A stretch of DNA of 56,972 bases from a virus (taxonomy: Duplodnaviria > Caudoviricetes). The notes under the pieces were generated by a model that saw nothing but the letters and a program-made list of their open reading frames with translations, was not told the origin of the DNA and searched no databases. The stretch is taken from positions 1-56,972 of IMG/VR virus record IMGVR_UViG_3300043654_000022; one strand, written 5' to 3'. Of the stretch, positions 1 through 56,972 are shown piece after piece. Position numbers and translations under genes: made by a program. Within the stretch, counting starts at the first letter, position 1. Each line of letters starts with the position of its first letter.

Positions 1-4
1 AGTT

Positions 5-199
5 GTGGTTCCATCCTCGTTTGACACATTGAAGGCAGAGAACAAAGTCGGTGACCTAGCTGAATACGGCAACCGATACGGAAATTTTCACAAGTGCACA
101 TGTGACGCGCCGAAGCCCTTAATCGGGACGGAAGAAGAGTGGTGTCCTGTGCATGGGAGTAAAGAATGTCTCGAACCCATTACATCATCCACCAAGTAG
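5..199 (+). CDS. hypothetical protein, probably 5'-truncated
   Basis: ORF at window edge with CxC...CPVHG motif. Confidence 0.4.
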   Translation: MVPSSFDTLKAENKVGDLAEYGNRYGNFHKCTCDAPKPLIGTEEEWCPVHGSKECLEPITSSTK

Positions 200-612
200 T
201 ACGCGGACTACGTGGACTTCTCGGCCTTCTCACTGAGCAGTGCGATAGATGTAACAGTGAGCAAGAGCGCCGCAGAGTTGTCGAGACGAGCCGGGATGTA
301 AATCTCCAAATTCCCGCGCCCCGCGACGCAGAGTTATTAAAAAATGTAGAGTTATTAAAAAATGTAGAGTTATTAAAAAATGTTTACGGGCAAACCGATG
401 GTAGGTACACAAGCAGCAGAATCGGAGATGCAGTTCCCGGCTGGACATCTTACCGAGTCCTCCGCGATATGAGCCCGTCGCGAGGTCTTAACAACGAATT
501 TTTCCAATACAGTACGTTTAGTGGTGGGACCTACTCACTTAGATTTCAAAAGCAAGAGCACTTCCCTTTACCGGAAGCCGCCAAAGAGTTATTTGAGAAA
601 ACCAATGTCTAA
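166..612 (+). CDS. hypothetical protein containing ELLKNV x3
   Basis: ATG after GGGAG; overlaps next ORF. Confidence 0.6.
   Translation: MSRTHYIIHQVVRGLRGLLGLLTEQCDRCNSEQERRRVVETSRDVNLQIPAPRDAELLKNVELLKNVELLKNVYGQTDGRYTSSRIGDAVPGWTSYRVLRDMSPSRGLNNEFFQYSTFSGGTYSLRFQKQEHFPLPEAAKELFEKTNV
330..383 (+). repeat. 18-bp tandem repeat x3 (agagttattaaaaaatgt), in frame
   Basis: three identical adjacent copies, no spacers. Confidence 0.95.
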
Positions 613-838
613 CTACGTGTGTCAAGATTTCAATGCTCTTTGCTTTGAACTTGGAGTTCAATGTCTCATCACGATGAACCCTGAAACATTCAAGATGGAC
701 TTTTTGCTCCAAAATCTCAAGAATCAGGCTGTCGCTGTTTTCACTGATGATTGGTTCCGCGTGATTGAGCCCGGGATGGAGACTTTGTTTTCAATGCCGG
801 GGACAGACACCCCGTGGATGGCACACTGGAATGAATAA
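605..838 (+). CDS. hypothetical protein
   Basis: ATG 605 overlapping upstream gene end. Confidence 0.6.
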   Translation: MSNYVCQDFNALCFELGVQCLITMNPETFKMDFLLQNLKNQAVAVFTDDWFRVIEPGMETLFSMPGTDTPWMAHWNE

Positions 839-1022
839 ACCAATCACCACGAAGGTGCTGCACATGCCGATGGAAACACTAATCGCAGAAAACTCCAAGC
901 GTATTAGACTATATCTAGCGTCTATCAATATCCACGGCGCGCAAATCGATGCGAGGGTGACAGCTTACGCAGATTCGTTTCGAGAGGCATTTAAGCGCCG
1001 TGAGCAAGAAAAACATAACTGA
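831..1022 (+). CDS. hypothetical protein
   Basis: ATG 831, coupled to neighbours. Confidence 0.55.
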   Translation: MNKPITTKVLHMPMETLIAENSKRIRLYLASINIHGAQIDARVTAYADSFREAFKRREQEKHN

Positions 1023-1188
1023 AAAGACGAAGACGGAAAACGGCGCGGTTCACGTCACCTTCCAAAACGACGACGGCCACAGAGTTTATGAATTTCGAGG
1101 AGCGGCAGCACGCTCCATTATGAGAGGCAAGGACCCGGCAGCGCTCACTGGTGGGCGCATGATTGAGTTCAAACCCAAGGAACAGTGA
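1000..1188 (+). CDS. hypothetical protein
   Basis: GTG start after GAGG; stop overlaps next start. Confidence 0.6.
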   Translation: MSKKNITEKTKTENGAVHVTFQNDDGHRVYEFRGAAARSIMRGKDPAALTGGRMIEFKPKEQ

Positions 1189-1502
1189 TGGCAACCTCCA
1201 AAGAGTTTCAACGCGAGCAGCAAGGCGACGTGAAGGACTACGCTCCCACGTATAAAGAAGAGCAGCCGAAGCAGAGCGAGTCGTACAAGGTTTATCATGA
1301 CAAGACGGAAGCCAGCAAGAGCGGCGTCATCGAGTCACAGCCGGACGGTTTGAGCCGCGAGCTTCCAAAGTCAGAAGCGGTGACGAACGCCACCGTGCAG
1401 AAGGGCAAAGGGCCAGAGTGCGCTCGCAAGCAGTTGGGCGAGAACTTGAAGCCGATTAACTCTCACGAAAAAGAAGTGAAACACACCGCCCCGAACAACT
1501 AA
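1188..1502 (+). CDS. hypothetical hydrophilic protein
   Basis: AAGGA SD, TGATG coupling. Confidence 0.65.
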   Translation: MATSKEFQREQQGDVKDYAPTYKEEQPKQSESYKVYHDKTEASKSGVIESQPDGLSRELPKSEAVTNATVQKGKGPECARKQLGENLKPINSHEKEVKHTAPNN

Positions 1503-1524
1503 TTTCAATTCTCAGGAGACCACC

Positions 1525-1683
1525 ATGCTATTCCATATCATCGCCAGTCTCGTGCTTGTCGCCATCGGCTTCGGCCTTGGTCGCATCAAGAACTTGAAGG
1601 GCGCATCAGCGAAGGCACAAGCCGACGCAACAGCTTTGAAGGCCTCGGCAGAGAAGGCTCTCGCAGAAGCAAAGAAGCTGTAA
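1525..1683 (+). CDS. small membrane protein (52 aa, not in ORF track)
   Basis: CAGGAG SD; MLFHIIASLVLVAIGFGLG hydrophobic segment. Confidence 0.75.
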   Translation: MLFHIIASLVLVAIGFGLGRIKNLKGASAKAQADATALKASAEKALAEAKKL

Positions 1684-1697
1684 GCCAAAAATAGTTC

Positions 1698-1726
1698 TTG
1701 ACAAAGCACGGGCGCTGGTGTACCAT
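1698..1726 (+). promoter_or_regulatory. sigma70-type promoter for the tRNA operon
   Basis: TTGACA-17-TACCAT with A-rich upstream element. Confidence 0.75.
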
Positions 1727-1745
1727 CGTTTCAAGTTTGCATTAC

Positions 1746-1822
1746 GGTGTTTGGACCCAAATGGCGAGGGCGTGGTCTGTGAAGCCAATGTTTAGTCGGC
1801 TCGATACCGACCTTACACCCCA
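1746..1822 (+). tRNA. tRNA-His(GTG)
   Basis: loop ctGTGaa, G-1:C73, encoded CCA; two U-U mismatches in acceptor, T-loop ctcgata. Confidence 0.8.
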
Positions 1823-1832
1823 AAAATAGTGC

Positions 1833-1861
1833 TTGACAAACGCAGAAAGTTCTGGTACACT
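1833..1861 (+). promoter_or_regulatory. sigma70-type promoter
   Basis: TTGACA-17-TACACT, same aaaaatagtNcttgacaaa context as 1698. Confidence 0.75.
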
Positions 1862-1903
1862 GGTTTTAGAGTCAAGAAAGTATTGACTAAGAAAGAAGAA
1901 CAA

Positions 1904-2131
1904 ATGAAGATAACCGCACTTCTTGCTGCTTTACTGATTGGTGGATTTGCTTTCGCACAAACGCCAGCACAAGGCGACCACAGAGTTCGTCTGTACGTAA
2001 AGAGAAACGGCACTACCGTTGCTCCCCACTATCAGACGAACCCAAACAAAACTCAGCGGGATAACTACAGCGCGGCGGGCCGATACAACCCTCACACGGG
2101 ACAATCAGGAACTAAGCACCCGAAGCGTTAA
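1904..2131 (+). CDS. small secreted protein (V..Y.KRNGT.VAPHYQT...DNYS..G..NPHTG..GT family)
   Basis: signal peptide ending AFA plus a recognisable motif of unknown function. Confidence 0.75.
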   Translation: MKITALLAALLIGGFAFAQTPAQGDHRVRLYVKRNGTTVAPHYQTNPNKTQRDNYSAAGRYNPHTGQSGTKHPKR

Positions 2132-2141
2132 AAGTTTCAGT

Positions 2142-2220
2142 CGTGGAATGGGAGAGTCTGGCCGTCTCCGCTCGTTTTGGAAACGAGAGAACCTTGGTTC
2201 AAATCCAAGTTCCGCGACCA
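2142..2220 (+). tRNA. tRNA-Pro(TGG)
   Basis: ctcgt-ttTGGaa-acgag, T-loop ttcaaat, CCA. Confidence 0.9.
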
Positions 2221-2290
2221 TTTTTGTGGCGTAACAGACCACGATTGAAGTAAATCGTTCTCGGACGTAAACCGAGTGGTTGAGTTCAGT

Positions 2291-2366
2291 TCCACTCTGG
2301 TCCAACAGGTAGGACACTTCACTGTTAATGAAGAGGGTCTCCGTTCGAATCGGAGGGGTGGAGCCA
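2291..2366 (+). tRNA. tRNA-Asn(GTT)
   Basis: cttca-ctGTTaa-tgaag, G73 CCA. Confidence 0.92.
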
Positions 2367-2375
2367 ATTTTTTAC

Positions 2376-2449
2376 GGGGTCGTCGTCCAGTGACAGGACG
2401 CTCGACTGTCTATCGAAGAACGGGGGTTTGATTCCCCTCGGCCCCGCCA
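2376..2449 (+). tRNA. tRNA-Asp(GTC)
   Basis: tcga-ctGTCta-tcga, G73 CCA. Confidence 0.9.
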
Positions 2450-2726
2450 TGATGTTGCAACAGTGCCGCAATGCTCCGGGTCGCCCCCGCGAAGCAGACT
2501 CGCTAGCTGGTTAAGGGTCAGAAGGCACACGGGACTTGAAAAATCCCCAAGGCGCGTCCGGGAACCGCGCGTTGATAAATAGTTCCTCGGATTTGTGTCC
2601 AGCACGGAGATATTATTGTGCTGGCAAAGCCAGTAGTGATTCACGTTTGGTAGCCGAGATAAATTGGTAACTCGGTGCCGACTGCCGAAAGGCCCGAACC
2701 GTGCCTCACGCCAATTGATTTTCTGT

Positions 2727-2811
2727 AGCCTCTTGGCGGAACGCATACGCTCTGGTTTTAGAAACCAGCGCCCGTAAGGGATTGAGAGTTCAAGTCTCTC
2801 AGAGGCTACCA
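2727..2811 (+). tRNA. tRNA-Leu(TAG)
   Basis: ctggt-ttTAGaa-accag, long V-arm, A73 CCA. Confidence 0.9.
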
Positions 2812-2957
2812 AGTTTTGGCTGAGTATGCTTCGCCGTGAAAACGGAATGAAGACCAACCAGCGGCTACGAGCCGCAAAGTTTGTACGTACATCGGTAGGG
2901 GGTGCCGCAATCATCCCCAGCCACTCTATTGCAGAGGGTGAAATAAAGAATTTCAGA

Positions 2958-3033
2958 CTCCTCGATTCTCGGACGGACGGGTACCGCACTTCTAAGGCGG
3001 ATTTAGAGAGTTCGAATCTCTCCGAGGGGTCCA
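2958..3033 (+). tRNA. tRNA-Arg(TCT)
   Basis: loop ctTCTaa, T-loop ttcgaat, CCA. Confidence 0.85.
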
Positions 3034-3178
3034 GTTTTTTCGTGGGTAGGTGTGACAACCGGGAGGCGAAACGAAAAAGCGGGAATTAGGATATGGTGTC
3101 TTCCCCCGCCGCGATGCAATCGTGAATCCGGTCTAGTCAACTGGAGTGCTTTGCACTGTGAGGACGCCACGATTTTTA

Positions 3179-3253
3179 GGGCTGCTCGTATATCGTATAA
3201 TGCACAGCGCTACGAACGCTGGGAGCGGGGTTAGACTCCCCGGTGGCCCTCCA
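3179..3253 (+). tRNA. tRNA-Arg(ACG)
   Basis: cagcg-ctACGaa-cgctg, CCA; T-loop ttagact. Confidence 0.88.
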
Positions 3254-3260
3254 TTTTAAT

Positions 3261-3347
3261 CGCCTGCTGGCGGAATTGGCAGACGCAGCGGATTCAAAAC
3301 CCGCCGCCCGAGAGGGCGTTAGAGTTCGAATCTCTAGTTGGCGACCA
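3261..3347 (+). tRNA. tRNA-Leu(CAA)
   Basis: loop ttCAAaa, long V-arm, A73 CCA. Confidence 0.9.
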
Positions 3348-3379
3348 TTTTGAAATCCATTGACTACGGTCAGGTGATT

Positions 3380-3799
3380 ATGAACAGCAACCAAAGAAAA
3401 GATGCAACGCTAGGAATGCCTCACGGCACCGCGAGTGGCAGACTTCGGAAGATGATTTTGTTCAATCTTTTGAAAAAGCACGGCGAGAATTCCTGCCATG
3501 CTTGCGGAAAGCCGATTGATTCTGTAGATGCTTTGAGTATTGAGCACAAGAAACCGTGGGAAGGGGTATCGGCTGACTTGTTTTGGGATTTAGAAAACAT
3601 AGCGTTTTCGCATCTTCGATGTAATACTCCGAACCGCCCTTACAACAATGGTGGGTGGAACAAGAAACCAGCCCCAGAAGGGATGGCGTGGTGCATCGGA
3701 CATCAAGTATTCGAACCAGTCGAAAACTTTTGGAAGAACGCAAGTTTTTGGAATGGTCTTGAGAAGTACTGCAAGACGACCAAGATTCGAAATAGATAA
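3380..3799 (+). CDS. HNH endonuclease (free-standing, inside tRNA array)
   Basis: CHACG...SIEHKKPW...NIAFSHLRCN. Confidence 0.85.
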   Translation: MNSNQRKDATLGMPHGTASGRLRKMILFNLLKKHGENSCHACGKPIDSVDALSIEHKKPWEGVSADLFWDLENIAFSHLRCNTPNRPYNNGGWNKKPAPEGMAWCIGHQVFEPVENFWKNASFWNGLEKYCKTTKIRNR

Positions 3800-3806
3800 A
3801 GATTTT

Positions 3807-3890
3807 GCGCGTGTGGCGGAAAGGCATACGCAGGGCACTTAAAACGCCCCGCCGAAAGGCATGAGGGTCCGACTCCCTCGGCGCGCACCA
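3807..3890 (+). tRNA. tRNA-Leu(TAA)
   Basis: loop ctTAAaa, V-arm gccgaaaggc, CCA. Confidence 0.9.
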
Positions 3891-3926
3891 AGTGACAAAG
3901 GCCCGACGCGAGTCGGGTCGGAGATT

Positions 3927-4000
3927 GCACGAATCGGCAAGTGGTAAGCTAGCTGTCTGCAAAACAGCCATCGCGTGTTCGATTCACGCTTCGTGCTCCA
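3927..4000 (+). tRNA. tRNA-Cys(GCA)
   Basis: gctgt-ctGCAaa-acagc, U73 CCA. Confidence 0.92.
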
Positions 4001-4080
4001 AGTTCGTCGGCCCTATTCACGAAGACAAGCCGAATCGTTTCTTCTCCGCGTTGGTAACGAAAACTCAAAGCGGAATATTT

Positions 4081-4355
4081 TGGTAGCGTAGACGAACGCG
4101 GTGAGAAACCCGAGAGGGCTATAAGCCGAGGAAAGTCAGGCCATATCTCAACGCCGCTTTGTGGAAGTTGCAAGACGCGTAAGCGTACGAGTAAGGACCC
4201 ATAACCGAAAGGTTCATTCGAGTGGGGTAACTCTCAGCGGATGTAAGTTCGAATAGGACCGGAGCGCTCGTTGAGCACAATGATGGTCGGGTTGAACGCA
4301 CAGAGGAATGTTCGTCACCGCGCAAGCGGAACAGAAGCCTGCTTATTCGTTGCCA
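4081..4355 (+). ncRNA. rnpB: RNase P RNA, compact (~275 nt)
   Basis: P1 tggtagcg/cgttgcca; CR-I GAGGAAAGTCAGGC; CR-IV AGAGGAATGTTCGTC; CR-V AACAGAAGCCTGCTTA; P6 tcaac/gttga; P7 ccgct/agcgg. Confidence 0.93.
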
Positions 4356-4398
4356 CTAAATTTTAGTTTTGTACGTACGCACGATAAGCGAGTTCAGT

Positions 4399-4473
4399 CG
4401 GTTGCTAGTGTCAAAGTAGCACAGCAGGCTCTTAACCTGACGAGTGAAAGTGCAAGTCTTTCGCGACCGACCA
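4399..4473 (+). tRNA. tRNA-Lys(CTT)
   Basis: cagg-ctCTTaa-cctg, CCA; T-loop tgcaagt. Confidence 0.85.
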
Positions 4474-4588
4474 ATTTTCGAAAGAGACGTGCTCCGCGCA
4501 CGAGAGCGAAATAATGCGGCGGCGGGCGAATGACGCCCTCAGTCTACCAAGACGTTACGAAGAGGTGGAATGCCTCAAAAGTTTCTGT

Positions 4589-4664
4589 ACCCGATTATCA
4601 AACTGGTCGTATGAACCTCTCCTACAAAGAGGCTGGCAGAGTTCGATTCTCTGATTGGGTACCA
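4589..4664 (+). tRNA. tRNA-Val(TAC)
   Basis: cctct-ccTACaa-agagg (C33), A73 CCA. Confidence 0.85.
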
Positions 4665-4671
4665 ATTTCTG

Positions 4672-4760
4672 TGGGGACGCAGTTCGCGGTAGAGTGAACG
4701 CTTGCGACATCCGGTACCGGACTCGTAAGATGGCGGGGGTGAATGACCCTCGGGTTCCCA
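4672..4760 (+). ncRNA. tRNA-like RNA with an extended, closed anticodon arm
   Basis: four-arm cloverleaf; anticodon loop replaced by tccggtaccgga palindrome; ends ccca. Confidence 0.5.
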
Positions 4761-4766
4761 GATTTT

Positions 4767-4857
4767 TGTCGGTAGCATCAGTATGCAGCGCGGTTTTATA
4801 AACCGCGAAGCTCCAGATGAGAGCGCCGAGAGTGGGCAGCACACTCACCGACAACCA
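4767..4857 (+). tRNA. atypical tRNA-Ile(TAT) with long variable arm
   Basis: tgtcggt/accgaca acceptor, gcggt-ttTATaa-accgc, 4-nt D-loop, T-loop ggcagca, A73 CCA. Confidence 0.75.
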
Positions 4858-4859
4858 AC

Positions 4860-4933
4860 GGCCCTGTCGTCTAAAGGCAGGACTTCCGCTTCTCAAGCGG
4901 AAAACGGCGGGTCAGTACCGCCCGGGGCTACCA
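4860..4933 (+). tRNA. tRNA-Glu(CTC)
   Basis: tccgc-ttCTCaa-gcgga, CCA; T-loop gtcagta. Confidence 0.88.
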
Positions 4934-4972
4934 AGTTTGAAAATGTAAGAGGAGCAGTTTTAAGATACTCTC

Positions 4973-5263
4973 ATGGCAAACAACTATAACTCGAATCCGA
5001 TTTTCATCGACAGCATAATGGCGGCAACCGCGAAGAATAGCGGCGCGACAACGACCAACTCGTTTCATATTAAAGAAATCGTGTGGAGCACACCCGGAAG
5101 CACCGCGGCAGATTCCGCCGTAATTCAAGACGGCTTGGGTAATGAAATTTTCGAACAACAATCGGGCCGAGCAGCACCTGAACTATTTAATCCACCGATG
5201 GTTATAGATGATTTCAAAGTAACAACTTTGGCAGATGGACACATTCTGATTTATTTGGTATAA
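4973..5263 (+). CDS. hypothetical beta-rich protein
   Basis: clean ORF between tRNAs with GAGGAG upstream. Confidence 0.7.
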   Translation: MANNYNSNPIFIDSIMAATAKNSGATTTNSFHIKEIVWSTPGSTAADSAVIQDGLGNEIFEQQSGRAAPELFNPPMVIDDFKVTTLADGHILIYLV

Positions 5264-5282
5264 AGCATAAGTTCAAAGATTC

Positions 5283-5376
5283 TCTCGTGTCGCTGTAAAC
5301 TATCGGCCTGTAGGTGAGCATAGGCGTCCGCTCGATAAGCGGAAGGTAGCTGGTTCGAATCCAGCGACCAGAACCA
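5283..5376 (+). tRNA. tRNA-Ile(GAT), aberrant 5' half
   Basis: tccgc-tcGATaa-gcgga, canonical T-arm, ACCA; imperfect acceptor with extra sequence before the D-arm. Confidence 0.6.
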
Positions 5377-5458
5377 ATTTCGAAGCGACACGGGTCCCGC
5401 GTACGCGGTACGTCGTCAACGGTGGGGAAGCCCGATGGGCCACCGAAAAATTTTTAAT

Positions 5459-5532
5459 CGCAGCGGAGAATTGGTATTCAAGTCTGTCTCATAAGCAGAC
5501 CTCCGAAGGTTCGTTTCCTTCCCCTGCGACCA
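5459..5532 (+). tRNA. tRNA-Met/Ile2(CAT)
   Basis: tctgt-ctCATaa-gcaga, A73 CCA. Confidence 0.85.
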
Positions 5533-5546
5533 ATTTAGGAGACCCG

Positions 5547-5885
5547 ATGATTGAACAAGCATGGACTAGTTTACAAGTCGCAGGTCTCGCGGCATTGACG
5601 TTGACCACGGTTCTTACGGCTCTTGCAGACGGCTACACGACGATGATTGGCATAGAGCACGGAGACGCGGAAAAGAATCCGCTTATCAAGTGGCTCTTCT
5701 CCAAACTAGGCCAGCAACTCACGCTGTTCCTCACGACGGGCGCGGTTCTCTTCGGCGGCGCGATTATCGCAGCGCACACGATGGCGGGTGGCTTCTTGTA
5801 CTTCGGCGCTATGACAGTTAGTCGCGGTATCCGCGCGCTGTTGAACTATCGCTTGTTGAAGAAGCAGAAGATTAGTTTGAAGTAA
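5547..5885 (+). CDS. membrane protein, DUF5658-like
   Basis: three hydrophobic segments; D..TT..G...G..E.NP motif; AGGAG SD. Confidence 0.7.
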   Translation: MIEQAWTSLQVAGLAALTLTTVLTALADGYTTMIGIEHGDAEKNPLIKWLFSKLGQQLTLFLTTGAVLFGGAIIAAHTMAGGFLYFGAMTVSRGIRALLNYRLLKKQKISLK

Positions 5886-5988
5886 GATTTTGAGTAGTGC
5901 CACACGACCCGCCTGACGTTTATGGTAGTCGTCCAGATGCTTTGTTCGGATAAAGGTAGTCCGTCCGTGACGCCGCTCCAGTTTCTAT

Positions 5989-6064
5989 GCCTCGTTAGCT
6001 CAGAAGCAGAGAACTCGGTTCTAACCGAGGGGTGGTACGGGTCGCGTCGTACACGGGGCTTCCA
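5989..6064 (+). tRNA. tRNA-like gene with 6-nt anticodon loop (ttctaa), identity unclear
   Basis: gcctcgt/acggggc acceptor, tagctcag D-arm, ctcgg/ccgag stem, 8-nt T-loop, CCA. Confidence 0.6.
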
Positions 6065-6071
6065 GTTTTGA

Positions 6072-6145
6072 GCCGATGTAGTTTAGTGACAGAACTTTTC
6101 TTTGGTAAAGAAAAAGCCTAAGTTTGATTCTTAGCGTTGGCTCCA
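6072..6145 (+). tRNA. tRNA-Thr(GGT)
   Basis: tttct-ttGGTaa-agaaa, CCA. Confidence 0.9.
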
Positions 6146-6154
6146 GTTTTCAAA

Positions 6155-6229
6155 GCCGAACTAGCTCAATGGTAGAGCGGCGCTTTTGTAAAGCGACGGT
6201 TCGCGGTTCAAGTCCACGGTCCGGCTCCA
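6155..6229 (+). tRNA. tRNA-Thr(TGT)
   Basis: canonical D-arm, loop ttTGTaa, CCA. Confidence 0.92.
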
Positions 6230-6247
6230 GTTTTGTAGCTACAATTT

Positions 6248-6296
6248 GACGGGGTGCCTTGAACACCCCGTCTCACTCTTTCAAGGAGGGTGAAAA
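6248..6296 (+). promoter_or_regulatory. kissing-hairpin leader covering the HNH gene SD
   Basis: loop ccttgaa complementary to loop ttcaagg, which overlaps AGGAGG. Confidence 0.65.
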
Positions 6297-6866
6297 ATGA
6301 AATATAAATGTGTTCGGTGTGGTGTTGAGTTTTTCAGAAAGCACGGTGCTAGAAAGTATTGCTCCGTCGCCTGTGCCCAGAGAAGACTAGAAGGCGAGTG
6401 CGCCGATTGTAAGAAAGTCATTTCAGCCAATAAGGTCCGATGTGCAGATTGTCGAAACAAGATACGAGATGAGTGGCCCGAAAAACAAAAGATTCAGAGA
6501 AGAGAAAACGCGTATAGAATAAGTCGAGAGCCGCGCGGTCGATTTCACAGGCTTAAGAAAAATTTGAAAGACGAGAAAGTCCCCTCATCAGACCCTATCT
6601 GGAATTTTAATTTTTATGCTGCTTTGATACAAGATGAGCAGTGTCATTACTGTTTCGGTCCTCTGAGTCCGACAGGACACGCGTTAGACAGAGTAATAAA
6701 CAGTTTGGGACACACGGCGGGTAATGTTGTTCCTTGCTGTTAGCCCTGCAACACTATTAAAGGAAAGTACTGGGAGTATGAGCACATGATGTTGCTTGCC
6801 CCCAAACTTAGAGGTCTAAGAATTTCAAAGCTGGAAGCGCCCGATGGCAGGGCACCTCTTTCGTAA
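6297..6866 (+). pseudogene. Zn-finger HNH endonuclease interrupted by in-frame TAG at 6741
   Basis: CHYC...LDRV...NVVPCC*PCNTIKG; frame stays open to TAA 6864-6866. Confidence 0.75.
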
Positions 6867-6904
6867 AGAGTTCTCCAAAGGTTCAATTCCTTTTTCTAGC
6901 TCCA
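6830..6904 (+). tRNA. tRNA-Thr(CGT)
   Basis: ctct-ttCGTaa-agag, CCA. Confidence 0.88.
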
Positions 6905-6914
6905 ATTTTTCTGA

Positions 6915-6988
6915 GCGGGACTGGCGTATTGGCAGCGCGACAGTCTTCCAAACTGTAGGAAAGGGTTCAACTCCCTTGTTCCGCTCCA
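6915..6988 (+). tRNA. tRNA-Gly(TCC)
   Basis: acagt-ctTCCaa-actgt, U73 CCA. Confidence 0.92.
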
Positions 6989-7003
6989 AAAATTACGTGG
7001 AAG

Positions 7004-7088
7004 TGCGGCGAAGACGGCGGGTCGCATCTGTCTGTAAAACAGACTGTCTTTGTGGCACTAGAAGGTCCGAATCCTTCCGCCGCAACCA
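7004..7088 (+). tRNA. tRNA-Tyr(GTA)
   Basis: tgcggcg/cgccgca acceptor, tctgt-ctGTAaa-acaga, V-arm, CCA; short D-arm. Confidence 0.85.
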
Positions 7089-7101
7089 ATTTCATATCAT
7101 A

Positions 7102-7128
7102 AACCCCCGACTTTCTTGGGGCTTTTTC
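7102..7128 (+). terminator. intrinsic terminator ending the tRNA operon
   Basis: cccccga/ttggggg stem followed by T-run. Confidence 0.65.
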
Positions 7129-7143
7129 ATTTACGGAGACCTC

Positions 7144-7509
7144 ATGGCAAACACGCCTACCGCGATGTATTCGCAAAATAGTTCGCAAAGCGGCACGACC
7201 GTTGCGGGAGCCTTCCCCCAAGGTCCGGGCAGCGCGCAGAATCTTGACCTGTTGCAGATTATCGGACAAGGCGGCAGCGTTCTCCTAAACGTTGATTCCG
7301 CAGGCGTAGTTCATAATGCCGCAGTCTCTCCGACAAACGGCACGCGCGTCGGCCAGTTTCAAACCCGCCTAAACAGCAGCGCAACCACGGCGCAGCTATT
7401 CGCGGATGCATTCTCGAACCCTTCTCAGCTAGACATTCTCCAAGTCATCAACGCGGGCGGCAACATCCATTACTTCCTAGACTACTTGGGAGTAGCGCAC
7501 GGTTCGTAA
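7144..7509 (+). CDS. putative virion protein with duplicated LD.LQ.I..GG......D..GV.H motif
   Basis: GGAG SD before ATG 7144; the longer track ORF overlaps tRNAs. Confidence 0.75.
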   Translation: MANTPTAMYSQNSSQSGTTVAGAFPQGPGSAQNLDLLQIIGQGGSVLLNVDSAGVVHNAAVSPTNGTRVGQFQTRLNSSATTAQLFADAFSNPSQLDILQVINAGGNIHYFLDYLGVAHGS

Positions 7510-7625
7510 TCCTCTGCGCTAAACTTCTATGTGGCAGCGCCGTTGTGGTCGCTGTAACCGAGAACTTTTTAAGAAAGACCCGTGGGCCGTCATCGTCTGT
7601 ATTTGCGGCTGGGTTTGGAGATAAC

Positions 7626-7862
7626 ATGGCCAACGTAGGAAATAGACAGAATCTAACCCCGGAAGAGGCAGCACTCGCTGTTGAGGTATACAACAGCGCA
7701 GGCCGCTTGGACAAAGTTAAAACCGACGCGGCTAACGATGTGATTTTTCACACCAACAACGTGGTGACTAGCGTCATAGCGGGTTCGGTTGTTAAGAACG
7801 CAGCGGCAACACTGGCGAACCACAAGACTGCCAGAGATAAGTTTCGAGCGGACAACAAGTAA
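7626..7862 (+). CDS. hypothetical protein
   Basis: GGAG SD, ATG 7626. Confidence 0.7.
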   Translation: MANVGNRQNLTPEEAALAVEVYNSAGRLDKVKTDAANDVIFHTNNVVTSVIAGSVVKNAAATLANHKTARDKFRADNK

Positions 7863-7985
7863 GGTCCAGCAAAAATTTTGAGCGGCTCACAGCACGTCCT
7901 AAGTGTGTCGCCAATAAAAAGCGTTTCGTCGGCGTAAATCCCAATAAAGGGAGCGTTGACGTTGCGTATACATAAAAGGTGATAC

Positions 7986-8591
7986 ATGAGTAACGTACTA
8001 GATTTCGGCGTAGTCGGCGCATTCCCATCAAAGGTGGGTGGAACCGGAACAGCCGTGAAGTATTTCCCTCGTCCGCTTGGCCCGTCAATCGGCGTGGCTC
8101 CGACGACTCCGTCTTCGACGAGCGCAGCGGGCGCGCTTTTGCTCCCGGCTGCTAACGTTTACAACGGTCAGCAGATTTCTGTTTTGGCATCAGGTTCTTT
8201 CGGTTCAGACACTGGCGACCCATCGGGAACCGTGACGGTGAAGTTGTATGGCGTAACTGGCAGCTTGACTTCTCCGGTTTACACCGCGCTTGCGGCAACC
8301 ACCGCGTTCGTTCCGACGTTCGCAGCGGCAGAATCGTGGGCAATCGAAGCCACCTTGTATGGCGACAGCAACTCGGGTGTTCTTGGTGGCTCGTACTCAT
8401 CGTACGTTCAAGGCGCTTTGAACAACTCTAGCCCGAAGACCTCGGACAGCGTCATCAGCGGTTTGAACTTCAACACGGGCAACCCGGCGCTTGCACAAGG
8501 CGCAGTGCTTGGCTTCGTCGTTGGTGTGACCTTCGGCACTTCGGACGCAAGTAACACCGCGTCGTTGTTCCAGTTCACCATCGAGTCGTAA
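7986..8591 (+). CDS. putative structural/decoration protein
   Basis: G/S/T/A-rich beta composition, SD, downstream terminator. Confidence 0.7.
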   Translation: MSNVLDFGVVGAFPSKVGGTGTAVKYFPRPLGPSIGVAPTTPSSTSAAGALLLPAANVYNGQQISVLASGSFGSDTGDPSGTVTVKLYGVTGSLTSPVYTALAATTAFVPTFAAAESWAIEATLYGDSNSGVLGGSYSSYVQGALNNSSPKTSDSVISGLNFNTGNPALAQGAVLGFVVGVTFGTSDASNTASLFQFTIES

Positions 8592-8598
8592 AGTCTCA

Positions 8599-8625
8599 GG
8601 GGAGTCGAAAGGCTCCCCATTTTTC
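8599..8625 (+). terminator. intrinsic terminator
   Basis: ggggagtc-gaaa-ggctcccc followed by T-run. Confidence 0.75.
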
Positions 8626-8719
8626 CCTGTCGCTGGTGCGCCCCTAAATACGGCGACCACGCGGGCGTGTGAAATCCACAGCACCCACGGGTTATAGCCC
8701 CGGATTTTTTAAGGACACC

Positions 8720-9001
8720 ATGTTTGACCCAGCTAGTTTAACTTTGGGACAGGTGTCATCGACCCTCAGAGACTTTGCGGTAGTAGGATTTCTTGTCGGA
8801 GTCGCGTGGAGAGCGCGCGGCGGTTTTGAACTAGTTAAGAAATTCTTTGAGCGTTTGACGACGTTTATGGATACTGTGGAGCAAGATAGCGCCTTCATTC
8901 GTGAGGGCATGCAAACGCTCCTACACAACCATCTGACCCACATCGAAGCAGATTTGAAGACCATCTCGGGCCGCAAGGACGAGAGTGTTTTCGGAGAGTA
9001 A
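8720..9001 (+). CDS. single-TM protein with coiled tail (holin-like?)
   Basis: AAGGA SD; hydrophobic FAVVGFLVGVAW. Confidence 0.6.
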   Translation: MFDPASLTLGQVSSTLRDFAVVGFLVGVAWRARGGFELVKKFFERLTTFMDTVEQDSAFIREGMQTLLHNHLTHIEADLKTISGRKDESVFGE

Positions 9002-9003
9002 TT

Positions 9004-9189
9004 ATGCCGTTCGAGAGCGCAGCACAACGAGGCTACCTCCACGCTCATCCTGAGATTTTAGGGAAGAAGGCGTTGGCTGAGTGGGATGCTGCGTCGAAGG
9101 GCCAACACGTACCGGAGCACGTCCACAAGACGGCATCATACTCGGTGGCTCGCGCAACAAGAAAAGAATCTGAGAAGAAAGAGGGCTAA
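9004..9189 (+). CDS. small conserved phage protein (MPF.S.AQ..YLHA..PE...EW..A..G..P..V)
   Basis: recognisable small phage motif, GGAG SD. Confidence 0.7.
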   Translation: MPFESAAQRGYLHAHPEILGKKALAEWDAASKGQHVPEHVHKTASYSVARATRKESEKKEG

Positions 9190-9190
9190 C

Positions 9191-9859
9191 GTGGCGGCGG
9201 ATAAACTAGTACAAATTGAGTCCGGCGTTCAAAGATGGGCGCTTGCGTTCGTCGGTGGTACGGACACAGGCGACCAACCGAAGTCTTGTTTCAACTGCCC
9301 ATTTCTCTATATCCACCAAAGACGATGCCAGATTCATGGACCGGATATCATCATCGACCGAGTTACAAAGGGCGGACAGGTTTACACGCCAGTCTGTTGT
9401 TACCAACGCGGGGGGACACCTCTCGCGGTTGGAGACAATGAAGTCGTTTATAATGTCAACACGCTTGGTGATAAGGCCGCGAACCAAACTGGATTAGAGT
9501 GGGCTAAGAGCTCTACTGGCACCAATTGCGGTGGATTCAAAGACGGCGCACCGTGCGAACACTTTATCGTTACAGATGGCAAGGGCATAGACGGCGATTG
9601 TGCTCTCATGTCTGAGAAGCAAGATGCGACCAGCGATGCAATGTCCGAGCACAAAGGAAGAAGCGTTGACTGGGACGATTGTTGTGATGGGCACGAAGGC
9701 GAGAATATCTCGTGGCGAGAAGCACAGAAGCTGATTGGGCCGGACAAAGCTAAGTTCAAGTTTCAAAATTTGAGTGTCGGCGTAAATAACGCGCCGTCCA
9801 AGACCGAAGATTCTGAATACGTCCGCGCAAGAGCGGAGCGTAAAGCAAAACAGATTTGA
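9191..9859 (+). CDS. Cys-rich hypothetical protein
   Basis: GTG after GAGGG; CxxC, CC and further Cys. Confidence 0.7.
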   Translation: MAADKLVQIESGVQRWALAFVGGTDTGDQPKSCFNCPFLYIHQRRCQIHGPDIIIDRVTKGGQVYTPVCCYQRGGTPLAVGDNEVVYNVNTLGDKAANQTGLEWAKSSTGTNCGGFKDGAPCEHFIVTDGKGIDGDCALMSEKQDATSDAMSEHKGRSVDWDDCCDGHEGENISWREAQKLIGPDKAKFKFQNLSVGVNNAPSKTEDSEYVRARAERKAKQI

Positions 9860-9867
9860 GAGGGAAT

Positions 9868-10149
9868 ATGCGTCATCACAACTTTAGTCACACCGTTACC
9901 GAACACCACGACGACGGCTCGCACACGATTCACCACGTTCACAAGAAGCACGGCTTCGTGGGGCCGGAGAAGCGTGATGGAGACGTGAAGGGTGCGGCAA
10001 TGAACCACGACGCGATGATGGACCACATTATGGACCACACATCGATGCCGAATCCGGGCGAAGGCAAGAACGCGGATAACGAGGCGATGGGAGAGCAAGT
10101 CTCGCCGGGCGCTCACCCGAATGTTGCGGCGATGCAACAGGGAGCCTAA
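9868..10149 (+). CDS. His/Met-rich small protein
   Basis: HHNFSHTVTEHHDDGSHTIHHVH. Confidence 0.7.
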   Translation: MRHHNFSHTVTEHHDDGSHTIHHVHKKHGFVGPEKRDGDVKGAAMNHDAMMDHIMDHTSMPNPGEGKNADNEAMGEQVSPGAHPNVAAMQQGA

Positions 10150-10150
10150 T

Positions 10151-10339
10151 ATGGCAAAGTCTGACGCATCATTTTACCGCTCGATGCATCACCTCCGCAA
10201 AGGTGGGCTGCACGACGCGCTCAACATTCCAAAGGACCAAAAGATTCCCGCGGAGCGTTTGGAGAAGGCAAAGAACTCTTCTAACCCGCACGTTAAGAAG
10301 ATGGCCGTCTTGGCAAACAACATGAAGCATTGGGGATAA
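10151..10339 (+). CDS. small basic phage protein (KGGLH.AL.IP..KIP...L.KA family)
   Basis: recognisable motif, GGGAG SD. Confidence 0.7.
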   Translation: MAKSDASFYRSMHHLRKGGLHDALNIPKDQKIPAERLEKAKNSSNPHVKKMAVLANNMKHWG

Positions 10340-10340
10340 C

Positions 10341-10643
10341 ATGAAGCTGACACCTGAGTTCGTCACTAAGGCGATGGAGAAGATGTCGCCGTGGTTGGCC
10401 AAGGCGTTCAGCGACAACGGTACGCCTAGCTCGTCCCGTTTGTTGACGCTGCTTCATTCTCTTGTCGGATGCGGCGTTCTGATTTACGTGATTGTGAAGA
10501 CGCACCTCTTACCGGATGGCACCACGCTGGCTGGGTTGGGCGCGTTCTCCACGGCGCACTACGCAGTCAATCGCGCGACCAACGCGTGGGGCAAGGACAA
10601 GAACGTTGCCAAGCCGGACGGCGACGATAAAGTTTCGCAGTAA
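10341..10643 (+). CDS. two-TM membrane protein (holin candidate)
   Basis: G.PSSSRLL followed by two hydrophobic helices. Confidence 0.6.
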   Translation: MKLTPEFVTKAMEKMSPWLAKAFSDNGTPSSSRLLTLLHSLVGCGVLIYVIVKTHLLPDGTTLAGLGAFSTAHYAVNRATNAWGKDKNVAKPDGDDKVSQ

Positions 10644-10719
10644 ACCCGGAGCAGAGGATTCCGCGAGGGAGCCGGGCTGAACGGTAATGCTCTGCAAAGA
10701 GCCGTTCACGGATAGACTC

Positions 10720-11583
10720 GTGAAGAAACTACTCTTGGCAGCAGCACTGTTGCTGTTGTCTATTCCTATGTTCGCAGCAACAAAGCCGACTCCTCAGTTC
10801 TCCGATACCTTGTCCAAGTCAACCTTGGCCGTGTATGTCGGTAAACAGGAATGCGGCTACAATACTGTGTCCACTTTCTTTGGCAGCACCGATGTGTGGT
10901 CGTGTGAGTTCAAGTCTCGATTCACCTGCACTGCAACCGTGGTTGAAGCGGATGGTCGAGGCAGTTACGCCGGATTGACGGCGGGACACTGCTTCTCGTA
11001 CGAGGCGCTCGACAAGGGATACAAGTACTACGTTTCTGATAATTTGAGTGAACATCCGGTAGTGAGTGAAATCTCTTTACAGAAATTTGCGAACGAGCCC
11101 CGCTATGACTACGCGGTGTTCACCTTTCACAGTTTGAAAAATTATGTGCCCATCGAGTTCCAAAAAGAGGGCGCAGCGCCACCAGTTGGTACTGAGACGA
11201 TGAATGTAAACTTCTCTCTCGGCGTCGTGAAGCAGGTTGTAGAAGGCAAAGTTCTCTCGACTCAAATTACTGGGCAAGAAGATAAAGGTCACGAAAGTTT
11301 GCAAGGTCGTTTCTTCGTAGCCATCGGCATAGGTCCGGGCGCATCCGGCTCCGCTATCGTGGACAAGAAGACGCATAAAATTGTTGGCATGGTTGAAGCA
11401 GTATTCCCAAGTACCCAGATGGCGACAATCGTGGTTCCGATGGGAAACCAATTCGTAAACTTCATGGATGACGCCTCGGCGGGGTTGAAGCCAGAGAAGT
11501 CAAAAGCACATGTTCCGACTTTTCGCGAGTTGGTTGCTGACCTATTGAGCCGCATTTTCAACAAGATAAAATTTTGGAGCTAA
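10720..11583 (+). CDS. secreted trypsin-like (S1) serine protease
   Basis: signal peptide; TAGHC, DYA, GASGS catalytic motifs. Confidence 0.85.
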   Translation: MKKLLLAAALLLLSIPMFAATKPTPQFSDTLSKSTLAVYVGKQECGYNTVSTFFGSTDVWSCEFKSRFTCTATVVEADGRGSYAGLTAGHCFSYEALDKGYKYYVSDNLSEHPVVSEISLQKFANEPRYDYAVFTFHSLKNYVPIEFQKEGAAPPVGTETMNVNFSLGVVKQVVEGKVLSTQITGQEDKGHESLQGRFFVAIGIGPGASGSAIVDKKTHKIVGMVEAVFPSTQMATIVVPMGNQFVNFMDDASAGLKPEKSKAHVPTFRELVADLLSRIFNKIKFWS

Positions 11584-11584
11584 C

Positions 11585-11851
11585 ATGAGTTCGATACCAA
11601 GCATTCTTGAGGGCGCGAAGCAAGCATTGAAAAACGCCGACAACTTCGGTCAGCGAGAAACGGGCAACAAGAAAGCAGGCAGCCCGCCTAGCTATGCTGC
11701 CGCACATGAGGCGCGCAAGGCTGAGGGCTCAGCTACGGCACACGCCGCCGCACCAGCAAAAGAATTTATGGGGGTTCGTTCTGATGAAGCCCCGGAGCTA
11801 AATACCGCTCTCAAAGCGAGAGGGGACGCTCAAAAAGCATTGAACGAATAA
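11585..11851 (+). CDS. hypothetical protein
   Basis: GGAG SD. Confidence 0.65.
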   Translation: MSSIPSILEGAKQALKNADNFGQRETGNKKAGSPPSYAAAHEARKAEGSATAHAAAPAKEFMGVRSDEAPELNTALKARGDAQKALNE

Positions 11852-11863
11852 CCGAGGATTCCC

Positions 11864-14179
11864 ATGTTGACCGCAGAAGAGAGAAAAGAACAAGCCCGCC
11901 GTAGAAAGGCAAATCAGCGTGCTCGTGAAAAAGGTCAACCGGAGCCGTACAAGGTTACTGAGGAAGAAAAGGCTTTTAAGAAAGTGCGCGAGGAGCAATA
12001 CGAGAAAGACCTTGCGTGGGCGCGCCAACAAGATGCGAGTGGGAAGTTTTACAAAGAAGAGTGCCGTGGCACTGAGCAGCTTCTCGCAATCTATTACGGC
12101 AACAACACCGGAGTAGAGGAAGAGGACGACGAAGAAGGGTCGGAAGCCAACAAGAAAAAGAAGGCTCAGCAGAATATGCCGAACCCGGCGATTCAGCCTA
12201 TCCGTATTCTTGCGTCGGAGACTGTCGAAAATGGCGAGCGCGTACTCATCAACCCGGATGACGTGAAGTACCAAGGTTTCTACGAAGTCAGTAAGGTGCT
12301 GGCGTTCCGCGAGTGGTTGGATTATAGAAGCAAAGGCCGCCGCGATTTGTTTTGGCTTTCAGGTCTTCTGGATAAGCCTTTATTTCACGACGTTCATCAC
12401 CTCATTTGCGACATGTTTGTGCAAAAGAATTTCACGGGTAGGTACTATCCGGGGTTCAACCGCCACACCGTGAGCGCGATAATTAATTCACAAGTGCGCT
12501 TTTCAGCCGACGGGTCACCGACCCGAACCGCTTTGATTTTTGCTCCTCGCGGCGTGTGGAAGTCGACTATCGACGGCATCGATGCCGTGCAGTGGATGTT
12601 GAACGCACCAGACGTTCGCATCATGATTATTACGGCGTTTCGCACCCTATCAAAACAGTTTTTGAAGGAAATTAAGAGTTACTTCTATTTGCCGCCGCGC
12701 GGCGAGGCTACGGCATTTCAGTTGTTGTACCCAGAGTACGTTCTTACAGGCTTAGCGGGCCGCTCCAGAGAGCCGCTCGAATGCCCAGCCGCCACATTGA
12801 AATCGAAGGAACCCCACTTGTGGGTCACGTCGATGGAGTCGTCCATTACAGGCCAGCGCTGCGATATTTGTAAAGCAGACGATATCGTGGACCCGAAGAA
12901 TTCGACCGATGAGGTGATGAGACAGGGCCTCGTTGACAAGTTCAACGGAGCGTTGAACCTCACTGAACCTTGGGGATTCATCGACACCATTGGCACACGC
13001 TACTTCACAGACGACTATTACGGCACCCGTATGCAGGCGGATGAAGACGGCACTGTTGCGCCATTCTCTTTGTTGAGTTTGTCGGCGTGGTATCCGAAGC
13101 CGGGATTTGAGGTCACGTATCAGCGCCTTTTGGAAGAGCCGAACGGCATGTCGCAGGTCACCGAAGACATGGTCGATTTGCTGTTTCCATTCAAACTGAA
13201 TTTCGTCACCTTGCGTCGCAAGCTGTTAGACACGAAAGAGCGCAAGTCAACGAACATTCAAAAAGAACGCAATTTCCGTAACCAGTATTTGAACATTGCA
13301 ACTGACCCAGCAGAGGTCAGTGAGTTCACCGTACACTTCGAGATGCAGACGCTCCGCAGCATGACGTATGCATTGTCTGCCGCACCAACGGCAGGCGAGA
13401 CGTTCGTATCGATTGATTGGGCGTACTCGGACGGCAAGACCTCAGACTACTCGGCGTTGGCGGCAGTTCGTCGCCACACACGCGCGGATGGAACTTACGA
13501 GCTAATCGTTTTGGAAGTTCTGTTCGGTAAATGGAAGTCCTCAGTGCTGGCCGAAAAGATTGTTCTGTTCTTGAGAAAGTATCAGCCCGCCGCCACCTTC
13601 ATCGAGAAGGCGCTGGGACATGATTTGCTTCACACACTTCTTGTTTGGAACGCTGGCCGCTACCAAGTTGATTTGAGTCGCGTACAATACGTCCCAACAG
13701 GAAACACAAAGAACGAGAAAGCAAACCGCATCAAGACTTTAGAAGTCCTCGTAGCCGCGGAGCGCCTGCACTTTGTGGCAGGTCCGTGGATTGACGAACT
13801 GTACAAGCAGTTCGAGGGCTTCACAGGCGATACAAAGAAGGGCAGAAAAGACGACATTCCAGACGCAATCTCTCGTGTTAGCAAGACGCTCCCGTCCACG
13901 ATGTTTACGGGAGTCGAGTACGACGAGATAGAAGAGAAGCGTTTGGCAGAAGAAGAAACAAAGCAACTCCGTAAGGCGCACCACTACAACACGTACTTTG
14001 GGACCAACTACGGCGGCACAATAAAGTACCCCGGCCCGCCGTCAACACAGGCCCCAACCGTTCGACAGTGGTTAAACGGTGGAACACTGCCGCCGCTGAC
14101 AATCACCGAAGTTGCACCAGCGAAACCGCAGGACCCGAGAATGAAAATATTCGGCAATAGAGGTCCTTGGAGACTTTAA
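11864..14179 (+). CDS. terL: terminase large subunit
   Basis: Walker A APRGVWKST, Walker B ICKADD, coupling IGTRY, nuclease SIDWAYS..SDYSA and KDDIPDA. Confidence 0.93.
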   Translation: MLTAEERKEQARRRKANQRAREKGQPEPYKVTEEEKAFKKVREEQYEKDLAWARQQDASGKFYKEECRGTEQLLAIYYGNNTGVEEEDDEEGSEANKKKKAQQNMPNPAIQPIRILASETVENGERVLINPDDVKYQGFYEVSKVLAFREWLDYRSKGRRDLFWLSGLLDKPLFHDVHHLICDMFVQKNFTGRYYPGFNRHTVSAIINSQVRFSADGSPTRTALIFAPRGVWKSTIDGIDAVQWMLNAPDVRIMIITAFRTLSKQFLKEIKSYFYLPPRGEATAFQLLYPEYVLTGLAGRSREPLECPAATLKSKEPHLWVTSMESSITGQRCDICKADDIVDPKNSTDEVMRQGLVDKFNGALNLTEPWGFIDTIGTRYFTDDYYGTRMQADEDGTVAPFSLLSLSAWYPKPGFEVTYQRLLEEPNGMSQVTEDMVDLLFPFKLNFVTLRRKLLDTKERKSTNIQKERNFRNQYLNIATDPAEVSEFTVHFEMQTLRSMTYALSAAPTAGETFVSIDWAYSDGKTSDYSALAAVRRHTRADGTYELIVLEVLFGKWKSSVLAEKIVLFLRKYQPAATFIEKALGHDLLHTLLVWNAGRYQVDLSRVQYVPTGNTKNEKANRIKTLEVLVAAERLHFVAGPWIDELYKQFEGFTGDTKKGRKDDIPDAISRVSKTLPSTMFTGVEYDEIEEKRLAEEETKQLRKAHHYNTYFGTNYGGTIKYPGPPSTQAPTVRQWLNGGTLPPLTITEVAPAKPQDPRMKIFGNRGPWRL

Positions 14180-16323
14180 TGGCAGACCCGTTCGAGAATG
14201 TGGACACAAGCAGCTTAGAGCAGAGTGCCCACGATAAGGCTATTGCTGCACTGGCGCAGACGCCTGCGAACGAGATTACGGACGAGAACACGTATCTTGA
14301 TGCCGACACCGGAACGGTTCAGTTCAACGATACGGCAGCCATCAAGTTGGTCATCGACAACACCGCGATGGCTGACAACTACATGAACATCAACCAGTGG
14401 GCTTCGGGTTGGACAATGGCGGACTTGCTGTACCAGTCACCCGTGTCCGGCAACGGGGACGGCGCTACTGACGTGGCGACCTCCGCGGTTCCGAAGTTCA
14501 TGGTTTCTAATCACATCTCATCGATTGTGCCGAAGATTATGGGCGGCATTTTCTATGAAGACCCGTGCTTCTTGCTGCGCCCGTCACCGGGCACCACAGA
14601 GCAAGTGATTCAAGCGAAGACGGCAATCTTTGAATTTCAATTGAAAGCAATGCGCTTCGAGGAAGAAGTCGAGCGCGGCTTGGAACAGATGGCCTTGTTG
14701 GGCACCGCGATTTGGAAGTGGGGCTACACCGAGTACAGTAAGAAAGAGAAGAAATACAAGCGCTACGCCGACAAGACAACAATTGCCGATGGCGAAGGCA
14801 CAATCGAAATCGATACGCCGGAATCGGATGACTTTGAAATCGAATTTTACGACAAGGAAGTCTCCCACCCTTGGTTGAAGTATTGCGACATCCGCACGGT
14901 CCTCGTGGACCCGGGATGCCGTCAAGGCGACATCCGTTACGCCAAGTGGGTGGTCTACCGCGACTACGCAACGTATCAGGATTTGAACAAGCTGCGCGAC
15001 ATGGAAGGCTACGACATCCCTTCGGAAGAAGTTTTGAAGGCGATGTTTTTGAAGCCTCACACGGGCAGCAAGCCGGACAACATCTCGATGACCATCCCGG
15101 AAGGGATGTTGGGTTATTTGCAGCACGCAACCCCGAGAAACCAAGCAAACACCGCGGACCCAACTCGCGCGCCGTTGGAGATTTTGGAGTACTGGGACAG
15201 CGAGAAAGTTATCGTTGTCTTGATGTATAACAGCAACTACATTCTTATTCGCAACGAGCAGAATCCGTACGGGAAGATTCCTTTCTACTCGGCAAACTGG
15301 CGCAACATCCCGGATTGCTTTTACGGGCAGGGCCTAGGCCTGCTAATTGGTAGCGAGCAAATCGTTGAGCAAGGCGTAACAAACCTCGCACTAGACCTGC
15401 TTGCTTACTGCTTGCAGCCCGTGGCTCTACGTAAGAAAGGATTCAACGCCCCAACGCAGAACACACGATGGGAACAGGGCGGCATTATCGACGTTGAAGA
15501 AGACGTTGAGAAGGCCTTTAAGTTCCTACAAATGCCGACTCCTCCTCAAGAGGCGTTTGCCTTCATCCAGCAATCACAGAGCGCGGGCGCGGCCACATCG
15601 GGCGCGAACGAGCAAGTTATGCAGGGCGCTGGACACGCAGGCATTTCTACGACGGGTATGAGAAGCGGGACGGGAGCAGCGGCGGTTGTTGCAGCCAACG
15701 CATCGCGTCTTGATGGACCAACCGGACGCTTCGTACGCCAAGTGTTCGAACCTTGGTTGCACCAGATGGACGACCTTGACAACGATTTGTTGCCGACCGC
15801 CGTTCTTCGTGACATTTTAGGCGACGAGATTAGTGAGTCCTTCAAGGTTGACCACATTGACTACCGTAACTCGGAAGTCAAGTATGAGGTCTTGGCGGGA
15901 GCAAATCTGGGAGCGAAGAAGGAAATGGCGCAATTCTTACCAGTCCTCATCCAGATGTTCACCAACCCAATCTTTTTGCAGGGTGTCAAGGACGCCGGAC
16001 ACAAGTTCGACGCTCTTGCAATCTTCCAATCATTCTGTGACGCAGCAGGATGGAAGTTCTCTCAGAATTTCGTCGTTCCGATGACGGACCAAGAGAAGGC
16101 AAAAGAACAGGCAAACAGCCCAGCAGCGTTGCAGGCGGCGCAAGCACAAAGCGCCAAGGCAATGCAGGACGCTAAGTTCAAACAAGAACAGACCTTGGAA
16201 AACCAGAAACAACTTGGCAAGGCTGGCAACGAAGCTGTTCGAGCTTCGATTGAGAAATCAACTCAGCCCGAGTACCTAGGTACGAATAATACCGAGGGCT
16301 TCGGCTCAACTACAAGTTTGTAA
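14179..16323 (+). CDS. portal protein
   Basis: follows terL; LLGTAIWKWG, NPYGKIPF, FYGQG motifs; Gln/Ala-rich C-terminus. Confidence 0.88.
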   Translation: MADPFENVDTSSLEQSAHDKAIAALAQTPANEITDENTYLDADTGTVQFNDTAAIKLVIDNTAMADNYMNINQWASGWTMADLLYQSPVSGNGDGATDVATSAVPKFMVSNHISSIVPKIMGGIFYEDPCFLLRPSPGTTEQVIQAKTAIFEFQLKAMRFEEEVERGLEQMALLGTAIWKWGYTEYSKKEKKYKRYADKTTIADGEGTIEIDTPESDDFEIEFYDKEVSHPWLKYCDIRTVLVDPGCRQGDIRYAKWVVYRDYATYQDLNKLRDMEGYDIPSEEVLKAMFLKPHTGSKPDNISMTIPEGMLGYLQHATPRNQANTADPTRAPLEILEYWDSEKVIVVLMYNSNYILIRNEQNPYGKIPFYSANWRNIPDCFYGQGLGLLIGSEQIVEQGVTNLALDLLAYCLQPVALRKKGFNAPTQNTRWEQGGIIDVEEDVEKAFKFLQMPTPPQEAFAFIQQSQSAGAATSGANEQVMQGAGHAGISTTGMRSGTGAAAVVAANASRLDGPTGRFVRQVFEPWLHQMDDLDNDLLPTAVLRDILGDEISESFKVDHIDYRNSEVKYEVLAGANLGAKKEMAQFLPVLIQMFTNPIFLQGVKDAGHKFDALAIFQSFCDAAGWKFSQNFVVPMTDQEKAKEQANSPAALQAAQAQSAKAMQDAKFKQEQTLENQKQLGKAGNEAVRASIEKSTQPEYLGTNNTEGFGSTTSL

Positions 16324-16364
16324 TCCGGGAGGGGCCGAAAGGCCCCCACCGATAGAGGTAACCA

Positions 16365-16763
16365 ATGTCAGAACGTAAATTGCTTGGGCAGAACTTGAAT
16401 TACGAAGAACGAATTTTGTTGGCGCAGCTAACCACCCAACCGGGTTGGAAAGTTCTCGTCAAGTTGATGGCAGAAGCCTGCCGTACAGCGACGGAAGAAG
16501 TAATCAAGTTGAAGCCAACAACAGAGCGCTACACGGAGCAACTCGCAGGGTTGCAGACTACCGCTCACGCGATGAACAAGTTTTCCGCCGAGGTGCTTGA
16601 CTCCGTCAAGCTACACCAGCGTAGAGCATTACAAGAAGTCAACGTGGCAGGAACCGCCGGGCAGGCCGATGAAGTAAAGACGACCCGCTTCTCTGGATTC
16701 AAGCCACCAGTAGCACGAGTAGTACCACAATCCCCGGAAGGGGCAGTTTCAGAATCGAATTAA
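16365..16763 (+). CDS. hypothetical head-module protein
   Basis: L...PGWKVL motif after the portal. Confidence 0.7.
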   Translation: MSERKLLGQNLNYEERILLAQLTTQPGWKVLVKLMAEACRTATEEVIKLKPTTERYTEQLAGLQTTAHAMNKFSAEVLDSVKLHQRRALQEVNVAGTAGQADEVKTTRFSGFKPPVARVVPQSPEGAVSESN

Positions 16764-16773
16764 AAGGTGAGCT

Positions 16774-18036
16774 ATGAGCACAATCAATCGCGAAGATTTG
16801 ATGAATATGGATTGGAAGTCCATCGCCGCGGCGTTGAAGAACCCGGAAACCCAAGGTCGAGTTATGTCCTTGATGAAGGGCGATAGAGATTTGAACGCTC
16901 ACATCAACAAGCTGTTGCTGGCGAGAAACTCGGAGTTGTCGCAAGTTGAAGAACAGGTTGACCACCAGATTGCGGTCGCCGTTCCTCCGACCACCGAGGC
17001 TTTGGCAGCGGAAGCGCAAGCAGCGACAGAGGTCCCGGTAGCACCGCCTGTGGCTGAACCAGTAGCGCCCCCGGCAACCGCGGAGCGCAAGAAGATTGTG
17101 CGCGAGTATCAAGTGCGCGACGAAGATGGCAGTCCGATTGGCCGCCCAACACATTTGGAAGCTTGGTCATCGGAAGAGATGATGGAGAAGATGCAAACGG
17201 CGCATGAAAATGCGACGCGCGCATTTCACCGCTTGAAGAAGCAGAAGCTGCAATTCAAGGAACAAGAGCAGAGTCGCTTGCTGACGCCGGAAGAGATTAA
17301 AGCCGTAGCAACGAAAGCTTTGGAAGGCAAGGACGCCGCGGAAGCCGAGAAAATCGTGCGCGCAGCCCTTGACAGCACTTTTAAGCAAAGAGAAGTTGAG
17401 ATACAACAGAAGAGTGACATGCAGGAAGGTTTGGCAATCGCCAACTCGTTCATCCTCCGTCATCGCTTCGACTATAACCCGTGCAAGGCAAACAACGATG
17501 CGATGGCTGAATACCTTCGCGAGCACGGACTGAATTATACCTTGGACAACTTGGAGGTCGCGTTCATCGACCTCTCGGAACAAGGTGATAAACTCGCCGC
17601 CGTGGATGTGAACAGCTTCCCGGCGGCAAAGAGACCAGCGGAGCAGGCGACAAATACGCCTGTCACCGCGGCTGCATCAGCAGTTGTTGCTCCAGCGGAA
17701 CTCCCGCCAGCACCAGCGGCAGCAGCGATACCAGCAGAAGTAGCCCAACCGGCGGCTGTCACAGAAGCAAGCCAGCCAGCGGTTGAAGAAACGGTAACGA
17801 CGCCTGTAGCAACGCAGCCTAATGCTGCTACGCCTACCCGTCGTCCGGGCGTGAATGGGAGCCTACCACCGGGAACGATGAGCGCAAATCGTCCCTCGGC
17901 AGTTGACCCCGCTCAAGCGAGAAAAGAGTTCATGAGAGAACTCAAAGTCATGAAGCCGGAAGTAATCAGACAGAAGTTGAAGAGCGACCCTCAGTTCGTG
18001 AAACAACTTCAAACTTACGGCATTCGCGTCTCGTAA
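16774..18036 (+). CDS. scaffold-like protein
   Basis: coiled-coil and Pro/Ala-rich, directly upstream of capsid gene. Confidence 0.7.
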   Translation: MSTINREDLMNMDWKSIAAALKNPETQGRVMSLMKGDRDLNAHINKLLLARNSELSQVEEQVDHQIAVAVPPTTEALAAEAQAATEVPVAPPVAEPVAPPATAERKKIVREYQVRDEDGSPIGRPTHLEAWSSEEMMEKMQTAHENATRAFHRLKKQKLQFKEQEQSRLLTPEEIKAVATKALEGKDAAEAEKIVRAALDSTFKQREVEIQQKSDMQEGLAIANSFILRHRFDYNPCKANNDAMAEYLREHGLNYTLDNLEVAFIDLSEQGDKLAAVDVNSFPAAKRPAEQATNTPVTAAASAVVAPAELPPAPAAAAIPAEVAQPAAVTEASQPAVEETVTTPVATQPNAATPTRRPGVNGSLPPGTMSANRPSAVDPAQARKEFMRELKVMKPEVIRQKLKSDPQFVKQLQTYGIRVS

Positions 18037-18078
18037 TCTCTCTCCCGCGAAAGCGGAGACTAGCTTGCAGAGTAGAAT

Positions 18079-20155
18079 ATGTCAGGACCTAACCCATCGG
18101 GAAATAACGTAGCAAACGTACTAACGGCGCAAGCCATCATCAAAAAGGTGACACTCTAAAACAACTTGACTGAAAGAGTCAAATGTGCTAGAATAGACAA
18201 TCTCTTCTTATTGACTTGAAACCTGAAACGGCAACAAGGCGGAAGCCGAAAGGCACCGTGAGAGACTAAGCGAAGAGACGCCGAAAGGCGATGCGATAGT
18301 CCGTTCTTCCGAGAAAACAATCGGAAGAAGCAAGCAGAAATGACTTGCTCTCTGGAATACACCAGAGTAACAAAACAGCTTCGACAAGGAACTTATCCCT
18401 ATCGCGTAAGCGAGCAAGTTCCGAAGGAATGACATGAAGGTACGAAACATCGTTGGACAGACTTTTGGGAGACTGACCGCCCAGAGTGCCGCAGGCAGTA
18501 ACAGCAGGGGGCGAGCACTGTGGTTGTGTCGTTGTTCTTGTGGCAAAGAGAAAATAGTTCTCGGAGACCACTTAACACGAAAGGATGCCAAAGGCGTAAG
18601 GTCTTGCGGATGTTTACAGCAAGAGAATCGTACAAAGCATGGAGCATTTTCTTCAAATTCAGATATAAAATACCACGTTCGTTATTCTCTTCTGGCAGGC
18701 TTGAAGGACAGAAGCCGCAGAAGGGGCTACGAATCAGACTTAGAAATCTCCGACATACCCGAGATTCCTGAGCTTTGTCCCGTTCTTGGGACTCGTTTGA
18801 GTTTGCACCGAAACAGCCACGGCAAAGGAAAAGGCAGAGGCAGAAATAGACAAGACGCCTCTCCATCAATAGACAGATTTAATTCAAATCTTCCGTACCT
18901 TAAAAAGTACAAAGATAATCTGTGTATTATTTCGTGGCGAGCAAACAAGCTAAAGTCAGACGCGTCTCTTGTCGAGATGAAGAAAGTGGTGGAATATCTT
19001 GAAAATTGGGGCACTCAGCAGAGTGAAAAATCTTCTCTAATTGACTCGAAACCCAACCAAATCGGGGGCAACGAGGCGGAAGCGAATAGCGCCGTGAGAG
19101 ACTAATCGAGAAGACGCCGAGAGGCGATGTAATAGTCCGGTCTAACAAATGAAAATTGTTAGAGGCTGGCGGAAACGACCAGTCCCGTGATGGGCGTCAC
19201 GGTAACATATACGAACCTAAAGGGTAATACAAACGCCTTCGTTGGAGCAGCAGAGCGTCGTGTTCAAGGCCTTCACATGGGCGTGAACCGCACCTTCTTC
19301 CAGTACAACACTTTGTCGGGTGACACTGTTCAGAACAGTGACGGCACTGTGGGTTCGCCGGAAACCATCAGCCAAGTCAGCGCGCCAGCGCAGATTGGTG
19401 AGTGGAACAACTATGCGAACTTCTCATCGTTTGCAATCGCAGCCGCAATCGATGAGCTCGTTGGCAACAGCGCAGTTGAACTCGGCTACCAAGCTGGGCA
19501 GTCAATCAGCGAGTTGTACAGCGCAGTTGCTGACAGCGCTTCGGGCGTAGACAGCAACGTGAACCAGTCAAGCCTATTGGCCTCGCCGTTTATACTTGAT
19601 TTGGCAACCATCCGTACTTTGAAGCAGCAGCTTGTTTCGAAGAACGTGCTTCCATGCAAGCGTGGAATGTATTTGGGCGCAATCAGCCCGAACGTGTTGG
19701 GCGACATCTACAACGCAACGACTGTGAACAACAGCATCGCTGACTTGTGGAAGTACGAAAACATGGAGAAGTTTGATGCGACCGCGGGCGCTGACCAGAA
19801 CAAGGTCATCGTGTTGCCGGGCACCAACATCGGCTTCATGCAGACCCCGTTCGTGACCACGACGGCTAACTACCAAGCAAGCGGAAAAATCGGATACCGT
19901 ACCTACGTATTCGGTAACTACGCAATGATTGGTGTTTGGTTGCAGGTTCCGGGCGACACCGACCTCGATGAGGGAGACTGGAAGACGATTGACTGCCGTG
20001 TCGTAACAGACGCGCCAGCATCATCGTTTGACCCGGTTTCGACAATCGGGGGATGGTGCAGCTACAAATTTCATCAAACCGTTACGTTGCCACCAGCAAC
20101 GGGCTTGAACTCGCAGCGTATCCGCTACATAGATTCGGTTCCGGCCATTCAGTAA
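18079..20155 (+). CDS. major capsid protein, spliced: join(18079-18140,18379-18400,19214-20155), 341 aa
   Basis: exons join in frame to MSGPNPSGNNVANVLTAQAIIFDKELIPNLKGNTNAFVG...; position after scaffold. Confidence 0.85.
18141..18378 (+). mobile_element. group I intron 1 (238 nt, no ORF)
   Basis: 5' splice site after U paired to IGS ggtga; core ccgtgagagactaa...gatagtcc; ends in G. Confidence 0.88.
18166..18194 (+). promoter_or_regulatory. sigma70 promoter inside intron 1
   Basis: TTGACT-17-TAGAAT with extended TG. Confidence 0.65.
18401..19213 (+). mobile_element. group I intron 2 (813 nt) with endonuclease in the P1 loop
   Basis: IGS tggggc near 19006 pairs exon ccct; core ccgtgagagactaa...aatagtcc; ends in G. 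Confidence 0.88.
18434..19105 (+). CDS. intron-encoded HNH-like homing endonuclease
   Basis: GQTFGRLT..WLCRCSCG..SCGC N-domain; CPVLG..SPSIDR..N..IISWRAN..K. Confidence 0.85.
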   Translation: MKVRNIVGQTFGRLTAQSAAGSNSRGRALWLCRCSCGKEKIVLGDHLTRKDAKGVRSCGCLQQENRTKHGAFSSNSDIKYHVRYSLLAGLKDRSRRRGYESDLEISDIPEIPELCPVLGTRLSLHRNSHGKGKGRGRNRQDASPSIDRFNSNLPYLKKYKDNLCIISWRANKLKSDASLVEMKKVVEYLENWGTQQSEKSSLIDSKPNQIGGNEAEANSAVRD

Positions 20156-20212
20156 CTAAATAGTTACTATGACGAACTTCCCACGGGCTTATAATCCGCG
20201 GCTTACTAATCA

Positions 20213-20254
20213 GGGGGAGCCTCGAACTCCCCCAGATTATCTTTCGAGGAGATT
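20213..20254 (+). promoter_or_regulatory. kissing-hairpin leader covering the endonuclease SD
   Basis: loop cctcgaa complementary to ttcgagg overlapping GAGGAG. Confidence 0.65.
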
Positions 20255-20539
20255 ATGTCAGAAGCAACAAGAGCAGCAAGTCGTCGTTATTATCAAAAGA
20301 ATAAGGAAGCAGAACAAGGAAACAAATGTGCTATTTGCCGACAGGAAACTAATTTGCTTGTAGTAGACCATAATCATCTGTGTTGTCCATCGAGAAAAAG
20401 CCGAGCAGGATATAAAACTTGTGGCAGATGTAATCGTGGCCTCTTATGTCGTTCATGTAATACAGCAATCGGATTGTTCAAAGAATCGGAGCAAGTCCTC
20501 AGCAGCGCAATCCAATATCTCAAAGGATACCAACAATGA
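20255..20539 (+). CDS. endonuclease VII-like (His-Me) nuclease
   Basis: CAIC..VDHNH..RGLLCRSCNTAIG. Confidence 0.85.
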   Translation: MSEATRAASRRYYQKNKEAEQGNKCAICRQETNLLVVDHNHLCCPSRKSRAGYKTCGRCNRGLLCRSCNTAIGLFKESEQVLSSAIQYLKGYQQ

Positions 20540-21228
20540 GCATCATTCTACCGGGCCAAAATGATTTTAGATTGCCGGGTTCTGACGTAGAGAATCCATT
20601 CAACGAGCGTCACGATGTGAAAGCAACAAGCGAGGCGATTGAGCGCATGCTCGCTGGGGGCACCCCGAACTGGGTGAAGTTCCCACAAGATTATAAGGCG
20701 ATGGCAAAGGAGTCCTTTGCGTCCCACCGAGAGGACTCGGAGCGCATGGCGACCCAATACAAGTGGGACGACCAAGACGTGCTGACCGATAGAATCGCAC
20801 GACGTGTAAACGGGATGACAACCCGAAATTTTATTGAAAGAAAATTGAGAGCAAACGGCATCAAGTGTGGCGTCATCGACAACGGATTCGTTGGCGTGGG
20901 CGGCATTCCGACAGTCGGTTTGTTCTGTGTTCCGCCTCACAAGACTGATAAGCTGAGACCTGTCTGTTATCTCGACGTTCCGATGATGTACGAGTGGAGC
21001 GTCTTGAAGCTAGACCAGTACGGGATTCCAGCAGGCGAGGAGTCGCGCGGCTGGCGCACGGCCGCAGTGCAGCTTGTGGAAAAAGAGATTATCACCGAGG
21101 CTGAGTGTCACCGGATTTTCGGCGCTCCCCCGGCGAACAGACTTTCGGCAAGATACTACCGCAGTCTTTGGGAAAAGCGTCACCAGAAACCGTACGCTGA
21201 CGAAGACGAGCGTGGACTCACCGAATAA
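20536..21228 (+). CDS. hypothetical protein
   Basis: ATGA coupling, AAGGA SD. Confidence 0.75.
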   Translation: MSIILPGQNDFRLPGSDVENPFNERHDVKATSEAIERMLAGGTPNWVKFPQDYKAMAKESFASHREDSERMATQYKWDDQDVLTDRIARRVNGMTTRNFIERKLRANGIKCGVIDNGFVGVGGIPTVGLFCVPPHKTDKLRPVCYLDVPMMYEWSVLKLDQYGIPAGEESRGWRTAAVQLVEKEIITEAECHRIFGAPPANRLSARYYRSLWEKRHQKPYADEDERGLTE

Positions 21229-21308
21229 AACGGCAGACGTTCAGGCCGAATTGCCCGACCAAGGCACGAAACTGGCGTGGAAGAAGTTTAGCCCACAAAG
21301 GAACTAAC

Positions 21309-21893
21309 ATGGCAAACCCGACTAAAAAGCAGGACGCTTTCGGAGAAGTTAACGAAGCGAACATGGGCGAAGTACTCAACAGCGCAGCGAACGGAGCCGT
21401 CTTAAACGACGCCGAATTCAAGGCTCTACTGTCGTTGATGATGTTGAAGGAAAAACGCCTTATTCAGAAGGAAGCAGACTTGGAGCGCATCGCCGTTGAG
21501 CGCGACAAGGTGGCTCGCATCAATTCTGAGCAGTACACCATTGCGAAGATTACAACGCAGAAAAACTGCCGTCACATGAAGGGCGGCAAGTCTCGTCAGC
21601 GCGGCCAACAGAAGGACCCGGCAGTTTACGCTCACACGTTCACGGATGGCACCACAGTTATCAAGTGCCAATTGTGCGCCGCGAGATGGATGCCGAAGGA
21701 TACCGCTGAGTTCCTCTTCCGCAACGGCAGCGCAATCCCGAATTGGACTAAGATTGGCTGGCGCGAAGCTATTGAGCTAGCTGGCGAGTCGAGCAACAAG
21801 CCGTCATCGTCAGAGCGTTTCTTCATGACAACCAGCAACGAAGAAGCACCAAAGACAACGGAAGGCGTAAGCGTTCCGAACTTGCAGATTTAA
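21309..21893 (+). CDS. hypothetical protein with putative Zn site (C.H..KGG...CxxC)
   Basis: AGGA SD. Confidence 0.75.
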   Translation: MANPTKKQDAFGEVNEANMGEVLNSAANGAVLNDAEFKALLSLMMLKEKRLIQKEADLERIAVERDKVARINSEQYTIAKITTQKNCRHMKGGKSRQRGQQKDPAVYAHTFTDGTTVIKCQLCAARWMPKDTAEFLFRNGSAIPNWTKIGWREAIELAGESSNKPSSSERFFMTTSNEEAPKTTEGVSVPNLQI

Positions 21894-21901
21894 GCAACTC
21901 T

Positions 21902-21935
21902 CCGGGGGCCGGGAAACTGGCCCTCCTCTTCTTTA
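21902..21935 (+). terminator. probable terminator
   Basis: ggggccgg-gaaa-ctggccct stem with pyrimidine tail. Confidence 0.55.
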
Positions 21936-22053
21936 TAGGGAAGAAGAATACATGACATCAGTCGCAACGACTCAAACTTCTCAAACCACCACTTGCAGAT
22001 TCTGCACCCCGCTACATTTTAATGCGCCCCTATCTGCGCGAGGATTTTAATTT

Positions 22054-24003
22054 ATGACAGCAAAAGGCGTAAACTCTCCCGCACCTACGACAGCAGAAGT
22101 TGTCGGCGGCGTATATAATGTATCCCCACCAGTGCTGGCCGACGGACAAGCAGCCGCGTTACAGGTCGATGTCAATGGAAAACTCATTACTTCTGGTGGC
22201 AGCGGAGGCGGTGGTAACGTAAACATCACCGGAGTTAACAGCAACCCTCCGGCATTGAACAATCCGCTTCCTGTAGAGTTATCAGACGGCACGCAAGCGG
22301 TTGGCACGGCAGGAAATCCGCTCAGCGTTAACGTAATCACGGGCGGCGGTTCAAACGCGTCTGTGGGCGTGACCGGCGCGGCGGCACCGGCTTCTGCGAC
22401 AGAGATTGGTATTGTTGATGGCACAGGAAAGTTACAGAACGTTTCTCCGACAAGCCCTCTCCCAATTAGCGCGGCGTCTCTTCCTCTTCCGACGCTAGCT
22501 GCGACGAGCACTAAACAATCGGATGGTAGTCAGAAAACGCAAGTTGTGGATGGCTCTGGTAACGTAGTTGGTACCACGGGAAACGCTCTCGATGTAAACA
22601 TTAAGACAGGTATTTCAAATCCGCTCCCCGTCTCTGTCGCTTCCTTGCCGCTCCCGGCTCTTGCTGCTACATCCACTAAGCAGTCGGATGGCACTCAGAA
22701 AACGCAAGTTGTAGATGGTTCTGGTAACGTAATTAGTTCTACCGGAAACGCTCTCGATGTAAACATTAAGACAGGTATTTCAAATCCGCTTCCCATCAGT
22801 GGCACCGTCGTAACGAATGCCGATACGACAATCGGTGGGACAGTTGCACCAAGCAAAGAAATCTTAGTGGCGGGAAAAACCAACGACGGCACGCCGCAGT
22901 ATCAGCCTATCCCAGAGGGCGCGGGTGGCCGCTCTGTTATCGTAGAAGGTGTTGCTGGCGGAACAGCCGTTCCGGTTTCAGGAACAGTAACAGGTAACCA
23001 AGGGACTGCGGCTGCTAACACGGCGGGTTGGCCAATAACGTCAGGCGGGGTTGCGGAAACTACCGCAGCGTGGACCAGTGCGACAGCGCAGAACACCGTG
23101 TTGCAATTGAACACTGCGGGGATGTCCGCTGTTGTGGTTACGATAGCTTTGACAGGTACCGTTGTCTCCGCAATTTTAACTTTTGAAGCCTCGGATACAA
23201 CAGCGTTTACTACCGCATACCCGATTACAGGAGTTAAGGCAGGGACCACCAACACGGCGGCAGCGTCTAACTCTCCTATTAATGTCATCGCTATCGCCGG
23301 TATAGCTAACACAGCCATAATTTTTAATGTGTCCGCTTTCGCGGCGTTTCGAGTTCGGCTATCTACGGCTATAACCAACACAGGCACGGCGAGTATTGGC
23401 ATCTCAGCATCGGCGGTACCAAACAACGCTGGCGCGGGGGCTATGACCAACGTGTCTGGCTCTGTGATATTTGCTATCTCGCAAGTAGGACCTACAGCCC
23501 CGGCAGATAATTTGGCTTCGAATTCTATCTTCCAAACCAGCACCTCTTCTAGTTTTCCGTTGTCTGTGGCCGATGCTGTGTATGGTGGGGCGTTTAGTGG
23601 CACTCCGAACGCAGCACTACAAGGTTGGTCTAAACTTCGAACACCGACGGTTTTCAAAACAGCATCAGCTACAGCGAGTGGCAACACGGCATTGTGGACT
23701 CCTGCCTCGGGGAACAAATTCCGATTGATGCGCTTCATGGTTCAGATTACCGGAAACTCTACAACAGCAAGCGGCGCAGTTGTAACCGTCAGTTTCCAAG
23801 ACTCTGCGTCAGCGACGAATATCGCTATGGACGCGTTCGTCCCTTCGGCCTCTTTGGGGACCGGTGACGATTTTATCAGCCCTTGGGTTGACCTCGGAAA
23901 CGGCTTCTTGAGCGCGGCTGCGAACAACGTTTTGAACATAAACCTGTCGTCCGCGTTGACCGGTGGAAACGTCAGAGTAACAGTCTGCGGGACGGAGGAA
24001 TAA
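22054..24003 (+). CDS. fibre/spike-like structural protein
   Basis: G/T/S/A-rich, NPLPV motifs, internal duplication. Confidence 0.75.
   Translation: MTAKGVNSPAPTTAEVVGGVYNVSPPVLADGQAAALQVDVNGKLITSGGSGGGGNVNITGVNSNPPALNNPLPVELSDGTQAVGTAGNPLSVNVITGGGSNASVGVTGAAAPASATEIGIVDGTGKLQNVSPTSPLPISAASLPLPTLAATSTKQSDGSQKTQVVDGSGNVVGTTGNALDVNIKTGISNPLPVSVASLPLPALAATSTKQSDGTQKTQVVDGSGNVISSTGNALDVNIKTGISNPLPISGTVVTNADTTIGGTVAPSKEILVAGKTNDGTPQYQPIPEGAGGRSVIVEGVAGGTAVPVSGTVTGNQGTAAANTAGWPITSGGVAETTAAWTSATAQNTVLQLNTAGMSAVVVTIALTGTVVSAILTFEASDTTAFTTAYPITGVKAGTTNTAAASNSPINVIAIAGIANTAIIFNVSAFAAFRVRLSTAITNTGTASIGISASAVPNNAGAGAMTNVSGSVIFAISQVGPTAPADNLASNSIFQTSTSSSFPLSVADAVYGGAFSGTPNAALQGWSKLRTPTVFKTASATASGNTALWTPASGNKFRLMRFMVQITGNSTTASGAVVTVSFQDSASATNIAMDAFVPSASLGTGDDFISPWVDLGNGFLSAAANNVLNINLSSALTGGNVRVTVCGTEE
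22471..22795 (+). repeat. 165-bp tandem duplication (55 aa)
   Basis: ASLPLP.LAATSTKQSDG.QKTQVVDGSGNV...TGNALDVNIKTGISNPLP twice. Confidence 0.9.
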
Positions 24004-24494
24004 TGTACTCAACACCAACAACCACAAAAGGCGTACAAGCCGCATCTACTACCCCAATACAAAATATCATAGACAGCGGGCGCGTAATAAAAATTTTTTC
24101 GGCTTCTTTCTCTGCTGCCACAACCGAGGCTATGGTGACTATCACCCCGATTTCTGACGGAACCGCAGGAGCAACAGGAACATCGTTTACTGTGACCGCA
24201 GGGAAGAGACTTCGAATTCAATCTTTTAGCGTCACCACAAAGAACGCTGGGGCTGCTATCCAAGGCGTTGTTTGTAATCTTAGAATAGCAGCAAGTGGCG
24301 CGGTTATTGCCACTTCGCCTCTGGCTGCCACTGTTGGTGCTGGCACTTTATCAGCGACAGCAAACAACGTCGCAGGCGCGGCTATGGATTTTCCAGATGG
24401 CTTGGAATTGAGTGGCACCATGCAGCTTGGTATCTCTCAAGTCGGTACGGCAACAGCCGGAAATGTTGTTACTTTAATCGGATACGAGTACTAA
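24003..24494 (+). CDS. structural protein resembling the C-terminal domain of the upstream fibre
   Basis: TV.AGK.LR.......V...G.E ending similar to upstream gene. Confidence 0.65.
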   Translation: MYSTPTTTKGVQAASTTPIQNIIDSGRVIKIFSASFSAATTEAMVTITPISDGTAGATGTSFTVTAGKRLRIQSFSVTTKNAGAAIQGVVCNLRIAASGAVIATSPLAATVGAGTLSATANNVAGAAMDFPDGLELSGTMQLGISQVGTATAGNVVTLIGYEY

Positions 24495-24757
24495 TGGCAC
24501 ACACCTATGTGGTCTCCTCCGCGACTTACATTCCGGGGTCTGCGCCCGACCCGTTAGTCACCATCGTAGGCACCGTAGACGGAACTGATGTTACGGTTAC
24601 TTTGTACCTTAGTTCTATTCAGCAAGCCAATGCGGCTGGCGGAATTACAGCAGTGAAAAATTTGGTCGCGCCCGTCATGCTCTCTCAAGCCGTAGTTAAT
24701 AATCCGCCAGCGCCTCAAGCGCCAGCACAGCTTCCAACAGGAACGTTTACACAATAA
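24494..24757 (+). CDS. hypothetical virion protein
   Basis: TAATG coupling. Confidence 0.7.
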   Translation: MAHTYVVSSATYIPGSAPDPLVTIVGTVDGTDVTVTLYLSSIQQANAAGGITAVKNLVAPVMLSQAVVNNPPAPQAPAQLPTGTFTQ

Positions 24758-24769
24758 AAGGACCCGCCA

Positions 24770-25462
24770 ATGACCTCTGAATTTCAACAACAAATTGATG
24801 GTTTGAGAAACGAAATATCGGAACTGCGAAAGCACCTTGAAATTTTTGAGCATTGGAACAACTGCCGCCGCGGTCTTGAGGGAGCGCCCGGGCCTGCGGG
24901 AAAGAGCAGCACAGTGCCGGGACCTCAAGGGCTGCCGGGAGCGCAAGGTATAGCCGGGCCGCAGGGAAAAGTTGGGCCACAAGGCGTGCCGGGCGTAAGC
25001 AATGTGCCGGGACCTCAAGGTGAGCCGGGAGAGAGTGGTAAGACAGGCAACCAAGGCCCAGCGGGGCCTCAAGGTGAGCCGGGACCAGCAGGTTTGACAG
25101 GCGAGACTGGACCAGCAGGCGAAGTGGGTCCAGCAGGTCCGCAAGGGCCACGAGGGGATACTGGCGCACAAGGCGAGCCGGGCACGACCGGCCCACAAGG
25201 GCCAGCAGGCCCTCAAGGCGAAAAAGGCGACACGGGGGCGCAAGGCGCAGCCGGGTCACAAGGTTTGACAGGCCCACAAGGCTCAACAGGCCCACAAGGC
25301 CCACAAGGCTCAGCAGGTCCACGAGGCGAAGTCGGTCTAGCAGGCAAGGATGGGATAGGCGGTTTGGCGGGACCTCGCGGACCCGCGGGCGACATCACTG
25401 CGGCAGTGCAACAATCGGTTGCGGCAGTGACCCAACTTTTGAAAGACCGAAATTTGCTTTAA
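24770..25462 (+). CDS. collagen-like (Gly-X-Y) fibre protein
   Basis: long GPQ/GPA/GEP triplet run. Confidence 0.9.
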
Positions 25463-25480
25463 TGAGGGCGTAAGGATTTT

Positions 25481-26824
25481 ATGGCATACGGCTACTTTTC
25501 ATCTCTATCGAGCATCGACTTGCAGCACATCGTTGACATCGCCAACACGTACTCGGACATCGAGCCCGTATTGAACGCGGGTGGTCAAACGCAAACGGTT
25601 GCTTTGTCGGCGGCCAACACCGTCATCAACGCCATCTGCGCCGTGTCCTTCCCTCACAAGTGGAACGAGTACAATATCCTTCCGTTTTATTCGAACAGCT
25701 ATCAGCAAGACTACGCAGCCATCACCGCAGCGGGGGTCACAGGCAATTTGACGCTCACGAGCGTATCGCAAGTCTCGACAGCCACAGGTACCGCGGTTTA
25801 TAACGGTACAATCACGGGTGGTGAGTTCGGAGGCTATGTTGGTGTGCCGTTTGTCATCACGGGCTTCGTAGCGAGCGCAGGCGTAAACAACGGAACACTC
25901 ATGTGCGTGGCATCATCGGCGACTAGCCTCGTGTTGCAGAATACGGCGGCAGTTATAGAGACGCACGCGGGCAATGCAATATCGGCGGCAGGTGGTTTGC
26001 TCAACCTATCGTGGTTGGAGCGCGGCGTGGCCTTCGACATCAACAATTCAGCCATTCCGAAGCCGTACGTCCGCATCGAGTGCGGTAGACAGCTTCCTCA
26101 ACAAACGGCTCAATATACGGGCGGCGCAGGTTTGGGCGACCCCGGCTTCCGCGCGAACTGGTTCCCGAACCGCGTGCTTTATTACGGCACGTGGGGCGCG
26201 GCCGACGTAGGCACCGGAACTCAAGGTAACAACCCGGTTGCGAATAGTGTGTACACTCAACCACTCGGCAACAAGTCGCAGCCAGCCAATCCAATCACGC
26301 AGATTATTGATGCCAATGGAAATTTCCTTTTGTTGACGACTTATGGGCACGAGGGTTCCGCAGCACCGCTCGCGGCGCTCAACGCAGTTCCGGGCACCAC
26401 CGTGTCAGGCAGTGGCGCAACCACTGCGTGGACCGTGTTAGACCCGAACGGTTGGGGATTCCGCATCATGCCAGTGCCGACACAGTCGGGCTCCCAATGG
26501 CAGTTCAACATCACTGCGCAAATGAAGCCAGTGCGTTTTTATTCTCTATCACAGACTTTGGCACCGTTGCCGGACGAGATGGAGCCGCATTTCCGCGAAG
26601 GCTTTATCGCCCAGTGCTACAAGCGCTCTCCTGAGAAGGCCGTATATTCTAAGTTCAAGGACATGTGGCAGCTTTGGTTGACTAACTTGAATGAGCTCCG
26701 CGCAAAGGAAGACCGCGAGTTGGAAGAGAACAAGTTCATCCCGACCCGCACAGTATTCGGCGCAGCACGCAGCCGCAACAACTTCCAAGGCGGCGCATGG
26801 CCGTACAATTATCCGCGTCCGTAA
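25481..26824 (+). CDS. head-tail adaptor/tail-tube-like protein with inserted beta module
   Basis: position; H.W.....F...Q.DY N-terminus and PLPD....F C-terminus. Confidence 0.6.
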   Translation: MAYGYFSSLSSIDLQHIVDIANTYSDIEPVLNAGGQTQTVALSAANTVINAICAVSFPHKWNEYNILPFYSNSYQQDYAAITAAGVTGNLTLTSVSQVSTATGTAVYNGTITGGEFGGYVGVPFVITGFVASAGVNNGTLMCVASSATSLVLQNTAAVIETHAGNAISAAGGLLNLSWLERGVAFDINNSAIPKPYVRIECGRQLPQQTAQYTGGAGLGDPGFRANWFPNRVLYYGTWGAADVGTGTQGNNPVANSVYTQPLGNKSQPANPITQIIDANGNFLLLTTYGHEGSAAPLAALNAVPGTTVSGSGATTAWTVLDPNGWGFRIMPVPTQSGSQWQFNITAQMKPVRFYSLSQTLAPLPDEMEPHFREGFIAQCYKRSPEKAVYSKFKDMWQLWLTNLNELRAKEDRELEENKFIPTRTVFGAARSRNNFQGGAWPYNYPRP

Positions 26825-26832
26825 GAGGCTAG

Positions 26833-27789
26833 ATGTTCACACTATTAAACTCAAGCTATTTCGCACAACCATTCGTGCAGTATGCGCCGTTGACTGCGGG
26901 CTTCGGGTTGGAACCTTCAACCTCAATCTGCTCGATGATTCGCAACTCGCTATTTTCTGCGCCCGTAACGTGGTACTTCAACCGTAATGAAGTTACGTTC
27001 TCAACAGTTGTGGGTCAACAGGACTATCCGCAATCGATTTCTGCCAACGGTAACGATTTCGCCTTCATTGAGAAGGTGACGTTGACGGACGACCAAGGCA
27101 ATGTTTACGAGTTGAAAGACGCGTTGAACAATTCGGCTTTGGCCGTGTCGGCGTTTCAACAGCGTCCGAGCGCGTGCGCAGCCCAGCAAGTTACTTATTC
27201 GGGTGTAACTCAAACGGTGAAGTTTCGCTTTCTTGGCGTACCGGATAAAATCTACTTGGTGACTATCACTTACCAGAAATTGGCACCTCAGTTCGGTCCA
27301 TACACTATCGCAAGTGTGGCGGCGGCAGCAGGCGGCAACACTGTTTATACGGGCGTCTTCGACCCGTACTCATTGCCAGTGGGCTCAACTGTAATCATCA
27401 CAGGGTTTAAGACATCGCAAGTAGCGAACAACGGTACTTTCATCGTGGGAGCCGTTACGGGTACGACACTTACTGTGAACAATACAGCAGGCGTTTTAGC
27501 AGCCGCGGGCAGCTTCACGGCATTCGCGGTTAATCCGTCGTGGTCGCCAATTCCTGACCAGTTCAGCGACATTTACAACAACTTGTATTTGAGCGAAATT
27601 TTGGCGGCGAACGACGACACTCGCGCCCAACTGTATCGTCAGCGCGGCATCGCGGCGTTCTTGGCAAAGTCAACAGGCTTGTCGGAAATGCAGCGTAACG
27701 TCTTCTTGCAGCAATGGAACGCGCGTGGTATGGAACGCCAATCATCGGCACAAATTACTCAGCAAGGTAATCAAGGCCGCACAGTTTAA
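26833..27789 (+). CDS. second adaptor-like tail protein
   Basis: TV.GQQDY, PD..Y.V...YQ, PIPD motifs; paralog-like to upstream gene. Confidence 0.6.
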   Translation: MFTLLNSSYFAQPFVQYAPLTAGFGLEPSTSICSMIRNSLFSAPVTWYFNRNEVTFSTVVGQQDYPQSISANGNDFAFIEKVTLTDDQGNVYELKDALNNSALAVSAFQQRPSACAAQQVTYSGVTQTVKFRFLGVPDKIYLVTITYQKLAPQFGPYTIASVAAAAGGNTVYTGVFDPYSLPVGSTVIITGFKTSQVANNGTFIVGAVTGTTLTVNNTAGVLAAAGSFTAFAVNPSWSPIPDQFSDIYNNLYLSEILAANDDTRAQLYRQRGIAAFLAKSTGLSEMQRNVFLQQWNARGMERQSSAQITQQGNQGRTV

Positions 27790-27804
27790 TTGGACAAGGA
27801 AAGA

Positions 27805-30800
27805 ATGACTAACCCCTTCGCAGCATCAGGTGGACCGCCGCAAAAGCAGCCGCGTTACACACCAATATTTATGGACCGCGCTTTTACCGGGCTGTATACC
27901 CAACGCGCGGTGTTGCACGATCCATCGGATGTTTATACTGCGAGATTTTACGGCGGGCGACCGGACGCACTACTTGGTGGATTAAATATCGAGTTGACGA
28001 ACCGCTTGACCTTGCAACGTCGACCCGGCATGGTGCCTTTCCGTACCAGTCCGGGAGAGGGTGCGTCGTATGCGACAGCGCCTGACCGTGCGTTCAGCTT
28101 TCAGCTTTCAGATGGCACGATTCGCGTCATTATTGACACTCAGGATAGCGGGTTGCTCGCAATCACTTCGGTGGCAAATGCTTCGGCAGGCAGCACCGTT
28201 TACACCGGAACCTTTCCGGGCGGCGCTTCAAATGGCTATGCAGGTTTAAGCTTCCTCGTGGCTGGCTTCGTTACGAACTCCCAGAATAACGGCACGTTTA
28301 TCTGCACGGCATCCACAACTACAACGCTCACTTTGAGTAATGCACTCGGTATCTCAGAGACGCACGCGGCAACCGCCGACACTGCGGGCGGCGTGTACTG
28401 GGACCGCCAAGATGGCACCGCAACTTTGTTAGTTGCTAAGTCGCCGGGCGCTGGCCAGATGTACTTCATTTCGGTTGCGGGTGTGCTTTACATGGGTGAC
28501 GGCATCGACACCCGTAAGTACACGCCGCTGAATCCGAATGGGACGATTTGGAATTGGGGTATTGTTGCGCCGACGAATCAACCTGCGCTCACCTTGACGC
28601 CTTCTGGCGCTGCGGCAACCCGTTGGCAGATTAACACGAACTTCACAACGATGGGTTTGACCGAGGATACGAACGCGACTCCGCTAATTTGGCAACTAAT
28701 TAGCGTCAACGCGGACGGTTCAAATCCTCCACCTTCGCAATTCGGAACTGCGGGAACCGGCGAGCCAAGCTGGCCGCAAGCGGAAGGCGCAACGGTCGTT
28801 GACAGCGGCGTAACGTGGTTGAATATGGGCATAGTTAGTCCAATCGCTGTTAAGACATTTTACACCGACCTAGGTATTGGCGGCGGCTACGCGAGCGAAA
28901 ACTTCTCTCAACCGGGAGCAGGTACTGCGGTTAATTCCGTGTACGGAAATTTCAAAAACTCCGGCGGATTGGGAAACACGGGTGGAGCTCTGCCTGCATT
29001 TTCTGGCGCATACCCGGGACCATCAGGCGGTTACTTCAATAATAACACGCACTGGTTCGCAATCGGCAGTTTCAATACTGCGATACAGATGGCCGCAATG
29101 CGTTGGAAGCCGACACACTCTTACGCTAACTGGTCACCAACAGGCGCAAACGCCTCAATCGCGGGCACTCCTGATTTCATTTTGACAGCTAACCTCCCGT
29201 CGACAACGGGGGCACCAGTCTATTTGTTCGTCCCGAAGATTGGTGGCACATCTGGTAGCGGCTACAACCCATTCCCATCAGGTTCTGTTGCGGGCAACGC
29301 GGTAACTGATAATCAACTAAGATGGTTGTGCTTGGGTCAAGCCGCATGGCAGGCGAGTTTCGCATACACGCCGTGGACTGCACAAGGCAATCTTTTTGGC
29401 TGCATCTTTGATGGCGCTAACTTTCAAGTCTGCGTGACTTCATCAGGTCTCGGATTGAGCGGCACCCACATACCGGGAACCGCAATTGCGACCGCGGCCA
29501 GCATCACTGTAACGAATTCGGGCACCACAACTATCTTCACCAAGAACGCAGGAAGCTGGTTGTACACCCCGGTCGCAGGTGAGCAGATTACGACCACAGG
29601 CTTTGCAAACGCGGCAAACAACGCTACGTTCCAAGTAATCTCATCAACGTCGAACACAATTATAGTTGGTGTGAATACGGGCTCGCCGGAAACAGCATCG
29701 GCTACGATTACGTTGAGCCCGTGGGCGACCGGATACGGCTCAACCACGGTAGACGGTGGCATCACGTGGACCTGCGTAGGGCAGAACGTGCCGTGGGTAG
29801 CGGGTTCTGGCACCACTGGCATTTGGCACTTTCCTGTAAACGGATTCCAGCCGCCCGGCCCAAGTCAGCAATTCGGCGGCTCAGAGGTAAATGAGTCGGG
29901 CTTCGTGCAAGCGGTAATCAACTCAGGTAAATCTGGCCCAACCACTCCTCCGGTTTGGCCAACAACTATCGGCTCGACAGTCACGGACGCAGGTTCTCCA
30001 ACAATTACGTGGCAAACTGCGGCTGCGATTGCGTCTCAATCGCTCGCGTGGTCGTTTGGGCTTGCTTATGCGTACAGCTACAAGGCTCGTCCGCTCGATG
30101 ACTTTTATTCGCCTTTGCCATTAGGTGGTGGCGCAACTCCTCCGGGCGGCGCACCATTAGGCATACCTAAGGGTTCTGAAACGAATGCAATCTCTTCTGC
30201 GTCACCGGTAAATCAAATCACTGGCGCAAACACCGGCTCAGTCAACACGATTCAAGGCGACTACAGTGCAGACCCGCAAGTCGATACGATTGTTATTTGG
30301 CGCTCCGCTGACACAGCATCTGGTTCAGGCACCATGTTCGAGTTGACGGAGATTCCGAATATCCCGGCGCTGGCGGGCGTGGTTAAGTGGAAGTTCAACG
30401 ACTACTTGCCGAGCGTGGCGACAGGAATATTTCCGGGATTGAACATTCTTCTACCTGCGCCTATCGATGGCGTGAACAATCCACCACTGTCAACCTTCTT
30501 GCCTCAAGTTTACAACTATCAACGCATTTGGGGCTCGAATGACCAGTCGGTGAATTTCTCAGGCGGACCCGACACATCTGTTGGCAATCCGAACGAGGCA
30601 TTTAACGTTGCGGACGAGTTGCCGTTTTTGGCACCTGTCGTTCGATTGGTGAAAACCCCACAAGGCATCGTTACCTTCTTGACAGACAGCATTGAAATGA
30701 TTGGCGGTGGCCCAGCAACCGCAACGTTCTTCTCGGTGACGATGGCACCGGGCGTAGGCTTGTTAAGCTACAATGCTTGCGATGTGTATGCGGGAGAAAT

Positions 30801-31593
30801 TTATTTCTTTGCAGCGGACAACTCTTTCAAAGTTATCACCCCGTCGTTGAACCTTTCGAACTTTGGCTTTCCGTTGGGCGACCAGTTCGCCAATCAGCCG
30901 TCTTTCGGTTCATCGGATGCAACATGGGACCCGAAGAAGGTTTACGTTGCCGTTCACCAAAATGGAACTGACAATTGTGTTTTCGTTGCGGATGGTTCGA
31001 CCGGATGGTACCGTTTGAACCCTCACCAAGTTCCGGGCGCTGCACAAGGGCCGGAACCTGTTTGGTCTCCGTTCGGTGCAATTACGGGCGGCTTGAAGAT
31101 GGTGCAGTCGGTCGAGACCTCGCCGGGTATTAAGCAATTACTAGGTGGCGGAACTGCGCCGGGTGATAACATCTTGGTGCGCAGCTTGACAACTTTCACA
31201 GATGACGGCGTGACGTACAACGCGAATTTCTCGATGGGCAGCATCAAGTTGGCCGAGCCGGGTCAGATTGCGCTGCTCAAATTCTTGGAGTTCGATTTCT
31301 CCGGAGTGAGTCTACTGCCGACCATCAGCTATCTAATGAATGAGATTAGCGGCACGTTCACGCCGTTTGTGAACGGTACGGACGTAACTGGAAGTGTTCC
31401 GGTATTTGACCCGCCATCTCTATACGGCGAGACAATCGCCCCAACATCGTACAGCCCGAATCGCTACTATTTTGCGTCGAATGCGTCGCTCGCAAAGTGC
31501 CGCCACATGCAGGTTAAGGTGGATTTCGGTAGCACTTCGAATGGCGATGAAATGTACAGCATGACCATCTTTGGACGCCACGTCATAGAATAA
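27805..31593 (+). CDS. tail nozzle/tube-like protein with inserted modules
   Basis: L..RPG N-terminus, repeated DG.vTW motifs, position before ejection genes. Confidence 0.65.
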   Translation: MTNPFAASGGPPQKQPRYTPIFMDRAFTGLYTQRAVLHDPSDVYTARFYGGRPDALLGGLNIELTNRLTLQRRPGMVPFRTSPGEGASYATAPDRAFSFQLSDGTIRVIIDTQDSGLLAITSVANASAGSTVYTGTFPGGASNGYAGLSFLVAGFVTNSQNNGTFICTASTTTTLTLSNALGISETHAATADTAGGVYWDRQDGTATLLVAKSPGAGQMYFISVAGVLYMGDGIDTRKYTPLNPNGTIWNWGIVAPTNQPALTLTPSGAAATRWQINTNFTTMGLTEDTNATPLIWQLISVNADGSNPPPSQFGTAGTGEPSWPQAEGATVVDSGVTWLNMGIVSPIAVKTFYTDLGIGGGYASENFSQPGAGTAVNSVYGNFKNSGGLGNTGGALPAFSGAYPGPSGGYFNNNTHWFAIGSFNTAIQMAAMRWKPTHSYANWSPTGANASIAGTPDFILTANLPSTTGAPVYLFVPKIGGTSGSGYNPFPSGSVAGNAVTDNQLRWLCLGQAAWQASFAYTPWTAQGNLFGCIFDGANFQVCVTSSGLGLSGTHIPGTAIATAASITVTNSGTTTIFTKNAGSWLYTPVAGEQITTTGFANAANNATFQVISSTSNTIIVGVNTGSPETASATITLSPWATGYGSTTVDGGITWTCVGQNVPWVAGSGTTGIWHFPVNGFQPPGPSQQFGGSEVNESGFVQAVINSGKSGPTTPPVWPTTIGSTVTDAGSPTITWQTAAAIASQSLAWSFGLAYAYSYKARPLDDFYSPLPLGGGATPPGGAPLGIPKGSETNAISSASPVNQITGANTGSVNTIQGDYSADPQVDTIVIWRSADTASGSGTMFELTEIPNIPALAGVVKWKFNDYLPSVATGIFPGLNILLPAPIDGVNNPPLSTFLPQVYNYQRIWGSNDQSVNFSGGPDTSVGNPNEAFNVADELPFLAPVVRLVKTPQGIVTFLTDSIEMIGGGPATATFFSVTMAPGVGLLSYNACDVYAGEIYFFAADNSFKVITPSLNLSNFGFPLGDQFANQPSFGSSDATWDPKKVYVAVHQNGTDNCVFVADGSTGWYRLNPHQVPGAAQGPEPVWSPFGAITGGLKMVQSVETSPGIKQLLGGGTAPGDNILVRSLTTFTDDGVTYNANFSMGSIKLAEPGQIALLKFLEFDFSGVSLLPTISYLMNEISGTFTPFVNGTDVTGSVPVFDPPSLYGETIAPTSYSPNRYYFASNASLAKCRHMQVKVDFGSTSNGDEMYSMTIFGRHVIE

Positions 31594-31600
31594 GAGGAAT

Positions 31601-33376
31601 ATGTCGGACAACTCGAATCTAATCAATGAGGAGAATATTCCGGGCAACTGGGAACCAGTAGAGTCCAATCCTATTGTTCCCGGAGCAGCACCGAAAGGTG
31701 CTCCTGCGCCGCCGGTTCCTCACGACATGCCACAATTTTTCTCAGGCTCAATGCCGCCAGCGTTGCAGCATGACGTAGCATTCGTAGGCACAGAGGTTGG
31801 CACGCCGCGCATCCCGAAGTATTCGTTGATGCCGTTCGGCAACCAGAGTAGCCCGTTTACAAACGCCGCTGCGCAAAGCACGGCAATAAAAGTTGTGGAG
31901 ACCACGCCGTCGAGTGGTGGAGGCGGCGGGTCGTCATCGATAGAGTTGATTATTCCGTCGATTTTCACTCCGGTTGACCAAACTGTGGTGTTGCCGGGAC
32001 CTTTGGCATTTGCTCTGGCAACGGAACTTCCGGGAACTTATCTCGGCGTTCCAAGCGGCGCGGGATTAGGCGCACTGGAAGCATTTAACGTCGTAAGCAA
32101 TCTAACGGGCGCTGGCGGGTCGGCCACGGTAACGGTAACGAGTACACCAAGCACGGCGACATCGTGGGCGCTTCTACCCATTGTTACAAAAAATGGATAC
32201 GCCGGGGCGGGATTAGGCGCGTGGACTGGGATAACTGGAAACGACGGGCTTAAAGGCACGTTCATCAAAAATATAGCCGGAACTTCCCCGGTTTCTGTTT
32301 CAGAGCCGCTCATCGCCAACGATACAGCGACCTTGGCTTTAGCTATTTTTTCCGGGCCTCTGCCTACTATAGTTCAGCAGAATACGGCGTCGTCGTGGAC
32401 CGGGCAAACCATGTCCAAGGCTTACGGAAGTAGCAACACTGCGGGAAACACATTATTCATTATTTTTCAATACACGCTTTCTTCCACCGCCTTTGGTGTG
32501 TCCGCTTCCGACACAGCCGGAAACTCCTACGTAACCTTGGCTTCTACCTTTGGAGGAAGCACGGCAATCGGAGCCACAGCGCAATTGATTATGATTGCTC
32601 CTGCTTGCTTGGGCGGTGCTAACACCGTCAACGTAAAAGTAACGGGAGGCAGCGGAGCAACCCCGACAGGTTTGCTTCAAATTTTTGAAATTGCTCCGAT
32701 AGCCGCAGGCGCGGGTGTCCCCTTTTTCCACCCCCTTTTTCCGGGAGATATTCCACCCATCAATTTAAGTTCAGTTGGTAACGGCGGAATACAAAACATC
32801 CTTGGTTTAGCAAACGGGGGCACTAAATCCGATTTGTCCGGTACGGGTGGAGTTCACCAATTCGTGTCGCAAGCCAGTGCTGGCGCGGCACTCACTGTTG
32901 TTCAGCCGGATTTTTCTGACCTAGCTGGCGCGGCTGGGCAGAAAGCTACCAGCTATAACGGTGTCGCATTGGTTGCAAACGGCTTAGTGTCAGAAACAGC
33001 ACAAGCGGACTTGACTGGACAAACAGCAGCGAAAGCTACAACGACGCTTTACGCAGTCCCGACGACAGCCCAGTATCGTCTGTCTTGGAATGCCAAGGTC
33101 ACCACGGTGGACCCGGGGAGTTCGACTCTCGGTGCTTTAACTATTACGTATACAGACGCCGATAACACAGTTCAAACGATTGTGATGTCCGCACAAGATG
33201 CAACGGGTGCTAATGTCACGACGAACACGGGAAATTTGACCACTTCGGTCTTGTTGGGCAACACGCACATGTTGAATTGTCGCTCAGGCACCAACATTCA
33301 GTATGCTTTCGCGTACGCGTCCGGCACCCCAGCAACAATGGCTTACAACCTTCATCTAAAACTTGAGTCTCTTTAA
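31601..33376 (+). CDS. tail fibre/receptor-binding-like protein
   Basis: NTAGN....V...SD.AGN.Y domain, beta-rich. Confidence 0.65.
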   Translation: MSDNSNLINEENIPGNWEPVESNPIVPGAAPKGAPAPPVPHDMPQFFSGSMPPALQHDVAFVGTEVGTPRIPKYSLMPFGNQSSPFTNAAAQSTAIKVVETTPSSGGGGGSSSIELIIPSIFTPVDQTVVLPGPLAFALATELPGTYLGVPSGAGLGALEAFNVVSNLTGAGGSATVTVTSTPSTATSWALLPIVTKNGYAGAGLGAWTGITGNDGLKGTFIKNIAGTSPVSVSEPLIANDTATLALAIFSGPLPTIVQQNTASSWTGQTMSKAYGSSNTAGNTLFIIFQYTLSSTAFGVSASDTAGNSYVTLASTFGGSTAIGATAQLIMIAPACLGGANTVNVKVTGGSGATPTGLLQIFEIAPIAAGAGVPFFHPLFPGDIPPINLSSVGNGGIQNILGLANGGTKSDLSGTGGVHQFVSQASAGAALTVVQPDFSDLAGAAGQKATSYNGVALVANGLVSETAQADLTGQTAAKATTTLYAVPTTAQYRLSWNAKVTTVDPGSSTLGALTITYTDADNTVQTIVMSAQDATGANVTTNTGNLTTSVLLGNTHMLNCRSGTNIQYAFAYASGTPATMAYNLHLKLESL

Positions 33377-33377
33377 A

Positions 33378-33800
33378 ATGATTCAGTTCGGCGAATCAAT
33401 TGTGGACGACCAGTCCCAGATTAGTGAGTGGACTAAAACGGACCCGTATCACTTTCACCAACTCGACTATTCTGGCCCCGGCTGGTGGTTGACAGGTAGT
33501 GGATTACTTGCATTCACTCTCTTAGATGAGCGTGGCCCCCTATGCTACGTTCGCTTGGATGAGGAAGATGGGCGCATCCGCATTCATACGCAGTTCGCAC
33601 CGGAGGCGGTCGTATCCAAACGCCGCCTTTTGGTGGGAATGATTCAGTGTGTGACCAAACTGATTGAACTGTACCGCCCCACTCACAACGGGATGGTGTT
33701 CAACTCGGTCAGCCCAAGTTTGATTGCCTTTATGGGCAAGCGTTTCGGTTTCATGTCAGTTGGTAACGACGATTACCGACTAGACTTCGAGGACAAATAA
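33378..33800 (+). CDS. tail-region protein, GNAT-fold-like
   Basis: position before ejection genes; IH.QF and RFGF motifs. Confidence 0.5.
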   Translation: MIQFGESIVDDQSQISEWTKTDPYHFHQLDYSGPGWWLTGSGLLAFTLLDERGPLCYVRLDEEDGRIRIHTQFAPEAVVSKRRLLVGMIQCVTKLIELYRPTHNGMVFNSVSPSLIAFMGKRFGFMSVGNDDYRLDFEDK

Positions 33801-34421
33801 ATGTGTGGACCATCCGGCGCAGAGACCTCCCTACAAAACCAAAGTGCGGGATTCTCAACACAGTTAATGAATAATTATGCGCAACTTTTCGGCCAGCAGC
33901 AAAGCGTGTTAAAAGGTTTGAACGCCTCGGTTAATCCTATCGTTGCGGCAGGACCGAGTCAGCGCGGATTCTCGGGGGCGGAAACCGCCGCGCTCAATAC
34001 CTCGGCAATTAACCGTGCAGGCGCAGCAGCCACGAACGCGCTGCAAGCTGCGCGTACTTTCGGAGCAGGACAGGGTGGCGGGGGAACCAGCGGATTGACC
34101 TCTGGTATCACGAAGCAGATTGAGTCGTCAGTTGCATCCCAGCAAGCCGGAAATTTGGCTACCACGGAAGGCAACATCGAGCAAGCCGATTGGGCAACAG
34201 GCAATCAGAACTACTTTAAAGCATTGGGCGCGGAAGAGGGTATAGCCCAAATGTACAATCCGAACGGGGCACAAAGCGGAGCAATCGGAGCTAACCAAGA
34301 ATCGTTCGGTGAAGCAAGCAAAATTAATCAAGAGAACAACGCTCTTGGTCAAGATGTCGCAGGCTTCTTGACGGCAGCAGCCGGAAGTGCTGGCGACATT
34401 GTGAAGGGGTTTAAGAGATAA
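33801..34421 (+). CDS. ejection/pilot-like protein
   Basis: MCG start, A/G/Q/N-rich helices. Confidence 0.65.
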   Translation: MCGPSGAETSLQNQSAGFSTQLMNNYAQLFGQQQSVLKGLNASVNPIVAAGPSQRGFSGAETAALNTSAINRAGAAATNALQAARTFGAGQGGGGTSGLTSGITKQIESSVASQQAGNLATTEGNIEQADWATGNQNYFKALGAEEGIAQMYNPNGAQSGAIGANQESFGEASKINQENNALGQDVAGFLTAAAGSAGDIVKGFKR

Positions 34422-34425
34422 TTTT

Positions 34426-34647
34426 ATGGAAAACAAATCACGCCCAGCAGCGCCTCCGATGTTCACATCAGACGATGCCACGATGCCGCCACCGGAAACT
34501 GTTTCAGCCCCGGCCCCGACGGTGTCGGTAGAGACGCCGAAATCAACTAGTGACAGAGTTATGGGCGGCATTTCAGCCCTCGGCAACGCAGCCTACAAGG
34601 GTCTCTCGTACGCGAACGCAAGACGCGCTCGACAAGACGCCAACTAA
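34426..34647 (+). CDS. small Pro-rich protein
   Basis: ORF between ejection genes. Confidence 0.5.
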   Translation: MENKSRPAAPPMFTSDDATMPPPETVSAPAPTVSVETPKSTSDRVMGGISALGNAAYKGLSYANARRARQDAN

Positions 34648-34652
34648 ACAGC

Positions 34653-34681
34653 TTGACAACCACCCTGAAATATGGTATATT
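34653..34681 (+). promoter_or_regulatory. sigma70 promoter
   Basis: TTGACA-17-TATATT with TG. Confidence 0.75.
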
Positions 34682-34695
34682 GAATAGAGGATAAA

Positions 34696-36816
34696 ATGGG
34701 AACAGATATCACTCAAGGTTTGCCGTTGGAAGTTCAGCAGGCCATCGCCCCAGCACAATCGGGACCCCAGCCGACAGGTTTTAACGGTCCACAAGGCAAC
34801 ACCTACGACTCTGGCGTGGCCCGTGTGCCTGCGCCACAAATCCCATTGCGACCCTCAGACCAGCCGGACGATTCAGAAGCCCCAGATATCCACCCAGTGG
34901 ACGCGATGGCATCGGCCTTCATTGGCCATTTAATTGACAAAGACAAGCCTGTGCAGCCAGCGCCCTCGACATCGGGCCGTCAACCCGGCTCGTTTGCGGA
35001 CAAGCTGGCAGGCGCTGCGAGCGCACTCGGTACAGGTTTGGGCGACATGCGCACAGGCGGCGACCCCGGACAAGGTCACGGCTGGTTGAGCGCGGTAGGC
35101 GCAACTTTGAATGCGCGCAGCGAGCGTGTTTCGAGAGAGAAACAGCAACAGTTTGAAAACAGCGAGCGCTTAAAAAGCGACCAAGTTAACTTGGCGCAAG
35201 CGAACATGAACATGGTTATGCATGCTCGCGCAATCCAGATGCAGGACAAGACTATCCGTGATGCAGGTGCCGCGTCTTCTGCCCACTTCATGGACACGAT
35301 GCGCGACAACTACAAAGTTCAAGACAACATCAACCAGAGCAAAATAGGTGAGATGATGACAGACCCACAGTTTGCTCGTACTCACACTGCGCGCATCACA
35401 GGGTATGAGCCCATGTTGGGAGCGGACGGTAAACCGAAGATGGATTCGGCTGGATTGCCGATTGAGTCGCCGCTTTACAGTGTTGTGAATATTGGCGCTG
35501 GGGACACGAGTACTCAGTATACAGTTCCTGCCACAGTCGCAAAGAAGTGGGCAGATGCCGGATTGCAATCAGTTCCGCCGGGGACTATGATGCCCGCTTC
35601 GGCAGCGAACAAGTTGGATGTCCAAGCGGAAAGATACGGAACGACTCTCGGCCTTTTGAATCTTGGCAAGGTCCAGCCTCTTCCGAGCAATGTTAAGGAC
35701 CAGATGGTCAGCGCATTACAGGACCCAGAAGTTCAACACGCTGTCGCAATGCAGCCGGGCAGCCCGCTCGCTGGATTGTATGATGCTCAAGCCACCGTGG
35801 CGCAGCACGTAACTGCGGCACAACAACAGCTTGACGCGGCGCAGAAGTCAGGCAACCCGCAAGCAGTACAGGCCGCACAAGACAACTTGAAGAAGGTCCA
35901 GTTGACGGCTCAAAACGTGGACTCTACCATCAACAATGGATTCACGGATGGGGAACGCAACAGTTACGCAAAGCAGAAAGAAGCCGAGGACAAGGAAGCG
36001 CAGAAGGAAGCACACGAAAACGCACGCGACGCGGAGACGGCAAGACACAATCGCGCGGAAGAAGTCATCAAACGCGCGGAAGGCGGCAACAGCCCGGAAG
36101 ACATCAACAACGCTGCCGAACTCCTTGCTACCGCAAATGAGGACCCGAGCCAACTATCGAAGCGCGCAAAGGGTTACCAGAAAACGATTGACGCGGCGGC
36201 TGACTACTCGTGGGCAAAGTACGGCAAGCCGTGGTCGCCTGCGGATGCACAAAGCGAATACAAGTACGCGACGACCAGCCAGAACCAGAACGTCCTTAAG
36301 CTGATTAATGGCGTGGTCGAGCCGAACGGAGCGTTGGAAATTGCGCAAAAGGCTGCACAAGGTTTGACTGGTTTCGACAACCAGACCTTGAACAAGGTCT
36401 TCAACACTGCCAAAGCAGAATTTGGCGATGCAAAAATCACTGACTTCCATACCGCTATGCTTGGTCTCGCCGACGAGTACAGCAAAATTATGGGCGGCGG
36501 CAACGCCAGCGACACGGGCCGTCAACAGGCTCTCGACCTTTTGAAGGATGCATATTCGAAGGGTCAGATGGCTGGCGCAGTCGCCATCATTAAGAAGGAC
36601 ATCGCGGCGCGCCAAAAGGCCATTATCGGAAATAACCGCTACTTGCAGCGCCAATATCTTGGACCACAAGGCATCACTACCACGATGATTGCGCCGAACG
36701 GCCAGAAGCAGGAAATTCCTGCAAGCCAAGTGGATTACTTCAAGGCCAAGGGCGCACACATTCAGACGAAGGACGAATACAACAAGTCGCTCCCAGCACC
36801 ACCACCAGTACAGTAA
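34696..36816 (+). CDS. internal virion/ejection protein
   Basis: helical Q/A-rich, ETARHNRAEE motif, C-terminal M.APNG....IP...V......GA. Confidence 0.7.
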   Translation: MGTDITQGLPLEVQQAIAPAQSGPQPTGFNGPQGNTYDSGVARVPAPQIPLRPSDQPDDSEAPDIHPVDAMASAFIGHLIDKDKPVQPAPSTSGRQPGSFADKLAGAASALGTGLGDMRTGGDPGQGHGWLSAVGATLNARSERVSREKQQQFENSERLKSDQVNLAQANMNMVMHARAIQMQDKTIRDAGAASSAHFMDTMRDNYKVQDNINQSKIGEMMTDPQFARTHTARITGYEPMLGADGKPKMDSAGLPIESPLYSVVNIGAGDTSTQYTVPATVAKKWADAGLQSVPPGTMMPASAANKLDVQAERYGTTLGLLNLGKVQPLPSNVKDQMVSALQDPEVQHAVAMQPGSPLAGLYDAQATVAQHVTAAQQQLDAAQKSGNPQAVQAAQDNLKKVQLTAQNVDSTINNGFTDGERNSYAKQKEAEDKEAQKEAHENARDAETARHNRAEEVIKRAEGGNSPEDINNAAELLATANEDPSQLSKRAKGYQKTIDAAADYSWAKYGKPWSPADAQSEYKYATTSQNQNVLKLINGVVEPNGALEIAQKAAQGLTGFDNQTLNKVFNTAKAEFGDAKITDFHTAMLGLADEYSKIMGGGNASDTGRQQALDLLKDAYSKGQMAGAVAIIKKDIAARQKAIIGNNRYLQRQYLGPQGITTTMIAPNGQKQEIPASQVDYFKAKGAHIQTKDEYNKSLPAPPPVQ

Positions 36817-36831
36817 CGCGAGTGAGATGAA

Positions 36832-39800
36832 ATGACCGACCAGAATCAAGATTGGTTTTCACAGAACGCACAAGGCCAGCCTCAACAGCCCGCCCAGCCT
36901 GCGACACCCGCAACAGCAGCGCCAGCAGCCGCGCCTGCGGCAGCCCCGCAGGCTTCGGGAAACTGGTTCACGGATAATGGAGCACCAGTTTCGGCTGCGG
37001 CTCCGCAAACCGGACGAGAGCAAAGTAATGCGGCGGTTGACCGAGAGTTGGCAGCGCACCCACAAGCGCCGGAAAACTATGGCTTCACCTTGGGCAACAT
37101 GTTTCACAAGGCTGTCGGCGGCGCAAAAGACGTGGTTCGTTTCGCTGCCGATGTGTCGAAGGACATCTCGGACGCGAACAAGCCTCTATTCTTTGGCGGT
37201 GCAGAATCCGGGCAGCAAGAGAGCACTTTTCACAAGTATGTGATGGCCCCTGCGGAAGAGCAGAATAAGAAAGGGCAAGAGGGCGACCAGCCGTGGTATG
37301 AGTCAGTAGGTCACTCCATCGCTGCGGCTATTCCGCTCGTTGGTCCGTGGGCGGCATCGGAAGCCGAAAAGGCTGGACAGACGCAAGATATTGGCGGCAC
37401 CGTCGCAGAAGTTGCCGGACAGGCGTTGGCTGGAAAGGGATTGGAAGTTGGCGCTGAGCACGTTATTGGCGGCTCAACCCGAGTTGCCGGGGCTGTGGCA
37501 GAGAAGGTGGCGACGAGATTGGGCGCATCGCCAAAGACAGCGGAGACAATCGGCAACATTGCATCTATTGGAGCAATCAAGCCGTTGGATGCGCACATGG
37601 AAGCGCTCGACGTTGCTGTGGACTCGCATATCTCTGCGGAGAAGAACTTTGACGCGGCGAACAAGGCGGCAGAGGCAGCGCAAGCGCAAGTAGACGCGAA
37701 CCCAAACGACGCGGGAGCGAAGGCGGATTTGGGAGCGGCACAAAAGGACCTTGTCAAGGCTGGCGCGGTTCGCGACTCAGCAGAGGCTGCGGTAGACAAG
37801 ATTCAGGATAATATCCTAAAGAGTTTGACACCCATCGACTGGTCGAAGTTGAGTTTGGAGAGTGTCGCCAACATCACTAATAAGGTGTTGAGTTCCAAAC
37901 CAGCCGACATAGCGAAGGGATTGATGGGCGTGACCTCGGACTTCCAAACTGCGCTGACCCGCTTCGCAAACATGGCGGGGAAGGCATCCGGGGTAAGATT
38001 CCGCGACGCGCTCAAAGACGTTTCGAGCGACATCAAGTCCATCATTAACGCCGACGTTGATAACAAAATTGTTGACCCGAACTCAGCAGCGGATGCCGTG
38101 GACCAGCATATCTATCAGAATATCGAGAACCCGTTGCAGCGTGCATCTGGTGCAACCCGCGATGAAAATGTCCCAGTCGTGGACAACTTCCGCGCACGAG
38201 CGGAAGCCCGCATCGACAAGTACTTTCAAGACAACCCCGGTAAGGCTGGCGGAGTAGACGAAGAGAAGGCCATCAAGGAAAAGTTGTTGGACCGCGTCAT
38301 GCGAGAGCAAGATTTGGGCGGTGATGTAACCACCCCGCGTGAACCAAATTTGTACGAGGCTGAGAGCATCCGTCAAGGCTTGAAGCAGTACGAGCCGAAC
38401 GAATCGAACGGCTTTCGTGCGGCGGCTTACGACCTTGCGAACTTCATGCGCGAGACAATCGACGAGGGCTACGAACAGCGCGGCGTTTCAGGAGTGAAGG
38501 AATCGCGTCTAGTTGAATCGAAACTAATCGACATCTCGAAGGGCCTGCGCAAAGCTCAAACATTGTTTGAAGCACAGCAGGCCGTTCCTGCGATGCAGAA
38601 GATTTGGCATGGCGCGAAAGCTGCGGCTTACGTCGCAACCCTTGGCTCTCTCCTACTCCAAAGTCCACATGGCGCACTTATAGGATTGGGGGGATTGTGG
38701 GAAGACCTCTACAAGGCGAACACGAAAGATTTGAGCGGCAACTTGGCGCGCGCTCGTGAACTCGCGGGCCGTGAACCGGAAGCAACGGCGACCGTACCAG
38801 ATATTAACCAGCAGCCGCCAACCAGCGGAGCGGGTCCCTCTATCGGTAGTGGTCCTAAGCCGACCCCTCCAAGCGTTCCGCCCCCTACACCGCCAGAGGC
38901 TGCGGTACGTCCACCGATTAACCACACACTGAACGGAGAACTCGCTGCGTACTTCCCAGACGCGACCCGTGGAACGACGCCGGACGAGTACAATGCCTTG
39001 ATAGACCGATTCAACGCGGATTATCAAGCGAAGCTGCGCGGCGTTACTGACTTCAAGGCGAAGAACCCGGACCAGCCTCTTCCGGAAGGTGTTGCGGAAG
39101 AGTGGGCAGCGGCTAAGCAGTTGAAGGGCACGATTGAAAGAGAGGGCGCGAAGGAAGACGCTAAAATTGAGCAGGAGAACCAGAAGCGCCAACAGCAATA
39201 CCAGAAGGAACTTCTCAAGTATCAGGCGAAGAACCAAGCAGAGATTACGAAGGCACAAGCAGAGACTGCGGCGAAAGCGGAGCAAGAGAAGGCCGCTGCC
39301 GAACAAGCAGAGAAGAACCGCGTTGCTGCAATCTTGGCAGACAAAAAAGTTGCGCACGCTCCGTTTGTTAACGCTACGGAGCCTTCGACCTTGTCGGCGC
39401 GCGAGGGCACTCACGAAGTTGGCGGTCACATCCTTGTAGCGAACGCAGTGGGGCTGAACCCGACAAAGTTCTTGTCGGAGTTCCACCCGGAACTGGAGGG
39501 TACCGACTCCCACGCTCAAGTTCAAACGGACAGCAGCGGCGCTCAAGAGGGTCCAGTTGGTATCGCCCAGCGCGTGCTGACCCACCTCGGCGGTCCCGCG
39601 TGGGACGAAGTTCACAACAACATTCCTGCGGACGTGAACGACAGAGCCAGCGGCGATTTTGATGAAGCGAAGCGCATTCTGCGCGAAGAGAGCAGCTTGA
39701 ACCCGCGTCAGCAGAAGATGCTGTATGACGCGTTGTATGACAAGGCGAAGGAAATTGTATCGAATCCAGACGCTGTGGCTATCGCGAAAACGAACGCCGC

Positions 39801-41391
39801 GCTTCGCGAGGAGGGTCTGCACAACTCTCTTCACATGTCGGAGAACCGCATCAAGGTCTTGAATAAACTATTTAAGGGGGTATTTGGCGATGATGTCGAA
39901 ACAACACTCGGTGGTAAAAGAGTTCGTAAAGGGGCAACCGATGGAGGAGTATCGTCAGGAGAACCCGCTGACACCGGAGCAGAAGGAACAGAACGCGATG
40001 GGTCTGCTCAAGACGTTTCTGCCGGAAGTCCACGAGCGGCTGGTGAAGAAGCAGTCGAAGGAAAGCAAGAACGCTCAAGCATAACAAAGGGCGCGGAACA
40101 GTCTTCTATAAAGAAAACCATTCCGGCGGGCGGCACAGGAGCGAAGACGGAGTTTCCGGATTACCCGTTGGAGCAGCGTCTAGCTGACCTCGGTATCGAG
40201 AAGTCAAATCTGGCGAAGTCGCCGAAGGGTTCCAGCGTTCCTTTGATGGAGAATCCGCTGAGAGTGAAACCGGGTAAAGGGCGCGAAGAAGCCAACACGC
40301 TCGACCTTGCGAAGGGGTTGAACCAGTTCAACAGAAAACAACTGCCTGCGTTGGAGCCGGGTTCGGAGCCGAAGGAGATGGTTGACCGCGCGAAGAAGAT
40401 TGCGGAAGACGAAGCGAAGTATCAGTTGGCGCAGTCAAAGACTGGCACCGAGTGGTACACCACGGAAATGAAGGACCACGACAAGGTCTTGACCGACCTG
40501 CGCCCTGAGTTGTTGACGGGACCGGAGACAGCTTCGGAAGCGCCGTGGACTCACACCGCGAAGATGACCTTGTTCAAGGCGGCGGAAGCTATTTTGTCAT
40601 CCGGCCAGAAGCCGTATGCGAACGTGAAGGCGGCACTGCGCGCTTGGGATGCATACAACGAGACGGGAGAATTTCCTCGCAGTAATCCGGCAACAGGCAA
40701 GGAAGGAATGTCGTGGGGTCCTCGCGGCGTGAATGCGTACGGGAACGCTTTCGACTATTTGAACCGCTTGGTTTCGGAGAAGGGTGAAAAGGGTGCAGCC
40801 GATTGGTTGCTCTCGGAGCACCCGGTATCGGAATTGAAGGACTACAATCCAAGTGTCAGCGGCAAGAAGACCGACATGGCAACAGGCGCGATGATTTTGG
40901 GAGAGAAGCGTGGACCATTCATGCAGAACCTTCACGGCATCGAGTCGAAGTTCACCGCCGACATGTGGGTATCGCGTAGCTGGAACCGCTGGATGGGCAC
41001 ACTAGACTTGGACCCTCGCATCGGGGACAAGGGCAAGATGATATCAGAGTCGGACGCGCCACGCAACAACACGGAGCGCACGCTGATGAAACAAGCGTTC
41101 GGTGAGACCGCCGACAAGCTAGGCTTAACCACATCATCGTTGCAGGCCGTGCTCTGGTACTACGAGCAAGCATTGTATCGTGCCCACGGGCTCCCTGTAG
41201 AGTCGTGGTCGTTCTCTGACGCTGCAAAGCGAGTAGGGAAGGAAGCGAGTGCCCCATCGGAGTCGGAGCAGAGCGGATTCAAGTTCGGAGCGAACGAGGG
41301 CGGGGAAGGCGCGGTGCCGAAGATAGAGCCAAAGCACTCAGGCGCTTTACACGCGTTCGACTTCTTAAACTCATTTAAGGACAAGAAATAA
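36832..41391 (+). CDS. large multidomain ejection (polyvalent-like) protein
   Basis: DWFSQN N-terminus, coiled coils, HEVGGH zincin-like segment, C-terminal WY..LSSGQ..GPF.QNL..DMW.SR..LQAVLWY domain. Confidence 0.75.
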   Translation: MTDQNQDWFSQNAQGQPQQPAQPATPATAAPAAAPAAAPQASGNWFTDNGAPVSAAAPQTGREQSNAAVDRELAAHPQAPENYGFTLGNMFHKAVGGAKDVVRFAADVSKDISDANKPLFFGGAESGQQESTFHKYVMAPAEEQNKKGQEGDQPWYESVGHSIAAAIPLVGPWAASEAEKAGQTQDIGGTVAEVAGQALAGKGLEVGAEHVIGGSTRVAGAVAEKVATRLGASPKTAETIGNIASIGAIKPLDAHMEALDVAVDSHISAEKNFDAANKAAEAAQAQVDANPNDAGAKADLGAAQKDLVKAGAVRDSAEAAVDKIQDNILKSLTPIDWSKLSLESVANITNKVLSSKPADIAKGLMGVTSDFQTALTRFANMAGKASGVRFRDALKDVSSDIKSIINADVDNKIVDPNSAADAVDQHIYQNIENPLQRASGATRDENVPVVDNFRARAEARIDKYFQDNPGKAGGVDEEKAIKEKLLDRVMREQDLGGDVTTPREPNLYEAESIRQGLKQYEPNESNGFRAAAYDLANFMRETIDEGYEQRGVSGVKESRLVESKLIDISKGLRKAQTLFEAQQAVPAMQKIWHGAKAAAYVATLGSLLLQSPHGALIGLGGLWEDLYKANTKDLSGNLARARELAGREPEATATVPDINQQPPTSGAGPSIGSGPKPTPPSVPPPTPPEAAVRPPINHTLNGELAAYFPDATRGTTPDEYNALIDRFNADYQAKLRGVTDFKAKNPDQPLPEGVAEEWAAAKQLKGTIEREGAKEDAKIEQENQKRQQQYQKELLKYQAKNQAEITKAQAETAAKAEQEKAAAEQAEKNRVAAILADKKVAHAPFVNATEPSTLSAREGTHEVGGHILVANAVGLNPTKFLSEFHPELEGTDSHAQVQTDSSGAQEGPVGIAQRVLTHLGGPAWDEVHNNIPADVNDRASGDFDEAKRILREESSLNPRQQKMLYDALYDKAKEIVSNPDAVAIAKTNAALREEGLHNSLHMSENRIKVLNKLFKGVFGDDVETTLGGKRVRKGATDGGVSSGEPADTGAEGTERDGSAQDVSAGSPRAAGEEAVEGKQERSSITKGAEQSSIKKTIPAGGTGAKTEFPDYPLEQRLADLGIEKSNLAKSPKGSSVPLMENPLRVKPGKGREEANTLDLAKGLNQFNRKQLPALEPGSEPKEMVDRAKKIAEDEAKYQLAQSKTGTEWYTTEMKDHDKVLTDLRPELLTGPETASEAPWTHTAKMTLFKAAEAILSSGQKPYANVKAALRAWDAYNETGEFPRSNPATGKEGMSWGPRGVNAYGNAFDYLNRLVSEKGEKGAADWLLSEHPVSELKDYNPSVSGKKTDMATGAMILGEKRGPFMQNLHGIESKFTADMWVSRSWNRWMGTLDLDPRIGDKGKMISESDAPRNNTERTLMKQAFGETADKLGLTTSSLQAVLWYYEQALYRAHGLPVESWSFSDAAKRVGKEASAPSESEQSGFKFGANEGGEGAVPKIEPKHSGALHAFDFLNSFKDKK

Positions 41392-41392
41392 C

Positions 41393-41421
41393 TTGACAAG
41401 CTGCCCCAATTGTGGTAGCAT
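41393..41421 (+). promoter_or_regulatory. sigma70 promoter
   Basis: TTGACA-17-TAGCAT with TG. Confidence 0.65.
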
Positions 41422-41437
41422 CATATAGAGGATTGAC

Positions 41438-41608
41438 ATGGAAAAGAAACAGGGTCCAACCGAAATGCAGGCCGAGGTCGAACGCTTGAAGGCTGCGGGT
41501 AAGCTGCCCCAGCTTCATGAGCTCTTGGGTGCAGTCGCCGATACCCGTTCTAAGTACCGTGATGCAATCCTTGATGCTCAAAAACTAGATGAGGAGAAAG
41601 AAGAATAA
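41438..41608 (+). CDS. small protein (56 aa, not in ORF track)
   Basis: GAGG SD; MEKKQGPTEMQAEVERLKAAGKLPQL; TAATG coupling. Confidence 0.65.
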   Translation: MEKKQGPTEMQAEVERLKAAGKLPQLHELLGAVADTRSKYRDAILDAQKLDEEKEE

Positions 41609-41802
41609 TGTCACACTCAGCAGGCAGCGGCGATACCTTGGCTCGTGGCGCAATCCGTGCAACTTATGCGGTTCGCGACGAGAAGTCAATCTCCCAGAAG
41701 AAATGGGATGAGATGTTTGCGGATTTCGACCCGGAAGCATTTCAAAAGAAGGACTCACAAAAGGCCGTAAGCGGACCAAAAGAAAAGACGGCGCGTCGCT
41801 AA
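41608..41802 (+). CDS. hypothetical protein
   Basis: coupled ORF. Confidence 0.6.
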   Translation: MSHSAGSGDTLARGAIRATYAVRDEKSISQKKWDEMFADFDPEAFQKKDSQKAVSGPKEKTARR

Positions 41803-41806
41803 TTTG

Positions 41807-42604
41807 ATGCGAGACATCGTCGCTATCCCGACTTGTTACAGAACTGAACTGCTTGCGCTGTGTCTGCTTAGATTATCTGGTGCTGAGGGCTGCCCCGAGG
41901 TCCACATTTACGCAGACACAGCTTCCAAGATTGACGAAGTGGAATACGTTCGAGACGAGTACTTTCCCACAGCAACAATATTCCACGCCAAGCCTCATAT
42001 CCAAGCGCCGTCCGGCTGCTGGAATATCCTCAACTCAATTAAGAGCGCGGCATCCTTTGCGGACGATGTGTATTTGATTGAAGACGACGTGATGGTTTTC
42101 CCGGATTTTTTCCGTTGGCACCGCTCCCGCTTGGAAGCCGCCTCCTGCGGTCGTCGCATGTTAACCCGCCCTGACTTTTCCTATTACACAAATCCCGGCT
42201 CTCTCTTGCGTCGCGCGCTTCTCGACGCCCTTATTCCTCACATCAACGACACATATTTTCAAGACACGGTCGCTTATTGCGAGAAGTTTCCTACCGCGGA
42301 TTGGAGCTCCACTTTAGATGATGGGTTGATTCGTCGGGTGATTAAAGAGGCGGGTCTGAGTTGGCACATCCCGGACAAGGCCGTTTGCGCACACCAAGGT
42401 TTTCGAAATTATAGCAAGCTTGATATATTTATGAATGAGGGGGCGGATGTGGAAGAGCGTATCGGTCGCTTTCTCGAATTGTGCGAGCTCATCCCGAACT
42501 CCCCAGACCCGCGCGTTCAACGTTACGCTGCCGACTTCGAACCGTTCTCGCCTTCTATGTCTCCGCAAAAGACGCAGTGGTGCTCGTCTCCGACTCCAGA
42601 GTAA
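41807..42604 (+). CDS. GT-A fold glycosyltransferase
   Basis: IPT..R.E.L..CL N-terminus, YLIEDD motif, H.G. Confidence 0.75.
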   Translation: MRDIVAIPTCYRTELLALCLLRLSGAEGCPEVHIYADTASKIDEVEYVRDEYFPTATIFHAKPHIQAPSGCWNILNSIKSAASFADDVYLIEDDVMVFPDFFRWHRSRLEAASCGRRMLTRPDFSYYTNPGSLLRRALLDALIPHINDTYFQDTVAYCEKFPTADWSSTLDDGLIRRVIKEAGLSWHIPDKAVCAHQGFRNYSKLDIFMNEGADVEERIGRFLELCELIPNSPDPRVQRYAADFEPFSPSMSPQKTQWCSSPTPE

Positions 42605-42750
42605 ACGAACTGGTGCTTGTACTGCTTGCCCTTCACTTTGATACACACGCGCTTCAAATCGTGCGCGTTCCCCTTGTTCAAAGGACAACCTGTGTACACG
42701 GAACACCAGCGACCGGATTGTCCACACGCACGGCAAATTTCTCTATCCAT
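42523..42750 (-). CDS. small Cys-rich protein
   Basis: CxxC pairs; overlaps convergent glycosyltransferase end. Confidence 0.45.
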   Translation of the reverse strand: MDREICRACGQSGRWCSVYTGCPLNKGNAHDLKRVCIKVKGKQYKHQFVYSGVGDEHHCVFCGDIEGENGSKSAA

Positions 42751-42925
42751 TGTTCGGTTCCTTTGGTGCTCGGGCCTCGGTACACTTGGGGCACCAGCGG
42801 AGCCGATTGCAGACCCCGTCTCGACCAATTCGCACGCTGTCATGTAGCGGCCCGAAGTCAGCCAGCGGTTTCGTTTCTCGGTGGCCGCAAAAGTAAATCA
42901 TAGTCACCACAGTTTCCGGGTTCAT
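42743..42925 (-). CDS. small Zn-ribbon protein
   Basis: CGH...CPKC; ATGA coupling. Confidence 0.55.
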   Translation of the reverse strand: MNPETVVTMIYFCGHRETKPLADFGPLHDSVRIGRDGVCNRLRWCPKCTEARAPKEPNNG

Positions 42926-43302
42926 GTGGTCACTTCCGGGTCTCGATAACCCATCCGGGTACCGATTGCGCGGCACTTCTTCTTCACTAGTTGATACGCC
43001 TCGTCAAACGAATAGTAGCCGTGCCAAAACGCGACCGGGATGCGAAACTTTCCCGGGGTGTGGATGACGAAATACCCCCGGTTGTATCCCAGCTTCACCA
43101 GCGCCACATAAATCTCGTCTCGACCGCCATTGTACATGGACTCGACCATCCCCCATGCGGCATCCATGCCCTTGTCGTCTTTCCACTCGTGGATGACTTC
43201 GAATTGTCCATTGGCCCAATCGGCGAGCAAGCCTCCGTACTCAGAGCCGCGAAAAGCCTTCCACGAGGCGATGAGTCTACGAATTAGGAGAGGTAATTTC
43301 AC
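42922..43302 (-). CDS. hypothetical protein
   Basis: GTG after AGGAG. Confidence 0.65.
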   Translation of the reverse strand: MKLPLLIRRLIASWKAFRGSEYGGLLADWANGQFEVIHEWKDDKGMDAAWGMVESMYNGGRDEIYVALVKLGYNRGYFVIHTPGKFRIPVAFWHGYYSFDEAYQLVKKKCRAIGTRMGYRDPEVTT

Positions 43303-43303
43303 G

Positions 43304-43567
43304 TCACTCTCCTAACCTTTCCGAGAGGCCGCGCCGTGTTTCCTCGGCTTGCGGTTCCGTCACTGCTGCCAGCGTGGACAAGAACGACTTGAGCTCAATG
43401 CATTCTCTCACGTCCGCTTTGAACTGAGTATTGTAATCTTCCAACCGTTGGGTCAGAGCTTCCAACCGCTGGGTCAGAGATTGAATCTGGCGCATCCTGT
43501 AATTGTTATTGGCGTCTAGCTTCTGGATTCGTTCTTCCACCAGCTTCTTCAAAATCGGTGTCAGCAT
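43304..43567 (-). CDS. coiled-coil protein with 21-bp duplication (43438-43479)
   Basis: LTQRLE twice; AGGAG SD. Confidence 0.65.
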   Translation of the reverse strand: MLTPILKKLVEERIQKLDANNNYRMRQIQSLTQRLEALTQRLEDYNTQFKADVRECIELKSFLSTLAAVTEPQAEETRRGLSERLGE

Positions 43568-43581
43568 TATCGTCTTTTCTC

Positions 43582-44100
43582 CTAAAGGCTAAATCCAAGT
43601 CCGGCCTTCTCAGACCAGTCCTTGCGTGCGGAAATTTCGGAGCCCACCTTGGTGTAGCGGGCGGTGATGTCTTTGGCCGCGTGGCCTGCCCAAAACTTCA
43701 CCAGCGTCTCCGGGACGTTGGCGAGTTGCAGGTGAGTGATGCGAAAGCGACGAAGGGAGTGGAAGCCTTCCAGCCCCAAGGCTTTAAACTTGCGGCGGTA
43801 CTGGCGCTCCGATTGGGGGAACATCGGGCCTTCTAGATTCGCGAATTGCGAACGCAGAAGGGCGTTGATTTCCGGGGCGAGGTCAACAATACGCTTCCCG
43901 GCCCGGGTCTTCGGGCCCGTCTGGAAAACACCCTCTACAAGGGTCCCAGAGACCGTAATCGACCCCTGTATGGGGTCCCAGACGTTGCCTTGCCCGATAG
44001 CCAGCGCCTCCCCAATTCTGAGACCAGAGCCTGCTAAGAGGACGATAAGTAGCCTCAATCGGCTATTAGGCGCTCTGTGAGACGACTTTTCAAGAATCAT
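43582..44100 (-). CDS. tyrosine integrase, catalytic half
   Basis: GLRIGE, HSLRR, AGH, TARY intact; own GGAGG SD before ATG 44100. Confidence 0.88.
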   Translation of the reverse strand: MILEKSSHRAPNSRLRLLIVLLAGSGLRIGEALAIGQGNVWDPIQGSITVSGTLVEGVFQTGPKTRAGKRIVDLAPEINALLRSQFANLEGPMFPQSERQYRRKFKALGLEGFHSLRRFRITHLQLANVPETLVKFWAGHAAKDITARYTKVGSEISARKDWSEKAGLGFSL

Positions 44101-44506
44101 GGGTCTTTTCCTCCACCGAGGGTAATTCTGGCTTATAAACGATTCTAGGGCCATTTACGACAATTGCTAGAATATCGCTTTTCATTCGCTCTTTGGATGT
44201 GGTAGGTTCCCCTTTCTTGTTTAAATATCCGGTGCGTACTTCGACGGTGAAAAGAAGTGAACCTCTCTTGACCACTAAATCCGAGGAACCCCAAGGACTA
44301 ACATTTCTATAAACTTCAAATCCTTTATGAAGCAAATCAGCAGAGACAAGTAACTCGCTTTCTGCCCCCAAATTTGACCCTTTTGCTTTAGAATCCGAGC
44401 GAACGTTTTCCCAATGCCTTTTTGACCCACAGCGCGAAGAACAAAATTTCGCTGTTTCCTGCTTATTAGGGTCAAGAGTTTTTCCGCATCTCCAACATTT
44501 TCTCAT
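44090..44506 (-). CDS. PD-(D/E)XK homing-type endonuclease with Zn finger
   Basis: CWRC..FCSSRC; G..SE..V..DL...G.EV...DLVV...VEVRT. Confidence 0.8.
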   Translation of the reverse strand: MRKCWRCGKTLDPNKQETAKFCSSRCGSKRHWENVRSDSKAKGSNLGAESELLVSADLLHKGFEVYRNVSPWGSSDLVVKRGSLLFTVEVRTGYLNKKGEPTTSKERMKSDILAIVVNGPRIVYKPELPSVEEKTHDS

Positions 44507-44901
44507 TGCAATAGCCTCAAAATTTCTGTTAGCCGCTCTCCTGTAATTATGGGAGTCTTCTGGGAGTCCGGGTCGATGCCGGGGGCCTTGATATAGTCTG
44601 AGTTCCAAACGACCGGGTAAAGGGGGTTGCCGCGGCCATCCACGGCGCTCTTAACCACCTGCTTGACAAGGGTGACCGCCAAGCCTATCGTGGCAGGGCT
44701 AAGGCGAGCCTCGGCAAGATGGCTCACCAGCGACTTGGCGGTCTTGTTGTCGACTTCCTCTAATTCCAACCCGCCGATGGCGGGGTTGATTCGGTTGTCG
44801 AGGATGGAGCGGTAGACGTGCAGCGTGTTAGGACGTGCCACGCTGGCGATGTCGGCTAAGTACGCCTCGGCTTGTTTTGAGAACGTCATTACGCTATCCA
44901 T
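44503..44901 (-). CDS. tyrosine integrase, N-terminal core-binding half
   Basis: TF...AE.YL.......NT...Y...L...I.P.IG...L..V, LSPATI, LKQ-like VKQVVK.AV. Confidence 0.8.
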   Translation of the reverse strand: MDSVMTFSKQAEAYLADIASVARPNTLHVYRSILDNRINPAIGGLELEEVDNKTAKSLVSHLAEARLSPATIGLAVTLVKQVVKSAVDGRGNPLYPVVWNSDYIKAPGIDPDSQKTPIITGERLTEILRLLQ

Positions 44902-44907
44902 GTTACG

Positions 44908-44935
44908 AGTATACACGATTCCGGGTTTTTGTCAA
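44908..44935 (-). promoter_or_regulatory. sigma70 promoter of the integrase (probably leaderless)
   Basis: TTGACA-16-TATACT; ATG 7 nt after the -10. Confidence 0.65.
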
Positions 44936-44969
44936 GCACTATTTTAGGGAATTATATACATGACTCCCT

Positions 44970-45071
44970 TCAACCTTTCCGCTTCCGTTTTCGGGCACGT
45001 TTCTTCCCTTTCTTGGGTTTGTACTGGAGAACCTTGTCCACCAGTTTCTCTAGCTCTTTCGGCGGCTTCAT
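44970..45071 (-). CDS. 33-aa basic peptide coupled to the transposase
   Basis: ATGA overlap; MKPPKELEKLVDKVLQYKPKKGKKRARKRKRKG. Confidence 0.55.
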   Translation of the reverse strand: MKPPKELEKLVDKVLQYKPKKGKKRARKRKRKG

Positions 45072-45982
45072 GCGGTCAACCTCTTGTAAGTGATTCGCTT
45101 TCTCGCGGTAGCGTCTACGAGACTGGCGAGGCGGTCTAAGGTATGGCGTTCAACACGTCCAGCATTCAAACGGAACGTAAATTCGTTGACGTAGCGGCCA
45201 AGATGCTTGCGGCTGGCACGGTGATAGACGCCATGCATCTCGCGCTTCATCACAGCCCAAACGGACTCAATCCCGTTCGTGCTCACGTCTCCGCGAACGT
45301 ACACGCCGTCTCTGTGGTTCACGGATTCATGCTTGTAGCCGTTGGTAAGTCCGATATAGCTACGGTGTTCGTCAGTCAGGAGCCGAGAGCCGGGAAGTAC
45401 GTTCTCCGCAATCGTGCCTTGAATCGTCGCGCTGTCGTTTCGGTCAATCGGCATCGCAGTGGTGCGACCGCCGCGTTCCCGCATTCCAATTACAGCGACC
45501 TTGCCGACCGCTCCGCGTCCTTCGTTGAGTTTCTTATTCTTGTGTTTGTTGCGCTCCAAGCCGCCAAAGAAGGTTTCGTCTACCTCAATCGTGCCTTGCA
45601 GAACATCGGTGTCGTTCCCGCAAGCCTCGCGGAGCCGCTGCAAGACGAACCATGCGGACTTCTGAGTAATCCCAATCTGTTTAGCCAGTTGCAAGGAAGA
45701 GACGCCCTTACGGGCCGTCAGGAGCATGTACATGGCGTAAATCCATTTGTGCAAAGGAACGTGCGACCGCTCGAATATCGTGCCAGTGCGAACGGTAAAG
45801 TCCAACTTGCAGGCGTTGCACCGATAGAAACCCTCTTTGCGTGCCGTGATTCGCTCGCCAGAGTTGCACGTTGGACACTTCACGCCATCTTTCCAGAGAC
45901 GGGATTCGAGGTACTTGCGAGCCGTTTCCACGTCAGGGAACAACTTGAAGAGTTGGAAGGTGCTGATAGTAGAACGGCTCAT
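45068..45982 (-). CDS. IS1595-family DDE transposase
   Basis: Zn ribbon CPTC/CNAC, EVDET, TDE..SY, NH, TNGIESVW, Y..EF.FR.N. Confidence 0.95.
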   Translation of the reverse strand: MSRSTISTFQLFKLFPDVETARKYLESRLWKDGVKCPTCNSGERITARKEGFYRCNACKLDFTVRTGTIFERSHVPLHKWIYAMYMLLTARKGVSSLQLAKQIGITQKSAWFVLQRLREACGNDTDVLQGTIEVDETFFGGLERNKHKNKKLNEGRGAVGKVAVIGMRERGGRTTAMPIDRNDSATIQGTIAENVLPGSRLLTDEHRSYIGLTNGYKHESVNHRDGVYVRGDVSTNGIESVWAVMKREMHGVYHRASRKHLGRYVNEFTFRLNAGRVERHTLDRLASLVDATARKRITYKRLTA

Positions 45983-46299
45983 GGTTTCTGCCTGCTCTTC
46001 GCCAGTAACTTTTCCACGGTTCTTGTGGCGTTATCGACGCCTTTTTGCCACCCACGACGAGGGAAGGACATTCTGAATTGTTCCCGCAAACGGGCCTTAA
46101 CTCGCCATAGAATTTCCGCTGTGCGGGTTTTGGGGTTTCCTAGAAAGTACGCATGGTCATAGTCTTGAATGTCTTCCATACACTCTTCTCCGCAGATAGA
46201 CTTTCCGTCTGCTCGTTGATAAGTCATCATGCCCACCCAAATCCCACCACCGCAGACGTGACAGTTAAGCGGGAGCGAAGTTCTGCCGAGTTCAATCAT
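45979..46299 (-). CDS. IS passenger hypothetical protein
   Basis: ATGA coupling at both ends; CxxC...CxxxC. Confidence 0.6.
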   Translation of the reverse strand: MIELGRTSLPLNCHVCGGGIWVGMMTYQRADGKSICGEECMEDIQDYDHAYFLGNPKTRTAEILWRVKARLREQFRMSFPRRGWQKGVDNATRTVEKLLAKSRQKP

Positions 46300-46499
46300 C
46301 GGGGATACCTCCGCTTCAGTTCCCGCATTGCTCGGCAATGGCGGCAGACGCGCTCCAAGGGAAGCAAAGTACGGCCCCAGCATTTGGCAACGCTATTGTC
46401 CTTAAACTCTGGACTGGAGCACGACTCTTTGGCAACGATTTCACCCAATTCGGCGTCGCTGAGTTCCTCGATTTCTTTTATTTGTGGCTTGGCTATCAT
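46296..46499 (-). CDS. IS passenger Cys-containing protein
   Basis: AGGAG SD below promoter TTGACT-17-TACTAT that overlaps the inner IR. Confidence 0.65.
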   Translation of the reverse strand: MIAKPQIKEIEELSDAELGEIVAKESCSSPEFKDNSVAKCWGRTLLPLERVCRHCRAMRELKRRYPR

Positions 46500-46574
46500 A
46501 GGTGGCTCTCCTTTGAGCCTGCCTAATAGTACCTTACTCCCTCACGGGAGTCAAGTATATAATTCCCCAAGTAA

Positions 46575-47018
46575 TCATTGGCGACCGCTTTTCGTTTGGT
46601 CATCCCAATAAGCCGCTGACATTCCGTTTTCGTTCAGGAGAACAGCACGGGCACCGAAAATGGGTTTCGCTAATTCTTGAACCCACTTATTCATCACGAC
46701 TGCCATGAAAGTAGAATCGTTGTGAGGGTTGTAATGAATCTTCACAGGCAGGTCTTTGCCGTTTTCGTCTATACCCATTGCACCTTTTCTACCAGTCAAT
46801 ATCCCGATGGCGAAGGCGTGAACATTCTTTCGGTCTTCAAGTAACACGCGCTGCCTTCCGCTTTCTCGAACTTTGAAAGTCACATCCTTGAGAATAAGGC
46901 GATGACGGTAGCCAACCACTCGCCCGTTCTGCATAAGAGAGTAAAGCGGACGGGCACTACGACCGTGCTTCAGGTTGCGATAAACCCAAACAGGTTTATT
47001 CATGTCAATCTTATGCAT
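46575..47018 (-). CDS. conserved phage-type protein (VYRNL..YS...GRV...F.V...GR.RV....KNVHAF)
   Basis: recognisable phage motif; GGAG SD. Confidence 0.7.
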   Translation of the reverse strand: MHKIDMNKPVWVYRNLKHGRSARPLYSLMQNGRVVGYRHRLILKDVTFKVRESGRQRVLLEDRKNVHAFAIGILTGRKGAMGIDENGKDLPVKIHYNPHNDSTFMAVVMNKWVQELAKPIFGARAVLLNENGMSAAYWDDQTKSGRQ

Positions 47019-47301
47019 TGGTAGTCTCCACTTTCCGCAATCCGTCTGTTCCGGCTGCTTTCTCGGCTCCGCGCTTCGTCTTGTAGACTTTGACGGCCCA
47101 TGCTCCCGGTCCAGTGTGAATCCCTTCAGCGTGATACTCGCCATCGGTGCAAAGAACCAATGCCGAATTGATTGTGCTCCGAACGATGAACTGCTCGGTC
47201 GGCATCGGAAGTGACCGCATCCTAATCAATTTGCAGCGACGGCAGTTAGGCACGCACTTGCAAGTGATTGGGTCTAAGGTGTGCATATCTTTCTTATTCA
47301 T
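47011..47301 (-). CDS. hypothetical protein
   Basis: GGAGG SD; promoter TTGACT-17-TACACT upstream. Confidence 0.55.
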   Translation of the reverse strand: MNKKDMHTLDPITCKCVPNCRRCKLIRMRSLPMPTEQFIVRSTINSALVLCTDGEYHAEGIHTGPGAWAVKVYKTKRGAEKAAGTDGLRKVETTNA

Positions 47302-47495
47302 GTGTATTGCCTCCACTAGAGACAGTGTACATTACTACCTCAAGGGAGTCAAGTACTTTCTCAAACTATTTCGTACTAGTACCGCACTGAAAACACAGGG
47401 TTTATAAGTCCTTTGTTTTCATGTGGTAGTTAGCTATATAATTCCCCTATTTTACAGCACCTTGGTGGGAACGTCGCCGCCCTTACCCGCCAGCA

Positions 47496-48014
47496 TTATT
47501 TACCTGTGTAAAAGTCGATATTGATATAGCGAAAAGCACCCATCGCATCGAGAGTCAACATACACGTCTGCCACGGCTTGCTGTGGTCGTATGCGAGTTG
47601 ACTCATCATTTCGGGGCGGTCTTTTTCCAGCATCCTCGTCCAAACTCGAACGTGACACATCTCGTGAACCATTACGCTTTCAGCGGTTCGAGGTGCGGCA
47701 GTATAATGGGGATTGAAGCGCATCACACAGTTCTGGCCGACGCTATCGCACTGTGTGTCTGCCATATTGAAGCCGCCCAAATCGTTAGAAATTTTCGTGT
47801 CTTTCGGCAGCTTATTGTCGAAATACGAATCGTTGTAGCTTGTGTAAAGCCTTTGCAAATATGCCTCGTCGGTGTCACCAATTGGCGGGCTCGGCTCGAT
47901 GAAGATTACTCCGGTGGAGAATACTGGTGGCTCCTTTGAGCACCCGGACAACCACGAAAAGAGCAAAGCCAACAAAATCGTCAGTAGAACTTTCTCTCTG
48001 ATTGTGAGGTGCAT
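47496..48014 (-). CDS. SprT-like zinc metalloprotease lipoprotein
   Basis: lipobox LSGC; YN..YF...LP; HEMCH; H..PW. Confidence 0.8.
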   Translation of the reverse strand: MHLTIREKVLLTILLALLFSWLSGCSKEPPVFSTGVIFIEPSPPIGDTDEAYLQRLYTSYNDSYFDNKLPKDTKISNDLGGFNMADTQCDSVGQNCVMRFNPHYTAAPRTAESVMVHEMCHVRVWTRMLEKDRPEMMSQLAYDHSKPWQTCMLTLDAMGAFRYINIDFYTGK

Positions 48015-48326
48015 CTAGTCTTTCTCCTCTGTAATTTCATCGTCGCTTAAGCGAATGATATCTATGTGGTCAAATGTAGCAGATTCCGGGGGAACTGTCA
48101 AGTCTAAAATGTCGGTGGGCACAAGTTCTCCTGCCACCAATATCGGCGAGTCCTCCACTAGCACCTCATTCAAAGGCTTGATGAGGACCCAAAGAGCGGG
48201 GTTGTCTTCGCTCTCCATGTAGACCTCTGCCCGCTCGTGGTTGAATTTCTGGGGCAGCCTCTCGTCGAACTTCAAGACGATTCGAACGTCGTCGATATTG
48301 CCGCCGGGCTGGAATGCGAGAATCAT
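48015..48326 (-). CDS. acidic hypothetical protein
   Basis: coupled ORF. Confidence 0.6.
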   Translation of the reverse strand: MILAFQPGGNIDDVRIVLKFDERLPQKFNHERAEVYMESEDNPALWVLIKPLNEVLVEDSPILVAGELVPTDILDLTVPPESATFDHIDIIRLSDDEITEEKD

Positions 48327-48490
48327 TGTCTGTCATCCTTGTACGGCTTTGCAACCGTCTCAAAAACTTCCGCAAGATATCGCACCTTTTCACCTGTCGC
48401 CAGTATGGTGATGTCGTAGAAGCCACCACCCTCTGACTTGGTGGCCTCCACGACAATCCCGGCGACGAGGTACTGGTTACTTTTTTCCAT
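48323..48490 (-). CDS. small protein (55 aa, not in ORF track)
   Basis: fills the gap exactly; ATGA coupling. Confidence 0.55.
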   Translation of the reverse strand: MEKSNQYLVAGIVVEATKSEGGGFYDITILATGEKVRYLAEVFETVAKPYKDDRQ

Positions 48491-49808
48491 CGCTCAACCC
48501 CTTAACACAAACGAGTTGCTTAATTGCGAGCACTGGCTCAACAAGGTCACTTTGACTCGCCATAACGTCATCAATCGGCTTGTAAGCCCCCGGCGTCTCG
48601 TCAAGCACGCTGAGGGTCTTGTCGCAGTAGACGCCAAACGTTGCCGCTTGGTGGTCGGCTACTGTGAACTCTTTCAAAGCCTGCGTTCGGCTCATCGCGC
48701 GACCCGCGCCGTGGGAGCAAGAGTTGAATGAATCCTTAGAGCCGAGTCCGCGGGCGATGTACGTCTTAGCGCCCATCGAACCGGGAATGATTACCCAATT
48801 ACCTTTCGATGCGTCCACCGCCCCCTTGCGGGTCAAGATGGTGTCGCCCAAGATACTCGCGTAGTTGTGGTGCATGTGAATCACCGATGGCGCATTCAAA
48901 TCCATGTACCCGTCTTGTGTTGCGCCGATTGCCGTCAATACGCGCTGCATCATAATCTCGCGATTAATCCACGCGAACTCTTGCGCGAGTTTGACCGCGC
49001 TGAGATAGTCGTTGTATTCTGGTGTGTCCTTCGGCAGGTAGCCGAGGTCCTTGTTCGGAAGCTGAACTCCCCACTTCTTGCATAATTCCCCAGCTAATTT
49101 GGTGAAGTATGTACCGATGCGATTACCAAATCCGCGCGAACCTGAGTGAATCACAACCCAGAGGTTCGAATCAGGGTTGTCGATTTCAGCGCAAACTTCA
49201 ATGAAGTGATTTCCGGTGCCGAGCGTACCCAAGTGGCGCTCCGCGTTCTTCGAAAGTGCGCCCGGATGACGGGTGAATATGGATTCTGGATGCTCCCGAG
49301 AACCAAGCAGAGAATGCACGCCCGTTACTCGGCTATCAAAATTTTCACGCCAAATCTCTTGAATGTCCGATGGCACTTCGCCCCATGCGCCGCGGTCACC
49401 CAGCCCGCCGTCGTTGGTGCGCCCGTGCGGCACCGCAGTTGAGATATAAGAGAAAAATTTAGCTTCCACGCTTGCGTGACCGCCTGATTGGTACTCGTCA
49501 TCAAGTTCATCAAGACGCAGGTTGGTTCGAACTGCCATCATGCCGCAGCCGATGTCCACACCGACCGCTGCGGGCATCACAGCGCCCACCGTGGGGATAA
49601 CGGACCCAATAGTTGCGCCCATGCCCCAATGCGTGTCCGGCATAGCAGCCACGTACGGCTTCACGAACGGCATTGAGGCGACCTCGTCAAGCTGCTTCAA
49701 AGCCGCGTCTTCAATCGTGACGTGCTTGTTCCACAACTTGATTAGTTTGTTGCCCACCGCTCGGGTGTTGTAGTTCTTTTGAACCATCTTTTCCTTTGGC
49801 AAATTCAT
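48477..49808 (-). CDS. rtcB: RNA-splicing/repair ligase RtcB
   Basis: MPD.H.G.G..IG, GVDIGCG, GTLG.GNHF.E, HSGSRG, HHNY, RKGA, IIPGSMG, SHGAGR, DE.PGAYK. Confidence 0.96.
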   Translation of the reverse strand: MNLPKEKMVQKNYNTRAVGNKLIKLWNKHVTIEDAALKQLDEVASMPFVKPYVAAMPDTHWGMGATIGSVIPTVGAVMPAAVGVDIGCGMMAVRTNLRLDELDDEYQSGGHASVEAKFFSYISTAVPHGRTNDGGLGDRGAWGEVPSDIQEIWRENFDSRVTGVHSLLGSREHPESIFTRHPGALSKNAERHLGTLGTGNHFIEVCAEIDNPDSNLWVVIHSGSRGFGNRIGTYFTKLAGELCKKWGVQLPNKDLGYLPKDTPEYNDYLSAVKLAQEFAWINREIMMQRVLTAIGATQDGYMDLNAPSVIHMHHNYASILGDTILTRKGAVDASKGNWVIIPGSMGAKTYIARGLGSKDSFNSCSHGAGRAMSRTQALKEFTVADHQAATFGVYCDKTLSVLDETPGAYKPIDDVMASQSDLVEPVLAIKQLVCVKGLSDGKK

Positions 49809-50068
49809 CGTTCCTCTTCATCAATCTGATGTAGGCTCATCAAATCCAAAAAGTCGTCTACATAGTAAGCCGCATCATCGTATGTCGAAAGAGCGTTCTC
49901 TCGAATCAAGATAAAATCGCCCAACGTATAGTTGGTTTCGAATCCACTGCCCTCGGAGAGTTCTTTCAAGTTCGTCAATTCCTGCACCGCTTCCGCTGGC
50001 GTGAGAATGCCATCTTGTGTCATCTCGATTATGTTCAACAACCCGGCTTGCGCTTCTTGAACTGTCAA
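49805..50068 (-). CDS. acidic hypothetical protein
   Basis: TTG after CAGGAG; promoter-like TTGACA upstream. Confidence 0.6.
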   Translation of the reverse strand: MTVQEAQAGLLNIIEMTQDGILTPAEAVQELTNLKELSEGSGFETNYTLGDFILIRENALSTYDDAAYYVDDFLDLMSLHQIDEEER

Positions 50069-50205
50069 TTCGGTCTCCTGAATAACAAGGTCAGCCTATC
50101 ATACCATGTGCCGATTGTCAAGAACAAAATTTGCGGGTCGCCGCCCAGAACGACCCAGCCGATGAGGGCCGGGATTCCGTGAATCGGACAAAATAATTCA
50201 AACAT

Positions 50206-50586
50206 TTACCACCCCGGATTCATCGTGCTGGTTGCACGCGGGTTAAACTGGTCCTCGCGGAGTTTCGGGTCCGCGGCGGTGCGGGTATTGTCGAGCACGG
50301 CCAACAGAATCGTGCTGAAAGCAATAGTGAGCCCGGCCACAGGGACCGGACGGCGACGCCCGGCTTCCTTCGCATGTTCCCGCTTCACGGCCTTCTTCAA
50401 CTCGCTGCGAAGTTGACGGTGAGACATCGTGCGCACATTCTTGCCATACAGTTCAACGCGCTCTTGTTCCGCCTTCGCTTCCGCCTCCAACTGCTCCCGT
50501 ACAGCCTTCGCCGCGGCAATCTGCTCCGGAGTCTGGCTCGGTACGGTGGTCTTCTGGCGCTTTTGGTTTGGCTTCTTGTCGCTCAT
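50206..50586 (-). CDS. hypothetical protein
   Basis: GGGAG SD. Confidence 0.65.
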   Translation of the reverse strand: MSDKKPNQKRQKTTVPSQTPEQIAAAKAVREQLEAEAKAEQERVELYGKNVRTMSHRQLRSELKKAVKREHAKEAGRRRPVPVAGLTIAFSTILLAVLDNTRTAADPKLREDQFNPRATSTMNPGW

Positions 50587-50837
50587 GCTAGTACTCTCCC
50601 GTCTAAGATAACTTCTCGAAATTTACCATCCTTGCACTTCCACATCCACTTCCCGGCGTCCTCGAAATACACCGCCTTGTGGCGGCACACGTAACAACCG
50701 CCGCAGCGGGAGCAGATAAAATTGAAGCGCTCCACGCTGTTTTTATCTGTCCACGTTTGGCGACAATCGTGTTTAAAGTTCGCTACGATGTTTCCCCTCA
50801 TACCACACCGTTGGATGTGGCTCCACTTCAACACCAA
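50583..50837 (-). CDS. small Cys-rich protein, start uncertain
   Basis: CxxC..CxxC; ATGA coupling at end. Confidence 0.4.
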   Translation of the reverse strand: MVLKWSHIQRCGMRGNIVANFKHDCRQTWTDKNSVERFNFICSRCGGCYVCRHKAVYFEDAGKWMWKCKDGKFREVILDGRVLA

Positions 50838-51108
50838 TTACGCGGAGGCGGGCAACGTCTATTACAAGATTGGGGCAGGTTGGCTCAAAGGACTTCGCGA
50901 TTCGAAGGTCGTGAGCGAAGACCGGGCGACCTGATGGCTTGAACCCGCAAAAGTAGTTGGGAGATTCCGCGCGCTTCAAAGCAACGAAGGTTGCGGATAG
51001 TGACATCGAGACAGGGACGGTTTCCACCCGCTCTTCTCGATATGCGGTGCCGCGCTCCATAGCCTTCAAGAAGTCGGCGGCAACCTTGTGGACATCTTCG
51101 TTATACAT
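50773..51108 (-). CDS. hypothetical protein
   Basis: AAGGA SD. Confidence 0.6.
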   Translation of the reverse strand: MYNEDVHKVAADFLKAMERGTAYREERVETVPVSMSLSATFVALKRAESPNYFCGFKPSGRPVFAHDLRIAKSFEPTCPNLVIDVARLRVIGVEVEPHPTVWYEGKHRSEL

Positions 51109-51176
51109 GGTTCCTTTCTAATAGATTCCGATGCTATTGTCAAGCACAAAATAGGGGGCCTTTCGACCCCCTACTA

Positions 51177-51869
51177 TTACTTGCCGCTGACGCACTCTTC
51201 CAAGGTCACGCCGGACTTCGCCACTTCTGGCAAAGAGAGGATAACCTTGCAAGCTGCGACTTTGGAGCCGATGGCTGCCAGCAAACGCGCATCTTCGCGC
51301 GCTTCGCAGCCCTTGTCAATCTTGCCGCCGCCCAACGACACGCCGAAGCCTGCCGCCTGACCTGCGCCGCTGTACGACTTGAAACATGGAACCGTGGGGA
51401 ACGTCTCCGGGGCAACCGCGCTGGCTGTTTGACGCACGTCTTGAAACGAGGTGCTTTGTGCGTTCGACTGCGGGCCGTTAGATGCCGAGGAGTTGGAGGT
51501 GCTGGAAGCAGAGCCGCCGTTCGCCGTCTGAGACTGCGAGGCGTTCGAGGTGCTCTTGCTGCTATTCGAGTTCGTATTCTCATTCGCGTTGGCGTTCACG
51601 TTCGTGTTGTGGACGTTGGTCTTCACGCTGTTGAGAACCGAGGTGAGATTATCGTTGGTCACATTGACCGTGCTGGACCCGCCGTTCGCAGTTCCACCAG
51701 TGCCGCCGCTTCCACCGTTACCGCCGTTGCCGCCCGGATTGCCGCCGTTCTTCTGACAGGCCGGGGTGCCTTTGCCTTTATCTTTGCCATTTCCACAGTC
51801 ATTAGCGAGCGCAGCGCTGGCGAGACCGAGGAAGAGCAAGGCCAAAACTACTGCCTTCATTAGTTTCAT
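51177..51869 (-). CDS. secreted Asn/Gly/Ser-rich protein with Cys-containing C-domain
   Basis: signal peptide ending ALA; low-complexity linker; terminator-like hairpin near 51150-51172. Confidence 0.75.
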   Translation of the reverse strand: MKLMKAVVLALLFLGLASAALANDCGNGKDKGKGTPACQKNGGNPGGNGGNGGSGGTGGTANGGSSTVNVTNDNLTSVLNSVKTNVHNTNVNANANENTNSNSSKSTSNASQSQTANGGSASSTSNSSASNGPQSNAQSTSFQDVRQTASAVAPETFPTVPCFKSYSGAGQAAGFGVSLGGGKIDKGCEAREDARLLAAIGSKVAACKVILSLPEVAKSGVTLEECVSGK

Positions 51870-51911
51870 TGTTTCCTTTTCGGGGGCTGGTAGCCCGCAT
51901 TCTGAAATATC

Positions 51912-52451
51912 CTAGCACACTTCGGTGGTGTTGTCAAGCACTGTTTTCTGGTCCCACATGCAGCACGGTTTTTGTCCCTCTGCGTACTCGTAAAAGTATA
52001 CAGGGGTCCCGCAAATAAAGCAAGTGGTTTCTGGTGGAGGGGGTTTGATGAACGGGTTGGTACTTTCGAAGGGCTTCGGCGTAATTTTGATGCAGACGCA
52101 TTGCAGAACCTCGTCAAAGTACTCGTCCGGCTTCATCGAGTCTTGCTTGTCGAGTTTCAACTTCTTCTTGAGTTCTTTTTTGTGTTGAACTAGGAGAGCC
52201 TTGGTTGCGGCGTTGCGGTCCTCGACCTCTTTCAGTCGAGTGTACTCGGCGCGCGCCTCCGGGGAAATAGTGAGAGTGGCGGGGCGATTCTCTCGTAGCT
52301 TGGTGAGCGGTGCTGCCTTAATGGAATACCAAACCCACGCTGGCGGCCCGTCCGTCTTAAAGCCAGCCGCCTTCACGGCTGCTAGGTCGCCTTGGAAGTC
52401 AGAGAATTCTGCCTCAAAACGCTGAAACGAGGTGTTCCAACGGAGGTTCAA
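51912..52451 (-). CDS. hypothetical protein (VKAAGF..W.W motif, C-terminal Cys cluster)
   Basis: coupled to upstream glycosyltransferase. Confidence 0.65.
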   Translation of the reverse strand: MNLRWNTSFQRFEAEFSDFQGDLAAVKAAGFKTDGPPAWVWYSIKAAPLTKLRENRPATLTISPEARAEYTRLKEVEDRNAATKALLVQHKKELKKKLKLDKQDSMKPDEYFDEVLQCVCIKITPKPFESTNPFIKPPPPETTCFICGTPVYFYEYAEGQKPCCMWDQKTVLDNTTEVC

Positions 52452-53206
52452 TCAAAGCCCCACTTAGATTGTGCCACGTATGCTTTTTCCCAGCGATCTC
52501 GACGGTCGCATCCTATTACTAATTCGCCTTGTGTTCTGGGGTTACGAAGTCGAACTCGGTCCCGAAGTTGTGCGATCTTCTCATCTAACGTCCCTAGTGG
52601 TTTGAACTCCCCGAGATTGACACCCGCCACATTGAGGTCATGTGATCGCGGCATTGTGGGGAATATAGACAGCAACTTTTCCTTAATGAGCCTCTTCTGC
52701 GCCAACTCTTCGAAGTGCTGATGATACTCGTGCCCCTGATTCAGTATGTTGCGCAGATTCTTTCCCGACATGCAGCAGCCGCGAATGAGGGAATCGGAGT
52801 GTGACAGACCGACTTCGGCAGGATTATCGGACGGAGGAAAAGACCAACTTTCTCCGCAAGAGATAAACGGCTCAAATTGCGCTTGCGCTTGCTGGTGCCA
52901 CCGAATGAAATCTGGCTCCACAATTTGGTCGTCTTCTATCGCGTATATAAACTCACGACTAGATGCGTCATGGAGGCACCGGTAAATGTTGTCCCAGTTT
53001 TGCTTGCAGTTGTGTCTCTGGATGTAGGGGAAGTTGAAACGACGAAGGACTTCTTTAATCTCGGTTTCGATGCGGTCTGGTCTAGGACGGGCATCTTCAG
53101 AGACTATCACTTCTGTATTTCTTAAATCAGTCCTCGCGATGTGCTCCAAACACACCGCGAGGCATTCTGGCCTATTGTAGGCTGTTACTATCAACAAGTC
53201 TCTCAC
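52448..53206 (-). CDS. GT-A fold glycosyltransferase
   Basis: TAYNRPE.L..CL, YAIEDD..V.PDF..WH; paralog of 41807-42604. Confidence 0.75.
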   Translation of the reverse strand: MRDLLIVTAYNRPECLAVCLEHIARTDLRNTEVIVSEDARPRPDRIETEIKEVLRRFNFPYIQRHNCKQNWDNIYRCLHDASSREFIYAIEDDQIVEPDFIRWHQQAQAQFEPFISCGESWSFPPSDNPAEVGLSHSDSLIRGCCMSGKNLRNILNQGHEYHQHFEELAQKRLIKEKLLSIFPTMPRSHDLNVAGVNLGEFKPLGTLDEKIAQLRDRVRLRNPRTQGELVIGCDRRDRWEKAYVAQSKWGFD

Positions 53207-53498
53207 GGATTGAGAGTCCAAGTTGCGCTGCTTTCAATTGTTGGATCCATATCGGCATTCTCTTTCGCGAGTTGGTCAAACGACGCACTGAAAACGGCCC
53301 ACTGTTCTTGAATCTGGCTCGCGATCAAGTGGGCTGTTGGGTCCTCATTTGACTTCTCCGCAGACTTCGTGACCATATTCTCGATCTGTCCCTCAATCCA
53401 CCCTTAAAACCGGCGGCCTTAACGCGCGGCTGCTCATCTTGGAAGTCTTGGAATTGCACTTCAAAGCGGCGCTGCTCGGGATTCCAGTTAAGGTTCAT
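53203..53498 (-). pseudogene. out-of-frame chimera of two neighbouring gene paralogs
   Basis: MNLNWN..RFE..F.DFQ....VKAAGFK joined to GWIEGQI...QIQEQW...D.L..EN.D in another frame. Confidence 0.65.
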
Positions 53499-53549
53499 TT
53501 TTCTAGGCCTTGAAGCTGTTTTCGCTCTTAAAGTTTACTTTTCTAGGCC

Positions 53550-53771
53550 TTATCGTAAAGCTTCTTGAGCCGAGACCAGCTTGATTCGCAGGTCTCGATT
53601 CTCTCGAATGAGCTCATCTATCGTGGTGTCTACAATCTTCCACTGCTCTTCCAATTGCGTGGCCATCACTTTCTGACCCTCGGAGCCAGCCATCGACTTC
53701 TCAATCAAGTCGGCGATTTGTCCCCCGACCCAGCCTTGTGCGTAAACTGCGTTGTCAATCGAATATGTCAT
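53550..53771 (-). CDS. small coiled-coil protein
   Basis: TAATG coupling. Confidence 0.65.
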   Translation of the reverse strand: MTYSIDNAVYAQGWVGGQIADLIEKSMAGSEGQKVMATQLEEQWKIVDTTIDELIRENRDLRIKLVSAQEALR

Positions 53772-54142
53772 TACGTGATTCCCCCCAAACCCATATTGCG
53801 ACGGCGGTCAGCGTTCGCTTTTGCCTCTTTCTCATCGAGCTCTTTGAAATAATTCATGCTGTATAGTTTGTGATTGGCGTACAGCGAGTGCCACATATCG
53901 TAGCAAACACTGCACACGCGGTGAACCTTGGAAGAGTACACATTCTTCGCGCAATAGCAAGCCAGGTCTCCGCACTCGAAAACGAGCTCCTTGATTGCCG
54001 CCTCGTCGCTCACCTTAATAACTTGCCCGCACTTTTTGCAGCGGCCAATCAAGATACGGCGCGCCAAATCATGGTTCCGAACATTTTTGAAAATTATGGC
54101 GCTCGTCTCGGGATGCTTTTCATCCGGCGTCCACTCTATCAT
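53771..54142 (-). CDS. Cys-rich hypothetical protein
   Basis: GGGGAG SD; three CxxC. Confidence 0.6.
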   Translation of the reverse strand: MIEWTPDEKHPETSAIIFKNVRNHDLARRILIGRCKKCGQVIKVSDEAAIKELVFECGDLACYCAKNVYSSKVHRVCSVCYDMWHSLYANHKLYSMNYFKELDEKEAKANADRRRNMGLGGIT

Positions 54143-54150
54143 GGCTCCCC

Positions 54151-54621
54151 CTAACTGTTTATTCGATTAACCCAACCATGCAAAAATTCTGCGTCCAGCG
54201 GATTACGATTGACTACATCCATGCAGTGATTAATCAGCGTGGTGCGGTAGCGATTGATGTCGCCGTGTTCGTTCACCGCGGCCAATGTGTTTGGTCCGAA
54301 TGCGCCGTCTGAGGCGACTTGAATCTCGTCGCTCATCGATATTTGCAGCAGCTTCACCGCGGTCTTCACGCCGAACAGAACACCACAATCGAATAGTTTC
54401 TCAGCCAGCGGTTGGTCATTAATCTGAGAATAAAGGTCTTTCCAATAGTGCGCGCTATAATACATCGTCGCCTGCTCTGGAGTAATGTTCGCAATGTTAG
54501 CACCCGGCATGTCGGCTTGGGTGATGCCGTACTTGGTTGGCCCACCCTTATCGTCCGGGTTGTTAACGTAGCCGCCTTCGTGGACTAACGTCTTTTGAAC
54601 AGCGATTTGAAAATCTGCCAT
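54151..54621 (-). CDS. endolysin, glycoside hydrolase family 108
   Basis: HEGGYVNNPDDKGGPTKYGIT; DG.FGP.TL; F..GW.NR. Confidence 0.93.
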   Translation of the reverse strand: MADFQIAVQKTLVHEGGYVNNPDDKGGPTKYGITQADMPGANIANITPEQATMYYSAHYWKDLYSQINDQPLAEKLFDCGVLFGVKTAVKLLQISMSDEIQVASDGAFGPNTLAAVNEHGDINRYRTTLINHCMDVVNRNPLDAEFLHGWVNRINS

Positions 54622-55679
54622 AATCCTCTCTCCTGTTTTTCTTCTTCGATTTCAAGGGTGCGCTTCCAAACTCCCAAGGCCCACTCATTGTGCGCTCTCA
54701 ACGAGGAAATACCCAAATTGCGAACCTCTGGATACTTGAGCAGGTCGATTCCTACGCGTGCCACATCGCTCGCGTCATCCGGGTCCGCCCACCACAAGCA
54801 GGGTGCCCAAGAGATAGCCGGGGACACCACGGAAGGCACGCCTGCGTTGATGCCGTCGGCGGTAATCATGTTGAACGATTCGGTGTAAGAGACTTGAATA
54901 AGCAGGTCCATCGCGCCAACTTCCTCGATGAAGTCGTCCCAATAGCGCCACGGATGGCGAACGAGAGTGACGCCGGAATTTTCCAACATCTGCTCGATGG
55001 CGAGAGAGGTCATACACCCGTCTTCTTCCCCGCCCGTGCTCATGTGGAACTCGACCAAAACCTGCAACTGGCGCTGAATCAAAACAGCCGCGGCTGCCGC
55101 AGTCATGAAGTTCTTTTGCGGTCTCACCGCGCCGAATGCTCCAATCTTGAGTGAGTACGGCTTGGTGCGGTCAGGCACTGGATTCATCACGTCACGGTCC
55201 AGCGGGTAAAGGTTCGGCAGAAGGACGGCGTCCTCACAAAAGGATTCGCGCAGCCATTCAACGTAGCGCTTCGAATTGCCACCAACTGAAAGATTTGGGT
55301 GGTACTTCGCCAATTCGACGTAGGCTCGAATGTTGCGCACACCCTCGAAATCAGCTTGCAGAAAGCCTACGTTCGAATGAGAGAGCGCGGTGAATTCGAT
55401 ATACGGGAAGTGGTAAAGTAGCTGTTTCAAATCGTGGGGGCTCAACCACGGCGCGGAGATTACGACGTGCGTCAAAGGCACCCCGTGCTTCTCCCGGTAC
55501 GCGTCGATGGCGTGAACCAAGTCTACGTTGTGGCGAACTGGAAACACGACCGTCTCGATTCCCGCCTCATTCAATACCTTCGCGGTTGCATAACCCGCGA
55601 CGTTTAGCCCCACGCAGCTTGAGCGAAGCCACGCAGCGAAGTCCTTAAATGCTAGTGCTACCCTCACATCTTTCATCAT
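54585..55679 (-). CDS. GT-B fold glycosyltransferase-like protein
   Basis: FGAVRPQKN, DL..QVS.TESFN...AD....GVP.V.S. Confidence 0.75.
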   Translation of the reverse strand: MMKDVRVALAFKDFAAWLRSSCVGLNVAGYATAKVLNEAGIETVVFPVRHNVDLVHAIDAYREKHGVPLTHVVISAPWLSPHDLKQLLYHFPYIEFTALSHSNVGFLQADFEGVRNIRAYVELAKYHPNLSVGGNSKRYVEWLRESFCEDAVLLPNLYPLDRDVMNPVPDRTKPYSLKIGAFGAVRPQKNFMTAAAAAVLIQRQLQVLVEFHMSTGGEEDGCMTSLAIEQMLENSGVTLVRHPWRYWDDFIEEVGAMDLLIQVSYTESFNMITADGINAGVPSVVSPAISWAPCLWWADPDDASDVARVGIDLLKYPEVRNLGISSLRAHNEWALGVWKRTLEIEEEKQERGLWQIFKSLFKRR

Positions 55680-56020
55680 TCCCCCTTCGGTCCTTTTGCT
55701 TGATACTTGTCTGGGCGGGCTAAAAATTCTTGGAGCTCCACAGAACCGTAGTCCGTGTACTCGATGGCGAACAAACGTTGCCAAGGATAGCGCAACTGTT
55801 TCTTGAAATTGTCAAGCGCTTCTTTTGCGCGTCTCTCCTCGCTTTTGAATAAGTGCTTTGACCACAATCGTAAATATCGTCTTCGCATTTTCTTAAATCG
55901 TTCCGAAGCTCGATATTTTCTAATTACTTCTAATCCTCGTTTCGTTCTCTGGTATTTCTTCGCGGCTTTAAGAGACGCCCGTCGTTTACGAGACGGACGA
56001 CCAGCCATCTTATGTCTCAT
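55676..56020 (-). CDS. basic hypothetical protein
   Basis: ATGA coupling at both ends; Arg/Lys-rich. Confidence 0.55.
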   Translation of the reverse strand: MRHKMAGRPSRKRRASLKAAKKYQRTKRGLEVIRKYRASERFKKMRRRYLRLWSKHLFKSEERRAKEALDNFKKQLRYPWQRLFAIEYTDYGSVELQEFLARPDKYQAKGPKGE

Positions 56021-56679
56021 ATGATGATTCCCGGCTCATCCGTTATAGTATACACACCTAGCTCAGGAACGCAGGTGAATTTTGTGCCCTTCCACTCGAA
56101 AGACTTGTTCGCGTGGTAGTTCCCGAAGACCCACTCTTTCGGCTTGTGAATATCGAACATCTGTTGCAACGCCACAGAGGTACGGCTAGTGCCGCAAACT
56201 AGCTTCTCTTTGCGGAAGCCGCCCAACACTTGAGTAAGCATCCATGACGCGGCCGCTGTGGGGGCTTCGTGGGTGGCCACGATTTCTGGCTTAACTTTTT
56301 CATACATGTCGATGGCATCGGCCAATTGTGGATAGCTCAACTCTTCGTTCTCCCACCAGCTTCTGCCGGGAACGCGGTACATGTAATCGATACTGTACGC
56401 GCCGCCCAAAAAGAACATCTTAATGTCTGGATAGTAGCCGTACTCGCCCGCGTATCCTCGGTCAGACAATTGCGCGCACTCGGCTGGGTCATCGTGATTG
56501 CCGCGAATCCACTTATGGTCGCCTGAGTTCATAATATCTTGGTGGAGACCCGGGGTCCCGGAAAAGCCGACGCCCATGTCGCCCACTTGAAAGGTGCGCT
56601 GACCGGCGTATTTTTGACGCAGAATCTTTTGATACCGGTCGGTCTTGCCGTGCACGTCACCGATAAAAGTTATTTTCAT
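56017..56679 (-). CDS. calcineurin-like metallophosphoesterase
   Basis: GDVHG, VGDMG, RGNHD, THEAP, FGNYH. Confidence 0.9.
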   Translation of the reverse strand: MKITFIGDVHGKTDRYQKILRQKYAGQRTFQVGDMGVGFSGTPGLHQDIMNSGDHKWIRGNHDDPAECAQLSDRGYAGEYGYYPDIKMFFLGGAYSIDYMYRVPGRSWWENEELSYPQLADAIDMYEKVKPEIVATHEAPTAAASWMLTQVLGGFRKEKLVCGTSRTSVALQQMFDIHKPKEWVFGNYHANKSFEWKGTKFTCVPELGVYTITDEPGIII

Positions 56680-56972
56680 TTTTCCTTCTTATAGAATTTC
56701 ATCGCTTTTTCCACCAAGAAATCCAAGTGATACGCGACGTTCTCTTCATCTTTCAAATCCAGACCGCGAAAAGTTAGCATCGCGTTAATGACGTGCCAGC
56801 ACTCGTGGACAATCGTGCAAATAGGTTGGCACTTTTTATCAATGAGAATGTAAGCGTAGTCTCCTTTCTTCGAGAGCCAAGTCATCGCCTCCGTAACTTC
56901 TCTCGCTCCGTGACTTCCCAACTTGAGGTGCTGAGTTGCTAAGTCGAAATCGTCGGTTTCTACGAAATGAAC
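56676..56972 (-). CDS. HExxH protein, 5' end probably outside the window
   Basis: TIVHECWH...E..AY. Confidence 0.55.
   Translation of the reverse strand, partial: VHFVETDDFDLATQHLKLGSHGAREVTEAMTWLSKKGDYAYILIDKKCQPICTIVHECWHVINAMLTFRGLDLKDEENVAYHLDFLVEKAMKFYKKEK

Follow-up and report, generated by a model that had tools for sequence, protein, structure and literature searches.

The window analysed here is a 56,972-nt stretch of DNA from an uncultured soil phage. Its integrase locus, on the minus strand, consists of three overlapping cistrons at a place where relatives have one integrase gene. The cistrons and a promoter-like site upstream of them are:

44908..44935, minus strand: promoter-like site, TTGACA-16 nt-TATACT, 11/12 consensus matches (a consensus match only)
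44503..44901, minus strand: integrase N-half cistron, 132 aa plus TGA; SAM-like core-binding domain, linker and helix 1 of the catalytic domain
44090..44506, minus strand: free-standing nuclease gene, a putative homing endonuclease, 138 aa plus TGA (stop 44092-44090)
43582..44100, minus strand: integrase C-half cistron, 172 aa plus TAG; catalytic domain from helix 2 onward

The N-half matches PF14659 (Pfam E 1.9e-6, above the cut-off), and residues 1-128 of the unsplit homologue P0008 were aligned to it by tblastn. Its start is likely to be ATG 44901 rather than GTG 44916, because homologues align from 44901. The second hexamer of the promoter-like site ends 6 nt before this ATG, so the mRNA would be nearly leaderless, and a TTGACA is present at the equivalent place upstream of the unsplit gene in L003. 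An earlier reading of this DNA, referred to below as the original prediction, had the binding-domain half ending in ...LTEILRLLQ and overlapping the nuclease start. This is what we find: the TGA at 44505-44503 and the nuclease ATG at 44506-44504 overlap as ATGA. It also had the catalytic half restarting at MILEKSS with its own GGAGG and an intact R-HxxR-H-Y series, and here too the sequence agrees. The C-half ATG (44100-44098) lies 8 nt ahead of the nuclease stop (ATGATTCTTGA), and a GGAGG (44114-44110) stands 9 nt upstream of it. The encoded protein matches PF00589 (E 6.7e-7, above the cut-off, profile positions 20-168 of 172) and retains R28, K64, H114, R117, H140 and Y149, at columns that show the same residue in 59-60 of 60 aligned family members. 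With all six catalytic residues in the C-half and the core-binding domain in the N-half, the parts that define the family are distributed over two chains. No single polypeptide in the window carries both domains, given the TGA at 44505-44503 and the new ATG at 44100. The halves share a reading frame, and neither contains a frameshift or premature stop. The structural core of the original prediction, a tyrosine integrase split into two separately translatable halves by a free-standing PD-(D/E)XK nuclease gene, is thereby upheld.

The nuclease combines an N-terminal four-Cys zinc ribbon (CxxC...CxxxC) with an I-Ssp6803I/Hjc-like PD-(D/E)XK domain. Its own match to Pfam PDDEXK_5 (PF11645), at 17.3 bits (E 0.005), is weak and falls short of the 26.1-bit cut-off, and the same profile is matched at E≤0.01 by 64 of 70 sampled relatives, the best at 9e-9; the family comprises 3948 cluster representatives. 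Conserved among the sampled members are the four Cys, E51, D76 and E89-V-[RKT]. E51 and D76 are invariant, E89 is found in 68 of the 70 sampled members, and position 91 is R, K or T. In the AF2 model (pLDDT 91) the domain is predicted to form an alpha-beta-beta-beta-alpha-beta core with acidic and basic catalytic residues, and the top structural match is I-Ssp6803I (Foldseek E 1.8e-4). VIA ranks the same enzyme first (2OST, Z 9.9 over 96 residues) and Hjc second (Z 8.2). I-Ssp6803I is also the best PDB sequence-profile match, at E 0.12, and Pfam Hjc is matched by 4 of the 70 sampled family members. Relatives at a greater distance (33-50% identity) stand amid unrelated phage genes, as judged from ORF lists of their flanks. 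Since Hjc scores close to I-Ssp6803I and the distant relatives have such surroundings, the wider family need not consist of homing enzymes. Among the matches listed in a metagenome pattern scan there were only distant relatives, again at 33-50% identity; viral-contig scans returned none, or distant relatives only, and in GenBank phages four records gave short partial matches, none covering 80% of the nuclease.

Comparison with uninterrupted homologues places the break precisely. One continuous integrase gene of 288-300 aa (about 292) occupies the syntenic place in all seven distinct related records for which DNA was available (L003, identical to L022; L023-L027; and L028). In addition, in a 652-nt contig from an independent soil run, X4, the stretch between 44558 and 43989 measures 127 nt, where the window has 568. 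A scan of genome contigs with the N-half alignment recovered one locus, which was unsplit, and the unsplit integrase P0291 had no match in GenBank phages. We examined the position of the break in an AF2 model of P0008 (pLDDT 90.5), a model of an unsplit relative and not of the two chains, whose fold matches Tn1549 Int, lambda Int, XerA and Cre. In this model the catalytic domain has residues 121-130 and 133-145 as its first two helices, and the break is in the loop that joins them, 20 residues ahead of the catalytic R148. In searches of the PDB the integrase profile aligned to Tn1549 Int at E 4.4e-9, and phmmer with a single unsplit protein found no match.

The DNA that distinguishes the window from its unsplit relatives can be divided as follows:

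44026..44546, minus strand: whole non-homologous block, 521 nt versus 80 nt in the syntenic unsplit phage G001 (net 441 nt)
44503..44546, minus strand: left arm of the putative cassette, encoding the last ~14 N-half residues (ITGERLTEILRLLQ), the stop and the nuclease Shine-Dalgarno site
44040..44114, minus strand: right arm of the putative cassette, with GGAGG 44114-44110, ATG 44100 and the first ~20 C-half residues (MILEKSSHRAPNSRLRLLIV)

The limits of the block are those of the blastn pieces 43591-44025 and 44547-44955 against G001. Homology to L003 and G001 ends near 44546 on the left-arm side and resumes at about 44025-44039 on the right-arm side. Within the block are a stop codon, two Shine-Dalgarno sites and a new ATG. 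The nuclease site is a GAGG at 44518-44515 in the left arm (GC 42%); in the right arm (GC 46%), the GGAGG that serves the C-half lies within the C-terminal VEEK codons of the nuclease, and the EEK codons that carry it are common to close nuclease homologues. The block has a GC content of 43%, against 58-60% in its flanks, and is the lowest-GC stretch of the contig; the nuclease is its lowest-GC 414-nt window, with 0.18% of windows equally low. For the nuclease, GC is 42.5% and GC3 0.37, compared with GC3 values of 0.76 and 0.70 for the two halves. When compared with unsplit homologues, 4 residues are additional in the N-half and 8 in the C-half. Of 87 unsplit rows, 85 have a QKxP-to-GLRxxE spacing of exactly 38 residues; in the window it is 50. 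Given the fixed spacing, this region may tolerate change less than has been assumed. The sequence reads as that of a mobile cassette, with short arms that have taken the place of some of the integrase's own residues.

The distribution of split alleles bears on mobility. They are rare: seven N-halves stand against more than 100 full-length proteins, and P0126 could be a truncated gene call rather than a split half. The seven N-halves require seven changes when placed on a tree alongside 59 unsplit rows. Among 61 unsplit rows the five split C-halves require five, all of them forced by well-supported branches, and every split C-half shown has an unsplit allele, 84-89% identical, as its closest relative. 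Split P0290 and unsplit P0291 fall in a common 90% cluster, are near-identical up to QKxPI and diverge exactly there. Integrase and nuclease identities are out of step: P0003, at 84% identity, goes with an N-half at 63%, and P0005, at 77%, goes with an N-half at 83%, where nuclease and N-half were paired only by the equal length and source of their contigs. That a nuclease lies between the halves of other split alleles is likewise taken from equal length and source, for two contigs only (7002 and 2715). The nuclease is present in none of five related phage records, four of which are 97-100% complete. No fewer than three types of tail terminate at one and the same loop (...RLLQ, ...LLRNEPLETIKPI and ...RLLKEAKQEE...), and in a second type of split the tails LLRNEPLETIKPI and LLNGTPLEDIKTI are conserved between two alleles, P0130 and P0132. 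We rejected a simple frameshift as the origin of this second type, as its tails are conserved as protein in both alleles. The original prediction had recognised neither the cassette with its replacing arms, nor the coexistence of split and unsplit alleles, nor the range of tail types. The scatter of split alleles on both trees, the P0290/P0291 cluster and the absence of the nuclease from all five related phages indicate that the insert behaves as a mobile homing cassette. The marks of a homing gene are present: presence or absence at one precise site in homologous alleles, and a distribution at odds with the phylogeny of the host gene, coupled with foreign composition. On these sequence comparisons we consider it very probable that the insert is a mobile cassette of the homing type.

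The explanation we favor as a whole, to which we assign a probability of roughly 0.55, is that a site-specific homing cassette split the integrase and that the two chains reassemble and work. Under this model, a tailed phage of ~100 kb would have acquired a copy of the cassette in its tyrosine-integrase gene and with it, as cargo, a free-standing homing-endonuclease-like gene for a zinc ribbon joined to an I-Ssp6803I-type PD-(D/E)XK nuclease. The arrival of the cassette would not have been a simple insertion. It would have replaced ~80-127 nt encoding catalytic-domain helix 1 and the following loop, put its own low-GC versions of the replaced residues in their place, and also supplied a stop codon, the nuclease gene with its GAGG, and the GGAGG and ATG for the C-half. 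The locus would now be a translationally coupled operon of N-half, nuclease and C-half, read from one promoter. Spread would begin with cleavage of unsplit alleles by the nuclease, when phages co-infect or a phage meets a prophage, and repair would then copy the cassette, with crossovers probably falling in the conserved QKxPI and LLAxxGLRIGE codons that flank it. As there are no intein halves, any reassembly of the integrase chains must be non-covalent. The N-chain, made up of the core-binding domain and catalytic-domain helix 1, would dock onto the C-chain through that helix without a covalent link, and the cassette-derived tails (4 and 8 extra residues) may aid assembly, as in mobE-split NrdA.

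Whether the split integrase works is a separate part of this model. Pairwise comparison with L003 gives a dN/dS of 0.21 in the N-half and 0.125 in the C-half, with 0.19 for an unsplit-versus-unsplit control, although these values average over time before the insertion and a recent split could hide relaxed selection. The terminal branches of split alleles are at 0.03-0.13, below the median of 0.23. The original prediction staked its reading on the halves not decaying together, and we see no sign of such decay in these ratios. A two-chain recombinase, the reading that it proposed, is a plausible inference and the best account of the intact halves. From sequence we put the odds that the two chains form a working integrase at even or marginally better.

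The main alternative accepts the homing cassette as real and takes the integrase to be broken, with the halves failing together in a phage that lives without integration or is losing the gene. We regard this as unlikely, though it deserves the most weight of the readings we set against our own. A broken linker 12 residues longer than the near-invariant 38 may not be tolerated, and both the scarcity of split alleles and the unsplit relative adjoining each of them fit short-lived, recently invaded alleles. Engineered split Cre, as described in PMC8455372, is weakly active without helper domains. Arguing the other way, all six residues of the R-K-H-R-H-Y series are retained in five of five split C-halves and the reading frames of both halves are clean. 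The dN/dS ratios are low, and the terminal branches of split alleles are not lengthened. A broken gene would also not account readily for a cassette that gives the C-half an ATG and a well-spaced GGAGG, the latter in EEK codons shared with close nuclease homologues, or for second-type tails that are conserved between two alleles.

We think it improbable that the nuclease is not selfish at all and is instead an Hjc-like junction-resolving or accessory enzyme, a fixed partner of the integrase that acts on recombination intermediates. Tyrosine recombinases work through Holliday junctions, Hjc follows I-Ssp6803I closely as a structural match and is recognized by Pfam in a few family members, and the three cistrons are translationally coupled. 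However, a fixed partner should not be missing from five of five related phages, all with unsplit integrases, nor be scattered on both integrase trees with foreign composition, and a partner gene need not lie inside a coding sequence.

A last possibility is that the interruption is removed, as an intron, an intein or split intein, or by a ribosomal hop between two copies of a short repeat, to give one normal chain. The repeat is:

44512-44520 (upstream) and 44050-44058 (downstream), minus strand: two copies of the 9-mer TTGAGGCTA, the only two in the 57-kb window

In favor of removal, the halves are in a common frame, the copies of the 9-mer are spaced by 462 nt (154 codons), and, according to PMC2677866, phage metagenomes contain fractured genes in which split inteins stand on either side of a free-standing endonuclease. 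Nevertheless, a search of 43300-45200 with Rfam 15 gave no family at E≤1 and no intron family at E≤10. The nuclease ORF occupies 414 of the net 441 inserted nucleotides, and the 27 nt outside it leave no room for an intron core. No intein blocks were found at the ends of the halves, stop codons close the frame, and tails of 4 and 8 residues, with no further Pfam domain, are far shorter than split-intein halves. The statement in the original prediction that no intron or intein is visible thus stands. Its observations on repeats fared less well. The dipeptide IL does occur at both junctions, but its Leu codons differ (TTG versus CTT). The 9-mer is present on either side, with two occurrences versus 0.24 expected in the window, but 4.3% of 20,000 shuffles also give the two 120-nt junction neighbourhoods a 9-mer in common, and equally spaced window pairs elsewhere in the contig share one in 111 of 1508 cases (7.4%). 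At rates of 4-7% the repeat is no more than chance, and at the protein level it is not kept in other split alleles. A target-site duplication or transposon-like origin for the repeat was rejected in view of these rates. Ribosomal bypassing, which had been suggested as an alternative to two chains, is not supported: the gap would be 405-462 nt, in contrast to the ~50 nt of known bypassing in T4 gene 60 (bioRxiv 10.1101/2022.08.31.505936), and a hop would also remove part of what corresponds, in unsplit homologues, to a linker of strictly 38 residues. We therefore consider removal of the interruption, by whichever route, very improbable.

The precedent named in the original prediction, mobE in nrdA, proves to be the right comparison. 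In Aeromonas phage Aeh1, mobE splits nrdA and the insertion-derived tails are essential (Crona et al. 2011, PMC3045599), a 'genes in pieces' case attributed there to Friedrich et al. 2007. As described in that source, the two loci share a free-standing homing-endonuclease gene between the halves of an enzyme with no intron or intein, an overlap of that gene with the downstream half, foreign composition, a break between adjacent secondary-structure elements near the active site, and short new C- and N-terminal tails created by the insertion. They differ in the host gene (a tyrosine integrase here, ribonucleotide reductase there) and in the nuclease (zinc ribbon plus PD-(D/E)XK here, HNH there). 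In addition, all catalytic residues here are on one chain, and unsplit alleles exist alongside several split ones, whose tails are of at least three types. Two-chain activity has been demonstrated for NrdA and is putative for the integrase. I-Ssp6803I (PDB 2OST; PMC3384342) is the PD-(D/E)XK homing endonuclease encoded in the group I intron of the Synechocystis tRNA-fMet gene. Like it, our nuclease is a small single-domain enzyme with an E...D...E-x-K/R arrangement; unlike it, the nuclease carries an extra N-terminal four-Cys zinc ribbon, shares only 18% sequence identity and comes from a free-standing gene set within a protein-coding one, where I-Ssp6803I belongs to the intron of a tRNA gene.

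Other split systems are more distant. The fractured genes reported in 2009 (PMC2677866) are joined by intein halves, which are lacking here, and their endonuclease is described as Vsr-like, as opposed to I-Ssp6803I-like. Engineered split Cre (PMC8455372, PMC3973285) is likewise a tyrosine recombinase in two chains that need reassembly. It is man-made, divided at other positions and, in these accounts, usually fitted with added dimerising modules, whereas the split here is natural, follows catalytic-domain helix 1 and has short tails only. The SSV-type 'suicidal' integrases of archaeal viruses (PMC7253208) also have their gene in two pieces; there, integration itself splits the gene, which has the att site inside, and excision restores it, while here a nuclease gene lies between the pieces within the viral genome. 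A 2023 survey (PMC10448857) states that a gene split by a homing endonuclease works as two chains 'in at least one instance', and essentially one such case, with function retained, is documented in depth. Our full-text literature search, which had most subscription journals outside it, returned no description of a tyrosine integrase split by a homing endonuclease; this is not proof of absence.

The locus would be a second, independent kind of case, with a different host enzyme, a tyrosine recombinase, and a different type of nuclease. Many natural split and unsplit alleles side by side make homing, co-conversion tracts and the evolution of tails directly testable. The locus also points to a natural permissive split site in the recombinase fold, which engineers currently divide by trial and error. 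We tentatively suggest that this integrase family may be a natural set of self-assembling two-chain tyrosine recombinases, in which cassettes have repeatedly broken one surface loop after helix 1 of the catalytic domain, each supplying its own short tails as glue, and in which a working split enzyme goes with coupled expression of nuclease and integrase. In that event, a permissive split site and minimal interaction tags for tyrosine recombinases would already have been worked out in nature.

The record (an IMG/VR virus of 56,972 bases with an estimated completeness of about 54%) carries genes for a large terminase, portal, tail fibres, endolysin, RtcB ligase and 16 tRNAs, and this gene content marks it as a tailed phage. 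The original prediction of a tyrosine integrase split in two by a free-standing nuclease gene is confirmed. The relevant features are as follows.

44908-44935, minus strand: promoter-like site (TTGACA, 16 nt, TATACT), a near-consensus match
Likely ATG 44901 to TGA 44505-44503, minus strand: integrase N-half (PF14659, E 1.9e-6, Pfam)
ATG 44506 to TGA 44092-44090, minus strand: nuclease, 138 aa (PDDEXK_5, E 0.005, sub-threshold, Pfam)
ATG 44100 to TAG 43584-43582, minus strand: integrase C-half, catalytic part (PF00589, E 6.7e-7, Pfam)
45068-45982, minus strand: IS1595/ISXO2-type transposase gene (PF12762, E 1.6e-40, plus zinc ribbon)
18434-19102, plus strand: HNH endonuclease gene in a low-GC island among structural genes
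2142-6988, plus strand: array of 16 tRNA genes
48480-49808: RtcB-type tRNA ligase gene

The N-half stop and nuclease start overlap as ATGA, and the C-half start lies 8 nt upstream of the nuclease stop. GAGG precedes the nuclease ATG by 8 nt, and the GGAGG noted earlier for the C-half precedes the ATG at 44100 by 9 nt. No minus-strand promoter-like or terminator-like site was found between the three cistrons, each of which is present in a single copy in the record. The PF00589 match of the C-half begins only at profile position 20. The -10 box of the promoter-like site ends 6 nt upstream of the ATG at 44901, a spacing at which the mRNA would be almost leaderless; L003, a related phage record with an unsplit integrase, has TTGACA at the equivalent position (2573-2610).

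Alignment with uninterrupted homologues, proposed earlier as a check, shows a continuous gene in 7/7 distinct records with DNA, including five viral records besides L003 and one genome-collection contig. At the syntenic place in L003 (G001, 82.7 kb), one continuous 292-aa integrase shares 74% identity with the N-half and 80% with the C-half. Homology to G001 by blastn covers 43591-44025 and 44547-44955, and the non-homologous block between them measures 521 nt in the window versus 80 nt in G001, a net insertion of 441 nt. An independent soil run yielded a 652-nt contig, differing at 20/333 positions over its N-half part, that joins 44558 to 43989 by 127 nt instead of 568. The unsplit form also prevails among proteins, with 328 matches at E ≤ 1e-10, mostly of 280-320 aa among the 120 listed. 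The genome-collection contig (L028, 57.7 kb) has the same neighbour genes as the window phage and probably represents phage sequence that was binned with an archaeal assembly.

Judged by its composition, the inserted block is foreign, and it is more than a plain insertion. The nuclease ORF is the lowest-GC 414-nt stretch of the whole contig, at 42.5% GC, with 42% over the preceding 43 nt and 46% over the following 61 nt, compared with 58-60% in the homologous parts of the halves; GC3 is 0.37 versus 0.76 and 0.70 in the integrase halves. Coding sequence for the last N-half residues (ITGERLTEILRLLQ) and the first C-half residues (MILEKSSHRAPNSRLRLLIV) lies in the low-GC arms and replaces the unsplit counterparts (TASQTLQNALETTNGSIQALVAI in the unsplit integrase P0008). 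Both motifs, QKxP and GLRxxE, were located in 87 unsplit rows (122 examined, 35 without a regex match); the spacing between them is exactly 38 residues in 85, and the two exceptions are mis-anchored matches. In the window it is 19 + 31 = 50 residues, so the cassette adds 12: a C-terminal tail of 4 and an N-terminal head of 8. Residues inside the 38-residue spacing are highly variable among unsplit integrases (P0008-P0127) despite its fixed length.

A word-based search returned six nuclease relatives, five of them 72-87% identical and one 40%, and an exhaustive profile search returned 3948 cluster representatives at E ≤ 0.001, mostly of 130-200 aa. PDDEXK_5 was matched by 64/70 sampled family members; the four N-terminal ribbon Cys, E51, D76 and E89-V90 are fully or almost fully conserved, and position 91 is R, K or T. 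The structure nearest to the AF2 model (pLDDT 91.4) is the homing endonuclease I-Ssp6803I (Foldseek E 1.8e-4; VIA-align Z 9.9 over 96 residues, rmsd 3.6), with archaeal Hjc resolvases in second place (Z 8.2 by VIA-align); by sequence profile, 2OST ranked first, weakly (E 0.12). I-Ssp6803I is the nearest characterised relative, and both are PD-(D/E)XK enzymes, but the window nuclease is free-standing, bears a zinc ribbon and is only 18% identical to it. At 18 metagenomic and viral loci, ORF lists place distant relatives (33-50% identity) as small free-standing ORFs amid unrelated phage genes.

Database N-halves P0129, P0133 and P0134/P0290 end where the window N-half ends, their tails being RLLQVGQ, RLLGVA and ARLQYGS, and C-halves P0111, P0106, P0109 and perhaps P0126 (possibly a truncated call) begin at the same break. 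P0130 and P0132 share a second tail type and P0135 has a third; with P0106 and P0109 going with the former pair, these are two further kinds of split in the same loop with longer, different tails (LLRNEPLETIKPI, RLLKEAKQEEMILTG...), on contigs that differ in size from every nuclease-homologue contig. In a tree of the N-domain (cassette arms excluded; eight motif-less full-length rows and all rows <279 aa omitted), the 7 split rows, set among 59 unsplit ones, require 7 changes, and well-supported branches force at least 2 of these. For the C-domain (three motif-less rows omitted), the 5 split rows, set among 61 unsplit ones, require 5 changes, and well-supported branches force 5/5; each split C-half shown has an unsplit allele as its closest relative (84-89% identity). 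A single 90% cluster contains both P0290 (split, 135 aa) and P0291 (unsplit, 300 aa), which are near-identical to QK(V/A)PI, then unrelated, so that the cassette begins here at the codon where it begins in the window. Identities of nuclease and integrase are discordant (84% with 63%, 77% with 83%) in pairs assigned to the same contigs by equal contig size and source. The nuclease is absent from 5/5 related phage records (completeness 97-100% in four), with just three weak matches of zinc-ribbon length. The scatter in the trees, the P0290/P0291 edge, the discordant identities and the absence from relatives are marks of a homing element, and the locus very probably holds a mobile homing-type cassette. 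Such an element would spread by gene conversion after cleavage of its target by the nuclease, with crossovers falling in the conserved codons flanking the cassette and the variable linker being co-converted.

An IS1595/ISXO2-type transposase gene, present in 0/5 related phage records, lies directly upstream of the split integrase; counting the nuclease cassette, two different mobile elements have therefore entered this neighbourhood. Elsewhere, the HNH protein is 100% identical (223/223) to its G001 counterpart in surrounding DNA of just 76-87% identity, and its gene is apparently another homing-type gene, exchanged not long ago.

That the split integrase is a dead gene seems less likely than not. 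Neither half contains stops or frameshifts. In comparison with L003, dN/dS, a check suggested in the original prediction, is 0.21 (N-half) and 0.125 (C-half), and an unsplit-versus-unsplit control gives 0.19; these pairwise values also cover time preceding the insertion. All 5/5 split C-halves retain the six catalytic residues (R, K, H, R, H and Y), and split-allele terminal branches are below the median length. The C-terminal EEK codons that bear the C-half Shine-Dalgarno are common to close nuclease homologues, while the 40% relative P0007 ends earlier. The second tail type is conserved at the protein level between two alleles.

Ribosomal bypassing, offered earlier as the alternative to two chains, was rejected because the hop would need to cover 405-462 nt; the earlier interpretation is supported in part, for two chains and not for bypassing. 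The TTGAGGCTA repeat cited at both junctions is real, and its upstream copy contains the GAGG site of the nuclease, but 4-7% of comparable junction pairs would be expected to share a 9-mer and the repeat is absent at the protein level from other split alleles. The earlier observation that no intron or intein is visible was borne out: Rfam 15 gave no intron family at E ≤ 10 (just three noise-level matches), the nuclease ORF occupies 414 of the 441 net inserted nt, and stops shut the frame between the halves. A split-intein 'fractured gene', the arrangement described in PMC2677866, was rejected since the tails are far too short for intein halves; without inteins, the locus is not of that type.

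In the AF2 model of P0008 (pLDDT 90.5), the break falls in a two-residue turn between helices 121-130 and 133-145, 20 residues upstream of catalytic R148. On this model the N-chain would hold the core-binding domain, linker and catalytic-domain helix 1, and the C-chain all six catalytic residues. Cuts of this kind are tolerated by fragment complementation. The mobE comparison made at the outset fits, as in nrdA of phage Aeh1 the endonuclease is likewise free-standing, the cistrons overlap, the tails are new and neither an intron nor an intein is present; there, assembly of the split NrdA depends on the insertion-derived tails (PMC3045599). On this evidence, we rate the chances that the two chains form a working integrase as even or slightly better. 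No comparable split tyrosine integrase came up in a full-text literature search, and a 2023 survey of phage homing endonucleases still cites just one case in which a split gene yields two working peptides (PMC10448857). For the whole statement, in which a mobile nuclease cassette has divided a phage integrase into chains that would reassemble into a functional enzyme, we estimate a probability of roughly 0.55.
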